This document shows, piece by piece, positions 1 through 64,000 of a stretch of 64,000 nucleotides of DNA. Under the pieces are notes generated by a model. The model did no database searches. It saw only the letters and a program-made list of their open reading frames with translations, and had not been told where the DNA came from. Positions within the stretch are counted from its first letter, which is position 1. Every line of letters begins with the position of its first letter. The position numbers and the translations under genes are program-made. Source of the DNA: a virus; the IMG/VR virus record IMGVR_UViG_3300037483_001148, positions 36,046 to 100,045 of that record; one strand, written 5' to 3'.

Positions 1-1
1 A

Positions 2-583
2 GTACGTGATTTACGTCCAGCCAATGATGGTGAATATGTAGAATTACCCAACACAGGTGGCAGCGACTATTCCGGTGATACTACTACAATTGCTAATTAC
101 AAAACATTATTGGTTGACTATGCTGATCTATTAGGTAAGTCAATGTGGAAGATAACGGGCGGGCATTACACATATGGGTTGGTCTTCTACTGGCCTTCAT
201 TAACCACCGAACAACAAGTACAATTGGAAATATTGGATAATGCTCTGGAAGATTATCCTATCCTGGATGAGATGGAATGGGCAGAGGTTGAAAATGATTT
301 GGTTGATGAAGCCTGGGATAGCTGGCTAGGGAGTGACATCCAACGTCATTTGAACAAACTCTTTTGGAATGAAGTATCCGGTTGGTATGTGGAGTTTGAC
401 AATACCCCGGCTCTTCGCGAAATGACAGAGGCGTTTATGGATAAGCGAAACTTCTGTTACGAGTTTGAGACAGCCGGAAATGTTCACCTGGACATTGAAA
501 GATTGTTTCCTAATGCCTACACACTTTATTCTTCGCCCTCGATGGTGAAAGCCGACAAGACCATTGAAAAAGAGGCAGCGTAG
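2..583 (+). CDS. hypothetical phage protein, 5'-truncated by window edge
   Basis: Frame of ORF 110..583 stays open back to position 2; acidic, Trp-rich. Confidence 0.7.
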   Translation, partial: VRDLRPANDGEYVELPNTGGSDYSGDTTTIANYKTLLVDYADLLGKSMWKITGGHYTYGLVFYWPSLTTEQQVQLEILDNALEDYPILDEMEWAEVENDLVDEAWDSWLGSDIQRHLNKLFWNEVSGWYVEFDNTPALREMTEAFMDKRNFCYEFETAGNVHLDIERLFPNAYTLYSSPSMVKADKTIEKEAA

Positions 584-645
584 GGCAATCGTACAGCAAC
601 AATGGGCTATGTGTGGTACACTTAATACTTCAGGAGGATAATATT

Positions 646-840
646 ATGTCAGTAGTAAGAAATGGCAAGCAAGCCAAAAATTCACGGCGCAAGATAGTTT
701 TAGCTCGTTTAGAGGAAAATGTCAGTACAGAACATGCTACTCATCGGTATCTCGGTGAACAAGTTTACCCCAAACTGGATGATCATGACATTGCCAGAAT
801 CAAACGAGAAATCGCTGTTTTACGCCAACGTATTTTTTAA
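646..840 (+). CDS. small basic hypothetical protein
   Basis: CAGGAGG RBS before ATG 646. Confidence 0.65.
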   Translation: MSVVRNGKQAKNSRRKIVLARLEENVSTEHATHRYLGEQVYPKLDDHDIARIKREIAVLRQRIF

Positions 841-847
841 TTAACCT

Positions 848-897
848 GTCTGTTCCTCATTTACCGCTTCGCGTGGTGGTAAGTAGGGAACGGAGAG
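848..897 (+). other. long imperfect intergenic hairpin (terminator or RNase III-type site)
   Basis: TCTGTTCCTCATTTACC ... GGTAAGTAGGGAACGGA inverted repeat. Confidence 0.45.
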
Positions 898-924
898 ATT
901 TAATTAGTCATTAGGAGAAAACTC

Positions 925-2433
925 ATGGAAACCGTAAAAGTACCAAAATATCATTTCAAACAACGAATCACTCAGCAATATAACAATGTGCCTCTGGCAA
1001 TCCTGAGAGAGCTAATTCAAAACTCACGTGATGCCGGAGCAAAGAATATGTGGTTTGAATTTGAGGATGGCAAGTTCATCTGCAAGGATGACGGCCATTC
1101 AATGACCGAGGCCGAGTTCAGAGAATATTATCTCAATCTCGGCGGCACTTACAAACGAACGGACAGCATTGGTGGTTTTGGAGCAGCAAAAGAATTGACT
1201 TTTGCTGCCGATAAGTGGACAGCCATAGGCCGTAATTTCATTTGTAATGGCGAAGGATGCCATTACGATATTTCCCCCTTTCCCCCCCAAAACGGTTTTA
1301 TCTTAGCCGCTTCTGATTCCTCTTACACCAAAAGCCGATTTGAATCGATGCTGTGGCATATCTGCCGTAAATCGGTTTTGCCCCTTACTATTTGGTTGGA
1401 TGGTAAAGAAGTCTCACAAGGTAGAAAGTTACGAGCTAATCAAATGTTATGGGACTTTGGTTTTGCTCGTTTGTATTCCCCCCGTAAGGCTGATTTTCCA
1501 GGTGAAAACGTTGGCTACAAAGTCATTCGGACTAAGGGGCTAATGACTCGCGAAGAATATATCGGTGGTGACTTTATTGTTTACCTGGAAATTGACGATC
1601 CGCTAAAGATTCTCACCGAGAACCGTGAATCAATCCGTGAAGAATACGCCAAAAAGCTTAACGAGGAAATTCAAGCTCTAATTAAACGAGGCTTGGAGCG
1701 AAAAGCCGAAGTCAAGCAAATAACGCTGTATGGTATTCCAAAGAAGCGTTCTTATGTTCCATCATCTAATAACGGGCATGGGTTAGCTTACAATGCTGCC
1801 GGGGATGTTGTATCTGCTTACAACGAAGTGGAGTATGAAAGTGAAGTAGGGAAATGGCCGGTAGCACCTGATGAGCCAGGAGATGAGGAATCCGTTGACG
1901 AAAATCCCATTGTCTCAGAACTGGATGCTAAAGCTTTACAAACCATCGAAACTGCCCAAACAGAAATGGGAATGATGAAGTTTGCTCACAAGCAGCTTCA
2001 ACATTGGCAGTACCCATTTGCGATTGTGGAGGACGGTCAAAAAGCCGTCCAGACTTTCACCAGGGAAGGTACATTGACTGAGAAAGCAAAAAAAGCGTTG
2101 ACCATCGCTCTAACCCTCAACAAAATGATTTGCTCAGAACTGCACATCCAAGTGCCCATTCCGGCACTCTTGTTCTCCAATAGTGAAAATGGGGTTCATA
2201 CGACTACCGGGCCGTATGAATTGATTGGCTATGACCCTGATATTCTGGTGGGGGAAAAGACGTTTGAAGGAACGCCATTCGGAGTCCTGGAATTGGTTAT
2301 TCACGAAATAACGCACCACTATCACAGTGACCATTCCCAAACCTACGAAACAAAGCGAATGGAAATCGCCCGGCAAATTGGGTCAAAGGTCGAGGCTTAT
2401 TTGATGGTAATAAAGGGGTTACAAAATGCTTGA
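925..2433 (+). CDS. GHKL (HSP90/MutL/GyrB-type) ATPase fused to C-terminal HExxH metallopeptidase-like domain
   Basis: N-box LRELIQNSRDAGA, G1 DDGHSM, G2 GGFGAAK; C-terminal LVIHEITHHYHSDH; AGGAG RBS. Confidence 0.8.
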   Translation: METVKVPKYHFKQRITQQYNNVPLAILRELIQNSRDAGAKNMWFEFEDGKFICKDDGHSMTEAEFREYYLNLGGTYKRTDSIGGFGAAKELTFAADKWTAIGRNFICNGEGCHYDISPFPPQNGFILAASDSSYTKSRFESMLWHICRKSVLPLTIWLDGKEVSQGRKLRANQMLWDFGFARLYSPRKADFPGENVGYKVIRTKGLMTREEYIGGDFIVYLEIDDPLKILTENRESIREEYAKKLNEEIQALIKRGLERKAEVKQITLYGIPKKRSYVPSSNNGHGLAYNAAGDVVSAYNEVEYESEVGKWPVAPDEPGDEESVDENPIVSELDAKALQTIETAQTEMGMMKFAHKQLQHWQYPFAIVEDGQKAVQTFTREGTLTEKAKKALTIALTLNKMICSELHIQVPIPALLFSNSENGVHTTTGPYELIGYDPDILVGEKTFEGTPFGVLELVIHEITHHYHSDHSQTYETKRMEIARQIGSKVEAYLMVIKGLQNA

Positions 2434-2752
2434 ATGGTGGGTACACTCAACAGCAAAACCAACTAATCATCGGTCAAAAGTAGGGCCATTTCTTTCTGTT
2501 ATAGAAGCGGCTCAATACACTCAAGAGTATAGACCGGCTGAACAGTGGAAGAAAATATCCATTACCGGAAGAACCGCAAACTATTTTCGATTGTGGACAA
2601 TTTTGGGTGATACACCGGTTAATGAGGCTGAGGAAATTGAGATTGATTTTCTTAACTTTCCTAAAGGCACACACCGAGAAACTATCTGGCATTGGTTTGA
2701 GGAAACTTTCAACGTAGTTATCAACGACAAAATGGAGTTAGAAAATGCTTAA
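2426..2752 (+). CDS. hypothetical phage protein
   Basis: Overlapping start/stop coupling; C-terminal FPKGTHRETIWHWFEETF motif. Confidence 0.7.
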   Translation: MLEWWVHSTAKPTNHRSKVGPFLSVIEAAQYTQEYRPAEQWKKISITGRTANYFRLWTILGDTPVNEAEEIEIDFLNFPKGTHRETIWHWFEETFNVVINDKMELENA

Positions 2753-2981
2753 AGATGTCCTGTTAGCCCATAGGCTCTATAAATCCCAAGAAATTCATTT
2801 AGCTGCCTTTGTCATTCGGGATTTGCCGGAAACAAAAGAATTGGGCTTGGATAATTTAGCCTGGGCGGTTTATAACGATTCTTGTCCTACGGCTGGTGAT
2901 ATAAAACCGATGTTGAAAGAACTATTAAATTATCACGGCCTATCATGGGAACAAGCCGAAAGTAACTACAAAGGAGAATGA
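2745..2981 (+). CDS. hypothetical protein
   Basis: GGAG RBS, coupled to neighbours. Confidence 0.65.
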   Translation: MLKDVLLAHRLYKSQEIHLAAFVIRDLPETKELGLDNLAWAVYNDSCPTAGDIKPMLKELLNYHGLSWEQAESNYKGE

Positions 2982-3463
2982 TCATGTCTGCTGAGTTTGT
3001 AAAATTTACTGATGATACACTGGAAAACACAAAAAAGTTAGCTGAAGGAGTAAAGGGTATTAAATGTGTTTATGTTGGTTCACCATCGGGAGTGCCGGTA
3101 GCTCACCAGATGGTTCATTTAACTGAAGTGTTGGAAGCTTTAGAGAACATCCCCCCCATTGTAAAGTTTGGTGGTTGTGAAGTATACGCCAACCAGTATG
3201 CCAATTATTTTGTCAGAGATGTAAGTGAAAAGGTGATCGGCTTTATCCGCTATACTCCTGAACAAGAAACGCATACTCAATTTTGGAGTGCTGAGGGATT
3301 CTGGCGCAGCCAGCTAGCCCAAAGCAAAGAGGATAAATCCATTTTGCCAATCCTTGCGGAAGCTGAAAAAATCCCCTTAACCGGTCATGAGATGAATGAC
3401 ATCGAAGGCTTGCTCAGGCAAGCTTATCGAGCCGGAGCTAATTCCTGGTTTGGAGAAGAATGA
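2978..3463 (+). CDS. hypothetical protein
   Basis: AGGAG RBS, ATGA overlap. Confidence 0.7.
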   Translation: MIMSAEFVKFTDDTLENTKKLAEGVKGIKCVYVGSPSGVPVAHQMVHLTEVLEALENIPPIVKFGGCEVYANQYANYFVRDVSEKVIGFIRYTPEQETHTQFWSAEGFWRSQLAQSKEDKSILPILAEAEKIPLTGHEMNDIEGLLRQAYRAGANSWFGEE

Positions 3464-3837
3464 TTATGGCAACAATTTACACCCCCAACGGCCCTGAAGA
3501 ATGGTCCGACAACGATCTTCGTTTGCACGTTTACCGAGCATTAAAGATAGCGGCTGAAAGAATCGGGTTCAACGGCTGGAAAGCCGAATGTAAACGGCGC
3601 AAGCTGAATCCGACTGAAGCTGTTCAGCAAACGTTTTTTGTGTGGGTTAAGGGTTATCCACATTCTGACCCGCGCTCTATGAAAATGGTGGTTAAGCCTC
3701 GTTCAATCTACACACCTACCGAGGCGCATGAGGAAATCATAGAGGCAATGAGTAAAGTCCTGAGTGGTGAGTTAAGCCCAAATGATGCTATGCTTTTATT
3801 ACATCGTGGTGATATTTTAGAAATGAGGACAAAATGA
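3460..3837 (+). CDS. hypothetical protein
   Basis: ATGA overlaps on both sides. Confidence 0.7.
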   Translation: MIMATIYTPNGPEEWSDNDLRLHVYRALKIAAERIGFNGWKAECKRRKLNPTEAVQQTFFVWVKGYPHSDPRSMKMVVKPRSIYTPTEAHEEIIEAMSKVLSGELSPNDAMLLLHRGDILEMRTK

Positions 3838-4274
3838 AAGCTATACTAATTGTTGAAAATGACACGGTAATCCATGAGCTACTTGTCCCCAATGGTGAAG
3901 TAGATTATTGGGGATCAGTCATTGGCCGGTGGGGTGGTGAAACAATTGAGCCACAAGATAACTCTCACGTACCATTCTATCCAGCTAAAATCCCACCGGA
4001 TATGGCGACTATTCAATGCTTGAATCGGTTTTACCCCCAAGCTGAAGTCAAATGGTTGGTTGACAATTCTTATGTGCTGGAAGCGTGTGTTACTTTGAGT
4101 CAGCACCCGAAACACTTTCAATACTGGTACAAAAATTCTACGATGGAATGGCTCAAACGATGTAAACATTGTGCTGGTGATTATGATATGTTGGAAAACT
4201 TGGGCTACAAACCGGCTGAGAAAGTCTACATCCATTTAGAAGGCTGTCCGGCTATAAGAACAACGGGATTGTAA
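3834..4274 (+). CDS. hypothetical protein with possible Cys/His zinc site
   Basis: CKHC...HLEGC; GAGG RBS. Confidence 0.65.
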   Translation: MKAILIVENDTVIHELLVPNGEVDYWGSVIGRWGGETIEPQDNSHVPFYPAKIPPDMATIQCLNRFYPQAEVKWLVDNSYVLEACVTLSQHPKHFQYWYKNSTMEWLKRCKHCAGDYDMLENLGYKPAEKVYIHLEGCPAIRTTGL

Positions 4275-4359
4275 TGCACCGGTTAAGGTTTATAATCCGC
4301 AATTGGTTTATAGTCATGTGGATCGAGTTCTTATCAATGAGGCAGAAGGAAATAAAGAA

Positions 4360-4746
4360 ATGATTACCAAAGATGAAATTAAATTCCAAAACGATTTTTT
4401 GAGAGTGCAATTTAACGGCGATATGGTTGAAGATAGACTTGATGATTTTAATTCTATCACTCGCCGGGAACTGGAACATTACGTCGAAACCCACCAGGAA
4501 ACATGGGTTGGCAAAATCAACCTGTACGGCAATGACACGGCTGACCTGGTAAAGTTAGGTCCAGGGGATTTTATCTACAATTTTCAATATAACTATGCTG
4601 TGCCGTTTAATGACGAATGTTTGCGGCTTATGGTCGATCAGCGTAAAGAAGCACCTTACACCGGCACTCAGCAAGACTTGGTGTTTATTGAAGCTATCAT
4701 TAACAGAATCTACCAAATCAACGGTATCTTACTCAATTGGGCATAG
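4360..4746 (+). CDS. hypothetical protein
   Basis: ORF 4303..4746, likely ATG start at 4360. Confidence 0.65.
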   Translation: MITKDEIKFQNDFLRVQFNGDMVEDRLDDFNSITRRELEHYVETHQETWVGKINLYGNDTADLVKLGPGDFIYNFQYNYAVPFNDECLRLMVDQRKEAPYTGTQQDLVFIEAIINRIYQINGILLNWA

Positions 4747-4755
4747 GAGAAGAAA

Positions 4756-5361
4756 ATGTACGATTATCAACTGCATGTAGAAAAAGCCAAGAAAAGTTTA
4801 GCCGAAGCGGAGAGACATGCGGCACTCATTCAAAAAGCCACGATTCTTCTTCCACCTGGTTTGCCTATAAATCGAATACATCCTCATACCTACAAGGGGG
4901 ATGTATCAATTGAAATGGCTGTCGATGATAGAAATCAAGTATTACCTTTGGCCAAAATCACCGGCGCAGTACCATTAGTTGTTTATAAGGATAGCTGTAC
5001 AGCGTTATTTCCGGCTGAAAAACTAACGGATCGGGGGCGAGAACGAGGCAAGTATTTTGAGTTTTCCCCATCTATTTGGTGGGAAGCCGAGTATCATTAT
5101 TGGTGGGACGGTTCAACCCATGCTCAAGCTATATGGTATTTTAAGCTTGAGGATTTAATGGTTAAAGCTGAATGTATTATTACTAAAGACCCATCCAGAA
5201 TTTGGGAGGAGATTGTCAGAAATAACCAGCAGCAAATAATGAGTCGCATGTGGATATTTGAAAACTTTCCAGAAGGTGAATTGATTCGATTTGCTTCGGG
5301 TGAGCGTAGTAAACCAGGTAAACAGGTAAAATACAATTTGAGGGGGGAAGAATGGGAGTAA
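4756..5361 (+). CDS. hypothetical protein
   Basis: AGGAG RBS, 201 aa. Confidence 0.7.
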   Translation: MYDYQLHVEKAKKSLAEAERHAALIQKATILLPPGLPINRIHPHTYKGDVSIEMAVDDRNQVLPLAKITGAVPLVVYKDSCTALFPAEKLTDRGRERGKYFEFSPSIWWEAEYHYWWDGSTHAQAIWYFKLEDLMVKAECIITKDPSRIWEEIVRNNQQQIMSRMWIFENFPEGELIRFASGERSKPGKQVKYNLRGEEWE

Positions 5362-5726
5362 TAGGCATAATTCTAAACAGAGAAGAAATAAACAAAATGC
5401 GCTATCCAGTTGTAGTAGAAATGTGGAGTAAAGCTGTTGGGGCATCTGCTTATGGTAGTATTCGCCGTAAATTTCATGCGGAGTTTACCGAACCGGAACG
5501 AATCAAAGCCCGTAAAATCCACAACACATTTTATAGATGGTATCTTAAAACGGGTACTCCCCAACAACTTGTAGTTAAATTAGATGCAAAGGAAACTTAT
5601 AATCCACAAGATGATTTACCCATTGATCCTATACCAATTCAAAACACAAGCCAGTATGCGTATTTGTGGACAATAAGCACTTTCCATTTAGCTCGTAGGT
5701 TAATCAACTTTTTTGGTACATTATAA
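5352..5726 (+). CDS. hypothetical protein
   Basis: Coupled ORF in + strand array. Confidence 0.65.
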   Translation: MGVIGIILNREEINKMRYPVVVEMWSKAVGASAYGSIRRKFHAEFTEPERIKARKIHNTFYRWYLKTGTPQQLVVKLDAKETYNPQDDLPIDPIPIQNTSQYAYLWTISTFHLARRLINFFGTL

Positions 5727-5733
5727 AGGGAGA

Positions 5734-5967
5734 ATGATCATGTCGATTCCACGCAAACAAACCAAACAACAGAATAACCGTAACAAACGGCGGCAAGCGG
5801 CTCGGCAGCGTTACGCCAAGTTTCATTGGAATTTGAAACATCCCTCCACCAAGCCGGAAGAATTGGAAGAGAAAAAAGACCAGAAGCAAGAGGAAATTGC
5901 TCATCAACCCATTGAGCCGGTTACGGCTGCACCTGTTATCGTTCCAAAATCCCGGCAGAAGGTGTAA
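5734..5967 (+). CDS. small basic hypothetical protein
   Basis: GGGAG RBS; Arg/Lys/Gln-rich N-terminus. Confidence 0.55.
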   Translation: MIMSIPRKQTKQQNNRNKRRQAARQRYAKFHWNLKHPSTKPEELEEKKDQKQEEIAHQPIEPVTAAPVIVPKSRQKV

Positions 5968-5968
5968 A

Positions 5969-6370
5969 ATGAAAACAAAACAACAAGTAGCTGCTGAACA
6001 GGCTACCGGCTGTTCAGGTGCGGGTGATTATGCACTTTGGGCCAAACAACAAGGCTATCCTTTTTGTCAGGTATGGGATTGGACTTCGAGTGCCGGTGAC
6101 TGGACATTTTTGGTCAGCCAGGACGGAAACGAATGGTTCTGGATGACCCAAACAAATAACTTCCCTTTTTCAGGATTCACCCGAACCATTGATAAATCCC
6201 ATTCCTATACTGGCTCATGGGAAGAAGTTCAGAGCCAAATAACAATGGAGTTTCTTCGCCTCACTGGACCGACAACCGCAAAAGAAAAATGGCTGTTGGC
6301 TTGTGAATGGGATGAGGTTGATCCCAATGAAAAGTTTGTTGTCTTTTCAGAAGGAAACCCCTACCTATGA
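5969..6370 (+). CDS. hypothetical protein
   Basis: AAGG RBS, Trp-rich, ATGA overlap downstream. Confidence 0.7.
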   Translation: MKTKQQVAAEQATGCSGAGDYALWAKQQGYPFCQVWDWTSSAGDWTFLVSQDGNEWFWMTQTNNFPFSGFTRTIDKSHSYTGSWEEVQSQITMEFLRLTGPTTAKEKWLLACEWDEVDPNEKFVVFSEGNPYL

Positions 6371-6669
6371 ACACAGAAATTGAAGCTGAGTTATGGGCAT
6401 TGGATGAAATATACACCAAAAGAGGTCATGATATTAGCACGTGGACTGAGTTTAACATTCAACAGTTTGCTTCATCTCAAGCATTGTATAAGCTGCATAA
6501 GTTCATTTACGACAATCCCGGCCAAATTAAGAAATACATTTCCCTGGTCAGGCTGGCTAATTTAACCAAAAAGCAGCTTTTAGAAATGCTGCCGGAAGCT
6601 AAAAAATCGTCCAAACGAATCACTCTATATAGACAAGTCCGAGCTAACTGGGAGAAGGAAAATGCCTAA
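6367..6669 (+). CDS. hypothetical protein
   Basis: Coupled ORF. Confidence 0.6.
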   Translation: MNTEIEAELWALDEIYTKRGHDISTWTEFNIQQFASSQALYKLHKFIYDNPGQIKKYISLVRLANLTKKQLLEMLPEAKKSSKRITLYRQVRANWEKENA

Positions 6670-6877
6670 AATTGTCGTTCTAAACGAAAACACGCTTGGC
6701 TATCTGTTCAACATAGATGAGTTTTTGTGGTTGGGTATTTTAGATGGCAGCGTTATTCGTGGCGGGCATAGTTGGTTAAATGGTCCTGTTGCTGTTATTC
6801 AGCCTATTGATAAAATTAGACCAGCCACCCAAAAGGATTTCAAAGAGTATCGAGTATCACCAGGAGAGTATTTCTAA
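6662..6877 (+). CDS. hypothetical protein
   Basis: AAGGA RBS; coupled. Confidence 0.65.
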   Translation: MPKIVVLNENTLGYLFNIDEFLWLGILDGSVIRGGHSWLNGPVAVIQPIDKIRPATQKDFKEYRVSPGEYF

Positions 6878-7080
6878 TGGGTCGCTATCGGGTTGATATT
6901 AAAATAGATACATTTCCCAAATCAAAGAATTATGGAAAGGCATTTTGGTTTAGTATCCACGATAAAGTAAAAAATAAATCAGTAGCCAATTCTATTATTG
7001 ATGATCTGGACATGTATTGCCGAGCCTACAAAATAAAAAGAGGTGAAAATGACAAGACTATCGTTCAAGCAAGTAAATGA
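6877..7080 (+). CDS. hypothetical protein
   Basis: TAATG overlap. Confidence 0.55.
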   Translation: MGRYRVDIKIDTFPKSKNYGKAFWFSIHDKVKNKSVANSIIDDLDMYCRAYKIKRGENDKTIVQASK

Positions 7081-7465
7081 AGAGTTTGATCGTATCAGAG
7101 AAATAGCCCCTCTGTATGATCTTCGGCTCAATGATAGCCGAGTGGGGGGCTGTATGATTGTAGAGCTACAAAAACAGGGTAGTTCCGCTTCCAAGCGGCA
7201 AATATTTAGTGGTGATTTGAAGGAATGTTCAGCTTGGATAGCCGGTTTTATGGCACATTTCTATGCCATTGAAACGAGGGTGAAGAATGAAATGAAGAGA
7301 CGTGAAAAAGAACGTGACAAACTAAAAATAGAACTATATGTAGCTATTGAGGAATATCCTTTAGTAAGGTTTAGCCAAATAAATAAAGCAATGACAGAAC
7401 TATCTATAGGAATCGGTACACTGAAGTTTGTATTGGGGAGGGATGTTGAAAATGTGGAATCTTGA
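7043..7465 (+). CDS. hypothetical protein
   Basis: GAGGTG RBS. Confidence 0.65.
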   Translation: MKMTRLSFKQVNEEFDRIREIAPLYDLRLNDSRVGGCMIVELQKQGSSASKRQIFSGDLKECSAWIAGFMAHFYAIETRVKNEMKRREKERDKLKIELYVAIEEYPLVRFSQINKAMTELSIGIGTLKFVLGRDVENVES

Positions 7466-7757
7466 ATTTCAAAACGGTGATGATCCCATGCAAATGGCTG
7501 AGAAGTTGGAATTAGCAGGATATACTAAAGAAGAGTGGGGGGGTGAAGAAGTATTTATAAAACAAGTTGGTGGCTTGCTGCTTAGGTGGCAGCTTGAGGA
7601 AACGATCATCATTGAAGTGCTTCGTATTGGCGGGGCGCTGATTGGCAACCAGCAAGTTTGCATCGTACATTTTGATAGCAGTTTTTATACTGATCCGGTA
7701 AGCAAATTTGAAGACGCAATTCTCGATATGTACAAGACATTAGAGGGGTTATTATGA
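7452..7757 (+). CDS. hypothetical protein
   Basis: ORF 7428..7757, probable ATG 7452. Confidence 0.6.
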   Translation: MWNLEFQNGDDPMQMAEKLELAGYTKEEWGGEEVFIKQVGGLLLRWQLEETIIIEVLRIGGALIGNQQVCIVHFDSSFYTDPVSKFEDAILDMYKTLEGLL

Positions 7758-8350
7758 TTAAGTTACAAGATTTCCCAAAGCAAGAGCATGTTAAGAGAGC
7801 TTTGGAAGTAGCAATGGTGGGGAAGCACTCTATTACTCTGATTGGCTCACCAGTGTCCGAAGGGAGAGAGCTTGTGGAATGGCTCAGGTGGTCTAAATAC
7901 CCCACCCCTGCATATTTTGTTTCCCCCTGCCCATGTGGGTATTTCGGTTTTCCTTCCAGGGAATGTACATGTTCAATTTCAATGGTGGGCCGACATCAAG
8001 CTAAGTATCTTAGCCGGGACACTGATATTTATGTTACCCTCAAAGAACTGTCCCCTGATGAAATAATAAACTTCATGCGGAACAAAAACCGAAATGAGGA
8101 AGAGGAGAAGGTTTATGAGCGAATCAAGTTAGCCAAAGCAATTGAAGCCCCCAGGCCGCTTGAATTAACCAGCACCGATTGGAATCTGCTGAAATCGGCT
8201 GTTTCACAACTCAATCTAAGTTTCTTTCAGGTTAAACAGATTCTTGTAGTTGCAAAGACCATTCAGCATATGGCATTAGTCTATAATACTGAGAGTTCAT
8301 TCATGCCGTACCTGGCCGAAGCTATTCAGTATAGGCCAAAGGTAGGATAA
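7754..8350 (+). CDS. miniaturised, internally deleted ComM/YifB (Mg-chelatase-related AAA+) homologue
   Basis: QEHVKRALEVAMVGKHSITLIGSP, PCPCGYFG...CTCS, LLKSAVSQLNLS...ILVVAKTI...LAEAIQYR match ComM/YifB blocks; Walker A degenerate, Walker B region absent. Confidence 0.8.
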   Translation: MIKLQDFPKQEHVKRALEVAMVGKHSITLIGSPVSEGRELVEWLRWSKYPTPAYFVSPCPCGYFGFPSRECTCSISMVGRHQAKYLSRDTDIYVTLKELSPDEIINFMRNKNRNEEEEKVYERIKLAKAIEAPRPLELTSTDWNLLKSAVSQLNLSFFQVKQILVVAKTIQHMALVYNTESSFMPYLAEAIQYRPKVG

Positions 8351-8351
8351 A

Positions 8352-8789
8352 ATGGGTTTTCCAAGATCGAGGCAGCAAGCCAGCGTATGGCTTTATAAGT
8401 TAGATAACCAATGGTCGGCTTATCTGATGATTCCGAACCAAAAGATTCTAAGCACAGATAGTAGAAGTTTCTCAACAACTCAAGGGTATATCCCTGGCGA
8501 AGCGAGACAGGTTGAATGGGAGCAGCTACCCAAGGAAGCCCAAACCATTTTCTTACCGGCTCTAAAAGTATTTGGGTTAGATGAAACAGCATGGGGACTT
8601 CATAAACTGCCAGAGTGGGAAGAGGCCAGGACCATTGGGGGCTATATCATTCTCAAAAAGCGCACCAAAATGCGCCGGGGCAATTTTAAGATAGTTCACC
8701 CTGATGGAAAGGAGGTTAAATCGGAATCACTTGTCGAAGCTGTTGAGTATGTTGAAAATCATCTACAAAGTATTAAAGATTCTAACTAG
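8352..8789 (+). CDS. hypothetical protein
   Basis: AGGA RBS. Confidence 0.65.
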   Translation: MGFPRSRQQASVWLYKLDNQWSAYLMIPNQKILSTDSRSFSTTQGYIPGEARQVEWEQLPKEAQTIFLPALKVFGLDETAWGLHKLPEWEEARTIGGYIILKKRTKMRRGNFKIVHPDGKEVKSESLVEAVEYVENHLQSIKDSN

Positions 8790-8797
8790 GAGTTAAA

Positions 8798-8947
8798 ATG
8801 GACGCTACTGAAAAACGTATGTTTTTGATCGTTGTGTTTCTGATTACATCGTTGGTTATCTCATCAATGATAGCCTGTGGTGGATCAGGAAAAGACAATG
8901 TAAAACGGGTTAAAGCTACCCCCATGTGTATTGCTTTTTGTAAGTGA
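8798..8947 (+). CDS. small putative lipoprotein (49 aa, not in ORF track)
   Basis: AGGAG RBS; MDATEKRMFLIVVFLITSLVISSMIA-CGGSGK..., signal peptide plus lipobox Cys. Confidence 0.6.
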   Translation: MDATEKRMFLIVVFLITSLVISSMIACGGSGKDNVKRVKATPMCIAFCK

Positions 8948-9093
8948 TGAAGATAATCTGGTTTATGCCACTATTGGTTGTATTTTTGTCTGTTGCGTGC
9001 GACTGTGAGCCAGGTGATCCGGCTCGCAACCCATGCCAAATGAGTCAAATTGAAATCCTGCAAGTAAAATGGAGCTACTATGTTAGCCACTAA
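8947..9093 (+). CDS. small putative lipoprotein (48 aa, not in ORF track)
   Basis: TGATG coupling; MKIIWFMPLLVVFLSVA-CDCEPGD... Confidence 0.5.
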   Translation: MKIIWFMPLLVVFLSVACDCEPGDPARNPCQMSQIEILQVKWSYYVSH

Positions 9094-11092
9094 AAAACTG
9101 AATAATATTAAAAAAGAAGTCGGGCGGGTTAATCACATCTGGATTTTTGACCGATCCGGCTCAATGAGTTGGGTAATCAAACAATTAGTTGAGGATATGA
9201 TTGAATTACAACGTGTTCTCAAGCCGGATGATACCCTTAGTGTTGGCTGGTTTTCCTCTGAAGGGGAATATAACTGGCTCATTAAAGGGTATGTAGTTGG
9301 TTCAATTGAGGGTGGGGTTGAAAAGCTGCTCAGAGCCAATAACACTTCATTGAACTTAACCTGCTTCAGTGAAATCCTGATTTCTACCAGCCAAGTGCTT
9401 CAGAATTTGAGCATTTTTAGCCCCCAGTTCTCCCTCATTTTCTTCACTGATGGTTATCCGGTAGTATCGAATTATCAACAAGAGGAAAATAACATCTTCA
9501 GAGCTATTTTTGACGTTGCCCCCGACATTGATAATTCTTTGCTCGTAGGGTATGGTGACTACTACAACAAACCTCTTTTAGTTCGGATGGCTCAGGCGTT
9601 TAATGGCGCTTTGATTCACTCATCTGACCTGGATTCCTACAAAGTCCAAAGCCGGACTTTTTTGGAAAATTTGACCCCCATGCAGCCAGTAGATTTGGAT
9701 GTTGACACCGAGCGCATCTATTTTACCCAAAAAGGAATGGTGACAGCTATGCCTGTTTTGGAAAGACACACATTTGTGCCAACCGGGGTGAAAGAAGTTT
9801 TTTATGAAACTGATCGAATCATGGTGCAATACGAGCCACCTTATGAGGCATGGTGTGCTGTAGCTGTCATTGCTCTTCAAGAAGCCGATGTTGAAAAAGC
9901 TATTGAAATGCTAGCAAAAACCGGCGATGTGTATTTGCTGGATTTAGCCAACAATGCCTTCACCAATCAAGACTTCGGCCAAGCGGAAAACGCCATTCGG
10001 GATGCTATTCAATATCCAGCCAAGCGTTTCCTAAGCGGTAAGGATTACAACTACCTCCCGGCTGATGACGCATTTTGTGTCTTGTATTTGCTGGAACTAC
10101 TTCAGCAAGACAAAAACGCCATGTTCTATCCCTACGACCCAATGTTCCATTACAAACGCACCGGGAAGAAGTCTAAGCAGCTTCCCGGCTATCCTCAATT
10201 TATCAAATCGGATGCTAATCCGGCCATTCCCCTGGAAGATTTGGTTTGGCATCAAACCAGAGCAAACATATCAATTCGCTGCCGGATTAACGGAGTAGTT
10301 GATATTGGCAAAAATGAGGTAGACTTGCCACCACACTTCTACACTCACATTTATCGCAACTATACTATCGTTAAAGATGGTAACTTGAATGTGACAATGC
10401 TGCCGGTATCTACTTCCAAACGAGTATTTGATGTTTTGAAGAAACACAACCTGGTCATGGGGAAATGGGAAAGCGGAAAAATCTACGCTGTTGACCTAGC
10501 CAAATTGCCGATCATTAACAAGGTCATCGCCAGAGGGTATAAGTCAGCAACGGCCCTATGTGAACGAGTCATGAGTGAAACTGAGGTCGAAGCGGGTTTG
10601 AAAGTCTACCGCCATTTTCTGAAGGAATTGCTACCGGAGAAACAAATTGAAGGGTATAAGCCAGAGCAGCAAATTTTCCTGAAAGAAAGAGGCATTACTT
10701 ACAACGGCTACAACCCGCCCACTGAGGATGAACCGGCTCAGGATTACTACTATGCCAAAGAGTTCAAGGTTGAAGTAGAAGGAATGAAATCATTGCCTTC
10801 GGTAAAAGAAGTTATGGAGAAAATGGAAGACGGTAAGAAACTCACAGGTCGCCAAGATTTACTCAGACCATTCATTGCCGATTTTCAGCTTCATGCAGAC
10901 GATAAGATTCCCTGGCTACAAGACCACATCGAATCAGCCAAAACGGAACTGTGGAATTTGCGGCGATACATTCAAAGAGCCAAGTTTGCCGTTATTGTCG
11001 GTAAGACATGGTTTGATGAACTAAAAGAACGGGAATGTGTTTTTGAGGGATGTTCATTATCATTCAAGGATAACACGAAAGTGGAATACTAA
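9080..11092 (+). CDS. vWA (MIDAS) domain protein with large C-terminal region
   Basis: IFDRSGSM (DxSxS), TCFSE, FFTDGYP. Confidence 0.85.
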   Translation: MLATKKLNNIKKEVGRVNHIWIFDRSGSMSWVIKQLVEDMIELQRVLKPDDTLSVGWFSSEGEYNWLIKGYVVGSIEGGVEKLLRANNTSLNLTCFSEILISTSQVLQNLSIFSPQFSLIFFTDGYPVVSNYQQEENNIFRAIFDVAPDIDNSLLVGYGDYYNKPLLVRMAQAFNGALIHSSDLDSYKVQSRTFLENLTPMQPVDLDVDTERIYFTQKGMVTAMPVLERHTFVPTGVKEVFYETDRIMVQYEPPYEAWCAVAVIALQEADVEKAIEMLAKTGDVYLLDLANNAFTNQDFGQAENAIRDAIQYPAKRFLSGKDYNYLPADDAFCVLYLLELLQQDKNAMFYPYDPMFHYKRTGKKSKQLPGYPQFIKSDANPAIPLEDLVWHQTRANISIRCRINGVVDIGKNEVDLPPHFYTHIYRNYTIVKDGNLNVTMLPVSTSKRVFDVLKKHNLVMGKWESGKIYAVDLAKLPIINKVIARGYKSATALCERVMSETEVEAGLKVYRHFLKELLPEKQIEGYKPEQQIFLKERGITYNGYNPPTEDEPAQDYYYAKEFKVEVEGMKSLPSVKEVMEKMEDGKKLTGRQDLLRPFIADFQLHADDKIPWLQDHIESAKTELWNLRRYIQRAKFAVIVGKTWFDELKERECVFEGCSLSFKDNTKVEY

Positions 11093-11130
11093 TGGAAGAA
11101 ATATGGAAAACAATTCCCAAAAACGCTTGA
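11092..11130 (+). pseudogene. 12-codon relic resembling a NUMOD4/HNH endonuclease N-terminus
   Basis: MEEIWKTIPKNA*, TAATG-coupled to the vWA stop. Confidence 0.35.
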
Positions 11131-11155
11131 CTTAATGCCTAGCCAGGAGTAAACT
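11127..11155 (+). promoter_or_regulatory. sigma70-type promoter, TTGACTTAATG family
   Basis: TTGACT-17 nt-TAAACT. Confidence 0.6.
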
Positions 11156-11156
11156 G

Positions 11157-11561
11157 ATGTCTGACTGTGTGTACTACGCTCTAAACCAACATCTTAGATG
11201 GCTTAGGGTAAGTCCGGTTAGGGTATTTGGGGTATATAACCAGGTACGCTTTCTATCCGGCCATAAATGGAACGATGATACTTTTGCCGGGGTTGTACCT
11301 TACATGGCCTTCCAGCTTGCGAAAATTTATGATGACCTGACAGCCATTGTGGAGCGTAACCCTGACTTTGACCTGTTGGCTCAAGCTAACACAGCAGAGA
11401 AAAAGTTCATGGGGGACATGGGGACAAGCCCCATTACCCCTGGCCCTGGTGTTTATTGTGGTTATTTTTCAGCCCATGCTATCTTCTGGTCACATGAACA
11501 AATGCCGATTGGGGATACATGGGTATTATCAATTAAATTCAGGAGGTTAAAAAATGACTGA
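11157..11561 (+). CDS. hypothetical protein, possible minimal Cys-His (papain-like) peptidase
   Basis: N-terminal DCVYYAL helix and distal SAHAIFW strand; AGGAG RBS; overlaps the Ubl-like gene. Confidence 0.5.
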   Translation: MSDCVYYALNQHLRWLRVSPVRVFGVYNQVRFLSGHKWNDDTFAGVVPYMAFQLAKIYDDLTAIVERNPDFDLLAQANTAEKKFMGDMGTSPITPGPGVYCGYFSAHAIFWSHEQMPIGDTWVLSIKFRRLKND

Positions 11562-11895
11562 AGTATTGACGGTTCAAATTAGAGTTTTGTTTCCAAATAA
11601 CGCTACCCATCACGCTGGTGAATCGGTAGACGTTCCGGCCCATGAGGTTCTTCGAGAAAATGACGACCTGGCCTCAATGTCGGATGCTACCCTGGTTCAC
11701 CGAGTAGAGGCGTATCTGGATTTGCCGGAAGGGACGATGCACGGCATGATCGTGCAACGGCCTGAAGCCGGGAACATTCTCATTACTGCCAAGACCCGAT
11801 TCGGCAATTTTAGTTGTGGGTACTGCGGAGCTACTTTTAGAAACTACCTGGACCTTCGCAATCACTTGACAGTGAATCCCACCCACAGCATCTAA
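11554..11895 (+). CDS. putative ubiquitin-like (beta-grasp) protein fused to a C-terminal C2H2 zinc finger
   Basis: beta-beta-alpha-beta-beta pattern ending GNILITAKTRFG (G84), then C-x2-C-x3-F-x5-L-x2-H-x6-H; AGGAGG RBS; E1-like gene nearby. Confidence 0.65.
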   Translation: MTEVLTVQIRVLFPNNATHHAGESVDVPAHEVLRENDDLASMSDATLVHRVEAYLDLPEGTMHGMIVQRPEAGNILITAKTRFGNFSCGYCGATFRNYLDLRNHLTVNPTHSI

Positions 11896-11917
11896 TGTTC
11901 CAGTTTTCCAGAACATC

Positions 11918-11946
11918 TTGACAAAATGGGTGGTTCGTAGTACACT
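11918..11946 (+). promoter_or_regulatory. sigma70 promoter for the ncRNA/tRNA cassette
   Basis: TTGACA-17 nt-TACACT; predicted +1 near 11953 coincides with the first RNA stem. Confidence 0.8.
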
Positions 11947-11952
11947 AAGACT

Positions 11953-12020
11953 ATCGTTCAACGGCAAGGGCGAACAAACACCAACAGCAAAAGTTTTTTA
12001 GCTCTTACTGCACAGAACGT
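11953..12020 (+). ncRNA. Y-RNA-like element A (minimal, no tRNA domain)
   Basis: CGTTC-AA-CGG-C-AAGGGC-GAACAAAC...GCTCTT-A-CTG-CACA-GAACG; same stem recurs in three downstream elements; upstream of Ro-like gene. Confidence 0.65.
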
Positions 12021-12038
12021 TACAGGATGGCGCGTTGA

Positions 12039-12118
12039 AAGGTAGGATTGACCGACTACCACAAATGCTGGATAAGAATGGTCGTTAAACATTAAACCCC
12101 AGTCACATCCGAAACCTT
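12039..12118 (+). ncRNA. unidentified structured RNA inside the cassette
   Basis: AAGGT/ACCTT, GGAT/ATCC, TGAC/GTCA, CGACTA/TGGTCG pairings. Confidence 0.35.
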
Positions 12119-12126
12119 AAAAATCA

Positions 12127-12268
12127 TTAACCGTTCGACTCTGGCAGCTTACAAACAGTATGGGTTCGATTCCCATATTCCAAGCTTCTTGGAATTAGCC
12201 TAATGGTAGGGCAACAGTCTTTCAAAAACTGTCTAAAAAATGCAGCTTTCAGTACATGGAACGGTTGA
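12127..12268 (+). ncRNA. Y-RNA-like element B (YrlA-like) with circularly permuted tRNA domain
   Basis: Outer stem TTAACCGTTC/GAACGGTTGA; order is T-arm ATGGG-TTCGATT-CCCAT, closed acceptor ATTCCAAG-CTT-CTTGGAAT, D-arm GCCT-AATGGTA-GGGC, anticodon arm ACAGT-CTTTCAAAA-ACTGT. Confidence 0.8.
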
Positions 12269-12275
12269 TACATAA

Positions 12276-12347
12276 TGTGGGGTAGAGCAGAGGTAGCTCG
12301 TCACGCTCATAACGTGAAGGTCGTGAGTTCGATTCTCACCCCCGCTA
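12276..12347 (+). tRNA. tRNA-Met(CAT), initiator-like
   Basis: TGTGGGG/CCCCGCT with 1:72 mismatch, GAGC/GCTC D-stem, TCACG-CTCATAA-CGTGA, GTGAG-TTCGATT-CTCAC; CCA not encoded. Confidence 0.9.
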
Positions 12348-12351
12348 CTAT

Positions 12352-12490
12352 GGCCTCCTAGCTAAAAATGCAATTGAAAGTAACCTAATCACAGAACGAG
12401 TTTCTCGTTCAACCTGGGGTACTTACAAACAATGGACAAAGCGTCAGTCTTAGGAACTGAAGAATCCTGGTTCGATTCCAGGGGAGGCCA
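12352..12490 (+). ncRNA. tRNA(TAG anticodon)-like RNA with a permuted Y-like module inserted in the D-arm (element D)
   Basis: GGCCTCC/GGAGGCC-A acceptor, TCAGT-CTTAGGA-ACTGA, CCTGG-TTCGATT-CCAGG; about 66-nt insert containing CACAGAACGAG-TTT-CTCGTTCAAC. Confidence 0.8.
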
Positions 12491-12491
12491 C

Positions 12492-12622
12492 TAATTCGTT
12501 CAACTCTAATGGCGAACAAACTTATGGTGCAGAGGTAGCACAACAAATTCATACTTTGTCGGTCGCAAGTTCGATTCTTGCTAAGTTTACCAAAAAACCG
12601 CCAATAGAACACAGAACGATTA
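12492..12622 (+). ncRNA. Y-RNA-like element E enclosing an intact tRNA
   Basis: TCGTTC-AAC-TCTA-A-TGGCG-AAC [tRNA] AAAAAC-CGCCA-A-TAGA-ACACA-GAACGA. Confidence 0.75.
12518..12592 (+). tRNA. tRNA with CAT anticodon (Met or Ile2), CCA encoded, nested in element E
   Basis: AAACTTA/TAAGTTT-A-CCA, GTGC-AGAGGTA-GCAC, ACAAA-TTCATAC-TTTGT, GCAAG-TTCGATT-CTTGC. Confidence 0.85.
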
Positions 12623-12627
12623 AAAAG

Positions 12628-12666
12628 AAAACAAAGAGTGGCCGCATTTAGCGGTCATTTTTGTTT
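12628..12666 (+). terminator. intrinsic terminator closing the RNA cassette
   Basis: AAACAAAGAGTGGCCGC-ATTTA-GCGGTCATTTTTGTTT. Confidence 0.8.
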
Positions 12667-12690
12667 AATATACATAAAAGAGGTTAAACG

Positions 12691-14169
12691 ATGGAACAAA
12701 ATACTGCCAGAAAGTTATTGTTCGACAATCTCCTAAAACTCCCCCACCGAGACTATAATGAATTAGTCCCCCACTTCTCCAAAGCAATGCTTGATGACCC
12801 CGATTTTACTTCCAAAGCAATGGTTTATCTGTTTACAACTTCAGTGATTCGAGATCAGCAAGACACGGCTGTTATTGCTCTCTTATCGTCACCAGCCCAT
12901 TTTGGCCTTCGAGATGCAGGTAAGGCTTTGTTCGGCCTGGACTTCTACAGAACTGCCAACACGACTGGTATGAAGGCTATGCCCCCATTTCGTCTGTTTC
13001 GCATCTTGCATTACCTTATGGGGTTTGGCCGGTACAAAGGTCAAAAAGCAATTAGTCCCCGACTGACCAGAACGTTGATGAATGACTACCTCACTTTCCT
13101 GGAATCTCATCCTGAGCGTTTTGATCGAGTCATTGCTCTCAATCGGCAAGAGGTTCATGATGCTTATGTCACCTTACATCGCAAACCTTCAGATCGAGTT
13201 AAGGCCATTGTGTTTGAAGACAATCCCCCCGAAGATTCCATTTTCTTTGCTATCAAGCAAGTTGGCCGGGAAGCTGACCCAATGGAAAAGGCAAGATTGG
13301 CAATGAAATTCAAGTTGCCTTATACCGTAGCTTCGGGCTTACTGCCCAAGAAAAACGCGGCAGCGCATGTGGCTCTCATTGATTTGATGTCGCCCACCGA
13401 AGCGGCCAATTCTATCGCCTGGGTAGAAAACTCAGGCGTGCTTGAAATCCCCGAAGTCAAAGCGGCTTTTGCCGCAAAGGTGGCAATGGCTAAGGACGTT
13501 ACCAGCCTGAAGCATCGAAAAAGTAGTGCATCCAAAAATGAAGCTGTTCAGCAAGCCGTATCTCAGGCCAGAGAAAAAGCTACGAGCGAAGCCAAGAAAA
13601 TCACCAAACGGGTTTTGCTCAACATTGATCGTTCCGGCTCAATGCGGCCAGCAATTGAAGTAGCTAAGGAATTTGCCGCTTTTTTAGGGGCAAGGCTGGA
13701 ATCACCTGATTTGCTCTATATGGTGGCTTTTAACGACATGGCTACTCGAATTAAGCCCCGTTCTCTGGCCTTGAGCGATGTTGAAGCAGCTTGCATGCTT
13801 ATAAAGGATAACGGGGCAACGTGTTTGGGAGTTGGGATTCAGACCGCTTTAGCAGATGGATTTGAACCGGAGGTTATTGTAACCCTCAGTGATTTTGAGG
13901 AAAACCGTAGACCCTCGTATTTGGAAATGGCCTCTAAGGTTGATTGCCAGCATGTGTTCATTGGCTTGGGCAACTACAAAGGGTATGCCCAGGCTTATAC
14001 TAATTCAGTGGAAAGCAAAGGGCATGCGGTATCGTTCTTTCCCTACATGGCTTCAGGACGTAATGACTATTACCTGTTTGAGCAAATAGCGGCTATTTTG
14101 GCTGGTCAGGGGAAAAAGAGTTTGGTCCAGGCTATTTTGGATATTGAACTGCCGTATGTGGTGAAGTAA
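12691..14169 (+). CDS. divergent Ro60/TROVE-like helical domain plus C-terminal vWA protein
   Basis: About 300-aa helical N-region (LPHR, DPDF..KAMVYL...IRD, LPYTVA, MSPTE) then LNIDRSGSM, GAT, LSDFEEN MIDAS; Ro60 size and layout; adjacent Y-like RNAs. Confidence 0.75.
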   Translation: MEQNTARKLLFDNLLKLPHRDYNELVPHFSKAMLDDPDFTSKAMVYLFTTSVIRDQQDTAVIALLSSPAHFGLRDAGKALFGLDFYRTANTTGMKAMPPFRLFRILHYLMGFGRYKGQKAISPRLTRTLMNDYLTFLESHPERFDRVIALNRQEVHDAYVTLHRKPSDRVKAIVFEDNPPEDSIFFAIKQVGREADPMEKARLAMKFKLPYTVASGLLPKKNAAAHVALIDLMSPTEAANSIAWVENSGVLEIPEVKAAFAAKVAMAKDVTSLKHRKSSASKNEAVQQAVSQAREKATSEAKKITKRVLLNIDRSGSMRPAIEVAKEFAAFLGARLESPDLLYMVAFNDMATRIKPRSLALSDVEAACMLIKDNGATCLGVGIQTALADGFEPEVIVTLSDFEENRRPSYLEMASKVDCQHVFIGLGNYKGYAQAYTNSVESKGHAVSFFPYMASGRNDYYLFEQIAAILAGQGKKSLVQAILDIELPYVVK

Positions 14170-14170
14170 A

Positions 14171-14341
14171 ATGGATACCTTCATAAACTTGACGGTTCTG
14201 ATTGCGGCAGTTTGGCTTATTCAACAGGGTTTGGTAATGAACACTTCAAACTTTCAATCGGCTCTGTATTTTAAGGTGATTCCATTTTCTATAGGCTTGG
14301 CCTGTCTATGGTCAGCCGGAAAACTGTTTGGGTGGATATGA
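14171..14341 (+). CDS. small membrane protein (56 aa, not in ORF track)
   Basis: MDTFINLTVLIAAVWLIQQGLV...PFSIGLACLWSAGKLFGWI; ATGA overlap with next gene. Confidence 0.55.
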   Translation: MDTFINLTVLIAAVWLIQQGLVMNTSNFQSALYFKVIPFSIGLACLWSAGKLFGWI

Positions 14342-14643
14342 AACTATTTTGGATTTTTTCTTGCATTGCAATGAGAATTAGTGGTGAACATGTTGAAGCA
14401 AATCATTTTCCATTTATAACAGAAGGAAAAGATAAAGCAGAGGCTACAACCTATGCTTTGGGGAAAACCTTAATGCAGTATAATCCATCCGACGATTGGG
14501 TTAGCCATCAAGTGACTCCATTAGAGATTTCCCCCAAGTGGTTAGTCGATGCGCTAACGGATGAGCAACGGCTAGAACTGTTTTCCAATTATTGCTTCCA
14601 TTGTGGTTCAAAAAATCTTCCCTGTCAGTGTCAAACGAGGTAA
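14338..14643 (+). CDS. hypothetical protein with C-terminal Cys cluster
   Basis: CFHCGSKNLPCQC; ATGA coupling. Confidence 0.6.
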   Translation: MKLFWIFSCIAMRISGEHVEANHFPFITEGKDKAEATTYALGKTLMQYNPSDDWVSHQVTPLEISPKWLVDALTDEQRLELFSNYCFHCGSKNLPCQCQTR

Positions 14644-14645
14644 AA

Positions 14646-14789
14646 ATGTATCTAAAATTAGGTCCGTTTGCAATAAACGTTAAAATGTATGAACTGATAA
14701 TTGTGTGTATGTCCTTAGTTCTTCTCTGTGCTGGCTTAACCGGCATAGTTAGAGCAATAGTACCTCTATTCATAAAATGTCTTTATTAA
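14646..14789 (+). CDS. small membrane protein
   Basis: GAGGT RBS; one hydrophobic helix. Confidence 0.5.
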   Translation: MYLKLGPFAINVKMYELIIVCMSLVLLCAGLTGIVRAIVPLFIKCLY

Positions 14790-15649
14790 ACGTTCTGAAC
14801 AAGCTAAGTGAACATATCCCCCAACCATTCTTAGCCCCTATCCCTCAGTCTGAAATAGTCTCCTGCTTTACTTTGCAGGAGACTATTCCTTATTGGTTTC
14901 ATCTAACCAACCCTCAACCTGGCTGGTGGTGGTTAAAACCGCATAGAAATGAAGCTGTCTTAAACCGGGAAGCTGAACCTCACGAATATCTATCTTACCT
15001 CTCACAGTTACCTCGCTGGATCGTCATTGTGATAGAGCAAAACCAGCATGGGGTAGTAGTAGTTCCTTACAATGCCTCAGATGCGACTCAACGCGGCTGG
15101 CTTAACTCTGAGCCTCGTTATGTCTATCTCACCAGAAAAGTCCAGCTTCAGACTTTTTCTGTTGTCTGTGTTAGAAACATGGCCGGAACGCTTCTATTTG
15201 ATGATTTCTATCCTTTAGATATAGAAGTGCAAAAAAAGTTGACAGATGGGGTAAACGAACAAAGGCCAGTAGTTGTGCCAGGCCATTTTAGTGTGGTATG
15301 GCAAATCGCTTTCCGGCGAATGGCCGAAGAAAGAGATCGTCAACTAAAAGAAGAAATCGAAAGAAAACGAAAGGAAGCGCAACTAACCGAAGAAGGCCGG
15401 ATTAGATACCGACTGGAATATGTTGGGGCTGAATTAGTTGAATATAAAAAACGAGGGGAACGATTTGATGTCACTTATGAGTACAATGGAGCAAGATTCA
15501 CCATGAATGTTAGACCCGACATGAGGATTGAGAGTGCCGGGATTTGTCTTTCGGGTGAAGATTCTAACCATGATCTATCATCCATTGTACTTACTATGGA
15601 ACGAGCCAGAGAGTTGCACAGACCGGGGATTGAGAGGTATCACCTATGA
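14777..15649 (+). CDS. conserved-looking protein with putative E2-like (Ubl-conjugating) C-terminal Cys motif
   Basis: C-terminal strands then IESAGICLSGED (C257), similar to the G-x-ICL active-site segment of UBC folds; coiled-coil linker; next to ThiF gene. Confidence 0.5.
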   Translation: MSLLNVLNKLSEHIPQPFLAPIPQSEIVSCFTLQETIPYWFHLTNPQPGWWWLKPHRNEAVLNREAEPHEYLSYLSQLPRWIVIVIEQNQHGVVVVPYNASDATQRGWLNSEPRYVYLTRKVQLQTFSVVCVRNMAGTLLFDDFYPLDIEVQKKLTDGVNEQRPVVVPGHFSVVWQIAFRRMAEERDRQLKEEIERKRKEAQLTEEGRIRYRLEYVGAELVEYKKRGERFDVTYEYNGARFTMNVRPDMRIESAGICLSGEDSNHDLSSIVLTMERARELHRPGIERYHL

Positions 15650-16059
15650 CTGTACCTGAATGGGCAATTGATTACATCCAATATTGGCGGGATATTTTAC
15701 TTCTACAAGAATGGCAATTTTTTACCAGCCTGACCGATGAGCCATTAGGCGATAGCCAAAATTTGGCCGGAGTGAATGTTCAAGCTGATTATGTCACGGC
15801 TCGAATTGAAATAAGGGATGACATTCCGGTTAATATAGAAGAAGCTGATGCACTCGACCAGTACAGATGGAAAAAGACGATCATCCATGAATTGGTGCAT
15901 GTAAGGCTATATCGAATTACCTGTTTTGTGCAGGACAACATATTTCCCGAACTAGGCCAGTCACTCTATGGGATAATTAGCAGGCAATTTAAGCAAATGG
16001 TTGAGCCAACAGTCGAAATTTTAACTGAAATCCTATACAGTCTGAGTGAGGCAAAATGA
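15646..16059 (+). CDS. zincin-like metallopeptidase (HExxH)
   Basis: TIIHELVHV with a distal Glu helix (VEPTVEIL). Confidence 0.7.
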   Translation: MTVPEWAIDYIQYWRDILLLQEWQFFTSLTDEPLGDSQNLAGVNVQADYVTARIEIRDDIPVNIEEADALDQYRWKKTIIHELVHVRLYRITCFVQDNIFPELGQSLYGIISRQFKQMVEPTVEILTEILYSLSEAK

Positions 16060-16628
16060 TTATTTTATGCGGTTGTGGCTCAGTTGGATCAAAGATTGCT
16101 CTTGAGCTATCAAGTTTGGATAATGAGTGGATACTTATTGACGATGATGAAATTGAGCCTGAGAATGTTCCTGTCTCAGCATATCTCCATGACCAAATTG
16201 GTCAAACTAAAGTAATAGCTCTGGCTGAATTGCTATGGCGTAAAAATAGGGTAATCGCCAAACCCTACTCAAAAACACTCAGCCGGAATGTTCACCAAAT
16301 TTTTCCAGATGGATTGGTAATTGAAAGTTTTGACAATCCGGCAGCAAGGTTGCTTACCATCAACCCATTTAAGCATGCAGACCATCCGGTAATTCACATC
16401 GGCGTAGATTTAGGTGAAGTAGGCTCAGTAGTTTGGGATGTTCATTACAGGTTGCCGGAGATTGATTTCAACCGAGGTAACAACCCCGTTTGCACGAGGC
16501 AAGCCGGGGCTAATATCATTAGGTTTACTGTTACCATAGCGGTTTATGCCATAAGTCAATACTTAAGCAATGTAGTTAAAAACAGTTATTTTATCAATAA
16601 TGGAATGATAGTGAGGATGAACAAATGA
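16056..16628 (+). CDS. ThiF/MoeB/E1-family adenylyltransferase
   Basis: IILCGCGSVGS Rossmann loop, LIDDDEIEPEN, IGQTKVIAL, ESFDN..AR; candidate catalytic Cys146 (NPVC). Confidence 0.85.
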   Translation: MIILCGCGSVGSKIALELSSLDNEWILIDDDEIEPENVPVSAYLHDQIGQTKVIALAELLWRKNRVIAKPYSKTLSRNVHQIFPDGLVIESFDNPAARLLTINPFKHADHPVIHIGVDLGEVGSVVWDVHYRLPEIDFNRGNNPVCTRQAGANIIRFTVTIAVYAISQYLSNVVKNSYFINNGMIVRMNK

Positions 16629-16993
16629 ACCTGTTAAAAGAAACCAAAGCTGTCTGTCCAAAATGTGATAGTGAGAATATAGGGTATCTAACACAAATAC
16701 CAGAAATTGATCGGAAATTCTCACAAAAGTGCAACAAATGTGGGAAAGGCTTTAATGAAGCAGCTTATTACCCCCCGGCTGTTGATTTATCCGGCTGTAT
16801 CACTGTAGGTGATATGATTGAAGCACTCAAACAGTTTGATCCGAACTTGCCCATTCTACACGCATATGAGGGTTGGGTTAGAGAAAATGAGTACATGTCT
16901 ATAGATAATGTTGAGCTAACTAATCTATGGCATCAAAATACTGGTGGTGATCCTGAGTTTTACGGCCAAGCCGAGATTGTGCTGATAAAATGA
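16625..16993 (+). CDS. zinc-ribbon protein
   Basis: CPKC...CNKC. Confidence 0.7.
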   Translation: MNLLKETKAVCPKCDSENIGYLTQIPEIDRKFSQKCNKCGKGFNEAAYYPPAVDLSGCITVGDMIEALKQFDPNLPILHAYEGWVRENEYMSIDNVELTNLWHQNTGGDPEFYGQAEIVLIK

Positions 16994-17202
16994 AACTATT
17001 TCCTGGGTTAAAAATGATAGATCGTATCGCTATACATGAAGGTTGGCCGGAAGAAGAAGGTACAATCCTTGAAGTTGACGGAAGTAATGTCAAACTAGAG
17101 TATCCTGATGGGGTAGTTCGATGGAAAGCAGCTTTTAACCTGGATATATCACCCGACAACCCACCCGAACTGTTGGAAAGAGCCAAGAATGAAAACAGCT
17201 AA
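16990..17202 (+). CDS. small SH3-like hypothetical protein
   Basis: GTILEVDGSNVKLEYPDG strand pattern. Confidence 0.55.
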   Translation: MKLFPGLKMIDRIAIHEGWPEEEGTILEVDGSNVKLEYPDGVVRWKAAFNLDISPDNPPELLERAKNENS

Positions 17203-17271
17203 ATTTACCTACAAATGCCGAAGATGCGGCGCAACTACTGATTGACTTTTTACAGAATTGGAGGAATCAAC

Positions 17272-17634
17272 ATGAGTGATGAAGAAATCTACTATTTTGG
17301 ATGTATGGACGTTCCCGGCCATTATCTATTTAGAGGTAAAATCCATCAAAATCCACGCTATTTACCGGATGACTTTCCGGTATCTTTGAGGACGCTAGAT
17401 GGTGGTCTTTTACCACCTATGCTGCCAAGAGTGGAGGGTAGAGCAGAGATAATCCATTGTGAAGAGTGGACTATTCTCGCGTTTTGGGACAACTCTGTTG
17501 ACAGCCGTTCAGGGGCAAACAGTAACTTCATAATTCGTGGATGGACTGTGTTTGAAAATGCGGTTGAAATAGCCAAAAAAGCTTACCCATATGTGTGGGA
17601 GAGATTTAAGTTTGAGGTATATAAACGTGAGTAA
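17272..17634 (+). CDS. hypothetical phage protein
   Basis: GGAGG RBS; YFGC..GHY and WDNSVDSRSGANS motifs. Confidence 0.7.
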   Translation: MSDEEIYYFGCMDVPGHYLFRGKIHQNPRYLPDDFPVSLRTLDGGLLPPMLPRVEGRAEIIHCEEWTILAFWDNSVDSRSGANSNFIIRGWTVFENAVEIAKKAYPYVWERFKFEVYKRE

Positions 17635-17908
17635 CTTACGTCTTGTCCTGGTTTGTGCTAAAATAAAGGATATGTTGGGTAAAGAGGAATATGAAAAGCA
17701 CTTCAGACCCCTGCTCGAATGTTCCAAAGAAGAAGCGGTTGCTATCTTGCTGGCTGATCTAAAATTGTCTCATGAACTTGAGGCAAAAACCAATCAGGAA
17801 TTAGCCGATGAAATGGTTAAGGTGTGGGCGCAACTGCCGATAAACAGTCCAGTTGCTTTACTCGTTAGCGAAGTTATAGAAAGGTTGCAAAATGTTAAAT
17901 CCTCTTAG
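17591..17908 (+). CDS. hypothetical protein (true start probably downstream)
   Basis: ORF in array; AAGGA before MLGKEE. Confidence 0.55.
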   Translation: MCGRDLSLRYINVSNLRLVLVCAKIKDMLGKEEYEKHFRPLLECSKEEAVAILLADLKLSHELEAKTNQELADEMVKVWAQLPINSPVALLVSEVIERLQNVKSS

Positions 17909-18074
17909 TTTAGCTATAATTATAATTGCTGTAATGAACATTTCGTCTGTCATCTATTTTAATAAGGCCAGTGTGAGTTTTTCAGTAGCTATTTTTGGGT
18001 GGCTTGTAGTTATCTTAAGCCAGGTAAATATACTTATGTTGAGGAATAAACATGGAAATAAAGATCACAATTAA
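17892..18074 (+). CDS. small two-TM membrane protein
   Basis: Two hydrophobic segments. Confidence 0.55.
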   Translation: MLNPLSLAIIIIAVMNISSVIYFNKASVSFSVAIFGWLVVILSQVNILMLRNKHGNKDHN

Positions 18075-18318
18075 CCCCGATGAAGCCGGTCATCTGGCTA
18101 AATGGCTCAGGAAACGCTACGGTAAAAGCCGGAAGGTGACGTTAGGTGCTTTGTTGAAGCAAGCCGGATATGAAGCTGCCAGCAAAGAAATACTTGATTT
18201 TACAGAAAAAAATAAAATGAAAGAGGAATTGGCAAAAATAGCTGCCACATTTTCCAAGCCAAGTAGAGTATTACCTGAACGTTACAGTGATGCTATCGGC
18301 AAAAGGATTGAGCCGTGA
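18052..18318 (+). CDS. hypothetical protein
   Basis: GAGG RBS. Confidence 0.6.
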   Translation: MEIKITINPDEAGHLAKWLRKRYGKSRKVTLGALLKQAGYEAASKEILDFTEKNKMKEELAKIAATFSKPSRVLPERYSDAIGKRIEP

Positions 18319-18839
18319 ACATAAAAACATCCCGTAATAATGAAATAAGGGTTAGTGTGGCCGAGGACTTTGAACTTATCATCACCGGCTATAATTTTTC
18401 TGATCGAGTTGTTTATCACATAAACTACCCCGATGGTGTTGCTATCAAAAAAGAGCAAAACCAGTTCACCTTTAGTCGTTCCAAAAAACGTCATGAGGAT
18501 ACCTGTCCAGAATGTAAAGGTATTGGTGGCACTCATCAAAAAGATTGTTCACTCAATCCCTGTTGGGAATGTGGTGAAGTAGGTAAACACGCTAAAAGCT
18601 GCAATGTGCCTTATTTTCGGCAAGATCGAAATCTTCAAGAAAAATATGATGAGCTACTTGTTTTAATTAAAGCACTACCAAAATACCCTTATAATGCACC
18701 TTTAGCCAATGATCTATTAAACAAGGCTATTAAACTATGGCAAGACGGTGGGGCTTCCCCCGTTGGACCATCAACCCCGGCCAGCCGCTTTTTCCAGGAA
18801 TTTATGAACGAGTTCGGGAAGTTCCCACAACCCATGTAA
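18315..18839 (+). CDS. protein with two CCHC-like zinc knuckles
   Basis: CPECKGIGGTHQKDC and CWECGEVGKHAKSC. Confidence 0.65.
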   Translation: MNIKTSRNNEIRVSVAEDFELIITGYNFSDRVVYHINYPDGVAIKKEQNQFTFSRSKKRHEDTCPECKGIGGTHQKDCSLNPCWECGEVGKHAKSCNVPYFRQDRNLQEKYDELLVLIKALPKYPYNAPLANDLLNKAIKLWQDGGASPVGPSTPASRFFQEFMNEFGKFPQPM

Positions 18840-18857
18840 ATCAGGCCATTTTAGATA

Positions 18858-18886
18858 TTGACTTAATGTTTGTTTCGTGTTATGCT
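18858..18886 (+). promoter_or_regulatory. sigma70-type promoter, TTGACTTAATG family
   Basis: TTGACT-17 nt-TATGCT. Confidence 0.6.
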
Positions 18887-18916
18887 GTTATTGTACATGA
18901 GATTTCTCCCTCTAAC

Positions 18917-18969
18917 TGTCCCCTGTGCAGGGATGCCTAAACGCATCCTAGCATGGGGGACACCTTTTT
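18917..18969 (+). terminator. long GC hairpin with U-tract (attenuator/terminator) in a leader
   Basis: TGTCCCCTGTGC-AGGGATGC...GCATCCT-AGCATGGGGGACA-CCTTTTT. Confidence 0.55.
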
Positions 18970-18981
18970 GCAGGAGGATTT

Positions 18982-19185
18982 ATGCAGACTGATCCATTGG
19001 CTACCAAACCGCTAAGACCTGACTGGTGTTTGAAAATGGCAGAGAAACTTTGGGGGAAGTTCGATATAGTCAATTTTTCCAGAGATGATCTTTATGTCAG
19101 TATTGAGGAAGTAGCTGATTTCATTTGGGAAACTCATCAGGAATTTTTACGCCAAGTCGCTCTTCGTGTGGGGGGCGTGGATTGA
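18982..19185 (+). CDS. hypothetical protein
   Basis: AGGAGG RBS. Confidence 0.7.
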   Translation: MQTDPLATKPLRPDWCLKMAEKLWGKFDIVNFSRDDLYVSIEEVADFIWETHQEFLRQVALRVGGVD

Positions 19186-19199
19186 AACGATTCCCGCCG

Positions 19200-19330
19200 A
19201 GGGTATAGAGTAGTACCCCTGAATGGTCTAGTACCAGTGTCTCGAAAGAGGCTTGCTTCCATATCGAATGGATATACTGTCTTAAGTGACAGGCTACTCA
19301 AGCCAGCCTAAAGGGGTTGAAGGGCTGGCT
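19200..19330 (+). ncRNA. candidate multi-hairpin ncRNA
   Basis: Six consecutive hairpins including GTCTC-GAAA-GAGGC. Confidence 0.45.
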
Positions 19331-19335
19331 GACCG

Positions 19336-19548
19336 ATGAGAAGGAAGATGGAAAACTTTACTTGCAACAAACTGGATTTATTTGATCTAACCCCGGCCCA
19401 AAAGAAGTTTGTAATGGCAGTTGGCCGAAAACAAGGTGTCAGACCCAAATACGCTGTAAGCTACATCAATGAAGCGTTGGCTCTACTTGAGTGGAAAATC
19501 AGGCTCAGAGCTATCATGGGAAAAGATGTCAAGATAGCTAACTCCTGA
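19336..19548 (+). CDS. hypothetical protein
   Basis: AAGGA before second Met. Confidence 0.55.
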   Translation: MRRKMENFTCNKLDLFDLTPAQKKFVMAVGRKQGVRPKYAVSYINEALALLEWKIRLRAIMGKDVKIANS

Positions 19549-19575
19549 CATGCTACTGACAGTTTCCAAAAAGGC

Positions 19576-19605
19576 TTGACAATTGGAGGGAAAGTATGCT
19601 ATAAT
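19576..19605 (+). promoter_or_regulatory. consensus sigma70 promoter with extended -10
   Basis: TTGACA-18 nt-(TGC)TATAAT. Confidence 0.85.
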
Positions 19606-19668
19606 AGGTTTACAATTTAATTTCCAGCCGATAGCTGGAAAGCCTAGCCAGAGGGCTTCAATCAATAT

Positions 19669-19788
19669 AGGCCATGAGCAAAGCGTACCGCTTTTGTAGT
19701 CTGTCCCTTATTGCCCGAATCAAAGTCTCATGGTCTGATTCTGGCGAATCAAAGTAAGGGGCAAAGGGACAGACTAGAGAGGCGGTAT
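19669..19788 (+). ncRNA. candidate long-stem ncRNA with alternative pairings
   Basis: TAGTCTGTCCCTT/AAGGGACAGACTA 13-bp helix plus flanking helices. Confidence 0.5.
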
Positions 19789-19794
19789 TTTTAT

Positions 19795-19867
19795 TTTCTC
19801 ATAGCTCAATGGTTAGAGCGCAATCCTGATAAGATTGAGGCCAATGGTTCAAATCCATTTGAGGAAA
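19795..19867 (+). tRNA. tRNA-Ile(GAT)
   Basis: TTTCTCA/TGAGGAA, GCTC/GAGC, CAATC-CTGATAA-GATTG, AATGG-TTCAAAT-CCATT; no encoded CCA. Confidence 0.9.
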
Positions 19868-19940
19868 TTAGCACCCAAAGCGTCTGGCTGAAAACAAGCA
19901 GCGCGTTGGAAGTAAGCCGGGTTAAGTGAGTAAGTGTGAA

Positions 19941-20037
19941 GAGCGAGTGGCAGAAGGGGTAAATGCACCATACAGTTCAGAGCAGTTATAGAACTGGCTG
20001 GTCATAAATTGTAGGGTTCGATTCCCTACCTCGCTCA
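19941..20037 (+). ncRNA. tRNA-like RNA with extended anticodon arm and 6-bp T-stem
   Basis: GAGCGAG/CTCGCTC-A, Leu-type D-arm, GTAGGG-TTCGATT-CCCTAC; ACCA..CAGTTC-12 nt-GAACTG..TGGT. Confidence 0.7.
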
Positions 20038-20163
20038 TAGGTAGTTCTCCGCAAGGAATCATACGGTCAAGGCATTGTAATAGTCCATGATTAAGTTGCA
20101 TGGTGAGCCAATGCGAAACGGGTAGCAGTAATTAACGAAGTGACCGTAGGCTACCGCTGCCTA
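20038..20163 (+). ncRNA. candidate pseudoknotted ncRNA
   Basis: TAGGTAG/CTGCCTA, TACGGTCA/TGACCGTA, GCATTG/CAATGC, CCATG/CATGG, crossing GGTAGC/GCTACC. Confidence 0.55.
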
Positions 20164-20263
20164 ATTTATAATTATGGTTAAGCCAGAAGTAATGGATGTA
20201 GTCTTGTGATAGGGAGTCTGGATATACCTATCGGGTACTGGCGCATCAACCTATGGGGTTAAA

Positions 20264-20434
20264 ATGAGCAGATCGTTCAAGAAAAACATATACCGAAAAT
20301 CAAGACGATTTGATGTAAACTGCCGGTGTCACGGCGGTTGTCCCTGGTGCAAAAACAACCGGCTCTATAATGACCGGAAAAACAGGGACGCTGCCGAGCA
20401 AGAGATTCAGCATTACAAAAAAGACAAACCCTGA
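20264..20434 (+). CDS. small basic Cys/His protein (56 aa, not in ORF track)
   Basis: MSRSFKK...NCRCHGGCPWCKNNRL; GGGGT RBS. Confidence 0.7.
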   Translation: MSRSFKKNIYRKSRRFDVNCRCHGGCPWCKNNRLYNDRKNRDAAEQEIQHYKKDKP

Positions 20435-20475
20435 CTAATTTCAAAGGAAATTGGCCGGGGTTTGTCTTTTTGTTT
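20414..20475 (+). terminator. intrinsic terminator, possibly bidirectional
   Basis: AAAAAGACAAACCC...GGGTTTGTCTTTTT. Confidence 0.75.
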
Positions 20476-20544
20476 AGTCATTACTCTACCAGTTGAATCT
20501 AAACAAAAAGCAACAAAGTCCCTAGTATAGCATTAAATCTGCCT

Positions 20545-20795
20545 TCACCCCAACCAATCATTAGGGAGATTGAGTGGGTAAATTATCCGTAACTAACGAG
20601 AGTTAGCGTAGTCAACCGTCACGATTCACCGATAGGCCGGAGGGATGGGCACTTGTCTTGAGCCTGGTGAGGGGAGTTGTAAACAAACTACCGGAAGGTA
20701 GCAGGATTGCATAGTGGCCGGAGTCCTGTTGAGTTTACAAGCCTGATGGCAGACCTCTTTTCGATGAAAAAGTCGGGAGATTGGCGTCAGCCATG
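20545..20795 (+). ncRNA. candidate large structured RNA
   Basis: No ORF; GNRA-capped hairpins CTAAC-GAGA-GTTAG and CTACC-GGAA-GGTAG; multibranch closed by TTGTAAAC/GTTTACAA. Confidence 0.45.
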
Positions 20796-20851
20796 CCGTA
20801 TTCCATCTGGATACCTTAATTTGAAACTCGTTTCTATTACACCATTGATTC

Positions 20852-20900
20852 TGAAAAATCGAAGATTTTTCACTGTGAGATTTTGAAAAAATCTCACAGT
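20852..20900. repeat. two abutting inverted repeats in an AT-rich tract
   Basis: TGAAAAATC-GAA-GATTTTTCA and ACTGTGAGATTTT...AAAATCTCACAGT. Confidence 0.6.
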
Positions 20901-20989
20901 AGTCTCAATAAAAATCTGAAACTTTGAGTAAAACAAAAACAATAAGCTCCTTAATCGAGCGTTAAAATATATTTATAATAAAAAGACAA

Positions 20990-21451
20990 TTGCTTGATAG
21001 AGGGAAAATGGGATTTTTTAGTGAACTATCTAATCCTTATACGGCTAAATCTTCTTCAATTTATACCCATCCTACTCAACAAGAACAACAGCAGCAAAGA
21101 GAATTAGAGATCGAGAAATGGAAAAAATCAAGAATTTTGCAAGAAAGAGTTGCTAAATTTAAGATAGGGTATATTTATTTTGTCTTAGATGTTAAAAGCA
21201 ATCTTGTTAAAATAGGATTTACTCAAGACATTTGGAGACGATTTTCAGAAATAAATCTGCACAACAAAAACGTTGTTTTATTGGGGTATACTACAGGCAC
21301 GTTCAAGACAGAAAAAAGAATTCATAGGATGTTTAATAGTGCCAGAGTATATAGTGAATGGTTTAACTTTTCATCCACAATTAAATCATATATAGAACTA
21401 TTTAGCTACAAAATTATAGTTAGAGATGAAGAAAAATCTCTGTACAGATAA
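20990..21451 (+). CDS. T5orf172/GIY-YIG-like nuclease domain protein
   Basis: GYIYFV...VKIGFT...RRFSEI...EKRIHRMF...SEWF. Confidence 0.85.
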   Translation: MLDRGKMGFFSELSNPYTAKSSSIYTHPTQQEQQQQRELEIEKWKKSRILQERVAKFKIGYIYFVLDVKSNLVKIGFTQDIWRRFSEINLHNKNVVLLGYTTGTFKTEKRIHRMFNSARVYSEWFNFSSTIKSYIELFSYKIIVRDEEKSLYR

Positions 21452-21758
21452 ACAACTTAGATTCCTAATTAGTCTTAGGCTACAAAAAGGGGAAGTTAAT
21501 TACAAACACGCAGTTAAACAAGCTGGTTTGAAGCTAGATGATATGGGGTTATATGATGTTAAACAAGCCTCTTTGCTAATAGATTATCTAAAGTTCAAGC
21601 CTGATGAAAAAGTAGAATCTAAGAATGGGATTATTAGCAAAATCCAGAAAAATTTTAATAACAATGAAGTAAAAATACCCAAAGATACAAATCTTATTAC
21701 TGAGATGGAAAAATCACTTAACCGGCTACTTGATAAAATCCATAAGGACCGACGATGA
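21426..21758 (+). CDS. hypothetical protein
   Basis: TDKQLRFLISL...QASLLIDYLK motif. Confidence 0.6.
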   Translation: MKKNLCTDKQLRFLISLRLQKGEVNYKHAVKQAGLKLDDMGLYDVKQASLLIDYLKFKPDEKVESKNGIISKIQKNFNNNEVKIPKDTNLITEMEKSLNRLLDKIHKDRR

Positions 21759-21897
21759 AATGGCTCAACAAATTAGCTTGTTCCTGGGACTTAAAATCCC
21801 CTTATCGAAGTATCTGGATAACCGGCTACTTCCTTATAACATGGTATGGGTGTTGGGAAACCTTGAATTTTAGCTTTTACAAAAGCGGGGAATACGA

Positions 21898-22320
21898 ATG
21901 AACAGAGAAGAGTATCTAAAGAACCTATCCATGATAAGTCGGCTAGAACTGGAAATAGATAAAATAGATGAGATAATATTTAATGAGGCACTTCCTTTAC
22001 TCAAAGAGTATTATCTATACATGGGATGGTTTAATGAAAAAATAGAACGCCAAATGGAAAACGTCGATCTTACTGAGCGTAATCCAAACAACGTTTCCTT
22101 TTTTGGTTCTGAAAGTTGGCGGTATGGTGGGTATGATGATTGGTCATTTACCATGCCAGTAGAGTTTTTGGTTAATCCTGACTATCGGAATGAATTAAAA
22201 CAAGCTTATTTTCTAAAACAAGAAAAAGAAAGAGTGAATAGAGAAGAAAGCGCACAGAAAGCCAAAGAAGCAAAATTCAAGAAATATCTGGAACTGAAAG
22301 AAGAGTTTGAGGATAGTTAA
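21898..22320 (+). CDS. hypothetical protein
   Basis: 140-aa ORF, C-terminal KYLELKEEFE. Confidence 0.7.
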   Translation: MNREEYLKNLSMISRLELEIDKIDEIIFNEALPLLKEYYLYMGWFNEKIERQMENVDLTERNPNNVSFFGSESWRYGGYDDWSFTMPVEFLVNPDYRNELKQAYFLKQEKERVNREESAQKAKEAKFKKYLELKEEFEDS

Positions 22321-22585
22321 AATGATTACAGCAAATCAAGTTAAAGAGGCCATGATTAAAGCTAACATCACTGAAGTAGATGACCATAAGTGCCACTTCT
22401 GTGGGTATATGACCAAATTTAGTCGGCATGGTGAAGTGCTGTTATTTGACCCCGGCTGTAATTGTATAGATTATAAAAAGGGTTGGGAAGTTCGTTCATG
22501 GCAATCCATAGCGGATTGGATTAACATGCAGGATAATGAAGAGGCGAGAAATAAAATTGCCGGGATGTTTGGGTTAGAGTTATGA
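22307..22585 (+). CDS. hypothetical Cys-containing protein
   Basis: CHFCGY...GCNC. Confidence 0.65.
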   Translation: MRIVKMITANQVKEAMIKANITEVDDHKCHFCGYMTKFSRHGEVLLFDPGCNCIDYKKGWEVRSWQSIADWINMQDNEEARNKIAGMFGLEL

Positions 22586-22607
22586 ATAAAAATAAAATTC
22601 TAACAGT

Positions 22608-22862
22608 ATGTGGGATGTTACGATGAACCAATTAAACCCAACTTGTGTTATTCGCCGGGATGACCTGACCTTTATCCTGGCTGCCTTGATGTCCGCTCGG
22701 CCTGATCTACGTGAGGGCTTTTACCTGGTGAGCCAGGCTACTGGGGTGAGTGAGATGTTGTCACTCACACAGTCAGTATTACTAGCCAGTTACGAAAGAC
22801 GTGAAAAAGGCATTTGTGCTAAGTGTGAGAAAACCCATGCAACGAAAGTTTTACCTGGATAA
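22608..22862 (+). CDS. hypothetical protein
   Basis: ORF in array. Confidence 0.5.
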   Translation: MWDVTMNQLNPTCVIRRDDLTFILAALMSARPDLREGFYLVSQATGVSEMLSLTQSVLLASYERREKGICAKCEKTHATKVLPG

Positions 22863-23382
22863 TGAAACAGCTATAACTGTAGGACGGATGGCAGGGGTAG
22901 TTCTTGTAATATCAACCCTGTTTTATCTGCTATGGTGGACAACTATCCGGTTTGATAGAATAGAATCTATGGTTATTCGTTCTAAAGATTGGTCGAGAGA
23001 AGTGAAGGAATTAGAAGATTATCAAACATGGGAATGTACAACTCGACATCGCCAAACATGTACCGGCATAGGGGACAACCGTCAATGCAAAGATGATTCC
23101 TATCAAGATTGTGGGTGGGAAACTCATACTCGTTTAATCAATCGCTGGACTTCAGCCGGTATTTATCCCCAATCACCTTATTGGCCTTCTTATTCAATTG
23201 AGTTAGGCCATTATGAGCGTAAATGGGAAGTCTATACCATCCGTTTTTCGGATGATCGTAAGTTATATAACTTTCATCCAGGCAATGAAAATGACTACAA
23301 TAATTATCTCCCCCGCCAGAAATGTACGGTTGGACTAAACTGGTGGGGTTTTGTACTTAAGGTAGCATGTCCAATTTCATAG
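22801..23382 (+). CDS. single-TM membrane protein with Cys-rich extracellular domain
   Basis: TM MAGVVLVISTLFYLLWW; several Cys. Confidence 0.7.
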   Translation: MKKAFVLSVRKPMQRKFYLDNETAITVGRMAGVVLVISTLFYLLWWTTIRFDRIESMVIRSKDWSREVKELEDYQTWECTTRHRQTCTGIGDNRQCKDDSYQDCGWETHTRLINRWTSAGIYPQSPYWPSYSIELGHYERKWEVYTIRFSDDRKLYNFHPGNENDYNNYLPRQKCTVGLNWWGFVLKVACPIS

Positions 23383-23660
23383 AAGAAAGACCGTATGAGC
23401 CACTAGACATGACAACGGCTCTATGGCTTGAGATACCGACTTCTGTTGTACAGATAGACACACTTATCTTCTGTCAAAACCATTTGACTGTAGAAGGTTT
23501 GCTAAAGGCAGCTAAAGGTGAGGCAAGCTACTGTGGTGACACTTACCCTCATTTGGTAAGATTTAAGGGAAAGATATACATTGTAGATGGGCATCATCGG
23601 ATCGTAGTTGCTGTAGTACGTGGGCAAAGCATAATTGAAGCCCGACTATTAGAGAGGTAA
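23367..23660 (+). CDS. ParB/sulfiredoxin-like domain protein
   Basis: PHLVRFKGKIYIVDGHHRIV. Confidence 0.8.
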   Translation: MSNFIEERPYEPLDMTTALWLEIPTSVVQIDTLIFCQNHLTVEGLLKAAKGEASYCGDTYPHLVRFKGKIYIVDGHHRIVVAVVRGQSIIEARLLER

Positions 23661-23662
23661 AA

Positions 23663-23908
23663 GTGACTCAAGAAGAACAACTCAAGTTTGTGAACAAACT
23701 TATTGACAGAATTAAGGCTGAAATCTCTAAAAGTCCAGAATCAGACTTTTTCTACCATCTACTCTGGTGGCTTAAACAGTGTTGGCGACACAAACCTCGC
23801 CGTACAAAGTGTGGGGTTTGTGATAAAATAATATGGACTCATGGTGAGCCAATGCTAACTGTGTGTTCAACAAAATGCGGTGACAAATTAGTTTTAGAAA
23901 GGATTTAG
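23663..23908 (+). CDS. hypothetical treble-clef zinc protein
   Basis: CGVC...VCSTKC; GAGGT RBS. Confidence 0.6.
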   Translation: MTQEEQLKFVNKLIDRIKAEISKSPESDFFYHLLWWLKQCWRHKPRRTKCGVCDKIIWTHGEPMLTVCSTKCGDKLVLERI

Positions 23909-23910
23909 AA

Positions 23911-24339
23911 ATGTTAGACAAAAAAGAATTAAAACAAAAAGTGCTGAATGGGTCGGTAGTTGGTGAGGTTGTAGTTCGTAAACCTTATGTCTGTGTAGAG
24001 GTTTCCTATGACTTCAACGGAGCAACCATCGTTGGCTACGGTTTCTCCAAATGGAACACAATGGATATGGGCATGGTTGCCAGAGCCAGCAAAATGGTTG
24101 ATCGTTTGGACGGTAATGATAAGGATGATAATTACATGATGGCATCTGAGCTATTGGGTGCTGCCAAACGTATGCTTGAGAAACTTGATTGGTCTGAGCA
24201 GCGTGGTATTGAAATTGCAACAGGTCGTGCCAAAATGGATGTGGTTAAGCAGATTGTTGAACTAGACGAATTAAAGATTACCCATAAGAATTTGGGCAAA
24301 AGGTTAAAAATCCATGACCTACAAAGTAGTAGCTCTTAA
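23911..24339 (+). CDS. hypothetical phage protein
   Basis: GFSK...WSEQRGIEIATGRA. Confidence 0.7.
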   Translation: MLDKKELKQKVLNGSVVGEVVVRKPYVCVEVSYDFNGATIVGYGFSKWNTMDMGMVARASKMVDRLDGNDKDDNYMMASELLGAAKRMLEKLDWSEQRGIEIATGRAKMDVVKQIVELDELKITHKNLGKRLKIHDLQSSSS

Positions 24340-24550
24340 AGTAAAACTGGATGAAATGCCCAGGATGTTCAAAGTGCTTCGGGAAGCACATGGGTTTGCA
24401 GTTCATCAGTTGGCTTTTAAGCTAGGCAAACGGCCTAATACCATTTACAGTTATGAGCGTGGGGATCGGAAAATCCCCACCGAAATAATTGAAAAGATGG
24501 CCGAACTGTATAACTTGGAAGTGTGTTATCAACTCAGGAGAAAAAAATGA
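24314..24550 (+). CDS. XRE-family helix-turn-helix regulator
   Basis: LREAHGF..QLAFKLG...TIYSYERGDRKIP..IEKMAELY. Confidence 0.9.
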   Translation: MTYKVVALKVKLDEMPRMFKVLREAHGFAVHQLAFKLGKRPNTIYSYERGDRKIPTEIIEKMAELYNLEVCYQLRRKK

Positions 24551-24834
24551 TAATCTATGTACCCGATTTTGCATGGAACACACCATCTTTGGCAAAACTA
24601 GAAGTTAGCGAAACACCTCGAAAATTTAAGTATGGGCAAATGGAAATACTTTTTGGAACTAATTTTCTTTATGGAACAGTATTAGATAAGTCCAGACCTC
24701 ATTTTTCAACTCAAAAAGAAGCCTACAGTTGGCTAGTTAACAGATGTAATGAGTCGATTATGTCACATAGAAAAGCCATTGCTTTATTAGAAGCCGCTGT
24801 TTTAGAGATGGAGAATAGGGAAAATGCAGGATGA
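24523..24834 (+). CDS. hypothetical protein
   Basis: AGGAG before internal Met. Confidence 0.6.
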   Translation: MLSTQEKKMIIYVPDFAWNTPSLAKLEVSETPRKFKYGQMEILFGTNFLYGTVLDKSRPHFSTQKEAYSWLVNRCNESIMSHRKAIALLEAAVLEMENRENAG

Positions 24835-25225
24835 ATTAGTAAAACTTATTGCCGACTTTCTGGTAGAAAAGAAGGAATCAAATGGTGGTTACGCTCCGGT
24901 TGAAACTGAGGAAGTCCATACACTTAATGTAATAATTACCAGACTACTTGAAGCCAAATACGAGCGTGATCCAGACGGTGCTTTGCCGATTGACTGGGTG
25001 TTAGTAGACCGGACCAGAGAATATCACCCGTTTTTACATTATTCATCTATGCGTTATGCACATAACCTGAAAACGTTAGGAGAGTTTATATATCAATTGA
25101 GAGATGCTGAAAAGAACCTGGCGATGGCTCAAAACGAAATGTCCACTCTTGTTAATTATATGGGAGTTCTGATACACCAAACAAGTGAGCTAAAAGAACT
25201 TACAGTTAATAAGCAACATGACTAA
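24824..25225 (+). CDS. hypothetical protein
   Basis: Coupled ORF. Confidence 0.65.
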   Translation: MQDELVKLIADFLVEKKESNGGYAPVETEEVHTLNVIITRLLEAKYERDPDGALPIDWVLVDRTREYHPFLHYSSMRYAHNLKTLGEFIYQLRDAEKNLAMAQNEMSTLVNYMGVLIHQTSELKELTVNKQHD

Positions 25226-25502
25226 CATAAAACATTTTCCACCTATCAGAAAAAAGCGCCTTCATGCCGATACTTCCTTTGTGCAGAAAGCCAATGAAGT
25301 TTTTAATTGTATCGAAAACATTAACAAGCTTCATGCTGAACACAAATTCTGTGACAAATGGGGCAACGAAATCAAAGTAGGTGACAGAGTGAAGTGGACT
25401 CTTAGTCCTTATCCTATAGGTACAATCAACCGGCTTGATAGGGATTACATTTACACTGAGTATGGCCGGTGGCATTGGAGCAGGGTAGAGGTTGTGGAAT
25501 GA
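25218..25502 (+). CDS. hypothetical protein, C-terminal SH3/KOW-like
   Basis: DKWGNEIKVGDRVKW. Confidence 0.6.
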   Translation: MTNIKHFPPIRKKRLHADTSFVQKANEVFNCIENINKLHAEHKFCDKWGNEIKVGDRVKWTLSPYPIGTINRLDRDYIYTEYGRWHWSRVEVVE

Positions 25503-25768
25503 ACGGCTGGCTATCACCAAGAGCAAGGTTCTTTCCCTGTAAGGTAGGTGAGCATGGAGATGAAATTAAAAAGCTCCCTACCAAGCCGGGGCAAACTTGG
25601 GTGGCTATTCATCCACAGGGAGCTTTTTCCGAAAGACCATTAACCAGGATGCAAATAAAATGGTTACAAAAGTCCCTGACTGTTATTAGAGATTTTCAAT
25701 ACAAAGAACTGGTGGAGTGGTTACTTGAAAAACAAGAGGAGCTTAGAAATGTGGGTAATGATAATTAA
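25499..25768 (+). CDS. hypothetical protein
   Basis: MNGWLSPRARFFPC..EH; ATGA overlap. Confidence 0.6.
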   Translation: MNGWLSPRARFFPCKVGEHGDEIKKLPTKPGQTWVAIHPQGAFSERPLTRMQIKWLQKSLTVIRDFQYKELVEWLLEKQEELRNVGNDN

Positions 25769-26348
25769 AAACCTGCCAATTCAAAATCCGCCGCCACGTT
25801 ATAGTATCTTCTGGTCAATACCCTGGCCTTCTGAGGATGCGATGATACTTAATAGCCTGGAATTTGTTAAAAGCGAAATGAACCAAGACGATGAATTTCC
25901 ACCAGCCGGTTTTTCCAGAAAACGAAAAAGACGTGAGTTTGACCCGACCATTAAGCAAACTGATCATGCTATTTATTCTTCAAATGATACTGTGTTTGGT
26001 TGTGCTACCCCTAACTGGTTTGGAGCAAGAGCTATTATGTATGGTGGGGAAAAGATTCGAGTTTTTCCTCATGAATTTGCAGTTCAGCCACCTGAGCAAA
26101 TGAATTACTTCATCAATCAAGAAGAAGCTTTTAATCTTGTACCAGATAATGTAGCTGAGGAAAGAAGTGTAAATGCTATCCTTGATGGGGAGTTAAAACC
26201 TATCTATGAGGCAGCTTTACTTGAGGGAGCAAATCATAATCAGGCATTACTTGTTGCCCTTGAAAAAGATATTACTATACCGGATGCTGATTTCCCACCG
26301 ATTGGCTATTACCTGTTGAAAGAAGAGTGGAGAGAATACTTACCATGA
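25725..26348 (+). CDS. hypothetical protein
   Basis: 207-aa ORF coupled to the polymerase. Confidence 0.7.
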   Translation: MKNKRSLEMWVMIIKNLPIQNPPPRYSIFWSIPWPSEDAMILNSLEFVKSEMNQDDEFPPAGFSRKRKRREFDPTIKQTDHAIYSSNDTVFGCATPNWFGARAIMYGGEKIRVFPHEFAVQPPEQMNYFINQEEAFNLVPDNVAEERSVNAILDGELKPIYEAALLEGANHNQALLVALEKDITIPDADFPPIGYYLLKEEWREYLP

Positions 26349-28243
26349 CCCGATTCTTTCTCGACTTTGAAACTTTTTGGGATAGCAATTATTCCCTATC
26401 CGGCCCAAACGCTTTGCCAATTGATAACTATGTCATGGATGATCGTTTTCACATTCATGGTGTTGCTATTAAAAAAGACGATCAGCCAAGTCAATGGTAT
26501 ACTGGTGACATGGTTGAAAAAGCTATCAATCGGCTCAAGGCTTATCCTGATGCCACTTTAATAGCCCACAATATGTACTTCGATGGATTCATTCTCACCC
26601 AAAAGTTCGGCATTAAAGCATATCGCTGGCTATGTACCATGTGCATGGGGAAGGGCTTATTTGGTCCTGATATTTCCAACAGCCTTGATTCTGTTTCTTC
26701 CAGATTAGGCACAGGTGAAAAGGGCAATGCCCTGGTGGATACAAAAGGTAAGTTACATCTTAGCGAAGCTGAGTTAAAAAAGCTTGGCGAGTATGCTTGC
26801 AATGACAATGAAATATGTGCCGCTTCCTATGCCAAAATGATTCCAAATTATCCTGAAGGTGAGTTAAGGTTGATAGACCTGACCTTGAGGATGTTCATTG
26901 AGCCGAGACTTGAGCTAGACCATGAGCTACTGGAAAACTATTACAATTCCATTGTAGCCGATAAGATGAAGGTATTGGCTGATCTGCAATGGATTGTACC
27001 ATATCTACCATCGAGTGGGCAGGTATCGTTTTTTGAGGAAGACCCCACCGAAAAAATCAAAAAGGCTTTAATGTCAGACCAGCAATTTGCTGAACTACTG
27101 ACCAAACTAAACATAAAAGTTCCTACAAAAACAAGCAAAAAGACCGGCGAAAAAACAACAGCTTTTGCCAAAACAGATACCGGCTTCAAGAATGTGCTTA
27201 AGGGTGATGACCAAAGAGCCATTCAGCTTTTCACAGCCAAACAGGAACTTAGCAGTACTATTACTGAGACACGAAGCCAATCGCTACTCAATGTTGGCAA
27301 ACGCTCTTTGCCGGTTCAATTGATATATTTCGGCACTCATTCAAGCCGATGGTCTGGTGGTGGGAAACGAAACCTTCAGAACTTGCCGAAAGTGGGGGAT
27401 ATTCGTAAAGCCATTATTGCCCCTAAAGGCTACAAACTGGGGATTGCTGATTCATCTCAGATCGAGGCCAGGTTGACCGCCTATGTTGCCAGTAAATTAG
27501 CCGGGGTTGAGTGTGAGCTACTTAAATGGTTCAAGCAAGGTTTAGACCCCTACTGTGAATTTGGTACGCGCTTCTTTGGTCGGACGATTACTAAAGAGGA
27601 TAAGTTTGACCGGTTTGTTTCAAAACAATGTGTCCTCGGTCTAGGATTTCAGATGTCGGCAGCTAAGTTTGCTTTACATATGAAAAACCTGGCTGATAAG
27701 GATTTTGAACCTGAGTTCTGCCAAAACGCTGTATCGTTTTACCGCAATACTTTCCCTGAAATTCCATCTCTATGGTATCACATGCAAAGAATGTTACAGG
27801 TGGTTTTGGACAAAGGATTTATGGACTTTGGCTTTTGGGGTATTGATGAAAAAGGCATTTTGCTACCATCGGGGATGCATGTGCAGTATCATCAACTTCG
27901 TAAACTACCGGCAAACCCAAGCGAAGGAAGAAAATGGGATGAGTTTGAGTATTTTGGCTGGAAGGAAAAACGAAAACAATGGGTTAAAGTATATGGTGGT
28001 TTGGTAGCTGAGAACTTAATTCAAGCTCTGGACAGACAAATAGTAGCCGAACAAATGCTTGTTATAAACGAAAGATATAAAGTAGTACATAATGAGCATG
28101 ATGGAATTATTTGCCTCATTCCTGATGCTGAAGCCGAAGAAGGGATTCAGTGGGTGCAAGAGGTTATGTCTACGCCGCCGAATTGGGCAATAGATTTTCC
28201 GGTTGCAGCCGAAAGCCATTTGAGTGACAGATATGATAAATAA
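26345..28243 (+). CDS. polA: phage family A DNA polymerase with 3'-5' exonuclease
   Basis: ExoI LDFET, ExoII AHNMYFD, ExoIII YACND; RWSGG..NLQNLP; motif A ADSSQIEAR; motif B RFVSKQCVLGLGF; motif C HDG. Confidence 0.93.
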   Translation: MTRFFLDFETFWDSNYSLSGPNALPIDNYVMDDRFHIHGVAIKKDDQPSQWYTGDMVEKAINRLKAYPDATLIAHNMYFDGFILTQKFGIKAYRWLCTMCMGKGLFGPDISNSLDSVSSRLGTGEKGNALVDTKGKLHLSEAELKKLGEYACNDNEICAASYAKMIPNYPEGELRLIDLTLRMFIEPRLELDHELLENYYNSIVADKMKVLADLQWIVPYLPSSGQVSFFEEDPTEKIKKALMSDQQFAELLTKLNIKVPTKTSKKTGEKTTAFAKTDTGFKNVLKGDDQRAIQLFTAKQELSSTITETRSQSLLNVGKRSLPVQLIYFGTHSSRWSGGGKRNLQNLPKVGDIRKAIIAPKGYKLGIADSSQIEARLTAYVASKLAGVECELLKWFKQGLDPYCEFGTRFFGRTITKEDKFDRFVSKQCVLGLGFQMSAAKFALHMKNLADKDFEPEFCQNAVSFYRNTFPEIPSLWYHMQRMLQVVLDKGFMDFGFWGIDEKGILLPSGMHVQYHQLRKLPANPSEGRKWDEFEYFGWKEKRKQWVKVYGGLVAENLIQALDRQIVAEQMLVINERYKVVHNEHDGIICLIPDAEAEEGIQWVQEVMSTPPNWAIDFPVAAESHLSDRYDK

Positions 28244-28406
28244 ATTACTGGGTTATGCTCTAAAAACAGTATGTAAAAAGTGTAACCATGCTTCTATTGG
28301 TGGTTTAACACTGTGCAAACTGTATTGTGAAAAATGTGGTTCAAGGCAAGTTACTATTATTCGCTCACAGGAGCATCCAGTTTATGGAGATAAGGTGTGC
28401 AGTTAA
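28224..28406 (+). CDS. small zinc-ribbon protein
   Basis: CKKC...CEKC. Confidence 0.5.
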   Translation: MTDMINKLLGYALKTVCKKCNHASIGGLTLCKLYCEKCGSRQVTIIRSQEHPVYGDKVCS

Positions 28407-28530
28407 ATGGAAATTCCATTTAGGATTATTCAATATATGTTTGTTATCTTTTTTGGTTCACTGATGATTATTATAATAGCTGCTTTATGTATTTCAGTTT
28501 ACAGCATGTATCTAAACATAGGATGTTAAA

Positions 28531-28812
28531 ATGATAATCAAAGAAGGCACTAAACTTACTATAACCCACAAGCGAAGCGGCACATGGAAAGCTATTGCTC
28601 TGAATGACTTCGATACTGACATGGAAACCTTCTGGCCGGTTGTACTGGATGAGGGTCAGATTGTCAAAGGGGTAAGCATTACACGCTCCTTACAGCCCTG
28701 GCGGGAAGGTGATGTAATGCCTTGCCGGGGTACACTTGTAGAAAAATATGAGCAAACAGGGTCTATTTTCGATGATGACCATCAAACTGATTCCGTTCAA
28801 ATTCGAGACTAA
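28531..28812 (+). CDS. hypothetical protein
   Basis: AGGA RBS. Confidence 0.65.
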   Translation: MIIKEGTKLTITHKRSGTWKAIALNDFDTDMETFWPVVLDEGQIVKGVSITRSLQPWREGDVMPCRGTLVEKYEQTGSIFDDDHQTDSVQIRD

Positions 28813-28813
28813 A

Positions 28814-29593
28814 ATGAACTTAATTGTAGATGCCAATAGTTTGATAACCAGGAGTTTTCATGCGTTTCCTGAGAACGAGGAAAAGACATGGGCTATTTAC
28901 GGCTTTCTGAATATGCTCCTGGACATCGTTAAGAAGTACAATCCCAAGACCATCCATTTTTGCTTTGACGATAGAGATAATTGGCGTAAAGTCTTTTATC
29001 CCGAATATAAGTGCAACCGGAAGCCGAAGCCTGAGTTTCTACCTTATCAGATTGACCTCCTTAAAACTACTCTGAAGCGAGTTGGATTGTCTATCTATCA
29101 GCATCCGAGTGCTGAGGCCGATGATTTGATTGCAACCTTATGTAATGATTTACGGGGTGAGCATACCATATTATCGAGTGACAAAGACCTGATTCAACTG
29201 GTAGGTGTCGGCACAACTTATATTCGCTACACTGACCATTTCCGAAATCATGAAGTTTTGACGCTGGAAAAGGTTGAAGAAAAATATGGCTTTGGGCCGG
29301 ATAAGATAAAAGAATACATGGCTTTGTTGGGGGATGTCAGTGACAACATCCCTGGTGTTAAAATGATCGGCCCAAAGAAAGCCAAAAAACTGATTCAAGC
29401 CTATGGCTCAGTCTACAAGATAGGAATTACTAAAGATAACGACCCCGATGCATGGACAGTTAGGAGGTTAATAGACAAAGCTGAACTATCATTAAAACTG
29501 GTTACTTTAAGTATTATTCCTCAATTAAAGCCCCAAAGCGGCGATTATACAGTTAGCCAGTTACATAAAGTAGCTGAGATTGTAAGAGGTTAA
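28814..29593 (+). CDS. 5'-3' exonuclease / flap endonuclease (PolI N-terminal-like)
   Basis: LIVDANSL, WRKVFYPEYKCNR, EADDLIAT, SSDKDLIQL, GDVSDNIPGV..IGPKKA. Confidence 0.95.
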   Translation: MNLIVDANSLITRSFHAFPENEEKTWAIYGFLNMLLDIVKKYNPKTIHFCFDDRDNWRKVFYPEYKCNRKPKPEFLPYQIDLLKTTLKRVGLSIYQHPSAEADDLIATLCNDLRGEHTILSSDKDLIQLVGVGTTYIRYTDHFRNHEVLTLEKVEEKYGFGPDKIKEYMALLGDVSDNIPGVKMIGPKKAKKLIQAYGSVYKIGITKDNDPDAWTVRRLIDKAELSLKLVTLSIIPQLKPQSGDYTVSQLHKVAEIVRG

Positions 29594-29594
29594 A

Positions 29595-29852
29595 GTGCCA
29601 TTAAAAGAGTATTCTGATGACGAACTTAAAGCCGAACTTGATCGGCGTATCAAAAAAGATGAAATCAAGCTTCCTCAAGAGTTAGAGCAGAAGGATTGGT
29701 CTATGGTTGAATCTTTATGTCGGGGTTATTTAGATTCAATCAGAGAAAAAGGTTGGGTAGATGAAGATATGGCCCAATATATTTTTGAGGCAGCTATAGA
29801 AGCTGTTTATGGCAAAAAAGTGTTTGAATTTATAAACAAGAAAAGAGGTTAA
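29595..29852 (+). CDS. hypothetical protein
   Basis: GAGG RBS, GTG start. Confidence 0.7.
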   Translation: MPLKEYSDDELKAELDRRIKKDEIKLPQELEQKDWSMVESLCRGYLDSIREKGWVDEDMAQYIFEAAIEAVYGKKVFEFINKKRG

Positions 29853-29853
29853 A

Positions 29854-30630
29854 ATGTACGCAAAATTCTGGTGTGATAAAGAAAAAGTTGATGGTATCAT
29901 TTCGGTTGCCAAAGCTTATCTGGCTGTTTTAACCGAAAGAACCGAAACACTACGAAAAACCAATAATCTGACCGATGAAGAATCTGACCTATTCCGGCAT
30001 CAAGCCAAGCAAGCTGATGAGGTATACAGGACCATTGAAGGTTTTGAATGGTCTGTAAAATCGGGTGACACTGACCAAACCGAAAATGAACAACTTGCGG
30101 CTATAAATGCCTGGATCAAGGAAGAACTGGTTAAGCATAGCCGAGGCATGCATGTAGGGGATTTGGTCAAATCTCTTAAAGCCTATTTCAAAGATGTCAT
30201 TGATGAGAAAGAAAACGCCTACAAGGTTTTTGCTACCCTGGCCGATGACATGCGGGTAAAACTATTAGCTGTTCAATTCCTGTTAGAGCAAGCCGAGCAT
30301 GGGGCTACTCATCGGGAAAAGAACTATCGAATCAACCAAATTAACCAGACCATAACCACCCTCATTGAAAACCTGGGTCGGGTAGATAAAAACAATCCTC
30401 GCGATTACTACTATCACATAAGCCGAAGCAATGTTGGCTCATGGGATTATGTTCAGACCCTAACTGAAATGCACCATCGCAAAACTGAACTGGAAAATCT
30501 GAAAAAAGAAGTCGAGCAATTGAGGTTGGATAACGCAGCTTTGGGTGATACCATTAGTGATCTTCAACAAAACAAACTGGAAGAAAAACCGGCTCAAAGA
30601 AGTTATGATAATGACAATATTCCGTTTTAA
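29854..30630 (+). CDS. coiled-coil protein with SSB-like acidic C-terminal tail
   Basis: Ends DNDNIPF; helical, no recognisable OB fold. Confidence 0.65.
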   Translation: MYAKFWCDKEKVDGIISVAKAYLAVLTERTETLRKTNNLTDEESDLFRHQAKQADEVYRTIEGFEWSVKSGDTDQTENEQLAAINAWIKEELVKHSRGMHVGDLVKSLKAYFKDVIDEKENAYKVFATLADDMRVKLLAVQFLLEQAEHGATHREKNYRINQINQTITTLIENLGRVDKNNPRDYYYHISRSNVGSWDYVQTLTEMHHRKTELENLKKEVEQLRLDNAALGDTISDLQQNKLEEKPAQRSYDNDNIPF

Positions 30631-30639
30631 TGGTGAATT

Positions 30640-31716
30640 ATGAGATTTGCTCATTTCGGGGATGTCCATCTCGGCTATCATCAATATGGTCTGGATCAAC
30701 GAGCGCAAGATATTGCCAATGCATTTTTGTGGGTTTGCAATAAGGTAAACGAAGAAAGGTGTGACTTTGCTATTTTAAGCGGCGATTTGTTTCATCACCG
30801 TTATGTTGATCCAGTATCACTGTCTGTAGCCTCTGAAGGTTTACGAATAATTAATTGCCCCATTTATATGATTAAGGGAAACCACGAGAAAATGAGGACA
30901 GCCTATGAAACCGACTGGATAGACTATTTGGTTAGTGAGAAACTGGTTATTCTGGCAGAACCAACCGGGGTATCGTTTTATATGGGGGAGCATTGTCGGC
31001 AAAAGGATAGGAGACATAACCACTATGTTACTGTTTTTGGGGTAGACTGGGTAGGTATGGCAACGGACCAAATAGTATCAAATCTTGTAATCCCATCAGG
31101 GTTTGCCGGTGACTTTTTCATCTTGATGCTCCATGCGGGGATGGAAGATGTTTTGCCTAAAAATCACCCTGGCATGCTGTCTTATGAAACAATTCGTAAG
31201 TTTATGGACCGGGTTGATTATGTAGCTCTTGGACACATTCACAAGCCTCATTTGGATGGCTGGATTTTTAACGGAGGGAGTTTGGAAACTATAGCCTCGG
31301 ATGAGTATAAATGGCCGGATAGGGGTTTAATTGTAGTTGATGTAAATGAAGATAAGTCGTTCACCACCCAACTTCACGTTCCCCCAAGAAGGTCGTTTTT
31401 TACTCATACTCCGGTAAAAGATGGTATTCCTTTTGATCCGCGTATTTTGTTCAAGGATGCTGTAGTCATCGTCAATGGCACTCAAGCCGATGTTGATTTT
31501 ATCAAAGCTAACAGTGATCCACTATACATAAAGCTAAATCTGGTTAAAGATGAAAAGCGGCATGTAGAAGTTCAACCATCCCTGAATAAAGTTACAATGG
31601 AGTTAGATGCAATCAAGCAATTAACAGACTTGCCCTCAGAAAAAGTATTAGATATGAAAGGATTAAAAGATGGCAAAGAAATATGGTCAACAGCCGATAA
31701 GCTTTATAGAGCTTAA
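30640..31716 (+). CDS. sbcD: SbcD/Mre11 metallophosphoesterase nuclease
   Basis: GDVHLG, SGDLFH, GNHE, LH, ALGHIH. Confidence 0.92.
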   Translation: MRFAHFGDVHLGYHQYGLDQRAQDIANAFLWVCNKVNEERCDFAILSGDLFHHRYVDPVSLSVASEGLRIINCPIYMIKGNHEKMRTAYETDWIDYLVSEKLVILAEPTGVSFYMGEHCRQKDRRHNHYVTVFGVDWVGMATDQIVSNLVIPSGFAGDFFILMLHAGMEDVLPKNHPGMLSYETIRKFMDRVDYVALGHIHKPHLDGWIFNGGSLETIASDEYKWPDRGLIVVDVNEDKSFTTQLHVPPRRSFFTHTPVKDGIPFDPRILFKDAVVIVNGTQADVDFIKANSDPLYIKLNLVKDEKRHVEVQPSLNKVTMELDAIKQLTDLPSEKVLDMKGLKDGKEIWSTADKLYRA

Positions 31717-31903
31717 ACTAATGCAGGAAAAAGAAAAACTGATTGAAGCCCTCCAACCTTTTGCTTCCTTTGGGCCGGATGTAGCCGGACTACATGACAA
31801 TCAGGCGTTTATGGGTGCGGCTCAGATAAAAGCCGGTCATTTCAAAAAAGCATACCAACTTCTACAGGAACTAAAATTAAATGTTAAAAAAACTAATCCT
31901 TGA
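31670..31903 (+). CDS. hypothetical protein
   Basis: Short ORF between sbcD and sbcC. Confidence 0.5.
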   Translation: MAKKYGQQPISFIELKLMQEKEKLIEALQPFASFGPDVAGLHDNQAFMGAAQIKAGHFKKAYQLLQELKLNVKKTNP

Positions 31904-33788
31904 TAATTTCAAATCTCATGCTCATACTATTATTGACTTTACTCCCGGTTTGAACGTAATTGTTGGTGAAAATGGCTCAGGTAAATCATCCATCTTCCAG
32001 GCCATTGGGATTGGACTGTTTAACAGCATCCATGCTATGAAGAACCTGGTCAAGGATAAACAAAGTTTTGCTACTATTGAAATATGGTTTGAACATGGGG
32101 GGAAATGTTATAAGTCGATCCGAAGCTTCGGCTCATATTCTTCCTGGCAAATTTTTGAAGATTTTGACCTTGTAGCCGATGGTGAAAAAGCAGTTACGAT
32201 AGTTTTATCCCAACTATTTGGTCTATCTGAACTGATGGATTTACCTACCTTCTTCAATGAATTACTTGGGGTAGGTCAATTTAATATGGTTGCTCCTTTT
32301 GCTCAAAGCCCAGGCCCTCGGAAGCAATTCTTTAATCGGGTTTTGGGGGTAGATGAATATGATTTGACTAACCAGAATCTTAGAGTCGGGGAGAGGTATG
32401 GTGAAGAAGCAATTCAAACCAATGAGGTTGAACTTGCTCGATTGCAAGTTGAGCAGGAATACTACCAAAAAGCTATGCTGGAAAAAGTTCAACTTGAAAC
32501 GAAACGAGCCGATTTGTTATTGCAACTGAGCATTTTTGGAAAAACACAAAACGAGTTGGCTATCCAATTGGATGAGTTGGATCAGGAACAAACAAAATAT
32601 AATACCCTAAAACTGGAACTGGAAAAACTGAATCGCGACAAGGAGTATCTGTCTGTTCAACTAAACGCCTCTATACAGCTACTTGAGTTTGCAGAAGCAG
32701 AATTTCAGGAAGTAGAAGACGCTATAAGCATCTTACCTAAACTGGAAGCTGAAGTTACTGTCATCAAACAGATTGAAAAGAAAAATTTCGAGAATCAGCA
32801 TGCCTATGATATAGGCGAAGCTGAGTGTAACGCAAGGTTTGAGGAATTAAACGAGCGTAAAGAAAGACTTTACGCTATTGAAGAGTGTCCTATTTGTGGC
32901 ACAAAAATATCCAACAGGAAAGCCAGAGAACTTCTTTCAGACATCGAGCAACAAATCATGGCTCTTGAATTTCCAAGCAATATTCAGGAGTATGCACCAG
33001 AATATCCGGTTAACCTGGAAGTAACCAGGGTAATGGCTAGAGGACTTAAGAAAGTAGAACAAAAATTAGCCAAGCGAAAAGAGGAAGTATCCGGTTTTCA
33101 GCAACAGCTAGACATAGTAGAGGCAGAAATCAAAGGGATTGTTTTGCCTGTATTTGATGAAGAAAGTTACAAAAAATTGGTCAATGACCATACTACCTGT
33201 AGCATAGAAGTAGCAAGAGCTAATTCGTTGCTGGATGACCTATATACTCGTTTGGATAAACTGGAAAAATTGCCTGATCCCGGCTTGGCTGTTGATTCAT
33301 TATCCAACCGACTACAACAGCAAAAAAACACCCTGGAAACACTTAAATCCATTCGCTCAGTTTTTAAGCAGCTAGGGCCGGTTATGGCTGGACGGTTGCT
33401 TGAGCAAATAAACTATGAAGCAAAAATCATATTTTATGATCTTTTGGGTGAGCATTACAATGTTGAAGTATCCATTGATGCTGATTACGGTATTGAAACA
33501 AACATAGATGGTAACAGTGTTTCATTCTATTATTTATCGGGTGGGCAACAGGTTTGTTTGGCGTTAGCTATCCGGCTAGCTTTACTCAAAGCGGTATCAG
33601 GGCTGGATTTGATGTTAATAGATGAGCCATTCGACTCATTGGATAATCTCAGCAAAGAAGCGGTAGTAAAAGCGTTGTCCAATCTGGCAATCGAACAATT
33701 CATCATCATCACCCATGATGACAGCTTTGATGCTGATAATCTAATCAAACTGGAACTTAAGAATGGGATAAGTGAGTATCTACAATGA
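31881..33788 (+). CDS. sbcC: SbcC/Rad50 SMC-like ATPase
   Basis: GENGSGKSS, coiled coil with CPIC zinc hook, LSGGQ, LIDEPFDSLD, ITHD. Confidence 0.93.
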   Translation: MLKKLILDNFKSHAHTIIDFTPGLNVIVGENGSGKSSIFQAIGIGLFNSIHAMKNLVKDKQSFATIEIWFEHGGKCYKSIRSFGSYSSWQIFEDFDLVADGEKAVTIVLSQLFGLSELMDLPTFFNELLGVGQFNMVAPFAQSPGPRKQFFNRVLGVDEYDLTNQNLRVGERYGEEAIQTNEVELARLQVEQEYYQKAMLEKVQLETKRADLLLQLSIFGKTQNELAIQLDELDQEQTKYNTLKLELEKLNRDKEYLSVQLNASIQLLEFAEAEFQEVEDAISILPKLEAEVTVIKQIEKKNFENQHAYDIGEAECNARFEELNERKERLYAIEECPICGTKISNRKARELLSDIEQQIMALEFPSNIQEYAPEYPVNLEVTRVMARGLKKVEQKLAKRKEEVSGFQQQLDIVEAEIKGIVLPVFDEESYKKLVNDHTTCSIEVARANSLLDDLYTRLDKLEKLPDPGLAVDSLSNRLQQQKNTLETLKSIRSVFKQLGPVMAGRLLEQINYEAKIIFYDLLGEHYNVEVSIDADYGIETNIDGNSVSFYYLSGGQQVCLALAIRLALLKAVSGLDLMLIDEPFDSLDNLSKEAVVKALSNLAIEQFIIITHDDSFDADNLIKLELKNGISEYLQ

Positions 33789-34747
33789 GTTTTTTACTTA
33801 CTACTGATCGAAGAATACTCGATTACATTAAACATAGGTACGATCAAGCCCATGCCACTTCTTTGCCTTATGCGGACATCCAGCATTTTGCTGATAACGT
33901 CTATAATTATGATGTCTGTCAGTTTTTAAGGGAACTGCCTGACAAATCGGTAGACTTTATTTTCACTGATGAGCCATACGGTGTTGCTCCAACCCGGCTT
34001 AATCTGAAGGCTCGTACCGACATTACAACCGATTTTGAATGGGATAAGATTATTGAACTACCAGAAGTTTATAAAGACTTGCTTTATGGCATCAGTTCAG
34101 ATGCTCCAAGACTTCCGGCACATCTTTTGAACGAATGGGTGTTTGAGGCAAGCAGGGTCTTAAAAGATACCGGCATGCTGGTTAATTTTGGGTCTATGGA
34201 GTTTGTAGCTACGTTCAGGGATGTAGTCAGATATGCCGGGATGACATGGAGAGCATCTATTCCCTGGTTAAAAACTAATACCGCTCCCCACTTCAGAAAA
34301 GCTAATTTCAGAAGTGGGCATGAGACAATATTCTTTGCTTCCAAAGGCAAGACCAAAGGGGTCTGGAATTTTATGGAGCAACAGGAGATGGTTAATTTTA
34401 TCATTGACCAAACCTGTCCCAAATGTCATGCCAGTTTCCCAGTTATTCTCAGTAATAACTACGACACTCCAAATTGGTTTGAAAAAGTCCAGGATTGGAC
34501 TTTTGAGATTTCTCCTATGACCAATAAAAAATCACCCCATCCGACTGAAAAGCCGGAATGGTTGATAACCAAATATATGGAGATAATGAGCAAACCGGGA
34601 GATGTTGTAGTAGACTGTTTCGCGGGAAGCGGAGTTATCCCATCTGTAGCAAAAAAACTAGGAAGGAGGTACATCGTCAATGATAAGGATGAATACTGGA
34701 CTACATATATTCAAAAAAGGCTAAAGAACCAACAATTATCATTTTAA
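33785..34747 (+). CDS. DNA amino-methyltransferase (N4-C/N6-A, beta class)
   Basis: IFTDEPY (motif IV variant), HPTEKP, VVDCFAGSG. Confidence 0.88.
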   Translation: MSFLLTTDRRILDYIKHRYDQAHATSLPYADIQHFADNVYNYDVCQFLRELPDKSVDFIFTDEPYGVAPTRLNLKARTDITTDFEWDKIIELPEVYKDLLYGISSDAPRLPAHLLNEWVFEASRVLKDTGMLVNFGSMEFVATFRDVVRYAGMTWRASIPWLKTNTAPHFRKANFRSGHETIFFASKGKTKGVWNFMEQQEMVNFIIDQTCPKCHASFPVILSNNYDTPNWFEKVQDWTFEISPMTNKKSPHPTEKPEWLITKYMEIMSKPGDVVVDCFAGSGVIPSVAKKLGRRYIVNDKDEYWTTYIQKRLKNQQLSF

Positions 34748-34770
34748 TTGGAGAGCAATAGGAGCTAGAA

Positions 34771-35268
34771 ATGAAAACATGTCCAGAATGTAATTTCCAA
34801 TTTCAAAGACGTTCTAAAGAGTGCTGCCCCAATTGTAAGGTTAGATTGGTTTTATCAGGCAAAACACTTAGGATATTGGAGGATAAACAAACAGTTGACG
34901 AAATTTTACTGAAGATCAAAAGGCATGTGGAAAGAAGGGATGGGGTAGAACTGCCATTTACCCTAGCAGAACAAAGCAGGGAGCGAAATGTGGCTTATGA
35001 TTTGATAAAGCGTACTAAGGTATTCTTAGCGGCTCAAAAAGAAAAAATCCCTATTAGCCCTAGAGATTTTCTTATGGGGATGCTCGATTATATTTTGAGC
35101 AACCTCTGGTGGTCGGAACATCTTAAATCTTTGCTTATGTTATACAACAAAATACCTGAATTTGCAAAGGAATACTTTAACAAATTAAAGAAAAGGTTCA
35201 TTTCCCAAAACGCTGAAATAGAGCGAATGGTTACTACCCCGAAGGTGAGTATTGAGTATGTCCTATAA
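34771..35268 (+). CDS. zinc-ribbon protein, possible helicase loader or initiator
   Basis: CPEC...CPNC; directly precedes helicase. Confidence 0.55.
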   Translation: MKTCPECNFQFQRRSKECCPNCKVRLVLSGKTLRILEDKQTVDEILLKIKRHVERRDGVELPFTLAEQSRERNVAYDLIKRTKVFLAAQKEKIPISPRDFLMGMLDYILSNLWWSEHLKSLLMLYNKIPEFAKEYFNKLKKRFISQNAEIERMVTTPKVSIEYVL

Positions 35269-36253
35269 TCCCCATTTGGGTGCTTTTAGTAACTCCTCTG
35301 AAAGCCGGTGGGGGAAACCTGAAGAAAACAATTCCAAAATCGTGCGTTATATGATGTGTGATGCATTTGATGGGGCAGTATACGGAGTACGATTGAACAC
35401 AGGAGAAGTAAATTCAGTGGTTGCTTCAAAGAAACAACGCAAGACAACACTGATGGCAAATTGGCTACTAAATTTTGCCAGGCAATTGGAAGATAAATGG
35501 ATTTGTATTGATACTCTGGAATCAGGGATGCCACCGGGGAGATATGCCGATGTTTTAATTTCTATCTTGGCTACAAAGATAATGATCATGCAATATTTTG
35601 GCAAAGATAGAAAAGAATGGCCCTCGTCCAGGGAAATAGTAACTCATCCTGAACTTGGCCCACAACTTCGCCTTAATCCTGAATTTTTCCTATATTCAAC
35701 TCGTACTCAACTGCAACACAACGCTATTGAAGCTGCCAAGAAAGCGACCAGTACCTTACCTATTTCAATATTTGGCCCGGCTAAAGAACAGGGCCAAACC
35801 AGGGACTTAGATGCTTCACTTAAAAGATGGGAATTGTTAGCTAAGGGGGAATATCCCGGTTCGGAAGGTAAAAGACATGTCATTTTCTGTGTAGATAACA
35901 TCCAGCAGTATAGGCAGTTTGCTGGAAACTCATACTACGGTTTAGAAATCATCACCAATGAGTTTTCATCGTTCATCGTCACGAATCCCGGTACAGTTGG
36001 ATTCGCCGTATCTCAGCCTTCTATGACCTCCCAAAGGGGGGATGGTGAATTGGAAGCCAGAGGCGGCTCACGGTTGGCTGAAGAATGTAATTATGTCTTT
36101 AGCACAGAATATGACAAAGACAAGCACCCGCTATTTATGATAATCAAGACACTGTTTTCAAGACCAACTCCCCCACCGACCATCAGGCAGGAGATTGAGC
36201 CATTCAGTGGTGCATTTTTAAGACTTGCAACTCCAGTATATGCGGAGGAATAA
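35252..36253 (+). CDS. dnaB: DnaB-like (SF4/RecA-fold) helicase
   Basis: VVASKKQRKTT, TLES, CVDNIQ, VSQ, RGGSRLAEECNYVF. Confidence 0.7.
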   Translation: MSMSYNPHLGAFSNSSESRWGKPEENNSKIVRYMMCDAFDGAVYGVRLNTGEVNSVVASKKQRKTTLMANWLLNFARQLEDKWICIDTLESGMPPGRYADVLISILATKIMIMQYFGKDRKEWPSSREIVTHPELGPQLRLNPEFFLYSTRTQLQHNAIEAAKKATSTLPISIFGPAKEQGQTRDLDASLKRWELLAKGEYPGSEGKRHVIFCVDNIQQYRQFAGNSYYGLEIITNEFSSFIVTNPGTVGFAVSQPSMTSQRGDGELEARGGSRLAEECNYVFSTEYDKDKHPLFMIIKTLFSRPTPPPTIRQEIEPFSGAFLRLATPVYAEE

Positions 36254-36255
36254 AA

Positions 36256-36642
36256 ATGGTTAAAAATAAGCAAGCTGTTATTTTGGATGTTACAGGTATT
36301 ATACCAACTCCCCCCAAAGAAGTTAAATACGATTGGGCTGTTTACGAAAAGCAGGAAGATCGTGAACGTCTAAAAAGGATTGACTTTTCATTAGCCAATA
36401 CGGAGTTTGATAAGATTGTGCCGGTTTCAGGATTTTGTCCTTGCCCCTCCTGTCAGGGTCACAATAGGCTATTGACCTGGCCGAAGCGATCCAAGCTTGT
36501 ATTTGGAATCGAAGGGGCTTGTCCCTTTTCAGTGGGTATCCAAATGGTGCGAATTGCACTTCTCAAGAAACAAAATAGTGATGAAAACCTGATGGGCAAC
36601 TTATTGAAAAAAGCAAGACAATATGATTTCAAAGTTGCTTAA
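36256..36642 (+). CDS. hypothetical Cys-rich protein
   Basis: CPCPSC...CPF; GGAGG RBS. Confidence 0.6.
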   Translation: MVKNKQAVILDVTGIIPTPPKEVKYDWAVYEKQEDRERLKRIDFSLANTEFDKIVPVSGFCPCPSCQGHNRLLTWPKRSKLVFGIEGACPFSVGIQMVRIALLKKQNSDENLMGNLLKKARQYDFKVA

Positions 36643-36817
36643 TAAAATAGGTGGGGATGATTGTCCTCACCAGAATACTCAAACCCTGCTAATTTTCGGC
36701 AATAAGAACTATTTTCGACCTGGTTTACATTATGCGTTTGAGATTCAGGTTTGCCGGATTTGTGGGAAAGTTATCGTCAAAGAATATCAAACAAGCGAAT
36801 GGTATGAGGCAAAATGA
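36623..36817 (+). CDS. small zinc-binding protein
   Basis: CPH...CRICG. Confidence 0.6.
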   Translation: MISKLLNKIGGDDCPHQNTQTLLIFGNKNYFRPGLHYAFEIQVCRICGKVIVKEYQTSEWYEAK

Positions 36818-37869
36818 AATTTGAAATTGAAGCAAGTAAACTGGTTTCAGCAAAAGACAAGATAAAAAAGGTTGTCCAAAATAGTGCGCTGGTTAAAAAA
36901 TCAATATATCTTCAAGCTGGTGAGAATGGCTTGGTTATGTATGGCTATTCTGAAGGTTTCTACGGCGAAATACATGTTGAAGCTGAAGTAATAAAACCTG
37001 GGGTAATTGAATTGAACCACAATGCGCTGGACCTGTTTGATTTTACAGAGGGTAAAATTGAATTGGAGCTAGTTGATCCAATCCACATATCTTATAAAAA
37101 CAAAATTTTGAACGGACAACTAAATATTACCACATCTGAGCCAGACTTTCAGATTGCGACTAAGCCGGTAAATTGGATCAAATTGCCCCCGACTTATCTT
37201 GGTGTGCTGTACTGCAATACCAAAGATGATCGAAATCTTGAAAATGTATTTTTCTTCCAGGACACAATAGCTTGTACATCCCGATACACATTTGCGGGTT
37301 ACAAGCACCCTCAAGAGATTACCAGTGAAGCATTTACTGTGCCGATTCGTTTCTTTGACCTTATTGATAAAACCTCAGAAACAGAATTGGCTCTGGATTT
37401 AAGAAAGGTTTGGATCAGGCAGGGGGAGTTTCTGGTATCAGCAGGAACAATAGAATACACAAATCCGGTTGTGACTGAGTTTGGCTATTATGAATTTAAA
37501 CCACTCGCCAAATTTGAAATTACCATTGAAGAAGCTGAACGGATTTGTGGATATATTCAAACATTATCTGACGATGGTTTTGCCAGTCTTGTTTTGCACA
37601 AAAACAAATTGTTTGTTGTTCCTACCGGAAACTCAATTGGGCCGGGAACAATGGAAATAGAGTGCAAATCATCGGAAGGTGAAATAAACTTTGGCTTGAA
37701 AGCGGCTTCATTTCTGCCAGCAATAAAACATGTGGACTATGGTATTTGTCGGGTATATCTGGCTAACCCCACGAAAGATGTGTTTTCTCTGGTAGTAGTC
37801 GGAAGCAGAACACGTCATTTATTTAATGAAGTACCTCATGCCAGGTACAATGGAGAAGCATCAGTATAA
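36814..37869 (+). CDS. dnaN: DNA polymerase III beta sliding clamp-like protein
   Basis: 351 aa; MKFEIEASKL..KIKKVV..SIYLQA; three-domain beta-alpha pattern; replication context. Confidence 0.65.
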   Translation: MKFEIEASKLVSAKDKIKKVVQNSALVKKSIYLQAGENGLVMYGYSEGFYGEIHVEAEVIKPGVIELNHNALDLFDFTEGKIELELVDPIHISYKNKILNGQLNITTSEPDFQIATKPVNWIKLPPTYLGVLYCNTKDDRNLENVFFFQDTIACTSRYTFAGYKHPQEITSEAFTVPIRFFDLIDKTSETELALDLRKVWIRQGEFLVSAGTIEYTNPVVTEFGYYEFKPLAKFEITIEEAERICGYIQTLSDDGFASLVLHKNKLFVVPTGNSIGPGTMEIECKSSEGEINFGLKAASFLPAIKHVDYGICRVYLANPTKDVFSLVVVGSRTRHLFNEVPHARYNGEASV

Positions 37870-37889
37870 AAACTGGGGTATTATTTCTA

Positions 37890-37918
37890 TTGACTTAATG
37901 TTAAAGTAAGAGTAGACT
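37890..37918 (+). promoter_or_regulatory. TTGACTTAATG-family promoter giving a probably leaderless mRNA
   Basis: TTGACT-17 nt-TAGACT, ATG 37925 begins 7 nt after the -10 box. Confidence 0.65.
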
Positions 37919-37924
37919 GGAAAG

Positions 37925-39331
37925 ATGCTAAGTTACAAGAAAGTTGCCTCTATGCCTATGTCCTTGTGGGAGAAAGTCAAGGCTGGTCAAGACATCGGTC
38001 TTGACACTTCCAAAGACGTAATTTGCCCGGATTGTTGGGGACAAAATATTTACACTAAACTAGCCTGGACCGGTTCGGTATTTGTTTGCTCCACACATGG
38101 CAAGCTAAGTTCAGTTATGCCGGAATGGGTTATAGAAACAACCTCTCAATATCGCGGTTACTATGAAACAAAACTTATAGAAAGGTTAAAAATGAACAAC
38201 CAACTTATTAAAAAGCCTGAATCAAACCTTCTGGCCGAAAAGGCGCAACTCACCCGTATGCAGGGGGTGGTCCGTTCAGCCCTAATGGGCATAGGTACAG
38301 ACCTCGGCAAACTTACTGAGGACATCATTACTGTAGTTGCGCATGGCGCTTTGATACATGGCCTCAATCCGGCTACAGGAGAAATCTTTCCATACATTGA
38401 AAAAGATGAAAAAGGGAATATCTCCAAGTTTACACTTGGCATTAACTACAAAGGTCTTGCCCGAAGCGCAAGGCGACAAGCACAATTCAATATTCCCCAT
38501 TCGGAAATCCGGCGATTAGACGCTGAAGAAATTCGGCAAAAACAGCTTAACATTACGCCCAATTGGGCGTGGTTTAGAGACAAATCTAAACCTCAATTTG
38601 TAGAGCATCCCCCTGAAAAATGCATTGCAGTTGAAGTCCCCCTGTACCGGCTTGACATTTATGAAAAGCTATTAGAGTTGGCTGAACGCGCTGTAAAGGT
38701 AGGAGCGAAGCCTATTCCGGTTACTCCTCAGTCAGTAGGTCTTGGTGTGTGGAGGCCAGGAGATTCCATTCCGTCCGGCAGAACCGCCGAATGGAGAGCC
38801 GAACTTCGTGGTATTAAAGACGCTATCACAAAGGCTTATGACCTTTCTTTCGATTTTGTGTCGATGTATGTGGATCGAGCCGATGAATATGTTGAAAGAA
38901 ATACGGGCCTGATAATTGAAGCTGAACCACAAGATCAGTATCCATTCACCGTAGATGACGTTTTAACTGAGGAACTTCCCTTCAGTGATCCGCTTTTGCC
39001 AACTTACCCCGGCGAATTGCTAAATGACAAACGCCAGAAAGTCTTGACCAAACAATTAGCCTCGTTTGTACCAAATCCTGAAGGAATAGTTCAACAGGTT
39101 TTTGGGGATATTGGATTATCCGATGTAACCGACATAATGGCTAAAAATATCGTTGAGTTAGCTAAACGGCAAGCTATGTTAAAAGAGGGAAGGTTGACCA
39201 GTGAGGATGTTGGTTATCCTGGCCTCTCAGTAGATGTTGTTTCTGCCGCCTTAGAGCAAGATTGTTTGGGGATGTCAAAGTTAGGCCGAAAATGGATGGA
39301 TGCTGAAAGTCTCAAAGAGGTTAAGGAATGA
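37925..39331 (+). CDS. recT: RecT/Red-beta-like ssDNA annealing protein with N-terminal zinc ribbon
   Basis: HGLNPATGEIFPY, GINYKGLARSARR, AELRGIKDAITKAY; N-terminal CPDC...CSTH. Confidence 0.7.
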   Translation: MLSYKKVASMPMSLWEKVKAGQDIGLDTSKDVICPDCWGQNIYTKLAWTGSVFVCSTHGKLSSVMPEWVIETTSQYRGYYETKLIERLKMNNQLIKKPESNLLAEKAQLTRMQGVVRSALMGIGTDLGKLTEDIITVVAHGALIHGLNPATGEIFPYIEKDEKGNISKFTLGINYKGLARSARRQAQFNIPHSEIRRLDAEEIRQKQLNITPNWAWFRDKSKPQFVEHPPEKCIAVEVPLYRLDIYEKLLELAERAVKVGAKPIPVTPQSVGLGVWRPGDSIPSGRTAEWRAELRGIKDAITKAYDLSFDFVSMYVDRADEYVERNTGLIIEAEPQDQYPFTVDDVLTEELPFSDPLLPTYPGELLNDKRQKVLTKQLASFVPNPEGIVQQVFGDIGLSDVTDIMAKNIVELAKRQAMLKEGRLTSEDVGYPGLSVDVVSAALEQDCLGMSKLGRKWMDAESLKEVKE

Positions 39332-39873
39332 ACTTTATTCCCGAACAATCAGAGGTATCTAAACAGGAAGTCCCTTTTTTCGATGATGTAGTTGCTGAAG
39401 AGGGGTGGCAAGGCCATACTACCAGTAAAAGTATTGCTACCCTTAAGACAGAAGTGATAGTAGCTTTGAATCGTTTGGGTGGTACAGTTATGGTTTTCCA
39501 GAGGGGAATATTTGTAATCGGGCAGCACAAGCGAGAGGGATTTCAGGTTCACTACCAGGTTGATCGTAATGGGGTTATAAACAGAGGTAGGTTGGATGTA
39601 GCTGCATTGCCGGTACGTGAGGATTACCGTCTAAACCGTTCTCTTAACAAGCGCAAAGAAAAATCCTTGAAAATGGCACTTTACATGCTTAGAAGCGCAT
39701 TGGAGGGAACATGGTTTTTGCAACAGTTGTCCCCAGGTTATGCACCGTTAATGCCCTGGATGCTCACTGAACAAGGCAAGACTGTTACTCAATTGTGGAG
39801 TGAGCATGTTTTTACCCAAAATCTTTTACCAACTGGTGACTTTGTTGAAGGAGAAATCATAAAAAATGACTAA
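39328..39873 (+). CDS. hypothetical protein
   Basis: ATGA overlap; 181 aa. Confidence 0.75.
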   Translation: MNFIPEQSEVSKQEVPFFDDVVAEEGWQGHTTSKSIATLKTEVIVALNRLGGTVMVFQRGIFVIGQHKREGFQVHYQVDRNGVINRGRLDVAALPVREDYRLNRSLNKRKEKSLKMALYMLRSALEGTWFLQQLSPGYAPLMPWMLTEQGKTVTQLWSEHVFTQNLLPTGDFVEGEIIKND

Positions 39874-40612
39874 TTTAGCAGAAATTCCAATCGGCCTTGC
39901 TCAACTTCGTGAAGCTGAAGCAATGGCAATCGAGGGGGCAAGTAACATCATCGCCGGAGAGAATATGGTGAGTATCGCGGTTCATCGTATTGCCACTCAA
40001 AAGCTATACCTTGAAATAAAAGATGAAAAGGGCTTACCTATTTACACTCGATTTGAGCATTACTTGCCGGAACTCATTCAGAAGATGGGCATTGGCCGGA
40101 GCAAAATCTTCAATCTATTGACCATCACCAGGATTGCAACTGGCCCTACTTTGAACCTCAGTTATGAGCAATTCGCTGAACTAGGTGGTGCAACTGCTTT
40201 TGGCGCATTAAGAGATATAGTTGAATATGACCAAAAGACCGGCGAAATAAAGGGGTTCAAAAACGATGTTAAAATTCCTGATGATACTCCGGTAGGTAAG
40301 TTCATCATAGAACACATGGAGCAAATTGCACCGGGGGTAACAGATGAGTTGAACCTGTCACCGGGAGATTACAAGCTTCAGCTTGAAGCCGGGTTAGGTG
40401 GAGGTACTTTTACCGTTATTCAATGGTTTACGGCTGAAACAACGGGTAAGCCGGGGATTAGAGTGAAGTATATTGTTGAAAAAACCCAAAGGGGGGATGT
40501 TCAAAACCCCATTGAGGGATTCTTAGATGAAGGGAACATTCCCCAGGAGGTTTTGGAAGATTTTAATAAGCGGTTAAAAGTGGTTGGCCGATTCAAGTTT
40601 GAAGGTGATTGA
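39866..40612 (+). CDS. hypothetical protein, possible HTH DNA-binding
   Basis: YTRFEHYL...MGIGRSKIFNLL. Confidence 0.7.
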   Translation: MTNLAEIPIGLAQLREAEAMAIEGASNIIAGENMVSIAVHRIATQKLYLEIKDEKGLPIYTRFEHYLPELIQKMGIGRSKIFNLLTITRIATGPTLNLSYEQFAELGGATAFGALRDIVEYDQKTGEIKGFKNDVKIPDDTPVGKFIIEHMEQIAPGVTDELNLSPGDYKLQLEAGLGGGTFTVIQWFTAETTGKPGIRVKYIVEKTQRGDVQNPIEGFLDEGNIPQEVLEDFNKRLKVVGRFKFEGD

Positions 40613-40613
40613 A

Positions 40614-40784
40614 ATGAGATTTTCGTTACTCTTTGGGCTAATATACATTGGTAGTCAAATCGCTGAATTGACCGCAAAAGAATTGAAGTACGGTACTGGT
40701 TTTACATATTTTGTGGCCTTTACGTTGGTCTTAATGCTTTTGTTTGATGTTATTGAACTATACATAAAAGGAGTTAAAAAATGA
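40614..40784 (+). CDS. small two-TM membrane protein
   Basis: MRFSLLFGLIYIG...FVAFTLVLMLLF. Confidence 0.55.
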   Translation: MRFSLLFGLIYIGSQIAELTAKELKYGTGFTYFVAFTLVLMLLFDVIELYIKGVKK

Positions 40785-41944
40785 CTGTTACAAACCATAA
40801 ACCATTTGCAGAAATTTTAGGTGAGGTTATGGCTAAGTCCAAAGACAAATCTGATCGGGTTATTCCGGCCAAAGAGTTTGTAGGTGGACTGAAACGAATG
40901 GGCGATGTATGGGGAATAGAAACGGAAAATTCCGGCACATTCACCATGACCAAACCGGCGCTGGTTCAATTGGTCAAAGACCGGCTTGGTGGTATGCCAG
41001 CCCTCTTCAATGATCGTGATGTGTCTGAACGCACAGTCCAAAATTATATGATGGATAAGGTTTTGGCGGGGCAAGTGGATAAGCCATTGGCCTTGCGCGT
41101 TACAGGAACACAAATTGATGGTGTTCTATCTGACCATTATGCCTTTTTTGATAACACGCGGCTAATGTTGACGCTGGCCGGGTTTGTGCGTGATGGTTTA
41201 CTACCGGAACAGCTTTATGCTCATCGTTACTATGTAGGGCCGGGGGCGCGTGATCTGCATTTGCGTCTCATTAGCCCCGAAAACTGGAACTTCAAGAATG
41301 GGGATCAATACTATGGTTCAGTTCTGTTTTCCAACAACGAATTGGGTCTTGCCTCTTTGAAAGTTGCCCCGGCTATTGCACGAGTGGCCTGTTTTAACTA
41401 TCTAGTAGCTGAAAACACCATTCAGGCTAATCACACGTTCGGCAGTGTTGAAGAATTAGACAAGACCATTCTTCAGGGTGTTCAGCATATCCAACGTTAC
41501 GCCGCCTCAATGTTCGAGCGAATTCAGCATAGCCATGCAGTTCAGTTTGATCGGCCTGAAACTGTGTTCACGATGGTTGCCAGAGAAATGCATTTGCCGC
41601 AGTACGTTGAAGAAAAAGCACGTGCCTGGTGGGTTCAAGAAGGCGAGGAAAATTCATTGTGGGCTATCGTTCAGGCAGTTGTGAACGGCACTCAGGAATT
41701 AACCCCAAATAAAGGGAAGAAAGTTCGATGGGATGACCGGAACGCTTTTGAACACAATGTCTGGATGTGGAGCGAGAACATCCTTACTCGTCACCAAGAG
41801 GGGCAAGACATTAACAAGGTGTTCAGTTCAGCCGAACTTGTTCAGAAAAGTAAAGTGCTGGAAATCTTGCGGGGCAATCAGCAATGGCAACCAGCGCGTG
41901 AATTGGTTGCGACACTTGAGCCAGTAGCTTGGACCGAGAACTAA
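40781..41944 (+). CDS. DUF932-like phage protein
   Basis: VLSDHYAFFDN, SNNELGLASLKV..ARVACFN, NSLWAIVQAV. Confidence 0.75.
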   Translation: MTVTNHKPFAEILGEVMAKSKDKSDRVIPAKEFVGGLKRMGDVWGIETENSGTFTMTKPALVQLVKDRLGGMPALFNDRDVSERTVQNYMMDKVLAGQVDKPLALRVTGTQIDGVLSDHYAFFDNTRLMLTLAGFVRDGLLPEQLYAHRYYVGPGARDLHLRLISPENWNFKNGDQYYGSVLFSNNELGLASLKVAPAIARVACFNYLVAENTIQANHTFGSVEELDKTILQGVQHIQRYAASMFERIQHSHAVQFDRPETVFTMVAREMHLPQYVEEKARAWWVQEGEENSLWAIVQAVVNGTQELTPNKGKKVRWDDRNAFEHNVWMWSENILTRHQEGQDINKVFSSAELVQKSKVLEILRGNQQWQPARELVATLEPVAWTEN

Positions 41945-41999
41945 CTCTCAAAAAAAATAATCGAGAAAAATGTTTTATTGTGTTGAGGGTTGATTCTAA

Positions 42000-42025
42000 A
42001 GGGGGTGGAATTACTTCCACCCCCT
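42000..42025. terminator. hairpin between the convergent arms
   Basis: AGGGGGTGGAA-TTAC-TTCCACCCCCT. Confidence 0.7.
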
Positions 42026-42080
42026 GATTCATAGTTTCGGGGAGAGCAAGCCGAAACTTAGAAACCACTAGCGTTACTTC

Positions 42081-42584
42081 CTATTTACTACCAATTACCA
42101 GGTCAGCTAAGGCATCAGAAATCTGGCTTTCATTTATAGCCATTTTTACCCGCTCCAATGCTTTACGGCGAGAATAATTTAGATCAGCGAAGCTATTTCG
42201 CATCCAATTCCATTGCGCTTCCCATATTGAGAGCATCTTAAATGCTGTCATTCCGGGATCACTCGTTTCCGCATAGGCCCGTGCTTCTTGGTACGCTCGG
42301 TAATATCGTTGGGGGTCTGGTTCTTCTGGCCTACCGTCAGATCGCCATTCTCCGACCAACAAACCTATATCCGCTATATTAGCGATAAAAAATAGCTCAT
42401 TTGTCAATATATTCAGTTCTATTACTTTATTATTTACGGTCCTATTGATCTCAATAATAGCTCGTTTTTTTAGTTCCTCTGTAGGCGTATGCCCACGTTC
42501 AGCAGCATCAAGAAGCTCCTCTGTTGTTGGCTGTCTTTCTGTAATTTCCCCAGTCGAGCAATTGATCTCAGCAAATATACTCAT
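42081..42584 (-). CDS. tail fibre-associated or assembly protein
   Basis: Follows tail fibre with ATGA overlap; EINCSTGEITERQPT N-terminus. Confidence 0.6.
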   Translation of the reverse strand: MSIFAEINCSTGEITERQPTTEELLDAAERGHTPTEELKKRAIIEINRTVNNKVIELNILTNELFFIANIADIGLLVGEWRSDGRPEEPDPQRYYRAYQEARAYAETSDPGMTAFKMLSIWEAQWNWMRNSFADLNYSRRKALERVKMAINESQISDALADLVIGSK

Positions 42585-45169
42585 GCTCTTACTCCATAAA
42601 GACTAAACGATGATCCAGTCTCAAAATTTGTGGCTACCTCAGCTAACAATAAAATACTTGTTATGGCAGCCGTATTTCTCCACACTCCGCCACGACTTTG
42701 CACGAAGCTTGTGGTGGTCGTACCATCAGAATAGTTAAATCCAAACTGTGTAGTAACACTTTTCCATAGAGCATCCCTATAACGAGGAATCGTGATCCAC
42801 ACTGGGCTAAAAGCATTTGCTGTAGAATTTGCCGCATCAATAATTGCTGTTGCCAATCCCGATGCAGCCATATTAGAGCCAGACGTGACGGTTCCGTCTG
42901 CTCTGCCATTAAGAAATACAAATGAGTATCCGGTTGACGAGCCGTTAAACCGGAGCATAACTGCATCATTTGTCGATGCTCTTGTCGATCTCGCTTTTCC
43001 AATTACCACTAAGTGTCCGTAAGTGCTAGGGATGCTACTAAACGTGACAGTACCATCACTGCCCAGAGTATTTGTAGCAATAAGTTCCATTGCTACATCT
43101 GCCACTAGTGGAAACGCCGCTGCGTGCAATCCGTCTAGCAAATCTGCATTAAGGTTTGCTATCAACGTAGTGCTGGTTATGCCCAAAGCAGCAGTACCAG
43201 TTGCTACGTTGGAGATTAGACGCGATGCAGTAATGTTTTTCCCCGTTCCGGTTAAATGACCACTTGCGTCCGTAGCCCAAGCTGCCGCTCCGCCGTCACT
43301 CTCCCATAGTTTGCTAACCGCAGCCTTGTCTAATCCAGACACTACTGATGATCCTACAAAAACAATATTGCCAGAGGCATTAATGTACCATCCTGAAACC
43401 GTGCCGGAAACAATACTAATACCGCCACCAAGCAACCTACAGCCGCTTAATTTTACAGTTGCTCCTGCGTCATCAATTCTAATGTCCGCTGTCGTGCCAT
43501 TGATAACAACTTCTGGCCCTATCTCCACTGTTGCCGCGCCAACAATCTGCAACCCGTACATGGTTGTGCCAGACGATACGGTTATTCTTGTGGCATTTCT
43601 AATAATAACTGTTCCCCCCATCAAGTACAGCCCATAAGCAACAGTTGGCGTACCGGATGTCTTGTCAACAAGACATCCGTCTATGATAGCTGATGACGTA
43701 CACAAAACCCCGCCCACTAGAACACCACCAGCCGTATGATTAAATGTAAGATTTTTGAGTGTAACACCACCAGCATCTATATAAGCTGCCGGGCTTGAGC
43801 TAGAACTTTCAATGATGGTTTGCTCTGGATTAAGGCTCACAACAGAACCAGCTATATCTACAGTTAAGGCGGCATGCGTTCCCTGGCCTACCTTTATAAT
43901 ATCGCCGCTAGCCATGACATTTGCAGCGTCTTGTAAGGTAGCATATTCAGTTGCGTTTATTCCAGCTTTTCCAGCATTGGGCCAGCCTAAACGATCCAAA
44001 TCTTCCCATACTGCCCCATTGTATCGTCTCAGCCCAGGTAAGCCTGTAAGGGTATTAGTGCCGTCATCCATGTAAACATCTTCTGCTATTGCTACTGATG
44101 GTGGGGTGCTTCTTGCTGTAAGTCGTAAAGGGGCAAACGACGCATTGTCCTCGGCAACAAGACTGCCTTTAATATATACTTGCCCATCCGAACCGATATA
44201 TTGTCCGATGAACGTTCCTCCTAGTGTAGCGCCATCGAATGCCCCCCCGCCTCCAAGCACAGGAAGCACAAGCAGTACCGTAGCTCCGCTACCGGCATAA
44301 ACAATTCCATCGTTAGTACCACCAATAATAACTACTGTAGTAGCTGCGGCAGTAGTTATAACACCAGCCCCGCCAGCATTGACATTTGTAAGTGTTGCTG
44401 CTGTTGGAATAAATGCACCACTACCTGCAATTGTCAGATTACTAACATGACATGACGATACTTGTAACTGAGTCGAGATACTTATAAAGCATGTACCTGG
44501 GCCAGAACCGATAATGCTAACACCCCCCGGTATTGCCAAATCTCCTATACTATGAGTACCCTCACCCAAACGTATTAAGTCCCCGGAAACTGCTACTGCT
44601 GATGCTGCTGCAAGTGTATCATATTCAACGTCACCAATGTTTACCTTTCCTGGCTTGGGCCACACATTACCTCCCCCACTCTCGACAGCATCGAATAACG
44701 CAAATCTAGCATCTGTTATATCTGTTTCAAAAAGTTGGGTAGCGTTGTGGCGTAACCTGACCAAAAAAGATGGATGGAACGATGTTGGCAACGATCCGGG
44801 TAAATGAGGATAAGTAATAGCACTAAATATTTCTTCTGAGCCAGTATACCCCTCAATCTGTTCTGTAGCAGTATTAAACCCAACTACCAACAGACGAACC
44901 TTATTTGTTCCAGTTGCCAGATAGGGGGTTGTGTTGAATGTAGTTTCCCCCACCACGTGAAATTCACTATTTTTAATGTAGTAGAATGGGGATATTTTTA
45001 TTAAAACAGTCCCAGGAATAACTATCCCCCGCATAAGTGAAAACATTCTTGGATGGACAGTCAAGGCATCTGAAGGTGGAACAGCGTTACGCCATTCATG
45101 CGATTTTGCATGATCTGGCATAAAAATATTGAAAATCTTATCTCCACACTTATAACTTATTTGAGTCAT
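42581..45169 (-). CDS. tail fibre/tailspike with two beta-helix modules
   Basis: Gly/Ala/Thr/Ser-rich; duplicated WP..GK..I...EY.TL..A....SGD.I..G.GTH; NLNADLLDGLHA motif. Confidence 0.8.
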   Translation of the reverse strand: MTQISYKCGDKIFNIFMPDHAKSHEWRNAVPPSDALTVHPRMFSLMRGIVIPGTVLIKISPFYYIKNSEFHVVGETTFNTTPYLATGTNKVRLLVVGFNTATEQIEGYTGSEEIFSAITYPHLPGSLPTSFHPSFLVRLRHNATQLFETDITDARFALFDAVESGGGNVWPKPGKVNIGDVEYDTLAAASAVAVSGDLIRLGEGTHSIGDLAIPGGVSIIGSGPGTCFISISTQLQVSSCHVSNLTIAGSGAFIPTAATLTNVNAGGAGVITTAAATTVVIIGGTNDGIVYAGSGATVLLVLPVLGGGGAFDGATLGGTFIGQYIGSDGQVYIKGSLVAEDNASFAPLRLTARSTPPSVAIAEDVYMDDGTNTLTGLPGLRRYNGAVWEDLDRLGWPNAGKAGINATEYATLQDAANVMASGDIIKVGQGTHAALTVDIAGSVVSLNPEQTIIESSSSSPAAYIDAGGVTLKNLTFNHTAGGVLVGGVLCTSSAIIDGCLVDKTSGTPTVAYGLYLMGGTVIIRNATRITVSSGTTMYGLQIVGAATVEIGPEVVINGTTADIRIDDAGATVKLSGCRLLGGGISIVSGTVSGWYINASGNIVFVGSSVVSGLDKAAVSKLWESDGGAAAWATDASGHLTGTGKNITASRLISNVATGTAALGITSTTLIANLNADLLDGLHAAAFPLVADVAMELIATNTLGSDGTVTFSSIPSTYGHLVVIGKARSTRASTNDAVMLRFNGSSTGYSFVFLNGRADGTVTSGSNMAASGLATAIIDAANSTANAFSPVWITIPRYRDALWKSVTTQFGFNYSDGTTTTSFVQSRGGVWRNTAAITSILLLAEVATNFETGSSFSLYGVRA

Positions 45170-46767
45170 CGTTTGGAAATCCTTTTGAGGGTTGTCATGT
45201 ATTTTTCAAAGCTTGATTTATTTTCGGCGGGAATAAGCTTGCATGTACCGGAATCAAGACTTATTTCTACTGCTGCCAACATAAAAGAATAGAACCCACT
45301 TCTTTTATCCTCAAATAGTTTAGTTTCAGCGGCTCTTAGAGTTGGAATCTGAATAATACCCCCACTAACTATTTCTTCAATAGGAACTATTCCTCCACTG
45401 GGTAATTGGATGTAGTCTCCCACTGAAAAATCAGTAGTAATCTTTGGCTGTTTGTTCTCGTTCAATGCCAATTGCAAGGCTTGTTCAGCTTGTGGTTGGG
45501 AAATATCTGAGTCAAATTCAATGACATTCTTTTTATAAAGCCCACCCAGTGTTTCAATTTCCGAAGTAGCATTGAAAATGTTACTTCTAGTTTCCTGACC
45601 ATAAGTGTTAGTAAACTTGCCATATACCTTTTGAAACGATTCTACTAAATCTCCTGTAACAGATATTTCATCAGCATTGTTTATTTTATATCTTACATTA
45701 AACAAATCCTGTACTTCAAGAAACATGCGGTTCGTATCGTCACAAAGCACCCCCCATGCAATTGGGTCAAGGGTTGTGTCGCCATACTGACAAACCTCAT
45801 TCATAATCTCGTTGAGAGGTTCATCCGCGTCAAAAGCTGCTTGAGGTAATTCATAGCCAATAGATTCTATGTAAGAAGTATCACTATTAAAACCAAAATA
45901 AGTGGTCATATGAGCAGCTACAACCAAAGCAACTGTTTTAGCTTCAATGATTGGATCAGCCGACATTATTAAAATATCATAAAGTCGGAAATATATTGTG
46001 CCATCTTCGGCTGTGTTTAATCCGGCTGTAGTTACCTCAAAACGGATTTCGACAAAATTCCCACTTGAGACACTATCCAAATCTACATCAATTGTGCCGT
46101 TGCCTGAAACAACAAATTGCTGTAGTACATTTTCAGAAGCATCTAAAATCTTAATTCGACCCGGCCAGTTATTGAGTAAACTTATTTTGTATGTTCCTCT
46201 GAGTCGTTTGGCTGTTTCTCCAAATTCAAATCTATAGCGGATGTAATAATAATCCTCTGCATTGAAATCTACTCCGCGACGAGGAACTATTTCAATACCA
46301 TCATAGGAAATTTCCTCTTCCTCCGGCGCACCCTCATTAACTATCTCAGTCCAATTCAAAGAATGGTCAAACTTATCAGGTCTATAACTGCCTCTTGAGG
46401 TACAGGCAGTTAGCCAGCGATTTACACGAGCATCAGATAAAATGAAGTTAAGAATGTCAAACGATAGTAACGTAGCCTTGCCTACAGCGTATACGTTAAA
46501 TGAATCACTGTTTTGTTCTTCAATTTTAGTTATAACCCCATTAAATAAAAAAACTTTCAAACCTTTAGTTAGCCTGATTTCATATCCAAATCCAATGTCA
46601 TTGTAATCTACCCCATACTTGCGCCGTAAACTAAAACTAAGAAACCCAAAACCAGAGCCTTCATCACTATAATGATTACTAAATGTAATATCACTAGCAT
46701 CTACAATATCGTGCTGCTGACTTAAAATGTCTATGCTGGTTAAAGTAATATTGTTAGTTAAACCCAT
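45166..46767 (-). CDS. minor tail / baseplate hub (Tal-like) protein
   Basis: Position; GFGFLSFSL...LFNGVITKIE pattern. Confidence 0.6.
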   Translation of the reverse strand: MGLTNNITLTSIDILSQQHDIVDASDITFSNHYSDEGSGFGFLSFSLRRKYGVDYNDIGFGYEIRLTKGLKVFLFNGVITKIEEQNSDSFNVYAVGKATLLSFDILNFILSDARVNRWLTACTSRGSYRPDKFDHSLNWTEIVNEGAPEEEEISYDGIEIVPRRGVDFNAEDYYYIRYRFEFGETAKRLRGTYKISLLNNWPGRIKILDASENVLQQFVVSGNGTIDVDLDSVSSGNFVEIRFEVTTAGLNTAEDGTIYFRLYDILIMSADPIIEAKTVALVVAAHMTTYFGFNSDTSYIESIGYELPQAAFDADEPLNEIMNEVCQYGDTTLDPIAWGVLCDDTNRMFLEVQDLFNVRYKINNADEISVTGDLVESFQKVYGKFTNTYGQETRSNIFNATSEIETLGGLYKKNVIEFDSDISQPQAEQALQLALNENKQPKITTDFSVGDYIQLPSGGIVPIEEIVSGGIIQIPTLRAAETKLFEDKRSGFYSFMLAAVEISLDSGTCKLIPAENKSSFEKYMTTLKRISKR

Positions 46768-48167
46768 TCTAATGCCACCACATTACAAACTGTATTTTTA
46801 TAATAAGTAGCGGCGTAAGTAGCGCCATACGTTTGCCTGTAAGTTTCGGTTTCATCGAGGCAATAGCTCAGATCATGGGTCAAATCGGTGAAATTGAATG
46901 TACTGCCGTTGTAAGAACCTTTAACAACGTGAGGGAAATTACCCACATGTGTACCAAAAACGACATCGGTAAAATCATAATCCGCGTAGGTTATAATGAA
47001 TCCATCTGACCATACACCATAAAGTTGGTAAGAACCAACTTCAATAACCTTGCTTTGGGTAAAAACATTTTCACCCCAATAAAATCTAGCAGTTTCTCCG
47101 TTTATATCAGGAAACGGTTCACTTCGACCATAAATACCACTTGTTGATCCCCCCACAAACCCAAAAATAAAGCCACCGCCATCAGTCATTCTAATAACGT
47201 GGGTTATGGCACTTGTGCCTACTGCTTCAGGAGTACCCCATGTTCCTCCACTTAGTAGTACAAAATCACCATCTAAATCCCCCGGTTGTTCGGTAAAACC
47301 AATTGAATAGGCAGGAAATATTTCTGTGCCACCTTGATTATGATTTCCTGGTGTTGATATTGTCCCACCTAATGAATTGGTATATTTCCAAACTCCCGCA
47401 TTAGCAAACCAAATAAAAATATCAACTAAACTTAAAACATCCCCTTCACGATGTAGCCATGCGTCGGCTGGTGTCCATTCATCTTCCCCACTATCATAAA
47501 ACGTGCTGTGAGTTATATTAAGCGAGGTAGGATTCCATTGAAACCACCGATAACCTTGTCGTGGTTCATCCCCTCCTATCTTAAAGGCATCATCCGAAAA
47601 AATCAGTTTATCTGTTGGAGTAACATTGTAACTAAGACGATTCTTAGATACAGCAAAATCATCATTGATTTGAGGGGGGGTATCTGAAACTGATGCTGTA
47701 GCCCACAATGTTCCATTTGAACTATAGAAAGCCCAGTCAAAAAGAAATGAACTTTGATTGCTTGCTGCCAATACTAGATAAGATGAAGTTGCTAGCAAAA
47801 CAAATCGACCACTCGGATTAGTAAATGTTTCAATTTCTGTCCAGGATGTGCCTGAGCCGTTGTATTTGAATATTCTCAAATCATCGGTGGCATCCTCTGT
47901 AAATACTACAGCATATAAACTACCATTAAACCATTGAATACATGAACCAGATAATCCCCCAGGAAATGAAGCTCCTAAAAGAGGGGTTGTTCCAGTCCAT
48001 GAACTGGTGTTAGAAATCTGAGTAACCGTATCTTCACTGGTATCATACTTAAATACATTGTACTCTAACTCACCACCATACTGAACAAAAAATAAGTCAT
48101 TCCCATTGGATGCGACTGATAGTAAGTCAAAATTGGATAATGTTTGAAGCTCCGACCAAGTCGCCAT
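46758..48167 (-). CDS. beta-propeller-like minor tail protein
   Basis: Aromatic/Gly/Ser/Thr repeats (FKYNGSGTSW, YSSNGTLW). Confidence 0.55.
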   Translation of the reverse strand: MATWSELQTLSNFDLLSVASNGNDLFFVQYGGELEYNVFKYDTSEDTVTQISNTSSWTGTTPLLGASFPGGLSGSCIQWFNGSLYAVVFTEDATDDLRIFKYNGSGTSWTEIETFTNPSGRFVLLATSSYLVLAASNQSSFLFDWAFYSSNGTLWATASVSDTPPQINDDFAVSKNRLSYNVTPTDKLIFSDDAFKIGGDEPRQGYRWFQWNPTSLNITHSTFYDSGEDEWTPADAWLHREGDVLSLVDIFIWFANAGVWKYTNSLGGTISTPGNHNQGGTEIFPAYSIGFTEQPGDLDGDFVLLSGGTWGTPEAVGTSAITHVIRMTDGGGFIFGFVGGSTSGIYGRSEPFPDINGETARFYWGENVFTQSKVIEVGSYQLYGVWSDGFIITYADYDFTDVVFGTHVGNFPHVVKGSYNGSTFNFTDLTHDLSYCLDETETYRQTYGATYAATYYKNTVCNVVALEWV

Positions 48168-49258
48168 TATCGTTTATTCCTGACTGATTCCACTTTCCTT
48201 GAACCACCGTTTTCCAGGCTGACTTTCATTGAGCCACACCAGTCATCTCCCCAACTTTGTTCTACTGCTACCCAATTTAAGCCTTCATCAACAGTTTTCA
48301 TGATATGGGTTAAACCTAATGATTGGGGATTGCTTGCTCTGCCATAAAACCAGACAGTGTTTGTGTCTACCTGAGAAATAGGTGAGAGGGTTTCAAAATA
48401 ATTTGCTGCTTCCCATTCTGAAGCGGCTCCCATACTATATTCGGCTGAAATAGTTGGAGTAGGATCGTTGTTTATCTTTAGCACCCGTAATAAATTATCC
48501 CCCCAGGTGGATACCCATATTAAGTTTCCACCATTACCGTTGGTACACATCCAGATAGGTTTTCTTTGAGTTACACCATTATAAGTAGTTAGTTCTGTCC
48601 ATGCCCAATTGACCCCATCATCCTGAGTTCGGACTAAAAAAGTCCGTTTCTGGACAAATTCTTCAGCCAATATATAGAATGTATTTTGCCTGAAGGGATC
48701 AGATATAATTTGCTTAAAATTGATTTGGCTTATACTTACTCCGGTGGGGGGAGTAGGAGTTTTTATATTCCATGAACTACGACCCGCGTTTTCACTACGC
48801 AAAACAGTAGCCAAACTGGTTCGCCATAAAATAATATTATCCTCTGACAGAGTTTTTTTCCTGTACCACCATAAGTCTTTGCACCCGTGAGATAGCCTGG
48901 TATCCGATAAACCTGTGTTTCGATTTTCCCAGTTTGAGCTATCAGGGGGCAAATAAAATACTCCATTTATGGCATCAAACTCAAATAATCCCCCAAACAC
49001 CACATTACCGGCAAAATCTCCTAAAGATGTGTCTCCCCCTTCATCTACACCACAATTAGCTAAAGTCGGATCAGGAGTGAATGTTTCGATGTCTACACAT
49101 TCACAATCTTCAAAATAGTTATCAGGATAGACACTTGAACCAGGAGAAGTAATAACATCCGTATATCCTCCACTTGTTCCTACAGTGGAGGATAATTTTG
49201 TTCTGAGGCACTTTAGTTCTTCTTGAACTAACTGCCAATCCCTATTGGTAATCTCCAT
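48167..49258 (-). CDS. BNR/Asp-box repeat minor tail protein
   Basis: RSENAGRSSW, RTQDDGVNW, KTVDEGLNW. Confidence 0.7.
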   Translation of the reverse strand: MEITNRDWQLVQEELKCLRTKLSSTVGTSGGYTDVITSPGSSVYPDNYFEDCECVDIETFTPDPTLANCGVDEGGDTSLGDFAGNVVFGGLFEFDAINGVFYLPPDSSNWENRNTGLSDTRLSHGCKDLWWYRKKTLSEDNIILWRTSLATVLRSENAGRSSWNIKTPTPPTGVSISQINFKQIISDPFRQNTFYILAEEFVQKRTFLVRTQDDGVNWAWTELTTYNGVTQRKPIWMCTNGNGGNLIWVSTWGDNLLRVLKINNDPTPTISAEYSMGAASEWEAANYFETLSPISQVDTNTVWFYGRASNPQSLGLTHIMKTVDEGLNWVAVEQSWGDDWCGSMKVSLENGGSRKVESVRNKR

Positions 49259-49263
49259 TAGCT

Positions 49264-51177
49264 TTAGTCTCTAAATGGGTAAGTAGTACGATAGATGATA
49301 TTAGTTTCCACCTCTACCTGATCTGTTGGCAAATGGGTTCCATTAAGTCTTTCAAATAAAACATATAACCGGGTATCTTTGGTAGCCAGTAAAGACAACG
49401 TGCCATAAACACTGTTTGCGTATCTTGTAATAGCATCACTATCATTCAAAACTAAGGATTTGCGAATATAGTCTAACCCTGTTTCTAAAAGTAATGATTC
49501 CCCATAAGTAGCCCCGACGTTTCTGCCGGTATCTATATCTACTTGCATTATTGACTCATCACTGTACATGATCTGTACAAAATCAACGTCTAGTGTAGCT
49601 GAACCGGAGGGAAGCATAAACTCAATTGCCAATTGAAGGGGGGTAGTAAAATCGGAACTGAGAGCAATAGGGGGGAAGTTAAATTCCCCGGCGTACAAAA
49701 TATGCCATATATTTGCAAGTTCAGGTGAGTATTGGTTTCTTGAAACCCACACGGCTGTGCTATTCAAATAAACTGCCAATCTACATTTGAAAGAAGTAGA
49801 TGAGGCTCGAATGACAGGTAAAATTGTAATCAGACCTTCATACTGGGTGTTAGACGGTAAATCAAATACAATTCTATTCCAATCCGCATCGGAAGCAGAT
49901 AGTCTCTGATAACCACCACCACTTCGAGCCGCATCAACCTGAATCCCCCATGAACCAACTAATTCGGCTGCATCCTCAGCTTCAAATGAAGATACTAATG
50001 TTCCTAGTGTAGAGTACAAAGAGCTTCGACTGCATATGTAGAACTTATTTAGAGTTTGTCCAGCTACAAGATTAGTTAGTTTGGTTTGGAGCAAAGCTGG
50101 AACATCACCCCTAATATCTAATAAATCCAAATGGTTATTTACACTGTTGCTCAAAGTGGTTTGAGACGGAGTTATAGCCTGGAATATTCGGCTATGCCCA
50201 AAAGGATGGGTCATAAGTTCTACATCGAAGATCATAGCATGAATATTATGCTCTCTTTTTATGTCATCCCACCTGTTTAGTTTTTTACTTGAAACCTTTG
50301 GAATGATTGACATTTCATAGGTAAAGTAGGTGGTAGTGGTTGCTTCATCCGGCAGATATTCCAATAAACCACCTTTGGGGTTAGTTATAGTATTAGCCAG
50401 TTTTTCACTATTCCGAAGCATTTCATCCCTGGTTGTGCCAAAAACAATACATTGAAATTCTACCGGGGTTAGCTTTTCTTTAACATTGATAGCTTTGCCA
50501 CCATACCGGGTATCACTATATAGAACATCTCTTCGCTCAGATTCGTTAAAATTCAACGTGTCTAGTAGAACATAAAATCCGGTCAAAGAAGATCGAAAAG
50601 ATGTTCCAAATTGAATATCTGTTGGAGTTGAGTAAACGATGGTTAAAACAGCAGGAAAACCAGAGTCTTGCGACCCTAGAAATCTTGAACTTGTTCCGCT
50701 ATTGTTGAGTACAATCAATTGAAGTGTGTTCAGACCATTAAACTCATCAACTAATTCTTGAACTACATTTACCAATGAAGGGCTTTCCACAAACTGGTTT
50801 GTAGTCCATGTTCCCGGTGTCCACGCTGTAAAGTTTGTAGAAAGGGTACGACCCGTTAAATCGGTATAGGACGACGGCGCAACAGGTGCATTAGATTTTT
50901 CACCATGAATTTTTATATTCAAATCACTGCTAGAATCACCTCCGCTATAAAACCCAACTGAAGCAGATAAAATTGTAACTCCGGCAGGAACATTTATATT
51001 TGGAAATCTAAACCATGAAGTAACACTATTACCACCTGTAATACCAACTGTTACTGCACCAGTTGTGGAAAAGGAAGGGGTTGAAAAACCAAAACCATCA
51101 TCTCCTGAAGCATTTACTGTTGATTCCATAGTGGCAGCATCAACTATATTCGGTAGAAGTTTGAACGTAGTCGTCAT
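49264..51177 (-). CDS. distal tail-like protein with carbohydrate-binding-like domains
   Basis: Directly after tape measure; N-terminal WFRFPNINVPAGVTILSA module; FEAEDA. Confidence 0.65.
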   Translation of the reverse strand: MTTTFKLLPNIVDAATMESTVNASGDDGFGFSTPSFSTTGAVTVGITGGNSVTSWFRFPNINVPAGVTILSASVGFYSGGDSSSDLNIKIHGEKSNAPVAPSSYTDLTGRTLSTNFTAWTPGTWTTNQFVESPSLVNVVQELVDEFNGLNTLQLIVLNNSGTSSRFLGSQDSGFPAVLTIVYSTPTDIQFGTSFRSSLTGFYVLLDTLNFNESERRDVLYSDTRYGGKAINVKEKLTPVEFQCIVFGTTRDEMLRNSEKLANTITNPKGGLLEYLPDEATTTTYFTYEMSIIPKVSSKKLNRWDDIKREHNIHAMIFDVELMTHPFGHSRIFQAITPSQTTLSNSVNNHLDLLDIRGDVPALLQTKLTNLVAGQTLNKFYICSRSSLYSTLGTLVSSFEAEDAAELVGSWGIQVDAARSGGGYQRLSASDADWNRIVFDLPSNTQYEGLITILPVIRASSTSFKCRLAVYLNSTAVWVSRNQYSPELANIWHILYAGEFNFPPIALSSDFTTPLQLAIEFMLPSGSATLDVDFVQIMYSDESIMQVDIDTGRNVGATYGESLLLETGLDYIRKSLVLNDSDAITRYANSVYGTLSLLATKDTRLYVLFERLNGTHLPTDQVEVETNIIYRTTYPFRD

Positions 51178-54100
51178 ACGATTTGCGCCCTCATTTCACT
51201 TGCCATAACCATTCGTTCTATTTGTTCCAGAATGGTTGCTGCATCCCTAGCATTTTTAACATTGGGAAAAGCATTAGCGAAAGCACCAGCTTGAAACAAA
51301 TAAGATTTTTGGCTTGATGTTGAACTTCTAATATCTGTCGATTGGGAGGATAATCTTTCTTTGAAAGCGTTTACTATTGAAGCTGGCAATGCCATTTCTT
51401 GTTTTAAGCTTTTAATACTTGCAGTTGGATTAGCTAAGTATCCTCGAATAGCCTCTGCCATCTTAGCAGGTATAACCATTTCATCTTTATGAAGTTTAGC
51501 CGTATGCGCTCTCATGATTCGTGGTGTACCCATAGCATAACTGGCATTAACCTTACCGTATGTAGAAATCGTCCCTTTCTCTTTAAGTAGTTTGAAGAAC
51601 CGCTTCCAACTGGCAGCAATACCACCCTGTTCAGCAATGCTCGGTCCATCACTTCCTTTACCATAATTACCAAATCCGCTGCCAAGTGGTTCACTCAGAC
51701 GTGAATGAGACATAGCTTCCTGTATGCTTTTCTGAGTTTCCCCGATTGTTTTGATCGTATCCATTGAAGCTTGACTTATTGAATCATGCGCCTGATTAAC
51801 TGTTTGTACCATCGTATCAGTCTGAGTTTTGATATTAGTAGTCATATTTTGCCAGATGGTTGAAAGACTGGTAGCTGTAGCCTGAACCAAACTAACAATT
51901 GAACCAAGTTGAGGATTCAAAGCTCCAATAGCTATCATTAAGGGTGTTACTAAATATTCTGTCCAGTTAGGTAAAACAGACAATGGTCCTTTTTCAGCCG
52001 GGGAGTGAGGCCAGTATGAAGAAACTGTAGCAGCAATATCACTGACAGTTTGTTCAAGTCCTTCTGTAGCGGATTCCATGCCAGTTTTTATACTATCAAC
52101 CATACCTGAGCCAGCTTCAATTAGTTCCTCTTTAATCGAAGTGAACATATCTGCAATTTTGCCGCCCAAGTCTAATTCTTCTAATTTTTCTGGTAAATAC
52201 TCAAAAACTGAAACAATAGCGTCAACTGTTTCAGGTACAATGGAGTTTCCTACTAACGTATCATACAGCCACCTAAAACCACTTACAATGGGTGATAAAA
52301 TGAATAACCAGTCCGTATTCATTATACCATCACGGAAGAAACCAATAAGTTGTTGAACCGTTTCATTCCCAAGTGGGTTTAGACTATCGGAGAGTCCTTT
52401 ACCAATTCCATTAGCTATTCTTTGTCCGATTTCCCCAAATCTATCCCCAGTAAAAGCTGAAATAAATCCTGATATAGCTGATCCTGCTATAGTATTAAAC
52501 GCTCTGTAAAACGTGGCAGTAGAACTTACAATGGAAGTAGCAAATTCATTAACTACTACGTTAGCTCCAACGTCTAATCCAAGTGCAGCTTTGATACCAT
52601 CTATCAAAGCTTGCCCGACTGTTTTACCAACTTCGTTAAAGCTGGATTTTCCTTCCCCTTGTGACCAACTTAGAAACCCCTCACTAATTCGATTAAAGAA
52701 ATCAGACATGTCAGATAATGGACCACCTTCAGCAGTTAAATCAGCCCATAACCCACCGGCCCATTTCATCAGATTTTCTCTAACGTTGCCTAATCCACCA
52801 CTTTCTTCCCCAAATATAGCAGTAGATATTTCCTCCCAAATGCCATCAAAAGCGTCATGAAAAGTGTTGGTAAACTCCTCCCAGGTAGATGTACCGAGTG
52901 AACTAAACTCACTCAGAATATCATCCATCATCTTTTGTAGTTCACCACCTACCCCATCAGCAAATGAGGCAAGAATATCTTGTGGTTGATCAACCGGAAT
53001 ATCAGTTAATTTCTTTAGCTCATCTTGCAAAGACCTTAACTTTTCTATTTCTTTGTCAACTGGAAAGCCAAGATCAAGAAGTTGGTCGATATAGCCTTCC
53101 TGAAGTTTTACCAGAGCTTCCCGATATTCTTTCTCTGTGATTAGCCCCTTTTGATATTTGATTTCCAGAATTTGTCGTTCTTTGGCTATTTGTTCATTAA
53201 GAGCCTTTAATTGCTCTTGTTCCTCGACTTCCTTGATTCGTTTTTCCAGGTTCTTTGCGTTTTCAATTAAGGCTTTTGCTCCTGCTTCATCCCCCTGAGC
53301 TAAAAGTTTTTCCGCTTCGGATTTGTTAAGATCGGCTAATTGACTAAGATACTCTGCCTCAGTTATTAAACCAATTTTCTTTTTCTTTTCAAGAAATTCT
53401 CTATCCTGCTTAAATATCTCAGCATCGACTTTTTTAGCTTGTTCAACTTGGTCTTTAGCTGCTCCTTTATCCCCGGCTTGTAAAAACACATCGGCATATT
53501 GGCGGCGTAAAGAAGCAACTCCATCAAGATATTCTTTTTCAGTGATTAGGCCGATTTCTTTTCGCTTCTTAAGCAGAGTTAATTCATCATTCATCCGCTT
53601 CTTGGGGTCATCTGTACTACCATCACTAGTTGTTCCACTCGAAGAAGAAGCCTGGTTAATTTGCTCTTGTAATTTTAATTCCTCTTCCTTCAGTTGTACA
53701 GCAGCTTGAGCCGCATCTAACTTATCTTGTAGCTCTTTGGGAATAAACCCGGCTTTTTCAGCATCAGCATATTCTTTAGATACTTGTTTTAACTCTAACG
53801 TTAATCGCACATATTCGGTTAAAGCGGTATTACCAGAGCCTATTTGCTTAGTTAGTTTTCCCCACAATTCCTCATTTATTTGACCTGTTTTGTTAATTCC
53901 ACCTATGATCTCTAATACATTTTGTCGGATAGCCTTGAATTTATCTAATCCAAGACTACCCAATGCAGTTTGAATAGATGAGGTAATGGGAGTAAGAAAG
54001 TCCATATCAGCCGACTTAAATCCACTGGTGAATACCTCAACTAGTCCTTTACCCCATTTATCTATAGTTGACAATGGTCCTTGTTCTGGTGGAGAACCCG

Positions 54101-57100
54101 GTTTAAGGAAACTGGAAATTATACTGGCGACACTTTGAACTGCACTCTTAATAAGAGTTCGAGCAGCAGTAGCAATACCTGAAGCAATTTGTTTTATCAG
54201 GTCAAATCCCCATTTGAACCACTCTCGTCCTGATCCCTTCAGCCAATTCCCAATTGATTTAATAGCATCTTGGGCATATTTTAAGAGTAGTCCCCATGCC
54301 TTCGGCCATTCCCCTTTGACAAGAGCCAGGATAACCATCAAAGCTGGCTTGACAACACTCATAACAGTACCAGCTAATTCCTTCATTCGGTTGGTAGCTT
54401 GTTCTATTCGTTTTCCAGTTTCGTCAACCCCACTCTGAATACCGGTAATATTCTCCCACAAAGATTTAATAGAATTGCCAAGTTCCTGACCAATTAGCAT
54501 AACGAAAGGTTCGGCAGCGTTGCCGATTTGTTCAAACATATTACGTATGTCATCCAAAACATCCGTCAAAGCGTCAAAAATAGGGCTACCTAAACCGGTT
54601 AGTAGTTTTGTAATTGTATCGTTCAGGTTTGAGATAATACCGGATAAAGTTTTGGATCGAGCCGCCGAAGCTCCGGCAAAAATAGTGTTTTGTTTCAAAT
54701 ACCCGTTCAAAATATCTAACGCTTCAATGGGTGTCTGCTTCAAGCTGCCTTGAGCATCAAACGCCCATTGTTTCCATTCGTATCCTGCGGCTTGTAGTTC
54801 CTCCCTGGATTTACCCAAGACCTTATTGGCCTCTATCATTATTCCGGTAGATTTATCCAGCCATACCCCCACTTGCTGGACTGGGATACCGAAATCCCGA
54901 ATCATATCAATCCCAATACCTTTTGAACCCGCTTTTAACCTCTGGATAGCAAAGATTAACTGTTCCATTGGTTTGTTCATAGCTGAAGCAGCATCAGCCA
55001 TTGGTTCAAGCCATTTTCGTGGATCAAGACCACCCGTTACTAAGCGTTGAAACGATTCTTGCCCCGAAGCCAGTTCAAATGGTGTTTTGGCAATAATTCC
55101 TCTAATAAATTCATCAATACCCCGTAGAGATTTTTTTATGGTTTCAGGATCAAAGCCGGTTAGCATTTGTTTGAGTGTGGTATTGAAATCCTGAACCTGT
55201 TTATTTGCTTTTAGAAATTCCTGGGGTAAGGTGGCAAAAAATTGACCAATTTGGTCGATAATTGTGCCGATAATACTGCTCATCATTTTGAATGGGGCTA
55301 GTATGGTATTGATAGGAATGGTTAAAGGCAAGGTTAGAAACTTGGTGAGTTGCCCAATAACATTACTAAGCGGAACACCAAGAGCTACACCCAATGCAGT
55401 TTTAAGAACATCCCCTAAGAATGTGGCAGATTTAGCTGCACCATCAAGTGATGCTTTTACCAGATTACCTTTTTTAGCAGCTTCCTCAAATGATCCACCT
55501 AGTTGAAATGCTTTTTCACCGGTTTCGGCAACTTCTTTTTTAGTTTGCCGGAATGGAGTAAGAAGGTTATTAACCCCACGTTTTAGTTTATCAAATATAG
55601 AACCACCCTGATCTACTGCTTTTAAGTTACTGGAAATCTCTTCCAGGGAGCGTCTATTTTCATCAACTGCCCCCCGCATTTGTTGAAGACGTTGAATGGT
55701 TTTACTACTAACCGGGTCAAGTTTATAAACCGTCTTTAGAGTTTGTTCCAGATTATCGAATTGACGGTTTAAGTCTTCCACCCCATCAATATAAGCTCTA
55801 ATATCAGCCCCAAATTTAGGGCCGGTTGCGCCTCTAGCAATAGCACTTTGCAAGATTTTGAACTTATTGACAGAGTTGGTTATTTGGGTGTTTAATCCGG
55901 CAAATTCAGTCTCGGCAACTTTCTCATCTTTGCCTAATCGCCGTAATGAGTTGCCCATTTGCCGCAACTCACTATTTGATGTAACCAAATTAGAAGCTAA
56001 TCTCTGAGCCTCAGCTTGCAAAGCATTAGTTGCTCGACTGAATGAAGTAGTATGCTTAACAGCCATATCAAGCAGTTCACCCAGTTTGCCGGTAGGTTCA
56101 GTAGTGCCGTAAATGACTCTGCGCAAGGCTACAAAAACATTCCCGCCTTGCGCACCGAAGAGATTTACTCCGGCAAGAACGTCGTTAAAATCTCTTCTTA
56201 TGTTTTGAGTAACTTTACTAACTTCCTGTCCGGCTGAGATGATGCCGGATAAGGATCGTAAATCTCCCTGTTGGAAGATTTGTTTTACCCCGGTTAAAGC
56301 CTCACTTGTCCCACTAGCTATCCCCAATGCTCCTTTAGAACGTAATGCAGCCCTACGTGCTTCGATTTGTTCAAAACGTTGTTCTTCCAGAGCAATTCGC
56401 TGTTGTGATTCAACTTCTTTTTGTCGGCCTTTAAGAAGTTTTTCCTGTTCCTTAATAGTTTCTTTTAGTTCATCTGTTATTTTTCTCTGATTAGTGGCTT
56501 GTTCAACTTGTGCCAGGTTTATGTTATTGGCATGCTCGGCTACTTTCTTCATTGAGCCTAATTGCTGCTTATAGATAGCCTCGACATCTTTGATTGTCTT
56601 GCCTTCCTCAGCCAAAGAATCAATTATTTGTTGTCGTTTGGCTTTAGTCTCATCTAATTTGCGATTCAGAGCATCAACAGAGGAAGTTGGCAAGCCAGGA
56701 GTAGCAATGGCTTTTTGAAGCTGCCCGATTTGAACATCTAACTTTTCAAATGTAGCTAACGTGCTTTCGGTTTGTTTTATTTCAGCCCGAAGTTCACTAA
56801 ACCGCTTTTTAAGCAAAATAACAGCCGGTTCAGCTTTATTGGGTAACTTGGAAAAAGTGGAAGTAATAACAGCCTCTAGCTTTTCCAGATCAGTAGAGGC
56901 CGATTTTATGTATTTGGAGAACTTGTCTCCAAAGAGGTCTTTATTTCTTAAATTGAGGGTCTTAAAAGTAGAGTTAAGATTGTTGAGATTTTTATTGACA
57001 TCAACAAAAATCTTGCCAGAGTTTTTCAGACCATTCTGAAGTTCCTTGAGATTTTTTATTGATTCTTGAATGTTTTTAAGACTGATGTCTATATCAGTCT

Positions 57101-57128
57101 TAAAAACTTCATAATTTCGTTCAGCCAT
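51174..57128 (-). CDS. tape measure protein
   Basis: 1984 aa helical; IAKTPFEL..DAASA..QRLKAG tape-measure block; PGSPPEQGPLS and PHSPAEKGPLS motifs. Confidence 0.92.
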   Translation of the reverse strand: MAERNYEVFKTDIDISLKNIQESIKNLKELQNGLKNSGKIFVDVNKNLNNLNSTFKTLNLRNKDLFGDKFSKYIKSASTDLEKLEAVITSTFSKLPNKAEPAVILLKKRFSELRAEIKQTESTLATFEKLDVQIGQLQKAIATPGLPTSSVDALNRKLDETKAKRQQIIDSLAEEGKTIKDVEAIYKQQLGSMKKVAEHANNINLAQVEQATNQRKITDELKETIKEQEKLLKGRQKEVESQQRIALEEQRFEQIEARRAALRSKGALGIASGTSEALTGVKQIFQQGDLRSLSGIISAGQEVSKVTQNIRRDFNDVLAGVNLFGAQGGNVFVALRRVIYGTTEPTGKLGELLDMAVKHTTSFSRATNALQAEAQRLASNLVTSNSELRQMGNSLRRLGKDEKVAETEFAGLNTQITNSVNKFKILQSAIARGATGPKFGADIRAYIDGVEDLNRQFDNLEQTLKTVYKLDPVSSKTIQRLQQMRGAVDENRRSLEEISSNLKAVDQGGSIFDKLKRGVNNLLTPFRQTKKEVAETGEKAFQLGGSFEEAAKKGNLVKASLDGAAKSATFLGDVLKTALGVALGVPLSNVIGQLTKFLTLPLTIPINTILAPFKMMSSIIGTIIDQIGQFFATLPQEFLKANKQVQDFNTTLKQMLTGFDPETIKKSLRGIDEFIRGIIAKTPFELASGQESFQRLVTGGLDPRKWLEPMADAASAMNKPMEQLIFAIQRLKAGSKGIGIDMIRDFGIPVQQVGVWLDKSTGIMIEANKVLGKSREELQAAGYEWKQWAFDAQGSLKQTPIEALDILNGYLKQNTIFAGASAARSKTLSGIISNLNDTITKLLTGLGSPIFDALTDVLDDIRNMFEQIGNAAEPFVMLIGQELGNSIKSLWENITGIQSGVDETGKRIEQATNRMKELAGTVMSVVKPALMVILALVKGEWPKAWGLLLKYAQDAIKSIGNWLKGSGREWFKWGFDLIKQIASGIATAARTLIKSAVQSVASIISSFLKPGSPPEQGPLSTIDKWGKGLVEVFTSGFKSADMDFLTPITSSIQTALGSLGLDKFKAIRQNVLEIIGGINKTGQINEELWGKLTKQIGSGNTALTEYVRLTLELKQVSKEYADAEKAGFIPKELQDKLDAAQAAVQLKEEELKLQEQINQASSSSGTTSDGSTDDPKKRMNDELTLLKKRKEIGLITEKEYLDGVASLRRQYADVFLQAGDKGAAKDQVEQAKKVDAEIFKQDREFLEKKKKIGLITEAEYLSQLADLNKSEAEKLLAQGDEAGAKALIENAKNLEKRIKEVEEQEQLKALNEQIAKERQILEIKYQKGLITEKEYREALVKLQEGYIDQLLDLGFPVDKEIEKLRSLQDELKKLTDIPVDQPQDILASFADGVGGELQKMMDDILSEFSSLGTSTWEEFTNTFHDAFDGIWEEISTAIFGEESGGLGNVRENLMKWAGGLWADLTAEGGPLSDMSDFFNRISEGFLSWSQGEGKSSFNEVGKTVGQALIDGIKAALGLDVGANVVVNEFATSIVSSTATFYRAFNTIAGSAISGFISAFTGDRFGEIGQRIANGIGKGLSDSLNPLGNETVQQLIGFFRDGIMNTDWLFILSPIVSGFRWLYDTLVGNSIVPETVDAIVSVFEYLPEKLEELDLGGKIADMFTSIKEELIEAGSGMVDSIKTGMESATEGLEQTVSDIAATVSSYWPHSPAEKGPLSVLPNWTEYLVTPLMIAIGALNPQLGSIVSLVQATATSLSTIWQNMTTNIKTQTDTMVQTVNQAHDSISQASMDTIKTIGETQKSIQEAMSHSRLSEPLGSGFGNYGKGSDGPSIAEQGGIAASWKRFFKLLKEKGTISTYGKVNASYAMGTPRIMRAHTAKLHKDEMVIPAKMAEAIRGYLANPTASIKSLKQEMALPASIVNAFKERLSSQSTDIRSSTSSQKSYLFQAGAFANAFPNVKNARDAATILEQIERMVMASEMRAQIV

Positions 57129-57649
57129 TAGTTAGGCAGCATTTCCGGCTTCATAGGAAGCACAATGGCAACTTTACCTAGCTCTGTCTGTTCTCCATGC
57201 ATATCGAAAAGCATAACCATACTTCCCTGTTCATCAAAGTAATTTTTGTTCTGATCCACAAATACAATAGGGCGATGAAGTGCTTTTGATACCATATAAG
57301 CTTTTCTGTATTTTTCTTCCAGATCACCAATGGGAGGTAAGAATGGGGTTAGATTCTTAACCGTTTCTTCCAGGGGTAGGATTGGTTCAGTTCCGGCTTT
57401 GTCGGGGCTAGACCATACCCAATTCTTTACATCGAGTTGTGAGTTTACCCACCAGTGAAATCTTTCCAGTTCTTCGGCATCCAAACTCTCCGTAAACAAA
57501 CAGATATAATTACCCCAGTCAATGTCATCCCTAAGAGTGGTCCAGGGAATATTAAAATGTTTACAAATCAGCCTATCACTATGAAAAGCGGCGAAATCCG
57601 AAGCTAGTTCTGTTCCTCCTCGGTATCGTCGCCGCCCCTCAATTTTTTT
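57128..57649 (-). CDS. tail assembly chaperone GT C-terminal part (-1 frame)
   Basis: -1 frame open from slippery A-AAA-AAA (57649-57643) into ORF 57499..57128. Confidence 0.8.
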   Translation of the reverse strand, partial: KKIEGRRRYRGGTELASDFAAFHSDRLICKHFNIPWTTLRDDIDWGNYICLFTESLDAEELERFHWWVNSQLDVKNWVWSSPDKAGTEPILPLEETVKNLTPFLPPIGDLEEKYRKAYMVSKALHRPIVFVDQNKNYFDEQGSMVMLFDMHGEQTELGKVAIVLPMKPEMLPN

Positions 57650-58029
57650 AGGCTTTCTTCGACCTCTGGCCGTTTGACTTGTTGGGTACGATAAGGAATA
57701 GCATCCTTAAACGCACCTACAATATCAAAAATCGTGAGATTATTAAGAACTGTCTCCCCTTCATCATCATCAAGATCAAGAACGATGGATGCAATTTTCA
57801 GCCATTCATCATCTTCAGCAAATTTGTTGATTAGAACAGCATCATCCATTTCCTCAGATAGTCCAGCCACAAAGGAAATGATTTTACCATCTTTCTTACG
57901 GCCTTCTGACCCTACATGAGGCTTTAGAAGTAGAGTTACTTCCCGTTCCTCACCAGGGGCGATAGTGATTTTGTTTATAACCGGAATTTTGTCTTTGTAA
58001 GTCGGCTTACCTTTAACTACAGTAGTCAT
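57604..58029 (-). CDS. tail assembly chaperone G
   Basis: Between tail tube and tape measure; slippery heptamer near 3' end. Confidence 0.8.
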   Translation of the reverse strand: MTTVVKGKPTYKDKIPVINKITIAPGEEREVTLLLKPHVGSEGRKKDGKIISFVAGLSEEMDDAVLINKFAEDDEWLKIASIVLDLDDDEGETVLNNLTIFDIVGAFKDAIPYRTQQVKRPEVEESLKKLRGGDDTEEEQN

Positions 58030-58098
58030 TTATTTGCTCTCCAATGTATTGTAATTTTTTACTTATCCGAATGTTTTCACACTTGTCAAGTTTATAGG

Positions 58099-58758
58099 TC
58101 AGAAGGCATAAATGGAACCAACTTGCCTTCCGTTAGCCAACGATTCCACAGGACGCCCCATGAAGGTAACGTCCATAGTATTGATCGTTTTTGCAGCCAA
58201 AGCTGCCCAGTTGAAGCCACTAGTAGAGATAACGTCCCAAATAGATAAAATCAGAGCAGTTAAGCCAAGTTCAATATCCTGACCGGCTGGCAGAAAACAG
58301 GCCAGGTTGGTTACGTCAAGCTGTAACGGTTGAGAAGTGATATTGCAAAGTGTACCGAAAGTCAGGAAGAACTCATTATTGGGAGCCGAAGCAAGTTCAT
58401 AAGACTGAGCATGGTGCAACAGCATTTTGATGAAGGTGGGGTTAAATTGAGTAGCTCCAAAAGTGATCTCACACACTTCCCCAGTAACGTAGTAAATAGA
58501 AGGAAGACGCTCGTTAGCCGCATCGAACGGCTCAACGGTTGCACCAATGTTAGCCCCAACTGTAGCTACTTTACCAACATCCAGGGCTTGCTCATTAACG
58601 ATACCAATAGAGGTATTATAAGCTGTATAAACCTCGCTCGTAGTTTCAAGTGCCCCCCACAATTCAGCTAAACCAAGACGAATACGAGCTTGAGCCTGAA
58701 CCAAAAAACCAGCTAGTTTTTCGGGTGGGGCTGTTGAACCAAACGCGCCAGTAGCCAT
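58099..58758 (-). CDS. major tail (tube) protein
   Basis: Position, 219 aa, beta-rich. Confidence 0.7.
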   Translation of the reverse strand: MATGAFGSTAPPEKLAGFLVQAQARIRLGLAELWGALETTSEVYTAYNTSIGIVNEQALDVGKVATVGANIGATVEPFDAANERLPSIYYVTGEVCEITFGATQFNPTFIKMLLHHAQSYELASAPNNEFFLTFGTLCNITSQPLQLDVTNLACFLPAGQDIELGLTALILSIWDVISTSGFNWAALAAKTINTMDVTFMGRPVESLANGRQVGSIYAF

Positions 58759-58773
58759 AATTTATAATCCTTT

Positions 58774-59019
58774 CTAATCTTCAGGTTTCAATTTAAGTTG
58801 CCGTTGGTTGGGTGCTGACCGGTAAACTATATTGGGTCGAAGCACCATTTGTTTCTTAGCAGGACACCAGGCCGGATATTCTCTTTCAACTAATATATCA
58901 GCATCATTCAGTGGTATCCAGCTACCATACATTGAAATAACGAGGCTTTTCCCCGTAATCGGTCCAATTTCTCTTATTGTTCCGACTGCTTGAGAGCAAG
59001 CCACATGTTCCCATTCCAT
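58774..59019 (-). CDS. hypothetical virion-module protein
   Basis: ORF in - strand array. Confidence 0.6.
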   Translation of the reverse strand: MEWEHVACSQAVGTIREIGPITGKSLVISMYGSWIPLNDADILVEREYPAWCPAKKQMVLRPNIVYRSAPNQRQLKLKPED

Positions 59020-59020
59020 T

Positions 59021-59539
59021 TTAACATTCTTCTAAATCAAATTTTATTTCACTTATAAGATAAGCCGCAAAGCTTTCGGCTTCCGGCCAGTAAATCTCAC
59101 TGTTTTCACAGGTAATGTCAGTATCCGAAAAAAGTCTAAATCTGGACAAATTATCAGTAAAGTAAGTTTGCTCATTATATTTTTTTTCCAGCAAATCTAT
59201 TATTCGATCCGTAATGAGATTAAAATCATCATTCATTGCCTCATATAACTCAGTTTCACCCGCAACTGCTCCAACATAATCCAGTATTGAAACAGTAAGT
59301 CGATAAAACCAGGTTTTTGGAATATCAAATAAGTCATTGGCCGGGTCTAGCTTCTTGCGAAATTCTTTGTTGTCTACGTGAATGGCTACAAAATAGTAAC
59401 CTGTCGGTGGAGTTAAAGTTGAACGAGTTATATGTGAAAATGTACGCTGAACACCATAATGGTTGATGCCAGATAAAAGTTCAGATTCATTGTCTCTGAA
59501 AAAGTTTTGAATAACTCGTTTGGCCGAAACTTCACTCAT
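59021..59539 (-). CDS. putative tail terminator/completion protein
   Basis: Position before tail tube; acidic. Confidence 0.5.
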   Translation of the reverse strand: MSEVSAKRVIQNFFRDNESELLSGINHYGVQRTFSHITRSTLTPPTGYYFVAIHVDNKEFRKKLDPANDLFDIPKTWFYRLTVSILDYVGAVAGETELYEAMNDDFNLITDRIIDLLEKKYNEQTYFTDNLSRFRLFSDTDITCENSEIYWPEAESFAAYLISEIKFDLEEC

Positions 59540-60077
59540 TCAACTTTTCTCTCTCTTCGGCTAACTGAAGCAAACCATCTCCTACAGTTACCGTATCTAT
59601 CAAATCTGTAGCAATTCTATCCAGCATTTCAGATACCTTTTCATCTGTCTTTGCAAGCTGTTTAGAGAATATTTTTAATTCATCAGCCCACCTCTCAAGT
59701 TTGGTAATGGTAGCTCTCAGGTCATTACGCCGCTTAAGTGTTAGAATTCGATTAGATATGTTTTGATGCTGGATTCTTAAATAATGTGACCATGCAGCTA
59801 TAACTGAAATAACTACAATTGAGATTAAAATAACCGCTTTTCGACTAGGTTCTATAGGTAAAGCATATGCTATAAAAAGCATAACAATTAGGGTGTTTAA
59901 GGTTGGAATAACAAAAGTTGTACCATTTAATTCAAGAGTAAAAACAAGTAAAGCAACTAAAGGTAAAACAGCATATCCTACAAACTCACCCAAGTTAAAT
60001 AACGTGTAAAGCAAACAACCACCTACTATCAACCCAACTGAAATAACGTGTTTAATCGTGAACAGTTCTCTAATCAT
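59532..60077 (-). CDS. multi-TM membrane protein with coiled-coil tail (holin-like candidate)
   Basis: About four hydrophobic helices in first 100 aa. Confidence 0.55.
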   Translation of the reverse strand: MIRELFTIKHVISVGLIVGGCLLYTLFNLGEFVGYAVLPLVALLVFTLELNGTTFVIPTLNTLIVMLFIAYALPIEPSRKAVILISIVVISVIAAWSHYLRIQHQNISNRILTLKRRNDLRATITKLERWADELKIFSKQLAKTDEKVSEMLDRIATDLIDTVTVGDGLLQLAEEREKLNE

Positions 60078-60600
60078 TTCCGGTTAATTTCCTAATTTCC
60101 TCTTCTTCAGCTTCTATTTTATTTTGTAATTCGAGTGGTATGTCCACCGAACCGTATTTTGCTGCTTGTTGTCTTAAAATGGTCAAGTTTCGTTTATGGG
60201 TAGCCATAAGATTTCTTCTGACTTTTATTTCATCTTGTAAATCTTCTATAACCTCCGTTATTTTCTGATGGTTTTTCTCGGTTAATAGCAGGAGCAAAAT
60301 ATCATCAGTTCGCTCCATATGCTGCCTGACCTCTATAATTTGTTGCCGAATTTGCCTGTTTTGTTTTTCTATTCGGCGTATTTCTTTTAAGGTACTCTCG
60401 AAGCCGGTTAAAAGTCCACTTACTTTGTCATTTGTATCAAAAGCTATTTTTACTCTGGCTTGTTCGGCAGTTCGATTTCTCTGAAGTTCACTAATGCTTT
60501 TTTCAGCTAAATCGTTTTGTCGTTTTAATTCAAGAACCTTTTGATACTCAACTTCTACCTGTCGATGAAGGGCTTCAAGTATTTCTTTGTTTTCATCCAT
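60070..60600 (-). CDS. coiled-coil protein with C-terminal helical hairpin
   Basis: HKRNLTILRQQAAKYGSVDIPLELQNKIEAEEEEIRKL. Confidence 0.65.
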   Translation of the reverse strand: MDENKEILEALHRQVEVEYQKVLELKRQNDLAEKSISELQRNRTAEQARVKIAFDTNDKVSGLLTGFESTLKEIRRIEKQNRQIRQQIIEVRQHMERTDDILLLLLTEKNHQKITEVIEDLQDEIKVRRNLMATHKRNLTILRQQAAKYGSVDIPLELQNKIEAEEEEIRKLTGND

Positions 60601-61222
60601 CCAACGCTTTGCTGATCTTGTCTATTCCGATTTTTTTAGATGCAGTTCTAATCGCTTTATTAAACATGGATCGGTATCTTTGATTAAACATTTCCAGCAC
60701 TATTAAACCATAATCCATGTGACCGGGATGCTCTACTATCAATGGAAAAAAGTGACCTGGCTGATCTGACCATTTTCTTACCAATGGAGGATGCCAGGGT
60801 AATGGTTTTCCCGATTGAAAAGCCAATCTACCCTTTGAACTATAAATCGGATAATTGAACGATTTTGGTTGTCCAAAAAAATAACCCGCGTGTTCTGCTA
60901 TGTTTTCAAAAACTACACGTAGAGCCATTACCCCACGTTGTTTACGAATTCTGAATTTTTGTCCTATGGCTAAAGATGGAGAACCTGGATGAAGTCTTTC
61001 AGTGGGGGTCTGGTCATACAAATCATCTATTCTGTGGTCATCTGCTTTAGTAATTGCACCCTTGCGTAAAGGATAATTTTTACTCTCAAGCCAATGAACA
61101 ATGTGAGCATTAAATTTCTGAGCCGGGGGGGTTATCTCTTCTCTTAGGGTTTTTAATCCCTTTCTACCATCCTGTATTTCCTCTAAAATTTTAATCAAAA
61201 CGGGAAATTTATTTTTTGTCAT
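60593..61222 (-). CDS. putative neck/tail completion protein
   Basis: Basic; AEHAGYF..GRLAF..VEHPG pattern; position. Confidence 0.55.
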   Translation of the reverse strand: MTKNKFPVLIKILEEIQDGRKGLKTLREEITPPAQKFNAHIVHWLESKNYPLRKGAITKADDHRIDDLYDQTPTERLHPGSPSLAIGQKFRIRKQRGVMALRVVFENIAEHAGYFFGQPKSFNYPIYSSKGRLAFQSGKPLPWHPPLVRKWSDQPGHFFPLIVEHPGHMDYGLIVLEMFNQRYRSMFNKAIRTASKKIGIDKISKALDG

Positions 61223-61881
61223 AAGTAACCCGTTACAGGAGAGTAGGATAATTGCTGCAAAGTACCATCAACCCCGGTTAAATCAAGCCAATTAAACGAG
61301 TTTTGCTTAAAACTTTCCATAAGTCTATTTTCAAGCAAAGTATAATCCCAAAAGTACATGCGTCTACTTCTATCTGAATTACCAGATTCAGACAATTGTC
61401 TTGAAAAATCAGCCTTTGGTGGAGTAGGTTCGGTAATGGCTTTTTCAGCGGGTGTACCAAGATAGAACTTAGCTCTTAAGCGAAGTTGAGTGTTATTCGT
61501 TTGTTTATCCCATATTCTATTTAACTCAGCCTGGTACAAGTCCCTAAAAACGTTACCACTTGAGCCGCTTCTTCCTGGGCCACTTGCGGGTGCTGGTAGT
61601 AACGCGGGCGAAATTAATGAAATTGTTCCCACACATGTAGCAAGTTGAAGATAAGCGGTTTGGTGGATAGGCCATGCTTCCCCTGCTAAATCCTGAAGAG
61701 GAATAACATATCCGGCCTGGGATAACTGCATATCAATGGATGCGGATACCCACAAAATGAATTGATCTACAGTATCTTTTGGTACACGAGAAACATCACT
61801 GAAGTTAGTAGCACCTAGCAAAAGATTCTTCTGCATAAGTGCTACTAACTCTGAAGTAACGTAGGGGGCTACTACAGCCAT
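61219..61881 (-). CDS. head-tail adaptor protein
   Basis: PYVT...SASIDMQLSQAGYVIPL; follows capsid gene. Confidence 0.7.
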   Translation of the reverse strand: MAVVAPYVTSELVALMQKNLLLGATNFSDVSRVPKDTVDQFILWVSASIDMQLSQAGYVIPLQDLAGEAWPIHQTAYLQLATCVGTISLISPALLPAPASGPGRSGSSGNVFRDLYQAELNRIWDKQTNNTQLRLRAKFYLGTPAEKAITEPTPPKADFSRQLSESGNSDRSRRMYFWDYTLLENRLMESFKQNSFNWLDLTGVDGTLQQLSYSPVTGYL

Positions 61882-61899
61882 TCGCTCTCCTATTTTATT

Positions 61900-63138
61900 T
61901 TACATAACATCAAGAACCGCAAGACCTTCAGGTTGCTGAAGTAAGGGCCAGCAAACATTGGAGATGGTCATTTCCCGGTCATGCGGTTCTTTCTCTTCAC
62001 GATGAACATGAACCACGTCACCAGAAACGAAGTCCCCAGTTTGATTCTCATGCGGGGCTTGAGCCATTGTACCAATTTTCTCACCTTGTGGCACAACTAT
62101 AACCCGACCAACCGGCAGGAATCGTACCGATTTGATGTTCTCAGACCCATCAGCCAGCGGATTTGCAAAGTCGATATAAGTCCACTTTGCGTCATACAAC
62201 TCGATCTTGAATCCAAACGAATCCTTTACCTTCTCTTTGAGAATAGGCAGGGAAGCAGCCGCTTCCCAACCGCCGACAGTTGAGAAGGTTCGTCCTAGTA
62301 ACCAGTTTTGCATCACTGGCAAACGAACAATGCGGGAAAGAACCAACCGAGACATCAGGAGGGTAGCATTATCAGGATTTACACCTTTGGTGTCTTCCAT
62401 CAAACTACCAAGTACTTCCATATCAACCAATGGATTCGCGCTTGGATCAGACCACAAAAAACCAGCGCCTACATCTCCGTTTACACCAGTTAGGTCAGCA
62501 ACGGTTCTTGGAGCAGGGGTAACACCATCAGATTCTACCCGGTCACGATGGTATTGAAAAGCATCAGTGAAAGGCCAGCGCATAGTCATAGCCTGCCCCG
62601 CGTTCCATTCTGGCATCGGCAAAGCAATAGGCATACCATCAGCACCCAACGGAGGCCACTGAAGTATGCCCATCATTGCCTTGATAGCAAAATACTCTTT
62701 CATTGACGCAATTTGGTCGTCAATGAAAGCAAGATATTTGTTCATCTTGGCAATGACGCGGTTCATTGCTCCTTCAACCATATAGGGAATTGGACCACCG
62801 GCTTTGTAGATATTGATTGTGCCGGGATCACGAAGCTTTTGAACCATATCGGAATCAATGGTTTTAGCTGCTCGAATCCACAGCAAATTAGCGAAATGGG
62901 TTTTGAACCCAATATCATCCCCAGGCATGGCTTTACCACGACTTGAATAAATGCCTGCCAATCGGTTTTCTCTACGAATGGATTCCCAAGCTACAATTTG
63001 TTCCGGCACGTTTTGGACAGGGAAGAATCGTTGCCCAATGTATTTAGGTCGTTCATCCCCAAAATCCTGCCGTTCCGCAATAAGACCCATCAAGTACATT
63101 GGGTCAAGGAAATTCAGAGGGTTTGTAAATTCAGTCAT
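61900..63138 (-). CDS. major capsid protein (lambda gpE-like)
   Basis: YIGQRFFP, KEYFAIKAMMG, WSDPSANPLVDM, YDAKW...RFLPVGRVIV, terminal WPLLQQPE. Confidence 0.88.
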   Translation of the reverse strand: MTEFTNPLNFLDPMYLMGLIAERQDFGDERPKYIGQRFFPVQNVPEQIVAWESIRRENRLAGIYSSRGKAMPGDDIGFKTHFANLLWIRAAKTIDSDMVQKLRDPGTINIYKAGGPIPYMVEGAMNRVIAKMNKYLAFIDDQIASMKEYFAIKAMMGILQWPPLGADGMPIALPMPEWNAGQAMTMRWPFTDAFQYHRDRVESDGVTPAPRTVADLTGVNGDVGAGFLWSDPSANPLVDMEVLGSLMEDTKGVNPDNATLLMSRLVLSRIVRLPVMQNWLLGRTFSTVGGWEAAASLPILKEKVKDSFGFKIELYDAKWTYIDFANPLADGSENIKSVRFLPVGRVIVVPQGEKIGTMAQAPHENQTGDFVSGDVVHVHREEKEPHDREMTISNVCWPLLQQPEGLAVLDVM

Positions 63139-63151
63139 TGGTTATTTCTCC

Positions 63152-63577
63152 TTAAACCCAATCTACATCAGATAGTGCAGTTTTAACAGCCGCCGAAATA
63201 ACGCCTTTGGTTTGACCCAAAACATAGCAATTCCGTTGGCGAACCTGACCGTGATACAATAAACCCACACCTTCAGCTTGTAAGGTAGCGTTCAAACGAA
63301 TGTCCAACAACCCAACCGCTGTATCCGAACCAGTACCATATGAACCATCAGCGTTATACGGCACAGCCCGAACTACATCACCATAGGTCACATCAGTGGA
63401 CATAACCGCTACAGCAACTACCAGGCCGGGATCAATGTATCGGTTTCCTCGCGCATCCACCGGAAAATAAGTTTCCTCAAACCAGTATGAACCATGATAG
63501 TCATACAGGCCATGAGGCATTTTGATTTCGCCGGGAACGGCGTTAAAGAACGAATGGTCATTTTGATTAAATGGCAT
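63152..63577 (-). CDS. head decoration protein
   Basis: Immediately upstream of MCP; GNRYIDPG..AVGLL..LLYHG. Confidence 0.75.
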   Translation of the reverse strand: MPFNQNDHSFFNAVPGEIKMPHGLYDYHGSYWFEETYFPVDARGNRYIDPGLVVAVAVMSTDVTYGDVVRAVPYNADGSYGTGSDTAVGLLDIRLNATLQAEGVGLLYHGQVRQRNCYVLGQTKGVISAAVKTALSDVDWV

Positions 63578-63578
63578 T

Positions 63579-64000
63579 TTACATCACCGACCAAAAGCTA
63601 GAAGCATCCTTTTTACCCGTTTCAAACAAAGAACCATTAGTTCCTGCTTCCAGGGTACGAGTCTGCTCCGGTACAGTTTCACTTTTGACTTTGACTTGAC
63701 CGGGAATAGTTTTGAGCAAATGAGCTAATCCAGAACGGAAATAATTGGCGATTGCAGCCGGATTGGTCATATCTTCCAGTTTAATGGTTTCGTTTTCAAG
63801 TGGGTTTCCCAACATCAAATCATGAACCAAGTTCAATAAAACTGCCGAATGACCCATACCGTTACTATCGGTGTAGGTACGTGCTTCGGCAATGACAGCT
63901 TTCACCCGGTCTTCTGCCCCTTGCTTCTCAAGGGCCAGGATACGCTGGTTAGCTGCTTCAAGCTTCAACTGAAGTTCAGTAGAAGCTTGAAGCAGCTAAC
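63579..64000 (-). CDS. scaffold / prohead protease C-terminal part (truncated by window edge)
   Basis: Coiled-coil ORF upstream of decoration gene; frame runs off the window. Confidence 0.6.

What the first reader, a model, noticed from the sequence alone, without database searches (positions are those of the whole stretch)
11157..16628. Phage Ro/TROVE-Y RNA locus coupled to an apparent ubiquitin-like conjugation pathway
Seen in 5.5 kb on one strand: Cys-His protein, beta-grasp-like protein ending RFG plus zinc finger, Y-like/tRNA cassette, Ro60-sized helical+vWA protein, GICL-Cys protein, HExxH peptidase and ThiF/E1. Established: Ro60/Rsr rings bind Y RNAs (bacterial YrlA are tRNA mimics), and ThiF/E1 enzymes adenylate the C-terminal Gly of beta-grasp proteins. 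Inference: Ubl, E1, E2-like enzyme and peptidase form a conjugation (or sulfur-relay) system in which the Ro-Y RNP acts as an RNA-programmed adaptor. Its tRNA mimics could bait tRNA-binding host proteins such as anticodon nucleases, synthetases or RNA repair enzymes for tagging. I recall similar vWA/ThiF clusters in some bacteria but cannot verify this or whether they have been characterised.
Basis: partly seen in the sequence, partly recalled or inferred. Interest (0 to 1): 0.95.

Follow-up and report, generated by a model that had tools for sequence, protein, structure and literature searches.

The report
Phage Ro60 particle with ubiquitin-like module
An uncultured sediment phage carries a conserved gene set that joins a Ro60-type RNA-binding ring protein and tRNA-shaped small RNAs to a small ubiquitin-like protein, its activating enzyme and a new cysteine protein; I found no paper that describes this link between RNA handling and protein tagging.

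Summary
At 11157-16628 on the + strand lie seven elements:
- a Cys-His protein;
- a small protein whose Gly84 aligns with the C-terminal Gly of over 60 homologues, here followed by a 29-aa C2H2-like finger;
- four Y-RNA-like stem handles, three carrying tRNA or tRNA-like bodies;
- a protein with the full Ro60 fold and an intact vWA metal site;
- a 290-aa protein with an invariant Cys;
- an HExxH protein;
- a ThiF/E1-like enzyme.

Ubl, Ro-like, Cys-protein and E1 keep this order in well over 100 phage, metagenome and bacterial loci. One locus encodes a Ubl-Ro fusion. A complex model puts the Ubl tail in the E1 nucleotide pocket (score 0.62, best control 0.00).

- The HExxH protein is an orphan, not part of the system.
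- The Cys protein has an OB fold, and its E2 fold is unproven.
- This window belongs to a clade that lacks the JAB peptidase of the main clade. It has the Cys-His protein instead, and the two never co-occur.
- The clade's E1 lacks the N-terminal arginine helix.

Conjugation, its target and the "RNA bait" idea remain untested. Earlier follow-ups of this scan found the same system on other DNA. I found no paper describing it.

The parts
11157..11561 (+). Cys-His protein (134 aa), a candidate Ubl-trimming or deconjugating peptidase. Its stop overlaps the Ubl start by 8 nt.
   Evidence: Family of 11 loci, placed directly before the Ubl gene in most of them. Cys4 is near-invariant and His107-Ala108 invariant. 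It is found only in loci without JAB and only with the short E1. No Pfam or PDB relative. Peptidase activity is inferred.
11554..11805 (+). Ubiquitin-like core (residues 1-84), ending ...TRFG.
   Evidence: Aligns with 31 homologues from related loci. G84 falls on the near-invariant terminal Gly. The Ubl tail docks in the E1 pocket in a complex model. The ESM Atlas model of residues 1-84 resembles small bacterial proteins, with hints of Prok_Ub and Ufm1.
11806..11895 (+). 29-aa C-terminal tail with a C-x2-C-x12-H-x6-H zinc-finger pattern, plus the stop codon. It would have to be cut off to free Gly84.
   Evidence: Pfam zf-C2H2_4 E 6e-4 and zf-C2H2 E 1.5e-3, both below the curated cut-off. No other family member has this tail. 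Others have no tail, tails of 1-11 aa, or unrelated tails of 81-97 aa.
11918..11946 (+). Promoter-like site in front of the RNA cassette.
   Evidence: TTGACA-17-TACACT, 10 of 12 matches. Promoter-like sites in the region are not above the number expected from shuffles, so this is weak evidence.
11955..12019 (+). RNA unit 1: stem handle alone, with no tRNA body.
   Evidence: Handle motif and 3' partner CACAGAACG. The fold gives the two-stem handle, z -2.3.
12130..12266 (+). RNA unit 2: handle enclosing a rearranged tRNA-like body, with T-arm, closed stem, D-arm and a hairpin with a 9-nt loop.
   Evidence: Fold: -42 kcal/mol, z -3.8. Weak YrlA hit at 12159-12212 (22.5 bits, cut-off 69) and weak tRNA hit at 12189-12258.
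12276..12348 (+). tRNA(CAU), free-standing.
   Evidence: ARAGORN and Rfam tRNA, 61.9 bits.
12352..12490 (+). RNA unit 3: tRNA-like acceptor, anticodon and T arms, with the handle inserted in place of the D-arm.
   Evidence: Fold: -45.7 kcal/mol, z -3.4. Rfam tRNA 26.8 bits, just under the cut-off of 29.
12494..12620 (+). RNA unit 4: complete tRNA(CAU) (12518-12592) enclosed by the handle.
   Evidence: Rfam tRNA 65.8 bits. The fold pairs leader and trailer, z -2.5. The same design is seen in L002.
12634..12662 (+). Terminator-like hairpin with a T run, at the end of the RNA cassette and just before the Ro-like gene.
12691..14169 (+). Ro60/TROVE-fold protein with a C-terminal vWA domain (492 aa).
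   Evidence: AF2 model, pLDDT 80. Foldseek hits over about 500 columns: Ro60 1yvp E 2e-10, Rsr 2nvo TM 0.58, Thermus phage Ro60 9l5y. MIDAS residues D313, S315, S317, T377 and D401 are invariant.
14777..15649 (+). Cys protein (290 aa): two small beta-barrels (the second an OB fold), a long helix, and a C-terminal alpha/beta domain with invariant Cys257. Candidate E2-like acceptor.
15646..16059 (+). HExxH protein (137 aa). It is translationally coupled to its neighbours here but is not a conserved part of the system.
   Evidence: One homologue in 5.8 billion proteins and none in the related loci. In other loci this slot holds JAB or unrelated ORFs.
16056..16628 (+). ThiF/E1-like adenylating enzyme, short form (190 aa).
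   Evidence: Pfam ThiF 29.9 bits against a cut-off of 28.1. NCBIfam ThiF PRK08644 E 5e-14. PADLOC E1-E2 models. G6, G8, G11, D29, K52, D93, N94, R98 and C146 are invariant in 32 sequences.

Best explanation
The window carries a member of a widespread phage and bacterial cassette that I could not find described. The cassette couples a Ro60-like ring protein and its tRNA-shaped Y-like RNAs to a minimal ubiquitin-like pathway.

Proposed steps:
1. The 113-aa precursor is cut after Gly84. In this clade the likely enzyme is the Cys-His protein encoded just upstream; most relatives use a JAB peptidase instead.
2. The ThiF-like E1 binds the Ubl and adenylates its C-terminal Gly.
3. The activated Ubl passes to a cysteine, either E1 Cys146 or Cys257 of the 290-aa protein.
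4. The 290-aa protein has OB-type barrels. These are proposed to hold it on RNA, most simply on the tRNA-like part of the Y-like RNAs whose stem handle is bound by the Ro-like ring. This parallels the way bacterial Y RNA tethers Ro60 to the S1/KH domains of PNPase.
5. The Ubl is then delivered to an unknown target at or near the Ro particle.

Shown here: the folds or families of Ro and E1, the Ubl family with its terminal Gly, the invariant cysteines, the gene linkage, and a model-supported E1-Ubl interface.
Inferred: the cleavage, the thioester transfer, the RNA tethering and the target.
For: Ro fold and metal site
- The Ro fold matches over the whole length, and the MIDAS metal site is intact.

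E1
- Pfam ThiF above the cut-off, plus NCBIfam and PADLOC hits.
- The Rossmann loop, Lys52, Asp93-Asn94, Arg98 and Cys146 are invariant.

Ubl family
- In viral and metagenome loci, 23 of 35 distinct sequences end exactly at the Gly, 6 have 1-2 extra residues and 3 have long tails.
- In genome loci, 39 of 42 end ...RPxAx[FY]G.

E1-Ubl complex model
- ipSAE 0.62 (three runs: 0.64, 0.62, 0.62) against a best control of 0.00.
- That mark was reached by 58 of 80 solved complexes and 2 of 110 mismatched pairs. These counts hold only roughly, because my own alignments were used.
- The runs share at least 92% of contacts, and the partner's pLDDT is at least 83.
- Ubl residues 78-84 touch E1 residues 6, 8-11 and 91-95.
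- The pass may partly reflect likeness to solved ThiF-ThiS, MoeB-MoaD and E1-Ub complexes.

Cys protein
- Cys257 is invariant in 110 sequences inside the SAGICL motif.
- The model has pLDDT 94.9, with the order helix, four strands, Cys loop, helix.

Linkage
- The Ro gene lies directly upstream of the Cys-protein gene in 38 of 42 loci with enough flank.
- E1 lies downstream in 26 of 30 such loci, and the Ubl is present in 27 of 33.
- 36 of 80 bacterial-genome loci hold all four genes.
- The median Ro-to-Cys-protein gap is 146-187 nt, and many pairs overlap.
- L160 encodes a Ubl-Ro fusion.

Peptidase swap
- JAB is in 27 loci and Cys-His in 11, with none holding both. Cys-His occurs only with the short E1.

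RNAs
- The window has four handles with differing but still pairing inner stems.
- Handle-caged tRNAs also occur in L002, whose Ro is 36% identical.
- Same-strand tRNA genes lie beside the Ubl or Ro gene in 43 of 70 loci.
Against: - No match of the Cys protein's C-terminal domain to UBC/E2 by sequence. The fold searches were filled by the OB domain, so that domain was never tested on its own. Its helix-strands-helix order would also fit a dsRBD-like domain.
- There is no HPN motif.
- The Ubl has no sequence match to any Ubl family. Its beta-grasp fold rests on a moderate ESM Atlas model (pTM 0.51; TM 0.56/0.78 to unnamed proteins, 0.38/0.50 to Ufm1).
- The E1 of this clade lacks the N-terminal helix with the arginine and the Arg of the NLxRQ motif. 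Canonical ThiF/MoeB enzymes have both, and the long clade keeps the arginine helix but has HNLxTQ in place of NLxRQ.
- The Rfam YrlA model is not matched (22.5 bits against 69).
- Some cyanobacterial genomes have the Cys protein, with or without E1, and no Ro nearby. The pair can therefore work without Ro.
- No RNA or protein data exist for this uncultured phage.
Confidence: 0.55

Rival explanations
1. Sulfur-carrier pathway. The E1 adenylates the Ubl so that it becomes a thiocarboxylate, as with ThiS, MoaD, TtuB and Urm1. The sulfur is then used to thiolate the phage's own tRNAs or tRNA-like RNAs. The OB/Cys protein would serve as the RNA-binding persulfide or transfer component, and Ro would hold the RNA.
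For: - The closest named E1 relatives are ThiS adenylyltransferases (NCBIfam PRK08644 E 5e-14, thiF_fam2 E 1.4e-11).
- The cassette sits among tRNA genes.
- The Cys protein has an RNA-type OB fold and a single invariant Cys.
- From my own knowledge: sulfur carriers can also be made as precursors trimmed by JAB peptidases (CysO/Mec, QbsE/QbsD), and TtuB acts both as a sulfur carrier and as a modifier.
Against: - None of the scans flagged a PP-loop thiouridine synthetase, a rhodanese domain or a cysteine desulfurase in the conserved cassette.
- The E1 has no rhodanese domain (190 aa).
- Long unrelated C-terminal tails and a Ubl-Ro fusion resemble ubiquitin-type precursors more than sulfur carriers.
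Confidence: 0.2
2. E2-less modifier system. The Ubl is activated and attached to targets by the E1 alone, as in archaeal SAMP/UbaA and Thermus TtuB/TtuC. The 290-aa Cys protein is not an enzyme of the cascade. It would be an RNA-binding partner or the main target of Ro or the Ubl.
For: - No UBC match of any kind.
- E1 Cys146 is invariant.
- JAB, E1 and Ubl make up the whole set in the known E2-less systems (own knowledge).
Against: - An invariant Cys in a strongly conserved motif across 110 diverse sequences points to chemistry rather than binding alone.
- The Cys protein is the most tightly linked neighbour of both Ro and E1.
Confidence: 0.15
3. Two independent modules that merely travel together: a Ro/Y-RNA RNA-quality-control unit and a separate Ubl unit, with no physical or functional coupling.
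For: - The Cys protein and E1 occur without Ro in some cyanobacterial genomes.
- Phage Ro60 with Y-like RNAs is known without any Ubl genes in Thermus phage phiLo (PMC12135203).
Against: - The gene order is the same in well over 100 loci from distant phages and four or more bacterial phyla.
- The Ro and Cys-protein genes often overlap.
- A Ubl-Ro fusion exists.
- The Ubl gene sits on the far side of Ro from E1, so the Ubl unit is wrapped around Ro rather than lying beside it.
Confidence: 0.07

Closest known systems
Ro60 (Rsr) with Y RNAs: Salmonella/Mycobacterium Rsr-YrlA, Deinococcus Rsr-Yrn1-PNPase, mycobacteriophage Ro, Thermus phage phiLo Ro60 with Yrl1/Yrl2 (PMC4201824, PMC12135203; PDB 1yvp, 2nvo, 9l5y)
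   Same: - HEAT-repeat ring plus vWA with a MIDAS site.
- Small RNAs encoded on the same strand just upstream.
- RNAs built from a stem plus a tRNA-like module.
- In Deinococcus the Y RNA tethers Ro to a protein with OB-type (S1) domains.
   Different: - No Pfam TROVE match by sequence, and only about 15% identity to solved Ro60s.
- The RNAs do not reach the Rfam YrlA score.
- Some of the RNAs are complete tRNAs caged in the stem.
- The partners are a Ubl, an E1 and a Cys protein rather than PNPase or RtcB.
Prokaryotic Ubl-E1(-JAB) systems without a classical E2: archaeal SAMP/UbaA/HvJAMM1, Thermus TtuB/TtuC, and the sulfur carriers ThiS-ThiF and MoaD-MoeB
   Same: - A small protein with a C-terminal Gly.
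- A single-domain ThiF-type E1 with an invariant Cys.
- A JAB peptidase in the main clade.
- A link to tRNA biology, as in TtuB and Urm1.
   Different: - The Ubl ends in [FY]G, not GG, and matches no known Ubl family.
- Ro60, the Cys/OB protein and the tRNA-like RNAs are extra obligate neighbours.
- In this window's clade JAB is replaced by a Cys-His protein, and the E1 lacks the N-terminal arginine helix.
Bacterial E1-E2-Ubl-peptidase operons used in phage defence: Bil, Bub, CBASS Cap2/Cap3, 6E/PRTRC cassettes (PMC10557695, PMC11601596, PMC10097602, PMC1779556)
   Same: - The same logic of Ubl, E1, a Cys-bearing second enzyme and a trimming peptidase in one operon.
- The E1 gives weak hits to PADLOC Cap2-type E1-E2 models.
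   Different: - Here the cassette is carried by phages as well as by bacteria.
- The second enzyme has no detectable UBC relationship and carries OB barrels.
- None of those systems includes Ro60 or small RNAs.
Nidhogg viruses of Asgard archaea (bioRxiv 10.1101/2021.07.29.454249)
   Same: A virus genome reported to encode both a Ro60 (TROVE + vWA) protein and ThiF/E1-like proteins.
   Different: - The paper lists the genes separately and proposes hijacking of the host's ubiquitin system.
- It describes no joint cassette, Ubl, Cys protein or RNAs.
- I did not examine those genomes.

Membership tests
Ro60/TROVE | Ring of HEAT-like helical repeats followed by a vWA domain | tested here: met
   Foldseek aligns about 470-526 columns with Ro60/Rsr structures: 1yvp E 2e-10, 9nen TM 0.58, 2nvo TM 0.58, phage 9l5y E 4e-7. 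The model has pLDDT 80.
Ro60/TROVE | MIDAS metal site in the vWA domain (DxSxS...T...D) | tested here: met
   D313, S315, S317, T377 and D401 are invariant in 9 homologues.
Ro60/TROVE | Sequence match to the Pfam TROVE domain (PF05731) | tested here: not met
   Only VWA_2 was found at E<=0.1. A profile search of PDB hits Ro60 through the vWA part only, E 3.6e-4.
Ro60/TROVE | Binds a Y RNA encoded nearby on the same strand | not testable with these tools
   Stem-handle RNAs lie 26-736 nt upstream on the same strand. Binding itself needs experiment.
YrlA-type bacterial Y RNA (Rfam RF02553) | Score at or above the Rfam gathering threshold | tested here: not met
   The best hit is 22.5 bits against a threshold of 69, at 12159-12212, and covers a T-arm only.
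YrlA-type bacterial Y RNA (Rfam RF02553) | Stem formed by the 5' and 3' ends, plus a tRNA-like module | tested here: met
   Units 2-4 fold this way, z -2.5 to -3.8. L002 has the same design. The GNCGAA motif of PMC4201824 is present only partly, as GGCGAAC in units 1 and 4.
E1-like (ThiF/MoeB/HesA) superfamily | Pfam ThiF match and a GxGxxG nucleotide loop | tested here: met
   PF00899 at 29.9 bits against a cut-off of 28.1. G6, G8 and G11 are invariant.
E1-like (ThiF/MoeB/HesA) superfamily | ATP/Mg residues: conserved Lys, the Asp of the DxxDN motif, and the following Arg | tested here: met
   K52, D93-N94 and R98 are invariant in 32 sequences. Their equivalence to MoeB K86, D130 and R135 is from my own knowledge.
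E1-like (ThiF/MoeB/HesA) superfamily | N-terminal helix with the arginine finger, and the Arg of NLxRQ | tested here: not met
   The window protein starts at the Rossmann strand and reads ENV..SAY. The long clade has HE..YRG and HNLxTQ.
E1-like (ThiF/MoeB/HesA) superfamily | Binds the C-terminal tail of a beta-grasp protein in the adenylation pocket | tested here: met
   This is a model only. ipSAE is 0.62 against a best control of 0.00. The runs share at least 92% of contacts, and the partner's pLDDT is at least 83. Ubl residues 78-84 lie against E1 residues 6, 8-11 and 91-95. The pass may owe something to solved E1-Ubl complexes.
Ubiquitin-like modifiers / sulfur carriers (beta-grasp) | C-terminal Gly, either free or exposed by trimming | tested here: met
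   G84 aligns with the last residue of most homologues.
Ubiquitin-like modifiers / sulfur carriers (beta-grasp) | Beta-grasp fold | tested here: inconclusive
   The ESM Atlas model (pTM 0.51) has TM 0.56/0.78 to unnamed small proteins, 0.42/0.34 to a cluster that is 17% Prok_Ub, and 0.38/0.50 to Ufm1.
Ubiquitin-like modifiers / sulfur carriers (beta-grasp) | Sequence match to a known Ubl family (ubiquitin, ThiS, MoaD, Prok_Ub, Urm1...) | tested here: not met
   None of 32 members matches such a family at E<=1. A PDB profile search gives only weak L23 hits.
E2/UBC | Catalytic Cys in the loop after a four-stranded sheet and before a helix | tested here: met
   Cys257 is invariant. It lies between strand 250-253 and helix 267-279 of a model with pLDDT 94.9.
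E2/UBC | UBC fold by structure comparison | tested here: inconclusive
   All four fold searches were filled by the OB domain at 78-149. The C-terminal domain was never searched alone.
E2/UBC | Sequence match to UQ_con or the Prok-E2 families; HPN motif | tested here: not met
   No Pfam hit for 110 members at E<=0.01, nor for 10 isolated C-terminal domains at E<=10. No HPN is visible in the C-terminal sequences.
JAB/MPN+ peptidase | HxH...S..D motif protein within the cassette | tested here: not met
   An HMM built from the JAB genes of related loci finds none in the window's 64 kb, nor in any Cys-His locus.
Papain-like cysteine peptidase (for the Cys-His protein) | Conserved Cys, then His, in a recognisable fold or family | tested here: inconclusive
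   Cys4 and His107 are conserved. There is no Pfam, PDB or named relative, and the fold was not predicted.
Zincin metallopeptidase (for the HExxH protein) | HExxH plus a third ligand in a known family | tested here: inconclusive
   HELVH lies at residues 81-85. Only marginal hits were found: NCBIfam GtgA/GogA E 0.048 and phrog_1233 E 0.007.

The most novel reading that the evidence does not exclude
An RNA-tethered tagging machine. The stem handle of each Y-like RNA sits on the Ro ring. Its tRNA-shaped body holds the OB barrels of the Cys protein, or captures host tRNA-binding proteins. The E1-charged Ubl is then transferred through Cys257 onto whatever the particle has caught, whether a protein or possibly an RNA end. 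This would give phages and some bacteria RNA-programmed ubiquitin-like tagging.
Probability: 0.2. Interest if true: 0.95.

Novelty: new variant of a known kind. Interest (0 to 1): 0.82.

Why it matters
Ro60-Y RNA particles and ubiquitin-like conjugation are both well studied, but they have been treated as separate worlds: RNA surveillance and protein tagging. Here they are locked into one gene set, found in hundreds of protein clusters across large phages and several bacterial phyla.

If the pathway works as proposed, three things follow:
- Ro60's long-unexplained vWA/MIDAS domain and the tRNA mimicry of Y RNAs would gain a concrete partner.
- A new Ubl family, ending [FY]G, and a new Cys enzyme family with no detectable relationship to E2 would be defined.
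- A phage-borne Ubl system would be shown, where the known bacterial ones act against phages.

The window's clade also shows a natural swap of the trimming enzyme, JAB for a new Cys-His family. Its Ubl precursor carries a zinc finger, which recalls eukaryotic ubiquitin fusion precursors.

Tried and rejected
Tools that gave nothing or were unavailable
Synteny was taken from viral, metagenome and genome scans instead.
- blastn against GenBank phages matched only the tRNA.
- A single-protein scan of viral contigs with Ro found nothing.
Smaller alignments worked.

The E2 idea
- A Pfam scan of 110 family members, a Pfam scan of 10 isolated C-terminal domains at E<=10, a PDB profile search, Foldseek against PDB and BFVD, and two VIA-align searches gave no UBC match.
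- The structural lists were filled by the OB domain, so this is no evidence against a UBC fold.

The Ubl, Cys-His and HExxH proteins
- Ubl: no Pfam or PDB sequence relative.
- Cys-His protein: no Pfam, PDB or named relative.
- HExxH protein: rejected as a system part.
- The vWA670, p111 and Zn122 proteins have no homologues in related loci.

RNAs and expression
- The window's handle sequence is not found in other loci. Related phages use different handle sequences with the same design.
- No RNA holder was listed among the sequencing runs, and the only full holder is a sediment metagenome that may be the source.
- The promoter and terminator scan is not above its shuffled expectation.

Literature
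- Full-text searches for Ro60/TROVE together with ThiF, ubiquitin-like or JAB found no paper describing the link.
- The 2016 NAR review of RNA-repair systems by Burroughs and Aravind could not be opened, so I cannot exclude that it mentions the link.

Complex prediction
- Only one complex job was available, and it went to E1-Ubl. Ro with the Cys protein, and E1 with the Cys protein, were not tested.

Full report
**Where the window comes from.** The window is the last 64 kb of a 100,045-base IMG/VR virus record, estimated about 80% complete. It encodes a DNA polymerase, SbcCD-like nucleases and a major head protein, so it is a tailed phage. Near-identical DNA is held by one sediment metagenome, which may be its source. 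No close relative exists among deposited phages; only the tRNA matched.

**What is at 11157-16628.** All genes lie on the + strand, and several are chained by overlapping stop and start codons. The chained pairs are Cys-His/Ubl, Cys protein/HExxH, HExxH/E1, and E1/the next ORF. In order, the region holds:
- a 134-aa Cys-His protein;
- a 113-aa protein with a weak C2H2 zinc-finger match at residues 86-106;
- a 795-nt non-coding stretch;
- a 492-aa vWA protein;
- two small non-conserved ORFs;
- a 290-aa protein;
- a 137-aa HExxH protein;
- a 190-aa ThiF-family protein.

**The Ro-like protein.**
- By sequence only the vWA domain is recognised. A profile of nine homologues reaches Ro60 in the PDB through that domain alone (E 3.6e-4).
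- An AlphaFold model (pLDDT 80) matches Ro60 structures over its whole length. The hits include Xenopus Ro 1yvp (E 2e-10, 500 columns), human Ro60 9nen and Deinococcus Rsr 2nvo (TM 0.58 each), and the Ro60 of Thermus phage phiLo. Isolated vWA domains come only after these.
- The MIDAS residues are invariant.
- I therefore accept it as a Ro60-fold protein, very divergent in sequence.

**The RNAs.**
- ARAGORN and Rfam find two tRNA(CAU) genes. Below threshold there is a further tRNA-like element and a T-arm hit to YrlA.
- The motif CGTTCRAC-N9-12-ACAAAC occurs four times in this stretch and nowhere else in the window, with 0 expected. Each copy has a 3' partner, CACAGAACG or ACATGGAACG.
- Folding gives the same handle each time: an outer 5-9-bp stem, an internal loop, then an inner 9-10-bp stem. 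The sequence of the inner stem differs between units while pairing is kept.
- The handle stands alone in unit 1, closes a rearranged tRNA-like body in unit 2, replaces the D-arm of a tRNA-like body in unit 3, and cages a complete tRNA in unit 4.
- L002, a phage whose Ro is only 36% identical, has tRNAs caged by a handle of different sequence but the same design.
- This is the architecture of bacterial YrlA RNAs, a Ro-binding stem plus a tRNA-like module (PMC4201824), although the Rfam model is not matched.
- A promoter-like site and a terminator-like hairpin bracket the cassette. Such sites are not enriched in the region.

**The Ubl.**
- Related loci encode 65-95-aa proteins that align with residues 1-84 and share the C-terminal pattern ...RPxAx[FY]G.
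- Of 35 distinct sequences from viral and metagenome loci, 23 stop exactly at that Gly and six have one or two more residues. Two have tails of 7-11 residues, and one ends in Ala.
- The remaining three have long, mutually unrelated tails: 29 aa here, and 81 and 97 aa elsewhere.
- In bacterial genome loci, 39 of 42 stop at the Gly, and one is fused through that Gly to the N-terminus of Ro (L160).
- No known Ubl family is matched by sequence. The fold evidence is moderate.

**The E1.**
- The ThiF assignment is above Pfam's cut-off.
- In 32 family members the nucleotide loop, Lys52, Asp93-Asn94, Arg98 and Cys146 are invariant.
- There are two clades. The long clade has an N-terminal HE..YRG helix and HNLxTQ. 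The short clade, which includes the window, starts at the Rossmann strand and lacks both arginines.
- A complex model of E1 with Ubl(1-84), each supplied as an alignment, scored ipSAE 0.62 in the median of three runs against 0.00 for the best of three controls. The runs share at least 92% of contacts, and the partner's pLDDT is at least 83.
- That mark was reached by 58 of 80 solved complexes and 2 of 110 mismatched pairs, roughly, since my own alignments were used.
- Ubl residues 78-84 lie against E1 residues 6, 8-11 and 91-95, which form the adenylation pocket.
- Complexes of this kind have been solved, so the pass shows likeness to them and supports binding, but it does not prove binding.

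**The Cys protein.**
- An exhaustive HMMER search found 723 cluster representatives at E<=1e-3. In 110 of them Cys257 and Pro21 are invariant, and the motif SAGICLxGxD..NLSSIV is strongly kept.
- The model is excellent (pLDDT 94.9). It shows two small beta-barrels, a 34-residue helix, and then helix, four strands, the Cys loop and a helix.
- No Pfam or PDB sequence relative exists. The C-terminal domain was never tested alone by fold search, so "E2-like" remains a hypothesis.
- The domain's order of elements fits a minimal UBC or RWD domain, and also a dsRBD-like one.

**Linkage.**
- Ro lies directly upstream of the Cys protein in 38 of 42 loci with enough flank. E1 lies downstream in 26 of 30, and the Ubl is present in 27 of 33.
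- 36 of the 80 genome loci hold all four genes.
- The Ro-to-Cys-protein gap has a median of 146-187 nt and is often an overlap.
- Same-strand tRNA genes lie between the Ubl and Ro genes, or within 1.5 kb upstream of the Ubl gene, in 43 of 70 loci.
- Carriers include Chloroflexota, Planctomycetota, Cyanobacteria, Acidobacteriota and others. Many of these contigs carry 20 or more tRNA genes and may be phage DNA inside the assemblies.
- Some heterocystous cyanobacteria have the Cys protein, with or without E1, and no Ro nearby.

**Peptidases.**
- Following a lead from earlier notes of this scan, I looked at the ORFs between the Cys protein and E1.
- In the long-E1 clade this slot holds a JAB/MPN+ peptidase with an HTHP...S..D motif. 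In the short-E1 clade it holds unrelated ORFs, one of which is the window's HExxH protein.
- The HExxH protein has a single homologue in 5.8 billion proteins. It is therefore not a part of the system, even though it is translationally coupled here.
- The Cys-His family appears in 11 loci and JAB in 27, never together. The Cys-His family occurs only with the short E1 (11 of 15 such loci) and usually sits directly before the Ubl gene.
- All three long-tailed Ubl precursors belong to Cys-His loci.
- I read this as a non-homologous replacement of the trimming enzyme. The family has no known relatives, so the activity is inferred.
- The source's own gene call for this ORF is an 85-aa product starting at Met50 (P0178). 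The conserved N-terminal region, including Cys4, argues for the 134-aa form.

**How it most likely works, and how sure I am.**
- I consider it likely (about 0.75) that the E1 activates the trimmed Ubl at Gly84.
- What follows is open. The options are transfer to Cys257 and on to a target (my best reading), formation of a thiocarboxylate for RNA thiolation, or E1-only conjugation with the Cys protein as partner or target.
- Tethering of the Cys protein to the Ro particle through its OB barrels and the tRNA-like RNA bodies is an analogy with the Deinococcus Rsr-Y RNA-PNPase machine. It has not been tested.

**Novelty.**
- Phage Ro60 with Y-like RNAs is known (PMC4201824, PMC12135203, PMC7824862). 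Bacterial Ubl-E1-E2-peptidase operons are also known (PMC1779556, PMC10557695, PMC11601596).
- I found no paper that joins the two. The Nidhogg virus preprint lists a Ro60 and three E1-like genes without linking them.
- Earlier follow-up reports of this scan describe the same cassette on other genomes, so this is not its first sighting within the scan.
- New in this window is the JAB-less clade, with the Cys-His protein, the truncated E1 and the zinc-finger-tailed Ubl precursor.

Noticed in passing
window 9080-11092 (+): A 670-aa protein with an N-terminal vWA-like DRSGSM motif lies directly upstream of the cassette. It matches phrog_2426 (E 4e-126, unknown function). It has no homologue in the related loci, so it is probably unrelated to the system.
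   Followed up: partly
L160 5404-7206 (Chloroflexia MAG contig CAVPDG010000018.1): A single 600-aa ORF fuses the Ubl (residues 12-76, ending RPEAVFG) to a full Ro-like protein (residues 102-597). It is a natural Ubl-Ro precursor.
   Followed up: yes
L136, L141, L148, L151, L153, L154, L164, L167 (Fischerella, Calothrix, Pelatocladus genomes): Heterocystous cyanobacteria carry the Cys-protein gene without a Ro, Ubl or E1 gene detected within 8 kb. L132, L137, L145, L149 and L150 have it with E1 only.
   Followed up: partly
L002 7690-8262, L004 12595-13209, L018, L020, L027, L031, L033 and six genome loci: An HNH-motif protein of about 190-200 aa recurs next to the Ubl gene and the tRNA array in several clades. 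It is absent from the window.
   Followed up: partly
L002 8481-8555; L020 13409; L061 3142: tRNA genes beside the cassette include ones with stop-codon-reading anticodons: UUA in L002 (caged in a handle) and in L020, and UCA in L061.
   Followed up: no
L003 13192-13668 and 13704-14957: Just downstream of the cassette in this complete 172-kb phage lie two ORFs whose sequences look like a macro domain and a PARP-type ADP-ribosyltransferase. This is a reading by eye only.
   Followed up: no
window 16625-16993 (+): A 122-aa zinc-ribbon protein (weak ECs_2282 CxxC match, E 8.5e-4) overlaps the E1 stop codon. It has no homologue in the related loci.
   Followed up: partly
window 14308-14643 (+): A 111-aa ORF between Ro and the Cys protein ends in a Cys-rich CFHCGSKNLPCQC motif. 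It is not conserved elsewhere.
   Followed up: partly
C-termini of the Cys-protein family: Many members end in a conserved R[FY]D[LIM]xxxxW[LIV] peptide or in an acidic D/E-rich tail. Such a tail could be a ligand for the MIDAS site of the Ro vWA domain. The window's copy ends RPGIERYHL.
   Followed up: no
window 19794-19868 (+) and 19156-19245: A tRNA-Ile(GAU) gene lies 3 kb downstream.
   Followed up: no

What the first reader, a model, noticed from the sequence alone, without database searches (positions are those of the whole stretch)
11554..11895. Ubl-like protein made as a precursor fused to a classical C2H2 zinc finger
The beta-grasp-like part ends at TRFG84 and is followed in frame by a 29-aa tail matching C-x2-C-x3-F-x5-L-x2-H-x6-H. 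E1 enzymes need a free C-terminal Gly, so cleavage after G84 would be required, releasing a nucleic-acid-binding finger. This parallels eukaryotic ubiquitin-ribosomal zinc-protein fusions and could act as a proteolytic on-switch.
Basis: partly seen in the sequence, partly recalled or inferred. Interest (0 to 1): 0.75.

Follow-up and report, generated by a model that had tools for sequence, protein, structure and literature searches.

The report
Phage ubiquitin-like precursor, zinc-finger tail
A phage gene encodes a small ubiquitin-like protein whose conserved end-glycine is followed by a 29-residue zinc finger, so it is probably made as a precursor that must be trimmed before the neighbouring activating enzyme can use it; such trimming is ordinary, but a folded zinc-finger tail is unusual.

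Summary
ORF 11554-11895 (+) encodes 113 residues: a predicted beta-grasp domain ending TRFG84, then a tail matching C-x2-C-x3-F-x5-L-x2-H-x6-H.

In 34 aligned family members, 32 keep this Gly. Eleven end exactly on it, 8 carry 1-4 extra residues and 13 carry unrelated longer tails. Only one other member (66% identical) has the C2H2 tail.

Five other phage loci share the gene order: small Ubl, Ro60-like vWA protein, OB/Cys protein, peptidase, ThiF-type E1. Their Ubls end FG, FG, FG, WG or FGNG, and their peptidase is a Prok-JAB. This window has no JAB. An unclassified 137-aa HExxH protein sits in the JAB's place.

So the gene is best read as the precursor of an E1-activated modifier whose tail must be removed after G84. 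Cleavage, the peptidase, zinc binding and nucleic-acid binding are all inferred, not shown. The window's E1 is also divergent and lacks conserved N-terminal residues.

Trimming of prokaryotic Ubl precursors is published (BilA/BilC, BubAB/BubCD). This scan had already noted the Ro60-Ubl module and removable Ubl tails on other DNA. What is new is a folded C2H2 finger as the tail: a new variant of a known kind.

The parts
11541..11546 (+). Shine-Dalgarno-like AGGAGG box before the Ubl gene
   Evidence: Read directly from the sequence.
11554..11895 (+). Whole ORF: Ubl-zinc-finger precursor, 113 aa plus stop
   Evidence: Homologues.
11554..11805 (+). Ubl (beta-grasp-like) domain, residues 1-84, ending TRFG84
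11806..11892 (+). 29-residue C-terminal tail, residues 85-113. The C2H2 finger core C88-H111 is at 11815-11886.
   Evidence: Pfam zf-C2H2 families at E 6e-4 to 1.5e-3, below cut-off. Predicted beta-beta-alpha layout. Ligands and core residues kept in P0002. Pattern unique in the window.
11157..11561 (+). Upstream 134-aa ORF whose stop overlaps the Ubl start; function unknown
   Evidence: No Pfam, PHROG, NCBIfam, PADLOC or PDB match. Atlas neighbours are viral hypothetical proteins.
11954..12619 (+). Small-RNA array between the Ubl gene and the Ro60-like gene (context only; array limits taken from earlier scan notes)
   Evidence: Two tRNAs at 12276-12348 and 12518-12592 (ARAGORN; Rfam 61.9 and 65.8 bits). 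A weak third tRNA and a weak YrlA match are below gathering score. The rest of the array was not analysed here.
12691..14169 (+). Ro60/TROVE-like protein with a vWA domain
   Evidence: Pfam VWA_2 27.1 bits against a cut-off of 27. A profile of three orthologues hits human Ro60 9nen at E 1.1e-6 and TROVE proteins at E 1.3e-3.
14777..15649 (+). OB-fold protein whose C-terminal domain carries the invariant motif A-G-x-C-L-x-G-x-D (C257)
15646..16059 (+). 137-aa HExxH protein (H81-E82-x-x-H85), the candidate Ubl-processing metallopeptidase, in the position where relatives have a JAB
   Evidence: Motif read. Its ends overlap both neighbouring genes by 4 nt. Weak hits only (phrog_1233 E 0.0074; GtgA/GogA metalloprotease E 0.048). 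Relatives carry Prok-JAB at this position.
16056..16628 (+). ThiF-family E1-like adenylating enzyme, 190 aa
   Evidence: Pfam ThiF 29.9 bits against a cut-off of 28.1. NCBIfam ThiF PRK08644 at E 5e-14. MccB adenylation domain at E 1.7e-5. A divergent member of a family with more than 2000 hits.

Best explanation
[quoted passage not shown] Residues 1-84 form a beta-grasp domain with a flexible tail ending in Phe-Gly. An E1 adenylates a free C-terminal carboxylate, so the 29-residue C2H2 tail must first be cut off between G84 and N85. The likeliest peptidase is the HExxH protein (15646-16059), which sits where five related loci encode a Prok-JAB peptidase.

Shown here: the family, the conserved Gly, the variable ends, the synteny and the predicted folds.

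Inferred only: cleavage, the identity of the peptidase, adenylation by the E1, the modifier's target, and any role of the released finger as a cap, a folding or targeting aid, or an RNA/DNA binder.
For: 1. Family ends. Of 34 aligned members, 32 have Gly in the G84 column. Eleven stop exactly there, 8 have 1-4 extra residues and 13 have unrelated tails of 5-127 residues. Nothing is conserved after the Gly. That is the pattern of Ubl precursors.

2. Synteny. Five further phage loci (L002, L010, L011, L013, L014) have the order Ubl, Ro60-like, OB/Cys protein, Prok-JAB, ThiF. Their Ubls end FG, WG, FG, FG and FGNG. The JABs score 32.6 and 30.2 bits against a cut-off of 25.

4. E1. Pfam ThiF is above its cut-off. 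The GxGxxG, D29/D31, K52, FDNxxxR and C146 positions are kept.

5. The tail is not an accident. P0002 (66% identical) keeps both Cys, both His and the F/L core residues.

6. Published precedent. BilC trims BilA after its conserved Gly and cleaves a BilA-GFP fusion, and Type II BilA homologues carry up to nine residues after that Gly (PMC10557695). The BubAB Ubl-E2 fusion is cleaved after G229 by the JAB domain of BubCD (PMC11601596).
Against: - No cleavage, adenylation or conjugation was observed.
- The window has no JAB in its 100-kb record, which is about 80% complete.
- The HExxH protein matches no peptidase family.
- The window's E1 is the most divergent member of its family (23-30% identity). 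It lacks the N-terminal segment of about 25 residues with near-invariant H, E, Y and R, and it has NVPVSA where the family has NLNTQ, so it may be impaired.
- The Ubl family has no Pfam or PDB sequence relative.
Confidence: 0.6

Rival explanations
1. The protein is never cleaved. It acts as one polypeptide, with a beta-grasp adaptor joined to a zinc finger, for example as an RNA/DNA-binding or Ro60-particle-binding factor. In this phage the conjugation chemistry would have decayed.
For: No JAB in the record. The E1 is truncated at its N-terminus and lacks residues conserved in the family. The HExxH protein is unclassified. The tail is a compact predicted fold, not a short cap.
Against: The Gly and the flexible K-T-R-F-G linker are kept exactly as in relatives that end there. 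The OB/Cys protein, HExxH, E1 and next genes are intact, with 4-nt overlaps between them. The E1 keeps its nucleotide- and Mg-binding positions. P0002 shows the same junction.
Confidence: 0.2
2. The Ubl is mainly a sulfur carrier, like ThiS, MoaD, TtuB or Urm1. The E1 adenylates and thiocarboxylates it to thiolate the neighbouring tRNA-like RNAs, rather than to tag proteins. The tail would still have to be removed.
For: The E1 is a single-domain ThiF whose nearest named models are ThiS adenylyltransferases. No confirmed E2 was found. tRNA genes and a Ro60-like RNA binder lie next to it. From general knowledge, TtuB and the SAMPs do both jobs.
Against: The terminus is [FYW]G, not the GG usual for sulfur carriers. 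No sulfurtransferase, rhodanese or TtuA-like gene was recognised among the locus ORFs scanned. JAB peptidases in the relatives fit deconjugation as well as trimming.
Confidence: 0.15
3. The fusion is an artefact: an assembly or sequencing error, or a recent loss of the stop codon that reads through into meaningless sequence.
For: Most relatives stop at or near the Gly.
Against: The tail forms a complete C2H2 pattern, found once in the window and never in 100 shuffles. It is conserved in P0002 from another assembly. A second assembly of the region is identical (probably the same sample).
Confidence: 0.03

Closest known systems
Bacterial Bil (BilABCD) and Bub (BubAB/BubCD) ubiquitination-like systems (PMC10557695, PMC11601596)
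   Same: A small beta-grasp modifier with a conserved C-terminal Gly, made with extra residues or a whole domain after it. A dedicated peptidase in the same operon removes this before E1 adenylation. In Type I Bub the removed part is a functional domain (an E2).
   Different: - The E1 here is a 190-aa single adenylation domain, not IAD-AAD-CYS or a fusion.
- No recognised UBC-type E2 was found.
- The peptidase is not a JAB in this window.
- The tail is a C2H2 finger.
- The system is phage-encoded and tied to a Ro60-like protein and small RNAs.
E2-independent prokaryotic Ubl systems: archaeal SAMP/UbaA/HvJAMM1 and Thermus TtuB/TtuC (recalled from general knowledge, not read here)
   Same: A small Ubl plus a single-domain ThiF-type E1 plus a JAMM/JAB peptidase (in the five related loci), with no obvious E2 or E3. 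There is a possible link to tRNA biology.
   Different: - The terminus is [FYW]G rather than GG.
- No sequence similarity was detectable.
- The conserved partners, a Ro60-like protein and an OB/Cys protein, are not part of those systems.
Eukaryotic ubiquitin-ribosomal protein fusions (UBA52, RPS27A; general knowledge)
   Same: Ubiquitin is made with a small, zinc-binding, nucleic-acid-associated protein fused directly after its last Gly, and the two are separated by proteolysis.
   Different: This is an analogy only. Those tails are ribosomal proteins with Cys4-type sites, processed by cellular DUBs. Here the tail is a single C2H2 finger of unknown role, seen in two of 34 family members.
Classical C2H2 zinc fingers (Pfam PF00096, PF13894)
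   Same: The ligand spacing C-x2-C-x12-H, the conserved F and L core residues and the predicted beta-beta-alpha fold.
   Different: - Scores are below the Pfam cut-offs.
- The His-His spacing is 6 here and 5 in P0002, against the usual 3-5.
- It is a single finger at the end of a phage protein.

Membership tests
Ubiquitin-like modifier (beta-grasp protein activated at a C-terminal Gly by an E1) | Beta-grasp fold | tested here: met
Ubiquitin-like modifier (beta-grasp protein activated at a C-terminal Gly by an E1) | Conserved Gly at the end of a flexible C-terminal tail, exposed or followed by a variable removable extension | tested here: met
   Gly is present in 32 of 34 members: 11 end on it, 8 have 1-4 extra residues and 13 have unrelated longer tails. 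The five syntenic Ubls end FG, WG, FG, FG and FGNG.
Ubiquitin-like modifier (beta-grasp protein activated at a C-terminal Gly by an E1) | Genomic linkage to an E1-like adenylating enzyme | tested here: met
   A ThiF gene lies in the same co-oriented cluster in all six loci examined.
Ubiquitin-like modifier (beta-grasp protein activated at a C-terminal Gly by an E1) | Adenylation by the E1 and transfer to a target | not testable with these tools
   This needs biochemistry.
Classical C2H2 zinc finger (Pfam PF00096 / PF13894) | Cys2-His2 ligands with the conserved aromatic and Leu core spacing | tested here: met
   F86-x-C88-x2-C91-x3-F95-x5-L101-x2-H104-x6-H111. All of these are kept in P0002.
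Classical C2H2 zinc finger (Pfam PF00096 / PF13894) | Score above the curated Pfam cut-off | tested here: inconclusive
   20.7 bits against 27 and 19.3 against 25.2, at E 6e-4 and 1.5e-3. A single short finger rarely reaches the cut-off.
Classical C2H2 zinc finger (Pfam PF00096 / PF13894) | Beta-beta-alpha fold and zinc binding | tested here: inconclusive
   The AF2 secondary structure fits (two short strands, helix 98-107; pLDDT 65-83). The finger alone was not fold-searched, and zinc binding needs experiment.
Bil/Bub-type bacterial ubiquitination systems | UBC-like E2 with a catalytic Cys (or Ser) in the operon | tested here: inconclusive
   The OB/Cys protein has an invariant A-G-x-C-L-x-G-x-D motif after a four-strand sheet. 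It gave no UQ_con Pfam hit and no E2 among the fold or PDB hits, which the OB domain dominated. The C-terminal domain was not searched alone.
Bil/Bub-type bacterial ubiquitination systems | E1 with IAD-AAD-CYS architecture (Bil), or fused to a peptidase or E2 (Bub) | tested here: not met
   The E1 is a free-standing single ThiF domain of 190 aa, about 215 aa in relatives.
ThiF/E1 adenylating enzymes (Pfam PF00899), for ORF 16056-16628 | Pfam score above cut-off, with nucleotide- and Mg-binding motifs | tested here: met
   29.9 bits against 28.1. GxGxxG, D29/D31, K52, F-D-N-x3-R and C146 are kept. The N-terminal segment and the NLNTQ motif of its own family are missing.
JAB/JAMM Ubl peptidase | A JAB domain gene in the locus | tested here: not met
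   Nothing in the 100-kb record matches PF14464 at E 1 or better. The five related loci do have one.

The most novel reading that the evidence does not exclude
The C2H2 finger is not a throw-away cap. It would be an RNA- or DNA-binding address that docks the inactive Ubl precursor on the phage's Ro60-like particle or its tRNA-shaped RNAs. A zincin-type (HExxH) peptidase that has replaced the usual JAB would then cut at G84. The active modifier would be released only at that site, and a free finger protein would be released with it. This would be a nucleic-acid-gated switch for ubiquitin-like tagging in a virus of bacteria.
Probability: 0.1. Interest if true: 0.8.

Novelty: new variant of a known kind. 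Interest (0 to 1): 0.5.

Why it matters
Ubiquitin-like modifiers made as precursors are textbook in eukaryotes and were shown recently in bacteria. This phage family shows the same logic with very varied tails on one conserved modifier: a C2H2 finger, a DnaJ-type CxxCxGxG cluster, other Cys-rich segments and hydrophobic segments. That suggests the tail is a swappable module, not just a cap.

This copy gives a clean test case: a 113-residue precursor, a defined scissile bond (G84-N85), a candidate non-JAB peptidase and a cognate E1, all within 5 kb. It also belongs to a Ro60-like/Ubl cassette for which I found no description in the papers I could search. Working out what the tail does could help explain how that cassette joins RNA binding to protein tagging.

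Tried and rejected
Whether tails go with HExxH peptidases is therefore unknown.
- The search for related loci with the Ubl alignment found nothing in viral, genome or metagenome collections. A2 was too diverse to search with. The E1, the 670-aa vWA protein and the first pattern choice for the Cys protein also found nothing. A hand-made degenerate pattern and the Ro60-like profile did find loci.
- tblastn against 50,697 phage records: no match for the Ubl or ORF 11157, and only a weak one for the HExxH protein (E 0.1).
- Foldseek on the Ubl model: no hit at E 0.001 or better.
- Atlas look-ups for ORF 11157 and the Cys protein gave nothing usable.
- PDB profile searches for the Ubl family and the Cys protein gave only chance-level rows.
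- E2 identity of the Cys protein: neither shown nor excluded. The resemblance of G-I-C-L to the canonical E2 active site is from memory only.
- I checked whether the E1's missing N-terminus is hidden upstream in its frame. There are several stops, so it is not.
- No RNA holder was listed among the sequencing runs. Run X2 covered only the tRNA.
- ORF 11157 as a Cys-His peptidase was rejected as unsupported.
- 'Relatives' cannot be drawn for a virus record.

Full report
**What is there**

ORF 11554-11895 on the + strand encodes 113 residues. An AGGAGG box precedes it, and its start overlaps the stop of ORF 11157-11561. Residues 81-84 are TRFG.

That pattern occurs once in the six-frame translation of the window and never in 100 shuffles. 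Pfam's C2H2 models match residues 86-106 at E 6e-4 and 1.5e-3, below their curated cut-offs. A second assembly of the region is identical. It probably comes from the same sample, so it only argues against a local assembly error.

**The family and its ends**

A word-indexed search and an exhaustive HMMER search found a family of small proteins with no Pfam domain and no sequence relative in the PDB. The exhaustive search also listed many eukaryotic multi-finger proteins. These match only the tail.

In an alignment of 34 members (A2):
- 32 have Gly in the column of G84, usually after Phe or Tyr.
- 11 end exactly at that Gly.
- 8 have one to four more residues.
- 13 have longer tails that are unrelated to one another.

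Only P0002 (66% identical) shares the C2H2 tail. It keeps both Cys, both His and the Phe/Leu core, with His-x5-His. Other long tails include a fourfold CxxCxGxG cluster (P0006), other Cys/His-rich segments (P0029, P0043) and hydrophobic, membrane-like segments (P0025, P0051).

**Fold**

AlphaFold2 on the 11-sequence alignment gives mean pLDDT 79.6. It predicts a beta-grasp-like body, a short linker, then two short strands and a helix for the finger.

**Neighbourhood**

Downstream on the same strand lie:
- a small-RNA array with two tRNA genes;
- a Ro60/TROVE-like vWA protein, whose profile hits human Ro60 at E 1.1e-6;
- a 290-aa protein;
- a 137-aa HExxH protein;
- a 190-aa ThiF-family enzyme, with Pfam above cut-off and the nearest solved relative being the MccB adenylation domain.

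The last three genes overlap by 4 nt each.

**Synteny**

tblastn and pattern searches led to five other phage loci: LR756511.1 and four IMG/VR contigs of 84-390 kb. All have the same order: small Ubl, Ro60-like protein, the 290-aa protein's homologue, a peptidase, ThiF.

Their Ubls are 71-92 residues long and end FG, WG, FG, FG and FGNG. The window's Ubl aligns to the LR756511.1 one at 24% identity (E 4e-4), with FG on FG. In all five loci the peptidase is a Prok-JAB, for two of them 32.6 and 30.2 bits against a cut-off of 25.

The E1 and the 290-aa protein both belong to large metagenomic families, with more than 2000 and at least 379 hits. Among the listed hits the contig lengths of the two families coincide in about twenty cases, so the two genes appear to travel together.

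**What differs in this window**

- **No JAB.** None is found in the 100-kb record (the record is about 80% complete). The HExxH protein sits exactly where the JAB lies elsewhere, but it matches no peptidase family. Its only hints are weak.
- **A divergent E1.** It is the most divergent member of its family. It lacks about 25 N-terminal residues that carry near-invariant H, E, Y and R, and it has NVPVSA for NLNTQ. It keeps GxGxxG, D29/D31, K52, FDNxxxR and C146. The missing part is not hidden upstream.

**Mechanism**

An E1 adenylates a free C-terminal carboxylate. That is established for ThiF, MoeB and the Uba enzymes. The family's near-invariant Gly is the natural end in most members, so the most economical reading is that the 113-residue product is a precursor. 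Cutting between G84 and N85 would give the active modifier and a free 29-residue finger.

Published bacterial systems do the same:
- BilC trims BilA after its conserved Gly and cleaves a BilA-GFP fusion (PMC10557695).
- Comparative genomics had predicted Ubls lodged in larger proteins being released by JAB peptidases (PMC7159879).

I put 0.6 on the precursor reading. Rivals are:
- an uncleaved adaptor-finger protein in a decaying system (0.2);
- a sulfur-carrier role, which would still need trimming (0.15);
- an artefact (about 0.03).

Nothing here shows that the finger binds nucleic acid or that cleavage is regulated.

**Comparison and novelty**

The module works like E2-independent or Bil/Bub-type prokaryotic Ubl systems, but it is not a member by sequence or architecture. 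The E1 is a single domain, the terminus is [FYW]G, and its partners are a Ro60-like protein and an OB/Cys protein.

I found no paper linking Ro60-like proteins to Ubl machinery. A jumbo-phage survey mentions ROT/TROVE proteins only with RNA repair (PMC7824862; searches).

Notes of this same scan describe the Ro60-Ubl-OB-JAB-E1 module in many other genomes, and removable Ubl tails in some. So neither the cassette nor the precursor idea is new to the scan.

What is particular here is a folded C2H2 finger as the tail, together with an HExxH protein in the JAB's place. I rate this a new variant of a known kind, interest 0.5.

Noticed in passing
window 16056-16628: The ThiF/E1 lacks the N-terminal segment of about 25 residues (near-invariant H, E, Y, R) found in more than 30 aligned relatives. 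It also has NVPVSA where they have NLNTQ. Several stops lie upstream in its frame, so the missing part is not hidden there. It may be impaired, or it may rely on a partner.
   Followed up: partly
P0006, P0029, P0043, P0025, P0051 (alignment A2): Other members of the Ubl family carry quite different tails after the conserved Gly: a fourfold CxxCxGxG (DnaJ-type) zinc cluster, other Cys/His-rich segments, and hydrophobic membrane-like segments. The tail looks like a swappable module.
   Followed up: partly
window 14777-15649; L010 10475-11416; L011 9587-10534: This conserved cassette protein is predicted to have OB folds resembling the N-domains of proteasomal ATPases (PAN, Mpa, Rpt) and S1/eIF1A-type RNA binders. 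It also has a C-terminal domain with the invariant motif A-G-x-C-L-x-G-x-D. Its role as E2 analogue, target or RNA binder is open.
   Followed up: partly
window 14308-14643: The C-terminus of this 111-aa ORF (C-F-H-C-G ... C-x-C) weakly resembles the Cys-rich C-terminal end of the JAB protein of LR756511.1 (tblastn E 0.009). It might be a remnant of a lost JAB gene, or the match may be chance.
   Followed up: no
L002 14302-14946; L010 12869-13546; L011 11832-12332: The huge-phage loci share a further conserved ORF between JAB and E1, with N-terminus M-S-R-x-F-V-x-I-[ST]-V-x-E-L-K. No counterpart was detected in the window.
   Followed up: no
window 9080-11092: This 670-aa protein belongs to phrog_2426 (E 3.7e-126). 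tblastn finds it in 501 phage records (Klebsiella, Salmonella, Escherichia, Rhizobium and Bacillus PBS1 phages), one of them annotated as a vWA protein. It is probably unrelated to the Ubl cassette.
   Followed up: partly
window 7754-8350: This 198-aa ORF matches only the ends of YifB/Mg-chelatase-like AAA proteins: the N-terminal 32 residues and the C-terminal lid. The ATPase core appears to be missing.
   Followed up: no
window 12159-12212 and 12417-12490: There is a weak YrlA (Y RNA-like) match (22.5 bits, gathering score 69) and a third, sub-threshold tRNA match (26.8 bits) in the RNA array between the Ubl and Ro60-like genes.
   Followed up: no

What the first reader, a model, noticed from the sequence alone, without database searches (positions are those of the whole stretch)
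12127..12268. YrlA-like permuted tRNA that keeps an anticodon arm with a 9-nt loop
Order is T-arm, hairpin-closed acceptor (8 bp, CTT loop), D-arm, anticodon arm, so the tRNA is opened at the variable loop and cannot be charged. The closed acceptor matches known YrlA architecture, but the retained ACAGT-CTTTCAAAA-ACTGT arm (Trp-like stem with expanded loop) does not.
Basis: partly seen in the sequence, partly recalled or inferred. Interest (0 to 1): 0.7.

Follow-up and report, generated by a model that had tools for sequence, protein, structure and literature searches.

The report
Sealed, rearranged tRNA on Ro60 handle
A sediment phage encodes a small RNA that is a complete tRNA body with its charging end sealed shut, its anticodon arm kept and a protein-docking stem growing out of its variable loop; it is most likely a new wiring of the tRNA-mimicking "Y RNAs" that partner the ring protein Ro60.

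Summary
All 11 near-invariant tRNA core bases are present. ARAGORN calls it a tRNA only after it is un-permuted in silico.

It is one of four paralogous RNAs (11955-12618) that share a covarying three-helix "handle". They lie in one promoter-to-terminator unit, 423 nt upstream of a 492-aa protein. That protein is a very divergent Ro60/Rsr: full-length fold match Z 16.8, family profile E 6.5e-15, no Pfam TROVE hit.

The element works like YrlA but is not a YrlA member. Rfam gives 22.5 bits against a cut-off of 69, covering only T arm, acceptor and D arm. The handle leaves from the variable loop, not from an anticodon stem. The GNCGAA motif is absent.

None of 18 other permuted phage tRNA mimics I sampled has such an anticodon arm. 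No orthologue of this unit could be fetched, so conservation of the arm is untested.

This scan has already noted Ro60-like proteins with handle RNAs and permuted tRNA mimics in other phages. Those notes describe mimics without an anticodon arm.

The parts
11918..11946 (+). sigma-70-like promoter (TTGACA-17-TACACT) ahead of the RNA array
   Evidence: 10 of 12 consensus matches, the only + strand site in 11800-12760. One site is no more than the shuffles give (mean 1.4), so its support is its position.
11955..12019 (+). handle unit 1: same three-helix handle, small non-tRNA loop
12127..12136 (+). unit 2 handle helix I, 5' strand (core CGUUC 12132-12136); pairs with 12259-12268
   Evidence: pair probabilities 0.99-1.0
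12141..12149 (+). unit 2 handle helices II (CUGG) and III (AGCU), 5' strands, separated by C12145
12150..12159 (+). 5' linker UACAAACAGU with the ACAAAC motif shared by all four units; its last base serves as U48
   Evidence: sequence
12160..12176 (+). T arm (AUGGG-UUCGAUU-CCCAU)
12177..12195 (+). acceptor stem of 8 bp sealed by a CUU loop (12185-12187)
12196..12213 (+). U8 A9, D arm (GCCU-AAUGGUA-GGGC) and A26
12214..12232 (+). anticodon-type arm: 5-bp stem, 9-nt loop CUUUCAAAA, UCA at 12222-12224
12233..12243 (+). 3' linker CUAAAAAAUGC; a near-identical CUAAAAAUGCA precedes the handle strand in unit 3 (12362)
   Evidence: sequence
12244..12268 (+). unit 2 handle 3' strands: III AGCU 12244-12247, II UCAG 12249-12252, loop UACAUG, I 12259-12268
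12276..12348 (+). ordinary tRNA-Met(CAU) between units 2 and 3; possible processing punctuation
12353..12490 (+). handle unit 3: tRNA-shaped RNA (anticodon UAG) with a loop-capped handle inside its D loop
12497..12618 (+). handle unit 4: handle strands flanking an intact tRNA(CAU) with encoded CCA (12518-12592)
12634..12662 (+). intrinsic-terminator-like hairpin plus U run closing the array
12691..14169 (+). 492-aa divergent Ro60/Rsr (helical ring plus VWA domain with DxSxS..T..D MIDAS residues)

Best explanation
The element is a Y-RNA-type partner of the phage's own Ro60-like protein, built from two modules. Module 1 is a three-helix handle formed by the RNA's 5' and 3' ends: helix I CGUUC/GAACG, an asymmetric internal loop, helix II, a 1x1 mismatch, helix III, then an ACAAAC linker. 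I infer that this handle is the Ro60 docking site. Module 2 is a whole L-shaped tRNA body with a hairpin-sealed acceptor end, so it cannot be aminoacylated and offers no free 3' end. Unlike YrlA, it keeps a free anticodon-type stem-loop. The handle leaves the body where class II tRNAs carry their long variable arm. Ro60 would therefore sit beside the tRNA core rather than at the end of the anticodon stem, leaving both the elbow and the anticodon loop open to a tRNA-binding partner. The RNA is made as part of one transcript with three sister RNAs and one normal tRNA, and is probably cut out by tRNA-processing enzymes. Shown: the fold, the tRNA invariants, the covarying handle, and the Ro60 nature and conserved adjacency of the neighbouring gene. 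Inferred: Ro60 binding, non-decoding status, processing, and recruitment of a partner.
For: Fold and tRNA core. The local YrlA match covers exactly T arm, closed acceptor and D arm. The handle recurs four times in 665 nt. Helix I is invariant, while helix II (CGG/CUG, CUGG/UCAG, UGGG/CCUA, UCUA/UAGA) and helix III (AAGGGC/GCUCUU, AGCU/AGCU, UACUU/AAGUA, UGGCG/CGCCA) are fully compensated. CGTTCRAC occurs 4 times here and once elsewhere in 100 kb. The downstream ORF is Ro60 by three tests: Foldseek full-length hits to 1yvp, 2nvo and 9l5y; VIA Z 16.8 over 426 residues to D. radiodurans Rsr; and a family profile that ranks human RO60 (6.5e-15), phage phiLo Ro60, Xenopus Ro and Rsr above all other VWA proteins. 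In seven distant loci (29-39% protein identity) the same gene is directly preceded on the same strand by structured RNAs. L004-L007 have a simple long hairpin; in L005-L007 it shares CGUUC/GAACG with the window. L001-L003 have arrays of tRNA or tRNA-like units on a locus-specific stem. YrlA genes are known to lie within 4 kb of rsr on the same strand (PMC4201824). Against a decoding role: TGA ends 39 of 106 long ORFs and reading it as sense does not lengthen ORFs; the loop has 9 nt; the acceptor end is sealed.
Against: No binding, expression or end-mapping data exist. No orthologue of this particular unit was found, so selection on the anticodon arm and on its loop length is untested. The strict YrlA 5' motif GNCGAAN0-1G is absent. 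The neighbouring units carry an apparently normal tRNA(CAU)+CCA, so the handles could instead serve pre-tRNA handling. Other conserved neighbours (a 290-aa OB-fold protein, a ThiF/E1-like enzyme, a ubiquitin-like protein) could be the true RNA partners.
Confidence: 0.6

Rival explanations
1. The handle is not a Ro60 site. It is a processing or stability element of a polycistronic phage tRNA transcript, or the docking site of another conserved neighbour: the OB-fold 290-aa protein or the Ubl/E1 pair acting as a sulfur relay. On this reading the permuted tRNA is a substrate, regulator or decoy of that machinery.
For: Unit 4 encloses a normal-looking tRNA(CAU) with encoded CCA, and L001 and L003 enclose ARAGORN-called tRNAs. 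The 290-aa protein and the ThiF/E1 gene follow the Ro60 gene in 6 of 7 loci, and the Ubl is found in 2. The 290-aa model has an OB fold at residues 78-147 (weak, Z about 7).
Against: L004-L007 keep only a simple handle-like hairpin next to the Ro60 gene, with no tRNA to process. Units 1, 2 and 3 cannot yield a normal tRNA by trimming. A terminal stem with an internal loop plus an adjacent Ro60 gene is the defining Y RNA context (PMC4201824).
Confidence: 0.2
2. It is a true permuted or split tRNA gene. The CUU loop is opened (RNase P at the 5' strand, trimming and CCA addition at the 3' strand). This gives a two-piece or re-ligated tRNA with a UCA anticodon in an expanded loop, which then takes part in translation (UGA or quadruplet reading).
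For: M. smegmatis YrlA, with a 7-bp acceptor-like stem, is cut by RNase P and receives CCA (PMC4201824). The body has every tRNA invariant, and ARAGORN accepts the un-permuted form. Expanded anticodon loops are known in frameshift suppressors (general knowledge).
Against: TGA is a normal stop in this phage. No RtcB or Rnl2-type ligase was found in the 100-kb record. The handle does not have bulge-helix-bulge geometry. The base after the 7-bp acceptor stem (position 73) is paired to the base before position 1, followed by CUU and not CCA.
Confidence: 0.08
3. It is a functionless rearrangement scar: a tRNA duplicated and scrambled during expansion of the array, transcribed but inert.
For: Unit 2 and unit 3 share linker sequence (CUAAAAA(A)UGCA) and similar anticodon stems, which suggests recent shuffling among paralogues. 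No orthologue is known.
Against: All 22 stem pairs of the four tRNA arms and all 18 handle pairs are intact, and all invariant core bases are kept. That is not expected of a decaying remnant.
Confidence: 0.07

Closest known systems
YrlA (Y RNA-like A; Rfam RF02553; Chen et al. 2014 PMC4201824; Wang et al. 2018 bioRxiv 10.1101/312249)
   Same: It lies upstream of a Ro60/Rsr gene on the same strand. It has a terminal stem plus a tRNA-like module in the order T arm, loop-closed acceptor-like stem, UA, D arm. It has the conserved D- and T-loop bases and a Levitt-type 15:48 pair.
   Different: YrlA has no anticodon loop: its anticodon stem is made from the distal 5' and 3' strands and runs on into the Rsr site. 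Here the anticodon arm is a closed hairpin with a 9-nt loop, and the handle leaves from the variable loop. The Rfam score is 22.5 against a cut-off of 69. There is no GNCGAAN0-1G motif. The partner protein has no detectable TROVE signature.
Deinococcus radiodurans Yrn1
   Same: It is a Y RNA that can be drawn with a T arm and an 'anticodon arm' of 5 bp with a non-canonical loop (6 nt) (PMC4201824).
   Different: In Yrn1 the hairpin between the D and T regions is the anticodon arm and the Rsr stem takes the acceptor position, which is the design of unit 4 here. Yrn1 has no sealed acceptor stem and no full D arm.
Thermus phage phiLo Ro60 with Yrl1/Yrl2 (PMC12135203; PDB 9KOP, 9L5Y)
   Same: It is a phage-encoded Ro60 with several Y-like RNAs encoded just upstream. 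The protein of this window matches it in fold and by profile.
   Different: As described, the phiLo Yrls are stem-bulge-stem RNAs with a CGAA motif and no tRNA module.
Permuted tRNA genes of Cyanidioschyzon merolae and split or permuted archaeal tRNAs
   Same: The 3' part of the tRNA precedes the 5' part, and the acceptor strands are joined by a short linker.
   Different: Those genes are matured through a bulge-helix-bulge motif, a splicing endonuclease and a ligase into ordinary tRNAs. Here there is no such motif, no ligase was found in the record, and the junction lies in the variable loop.
Phage Ro60-like protein plus handle-RNA families noted earlier in this scan (e.g. Felix O1-type phages), and the permuted T-acceptor-D elements I recovered from IMG/VR
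   Same: Several small RNAs share one handle, and one of them carries a permuted, acceptor-closed tRNA mimic inside a phage tRNA array.
   Different: Those mimics return to the basal stem straight after the D arm. None of 18 sampled has an anticodon-type hairpin with a 7-9-nt loop (one has a tetraloop hairpin, one a 3-nt loop). Their handle motif (ACAGCAA) differs.

Membership tests
YrlA (RF02553) | Encoded within about 4 kb of a Ro60/Rsr gene, on the same strand | tested here: met
   The element ends at 12268 and the Ro60-like ORF starts at 12691, on the same strand. Ro60 identity rests.
YrlA (RF02553) | tRNA-like module in the order T arm, closed acceptor-like stem-loop, UA, D arm, with conserved D/T-loop bases | tested here: met
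   The Rfam local alignment covers model positions 30-81.
YrlA (RF02553) | Score at or above Rfam's gathering cut-off (69 bits) over the whole model | tested here: not met
   22.5 bits, model 30-81 of 114 only. 16 other phage loci with permuted mimics also gave no YrlA match at the gathering cut-off, so the cut-off is strict for phage forms.
YrlA (RF02553) | Anticodon stem formed by distal 5' and 3' strands, no anticodon loop, Rsr site coaxial with it | tested here: not met
   There is a local hairpin at 12214-12232 with pair probability 0.80-0.88; the distal pairing has 0.07.
YrlA (RF02553) | GNCGAAN0-1G motif near the 5' end | tested here: not met
   The 5' strand 12127-12159 contains UUCGAC but no G-N-C-G-A-A (sequence). 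Units 1 and 4 carry GGCGAAC after helix III.
YrlA (RF02553) | Bound by Ro60/Rsr; carries tRNA-type modifications | not testable with these tools
   This needs immunoprecipitation or gel-shift assays and modification mapping.
Functional tRNA (RF00005) | Contiguous cloverleaf with free 5' and 3' acceptor ends and a 7-nt anticodon loop | tested here: not met
   ARAGORN and Rfam do not call it. The best Rfam tRNA match is 15.3 bits at 12189-12258. The loop has 9 nt and the acceptor end is closed.
Functional tRNA (RF00005) | Invariant core nucleotides (U8, A14, G18, G19, A21, G53, U54, U55, C56, A58, C61) | tested here: met
   11 of 11 by position.
Permuted tRNA genes matured by splicing | Bulge-helix-bulge motif at the junction, and an endonuclease/ligase route | tested here: not met
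   The handle has an asymmetric internal loop (4 nt against 6 nt) and a 1x1 mismatch, not two 3-nt bulges around 4 bp. There is no RtcB or Rnl2-type hit in the 100-kb record, which is only 80% complete.
Ro60/Rsr (partner protein) | Helical-repeat ring followed by a VWA domain with MIDAS residues | tested here: met
   The model has pLDDT 80. Full-length matches to 2nvo, 9nen and 1yvp. D313, S315, S317, T377 and D401 are invariant across the 49-member alignment of the family.
Ro60/Rsr (partner protein) | Pfam TROVE (PF05731) signature | tested here: not met
   No hit in the protein, in 49 family members or in the six-frame record. 4 of 49 members hit vWA_Ro60.

The most novel reading that the evidence does not exclude
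The phage uses Ro60 as a platform that displays a whole, uncleavable-at-the-end tRNA body with a free but non-canonical anticodon loop. This bait captures a host factor that reads both the tRNA elbow and the anticodon, for example an anticodon nuclease of an anti-phage defence system or a tRNA-modifying enzyme. The three sister RNAs hold tRNA bodies by three different points (variable loop, D loop, acceptor end), so that different tRNA faces are presented to the same ring protein.
Probability: 0.15. Interest if true: 0.8.

Novelty: new variant of a known kind. Interest (0 to 1): 0.6.

Why it matters
YrlA-type Y RNAs are thought to use a tRNA-like elbow to recruit an unknown effector to Ro60, and the identity of that effector is an open question. 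This RNA keeps the part that YrlA lacks, an anticodon arm, and attaches the Ro60 handle at a different point on the tRNA body. In the same transcript, two sister RNAs attach the same handle at two other points. That amounts to a natural set of topological variants. It could show which tRNA surfaces the partner needs, and it fits the published proposal that Y RNAs arise repeatedly from tRNA transcripts. It also adds to a sizeable Ro60-like protein family (303 cluster representatives at E <= 1e-30) in which the Pfam TROVE model found nothing (0 of 49 members scanned).

Tried and rejected
The contigs of the closer Ro60 relatives (P0002-P0007, 46-61% identity) could therefore not be fetched, and the arm's conservation could not be tested.
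2. Further scans for relatives gave nothing new. A single-protein query and a second sub-alignment on IMG/VR returned nothing or only L001 and L002 again. The 49-member alignment was too diverse to scan with. The genome-contig scan found none.
3. blastn of the array against 50,697 phage records matched only the tRNA-Met part.
4. Sequencing runs: no RNA holder is listed. The three non-source runs share only the tRNA-Met#1 stretch.
5. An antisense target for the 9-nt loop: there is no perfect complement on the + strand of the window, and 1-mismatch hits are not above chance. A 7-nt complement inside unit 3 (12373-12379) is within chance expectation.
6. Stop-codon recoding as a reason for a UCA tRNA was rejected.
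7. TROVE and the divergent Ro60 profile were sought in four phage records that carry other permuted mimics. Nothing rang, but the answer is not informative, because three of the four records are fragments and the profile search had no positive control.
8. Two review articles on bacterial Y RNAs (PMC10870794, PMC6047535) are not held.
9. A literature search for permuted tRNA in phages found nothing relevant beyond YrlA.
10. The 2026 preprint on three tRNA-mimic families concerns other RNAs.

Full report
What is there.

The window is the 3' 64 kb of a 100,045-bp IMG/VR virus record from sediment.

- A 10-bp terminal helix (12127-12136 with 12259-12268) and two short inner helices close the element.
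- Inside lie a T arm (12160-12176) and an 8-bp acceptor stem sealed by CUU (12177-12195).
- These are followed by U8-A9, a D arm (12198-12212) and A26.
- Last comes a 5-bp hairpin with the 9-nt loop CUUUCAAAA (12214-12232).

The fold is 3.7 sd more stable than dinucleotide shuffles. In the ensemble the anticodon-type hairpin has pair probabilities of 0.80-0.88. The only competitor, an upstream ACAGU repeat pairing with ACUGU, has 0.07. Folding the whole array changes nothing.

In tRNA numbering all eleven near-invariant core bases are present, and A15 can pair with U48. Neither ARAGORN nor Rfam calls a tRNA here. Once the two halves are swapped in silico, ARAGORN reports a tRNA with anticodon tca, whatever filler is used for the variable loop. 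This is a real, intact, circularly permuted tRNA body whose chain break lies in the variable loop.

The surroundings.

The element is not alone. Between a sigma-70-like promoter (11918-11946) and a terminator-like hairpin (12634-12662) lie four RNAs that share one handle. The handle consists of:

- helix I, CGUUC/GAACG;
- an asymmetric internal loop;
- helix II of 3-4 bp;
- a 1x1 mismatch;
- helix III of 4-6 bp;
- an ACAAAC linker.

Helix I and the loop sequences are conserved. Helices II and III differ in every unit yet stay fully paired, which is covariation among paralogues. The 8-mer CGTTCRAC occurs four times here and once in the rest of the 100-kb genome.

The handle carries different cargo in each unit:

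- unit 1 (11955-12019): a small loop;
- unit 2 (the finding): the permuted tRNA;
- unit 3 (12353-12490): the topology is turned inside out. The handle is capped by a loop and sits in the D loop of a tRNA-shaped RNA with free acceptor ends;
- unit 4 (12497-12618): the handle strands flank an intact tRNA(CAU) with encoded CCA.

A plain tRNA-Met (12276-12348) lies between units 2 and 3. Units 2 and 3 share the linker CUAAAAA(A)UGCA and similar anticodon stems, so they are recent paralogues.

The neighbouring protein.

The ORF at 12691-14169 (492 aa) hits only VWA_2 in Pfam, plus a weak PHROG match annotated 'RNA-binding protein'. Three further tests identify it as Ro60:

- Its AlphaFold model (pLDDT 80) matches Ro60 proteins over the full length. 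Foldseek finds 1yvp at 2e-10, then 2nvo, 9nen and phage phiLo 9l5y. VIA-align gives Z 16.8 over 426 residues to D. radiodurans Rsr.
- A profile of 49 family members ranks human RO60 (6.5e-15), phiLo Ro60 (1.8e-12), Xenopus Ro and Rsr above every other VWA protein.
- The MIDAS residues are invariant across the 49-member alignment.

The family has 303 cluster representatives at E <= 1e-30. None of 49 members hits Pfam TROVE, and 4 hit vWA_Ro60. It is a Ro60 clade that the Pfam TROVE model does not detect.

Relatives.

Seven loci encode relatives at 29-39% identity. In all of them structured RNA genes lie directly upstream on the same strand.

- L004-L007 have one long Y-RNA-like hairpin. In L005-L007 it shares CGUUC/GAACG with the window.
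- L001-L003 have promoter-led arrays in which tRNAs or tRNA-like bodies are flanked by, or interrupted by, a locus-specific stem.

No unit in these loci is permuted like unit 2, so unit 2 has no known orthologue. Closer relatives exist only in assemblies that I could not fetch.

Downstream of the Ro60 gene, a 290-aa protein and a ThiF/E1-like enzyme are conserved in six loci, and a ubiquitin-like protein is found in two. The 290-aa model contains an OB fold, but the match is weak.

Comparison with YrlA.

Published YrlA RNAs lie within 4 kb of rsr. They have a 5' GNCGAAN0-1G motif and a tRNA-like domain in the order variable region, T arm, closed acceptor-like stem, D arm (PMC4201824). In the crystal structure the anticodon stem is built from nt 15-27 and 83-93, there is no anticodon loop, and the Rsr site extends from that stem (10.1101/312249).

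The Rfam YrlA model aligns only to T arm, acceptor and D arm (model 30-81 of 114; 22.5 bits against a cut-off of 69). The 5' motif is absent. The anticodon arm is a self-contained hairpin, and the handle emerges between positions 43 and 49, where class II tRNAs carry their long variable arm. The element therefore resembles YrlA in context and in half of its anatomy, but it fails three defining features.

To see whether ordinary phage mimics ever keep such an arm, I scanned IMG/VR for a T loop followed at acceptor-hairpin distance by UAGC..AAUGGUAG.

- About a fifth of the matches have a closed acceptor stem of at least 5 bp.
- Of 18 genuinely permuted elements, none has an anticodon-type hairpin with a 7-9-nt loop. 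One has a tetraloop hairpin and one a 3-nt loop.
- None of the 16 loci tested gave a YrlA match at Rfam's gathering cut-off either, so that cut-off alone does not discriminate among phage forms.

How it most likely works.

I read the handle as the Ro60 docking site and the permuted tRNA as an effector-binding tRNA mimic, as proposed for YrlA, with two differences. The sealed acceptor removes the charging end and the 3' entry point for exonucleases, as in YrlA. The free anticodon arm and the sideways attachment of the handle would let a partner contact the elbow and the anticodon loop at once.

A decoding role is unlikely for four reasons:

- the end is sealed;
- the loop has nine bases;
- TGA is a normal stop in this phage (39 of 106 long ORFs);
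- no RNA ligase was found in the record.

The polycistronic layout, with a normal tRNA and tRNA-type ends between units, suggests that host tRNA-processing enzymes release the units. That is inference.

Binding, expression and the identity of the partner are untested. Confidence in the Ro60-partner reading is about 0.6. The main rival (0.2) is that the handle serves another conserved neighbour or pre-tRNA handling. A split or permuted functional tRNA (0.08) and an inert rearrangement scar (0.07) are less likely.

Novelty.

Phage Ro60 with Y-like RNAs is known: mycobacteriophages (PMC4201824) and phiLo (PMC12135203). Notes from this scan describe Ro60-like proteins with handle RNAs and permuted mimics in other phages. 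What I found in no paper or Rfam family here is a mimic that keeps a complete anticodon arm while its acceptor is sealed, with the handle at the variable loop, alongside two other attachment topologies in one operon. I class it as a new variant of a known kind.

Noticed in passing
window 12353-12490: A tRNA-shaped RNA (acceptor GGCCUCC/GGAGGCC, anticodon loop CUUAGGA, normal T arm). Its D loop is interrupted by a loop-capped copy of the handle. The D stem GCU/AGC and the AAUGGA of the D loop flank the insert. Rfam tRNA scores 26.8 bits, below the cut-off.
   Followed up: partly
window 12497-12618: An intact tRNA(CAU) with encoded CCA (12518-12592) is enclosed by the two handle strands. The same design occurs around ARAGORN-called tRNAs in L001 (anticodons tta and aag) and L003 (tcg).
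   Followed up: partly
window 11955-12019: Handle unit 1 has no tRNA cargo. Its loop contains AACAGCAA, the motif found in the 5' strands of many unrelated permuted phage mimics from IMG/VR (e.g. L043, L063, L066, L124).
   Followed up: partly
window 12020-12126: A 107-nt spacer between units 1 and 2 has a predicted GGUAG...CUACC hairpin and no family match. Its role is unknown.
   Followed up: no
window 11554-11895 and 14777-16628; L001, L002, L004-L007: A conserved gene set surrounds the Ro60 gene: a 290-aa protein (weak OB fold at residues 78-147, invariant C-terminal Cys257), a ThiF/E1-like enzyme and, in some loci, a ubiquitin-like protein. It could be a conjugation or sulfur-relay system linked to the RNAs.
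   Followed up: partly
window 19941-20040: A possible further tRNA-like element lies just after tRNA-Ile(GAU): acceptor GAGCGAG/CUCGCUC, a good T arm (GUAGGG-UUCGAUU-CCCUAC) and an oversized middle part. Neither ARAGORN nor Rfam calls it.
   Followed up: partly
IMG/VR loci L028, L034, L043, L059, L063, L066, L096, L099, L103, L104, L110, L124, L126, L128 and others: Permuted T arm / closed acceptor / D arm modules are common inside phage tRNA arrays. None of the 16 loci tested gave a YrlA match at Rfam's gathering cut-off. Four of their records showed no TROVE hit, including one rated 100% complete.
   Followed up: partly
L103 10008-10599 (-); L038 9181-9694 (+): A ROOL RNA (263 bits) and a GOLLD RNA (156 bits) sit in the same phage tRNA arrays that carry permuted tRNA mimics.
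   Followed up: no
L001 4481-4555; L003 about 2510-2530: Other handle-bearing tRNA bodies also have odd anticodon loops. L001 has a UUA (ochre-reading) loop closed by a C-A mismatch. L003 has an 8-nt loop CUUGAAAU on a 4-bp stem.
   Followed up: no
window 7754-8350: A 198-aa ORF matches only the first ~30 and the last ~60 positions of Mg-chelatase ChlI-type ATPases, as if the AAA+ core were missing.
   Followed up: no
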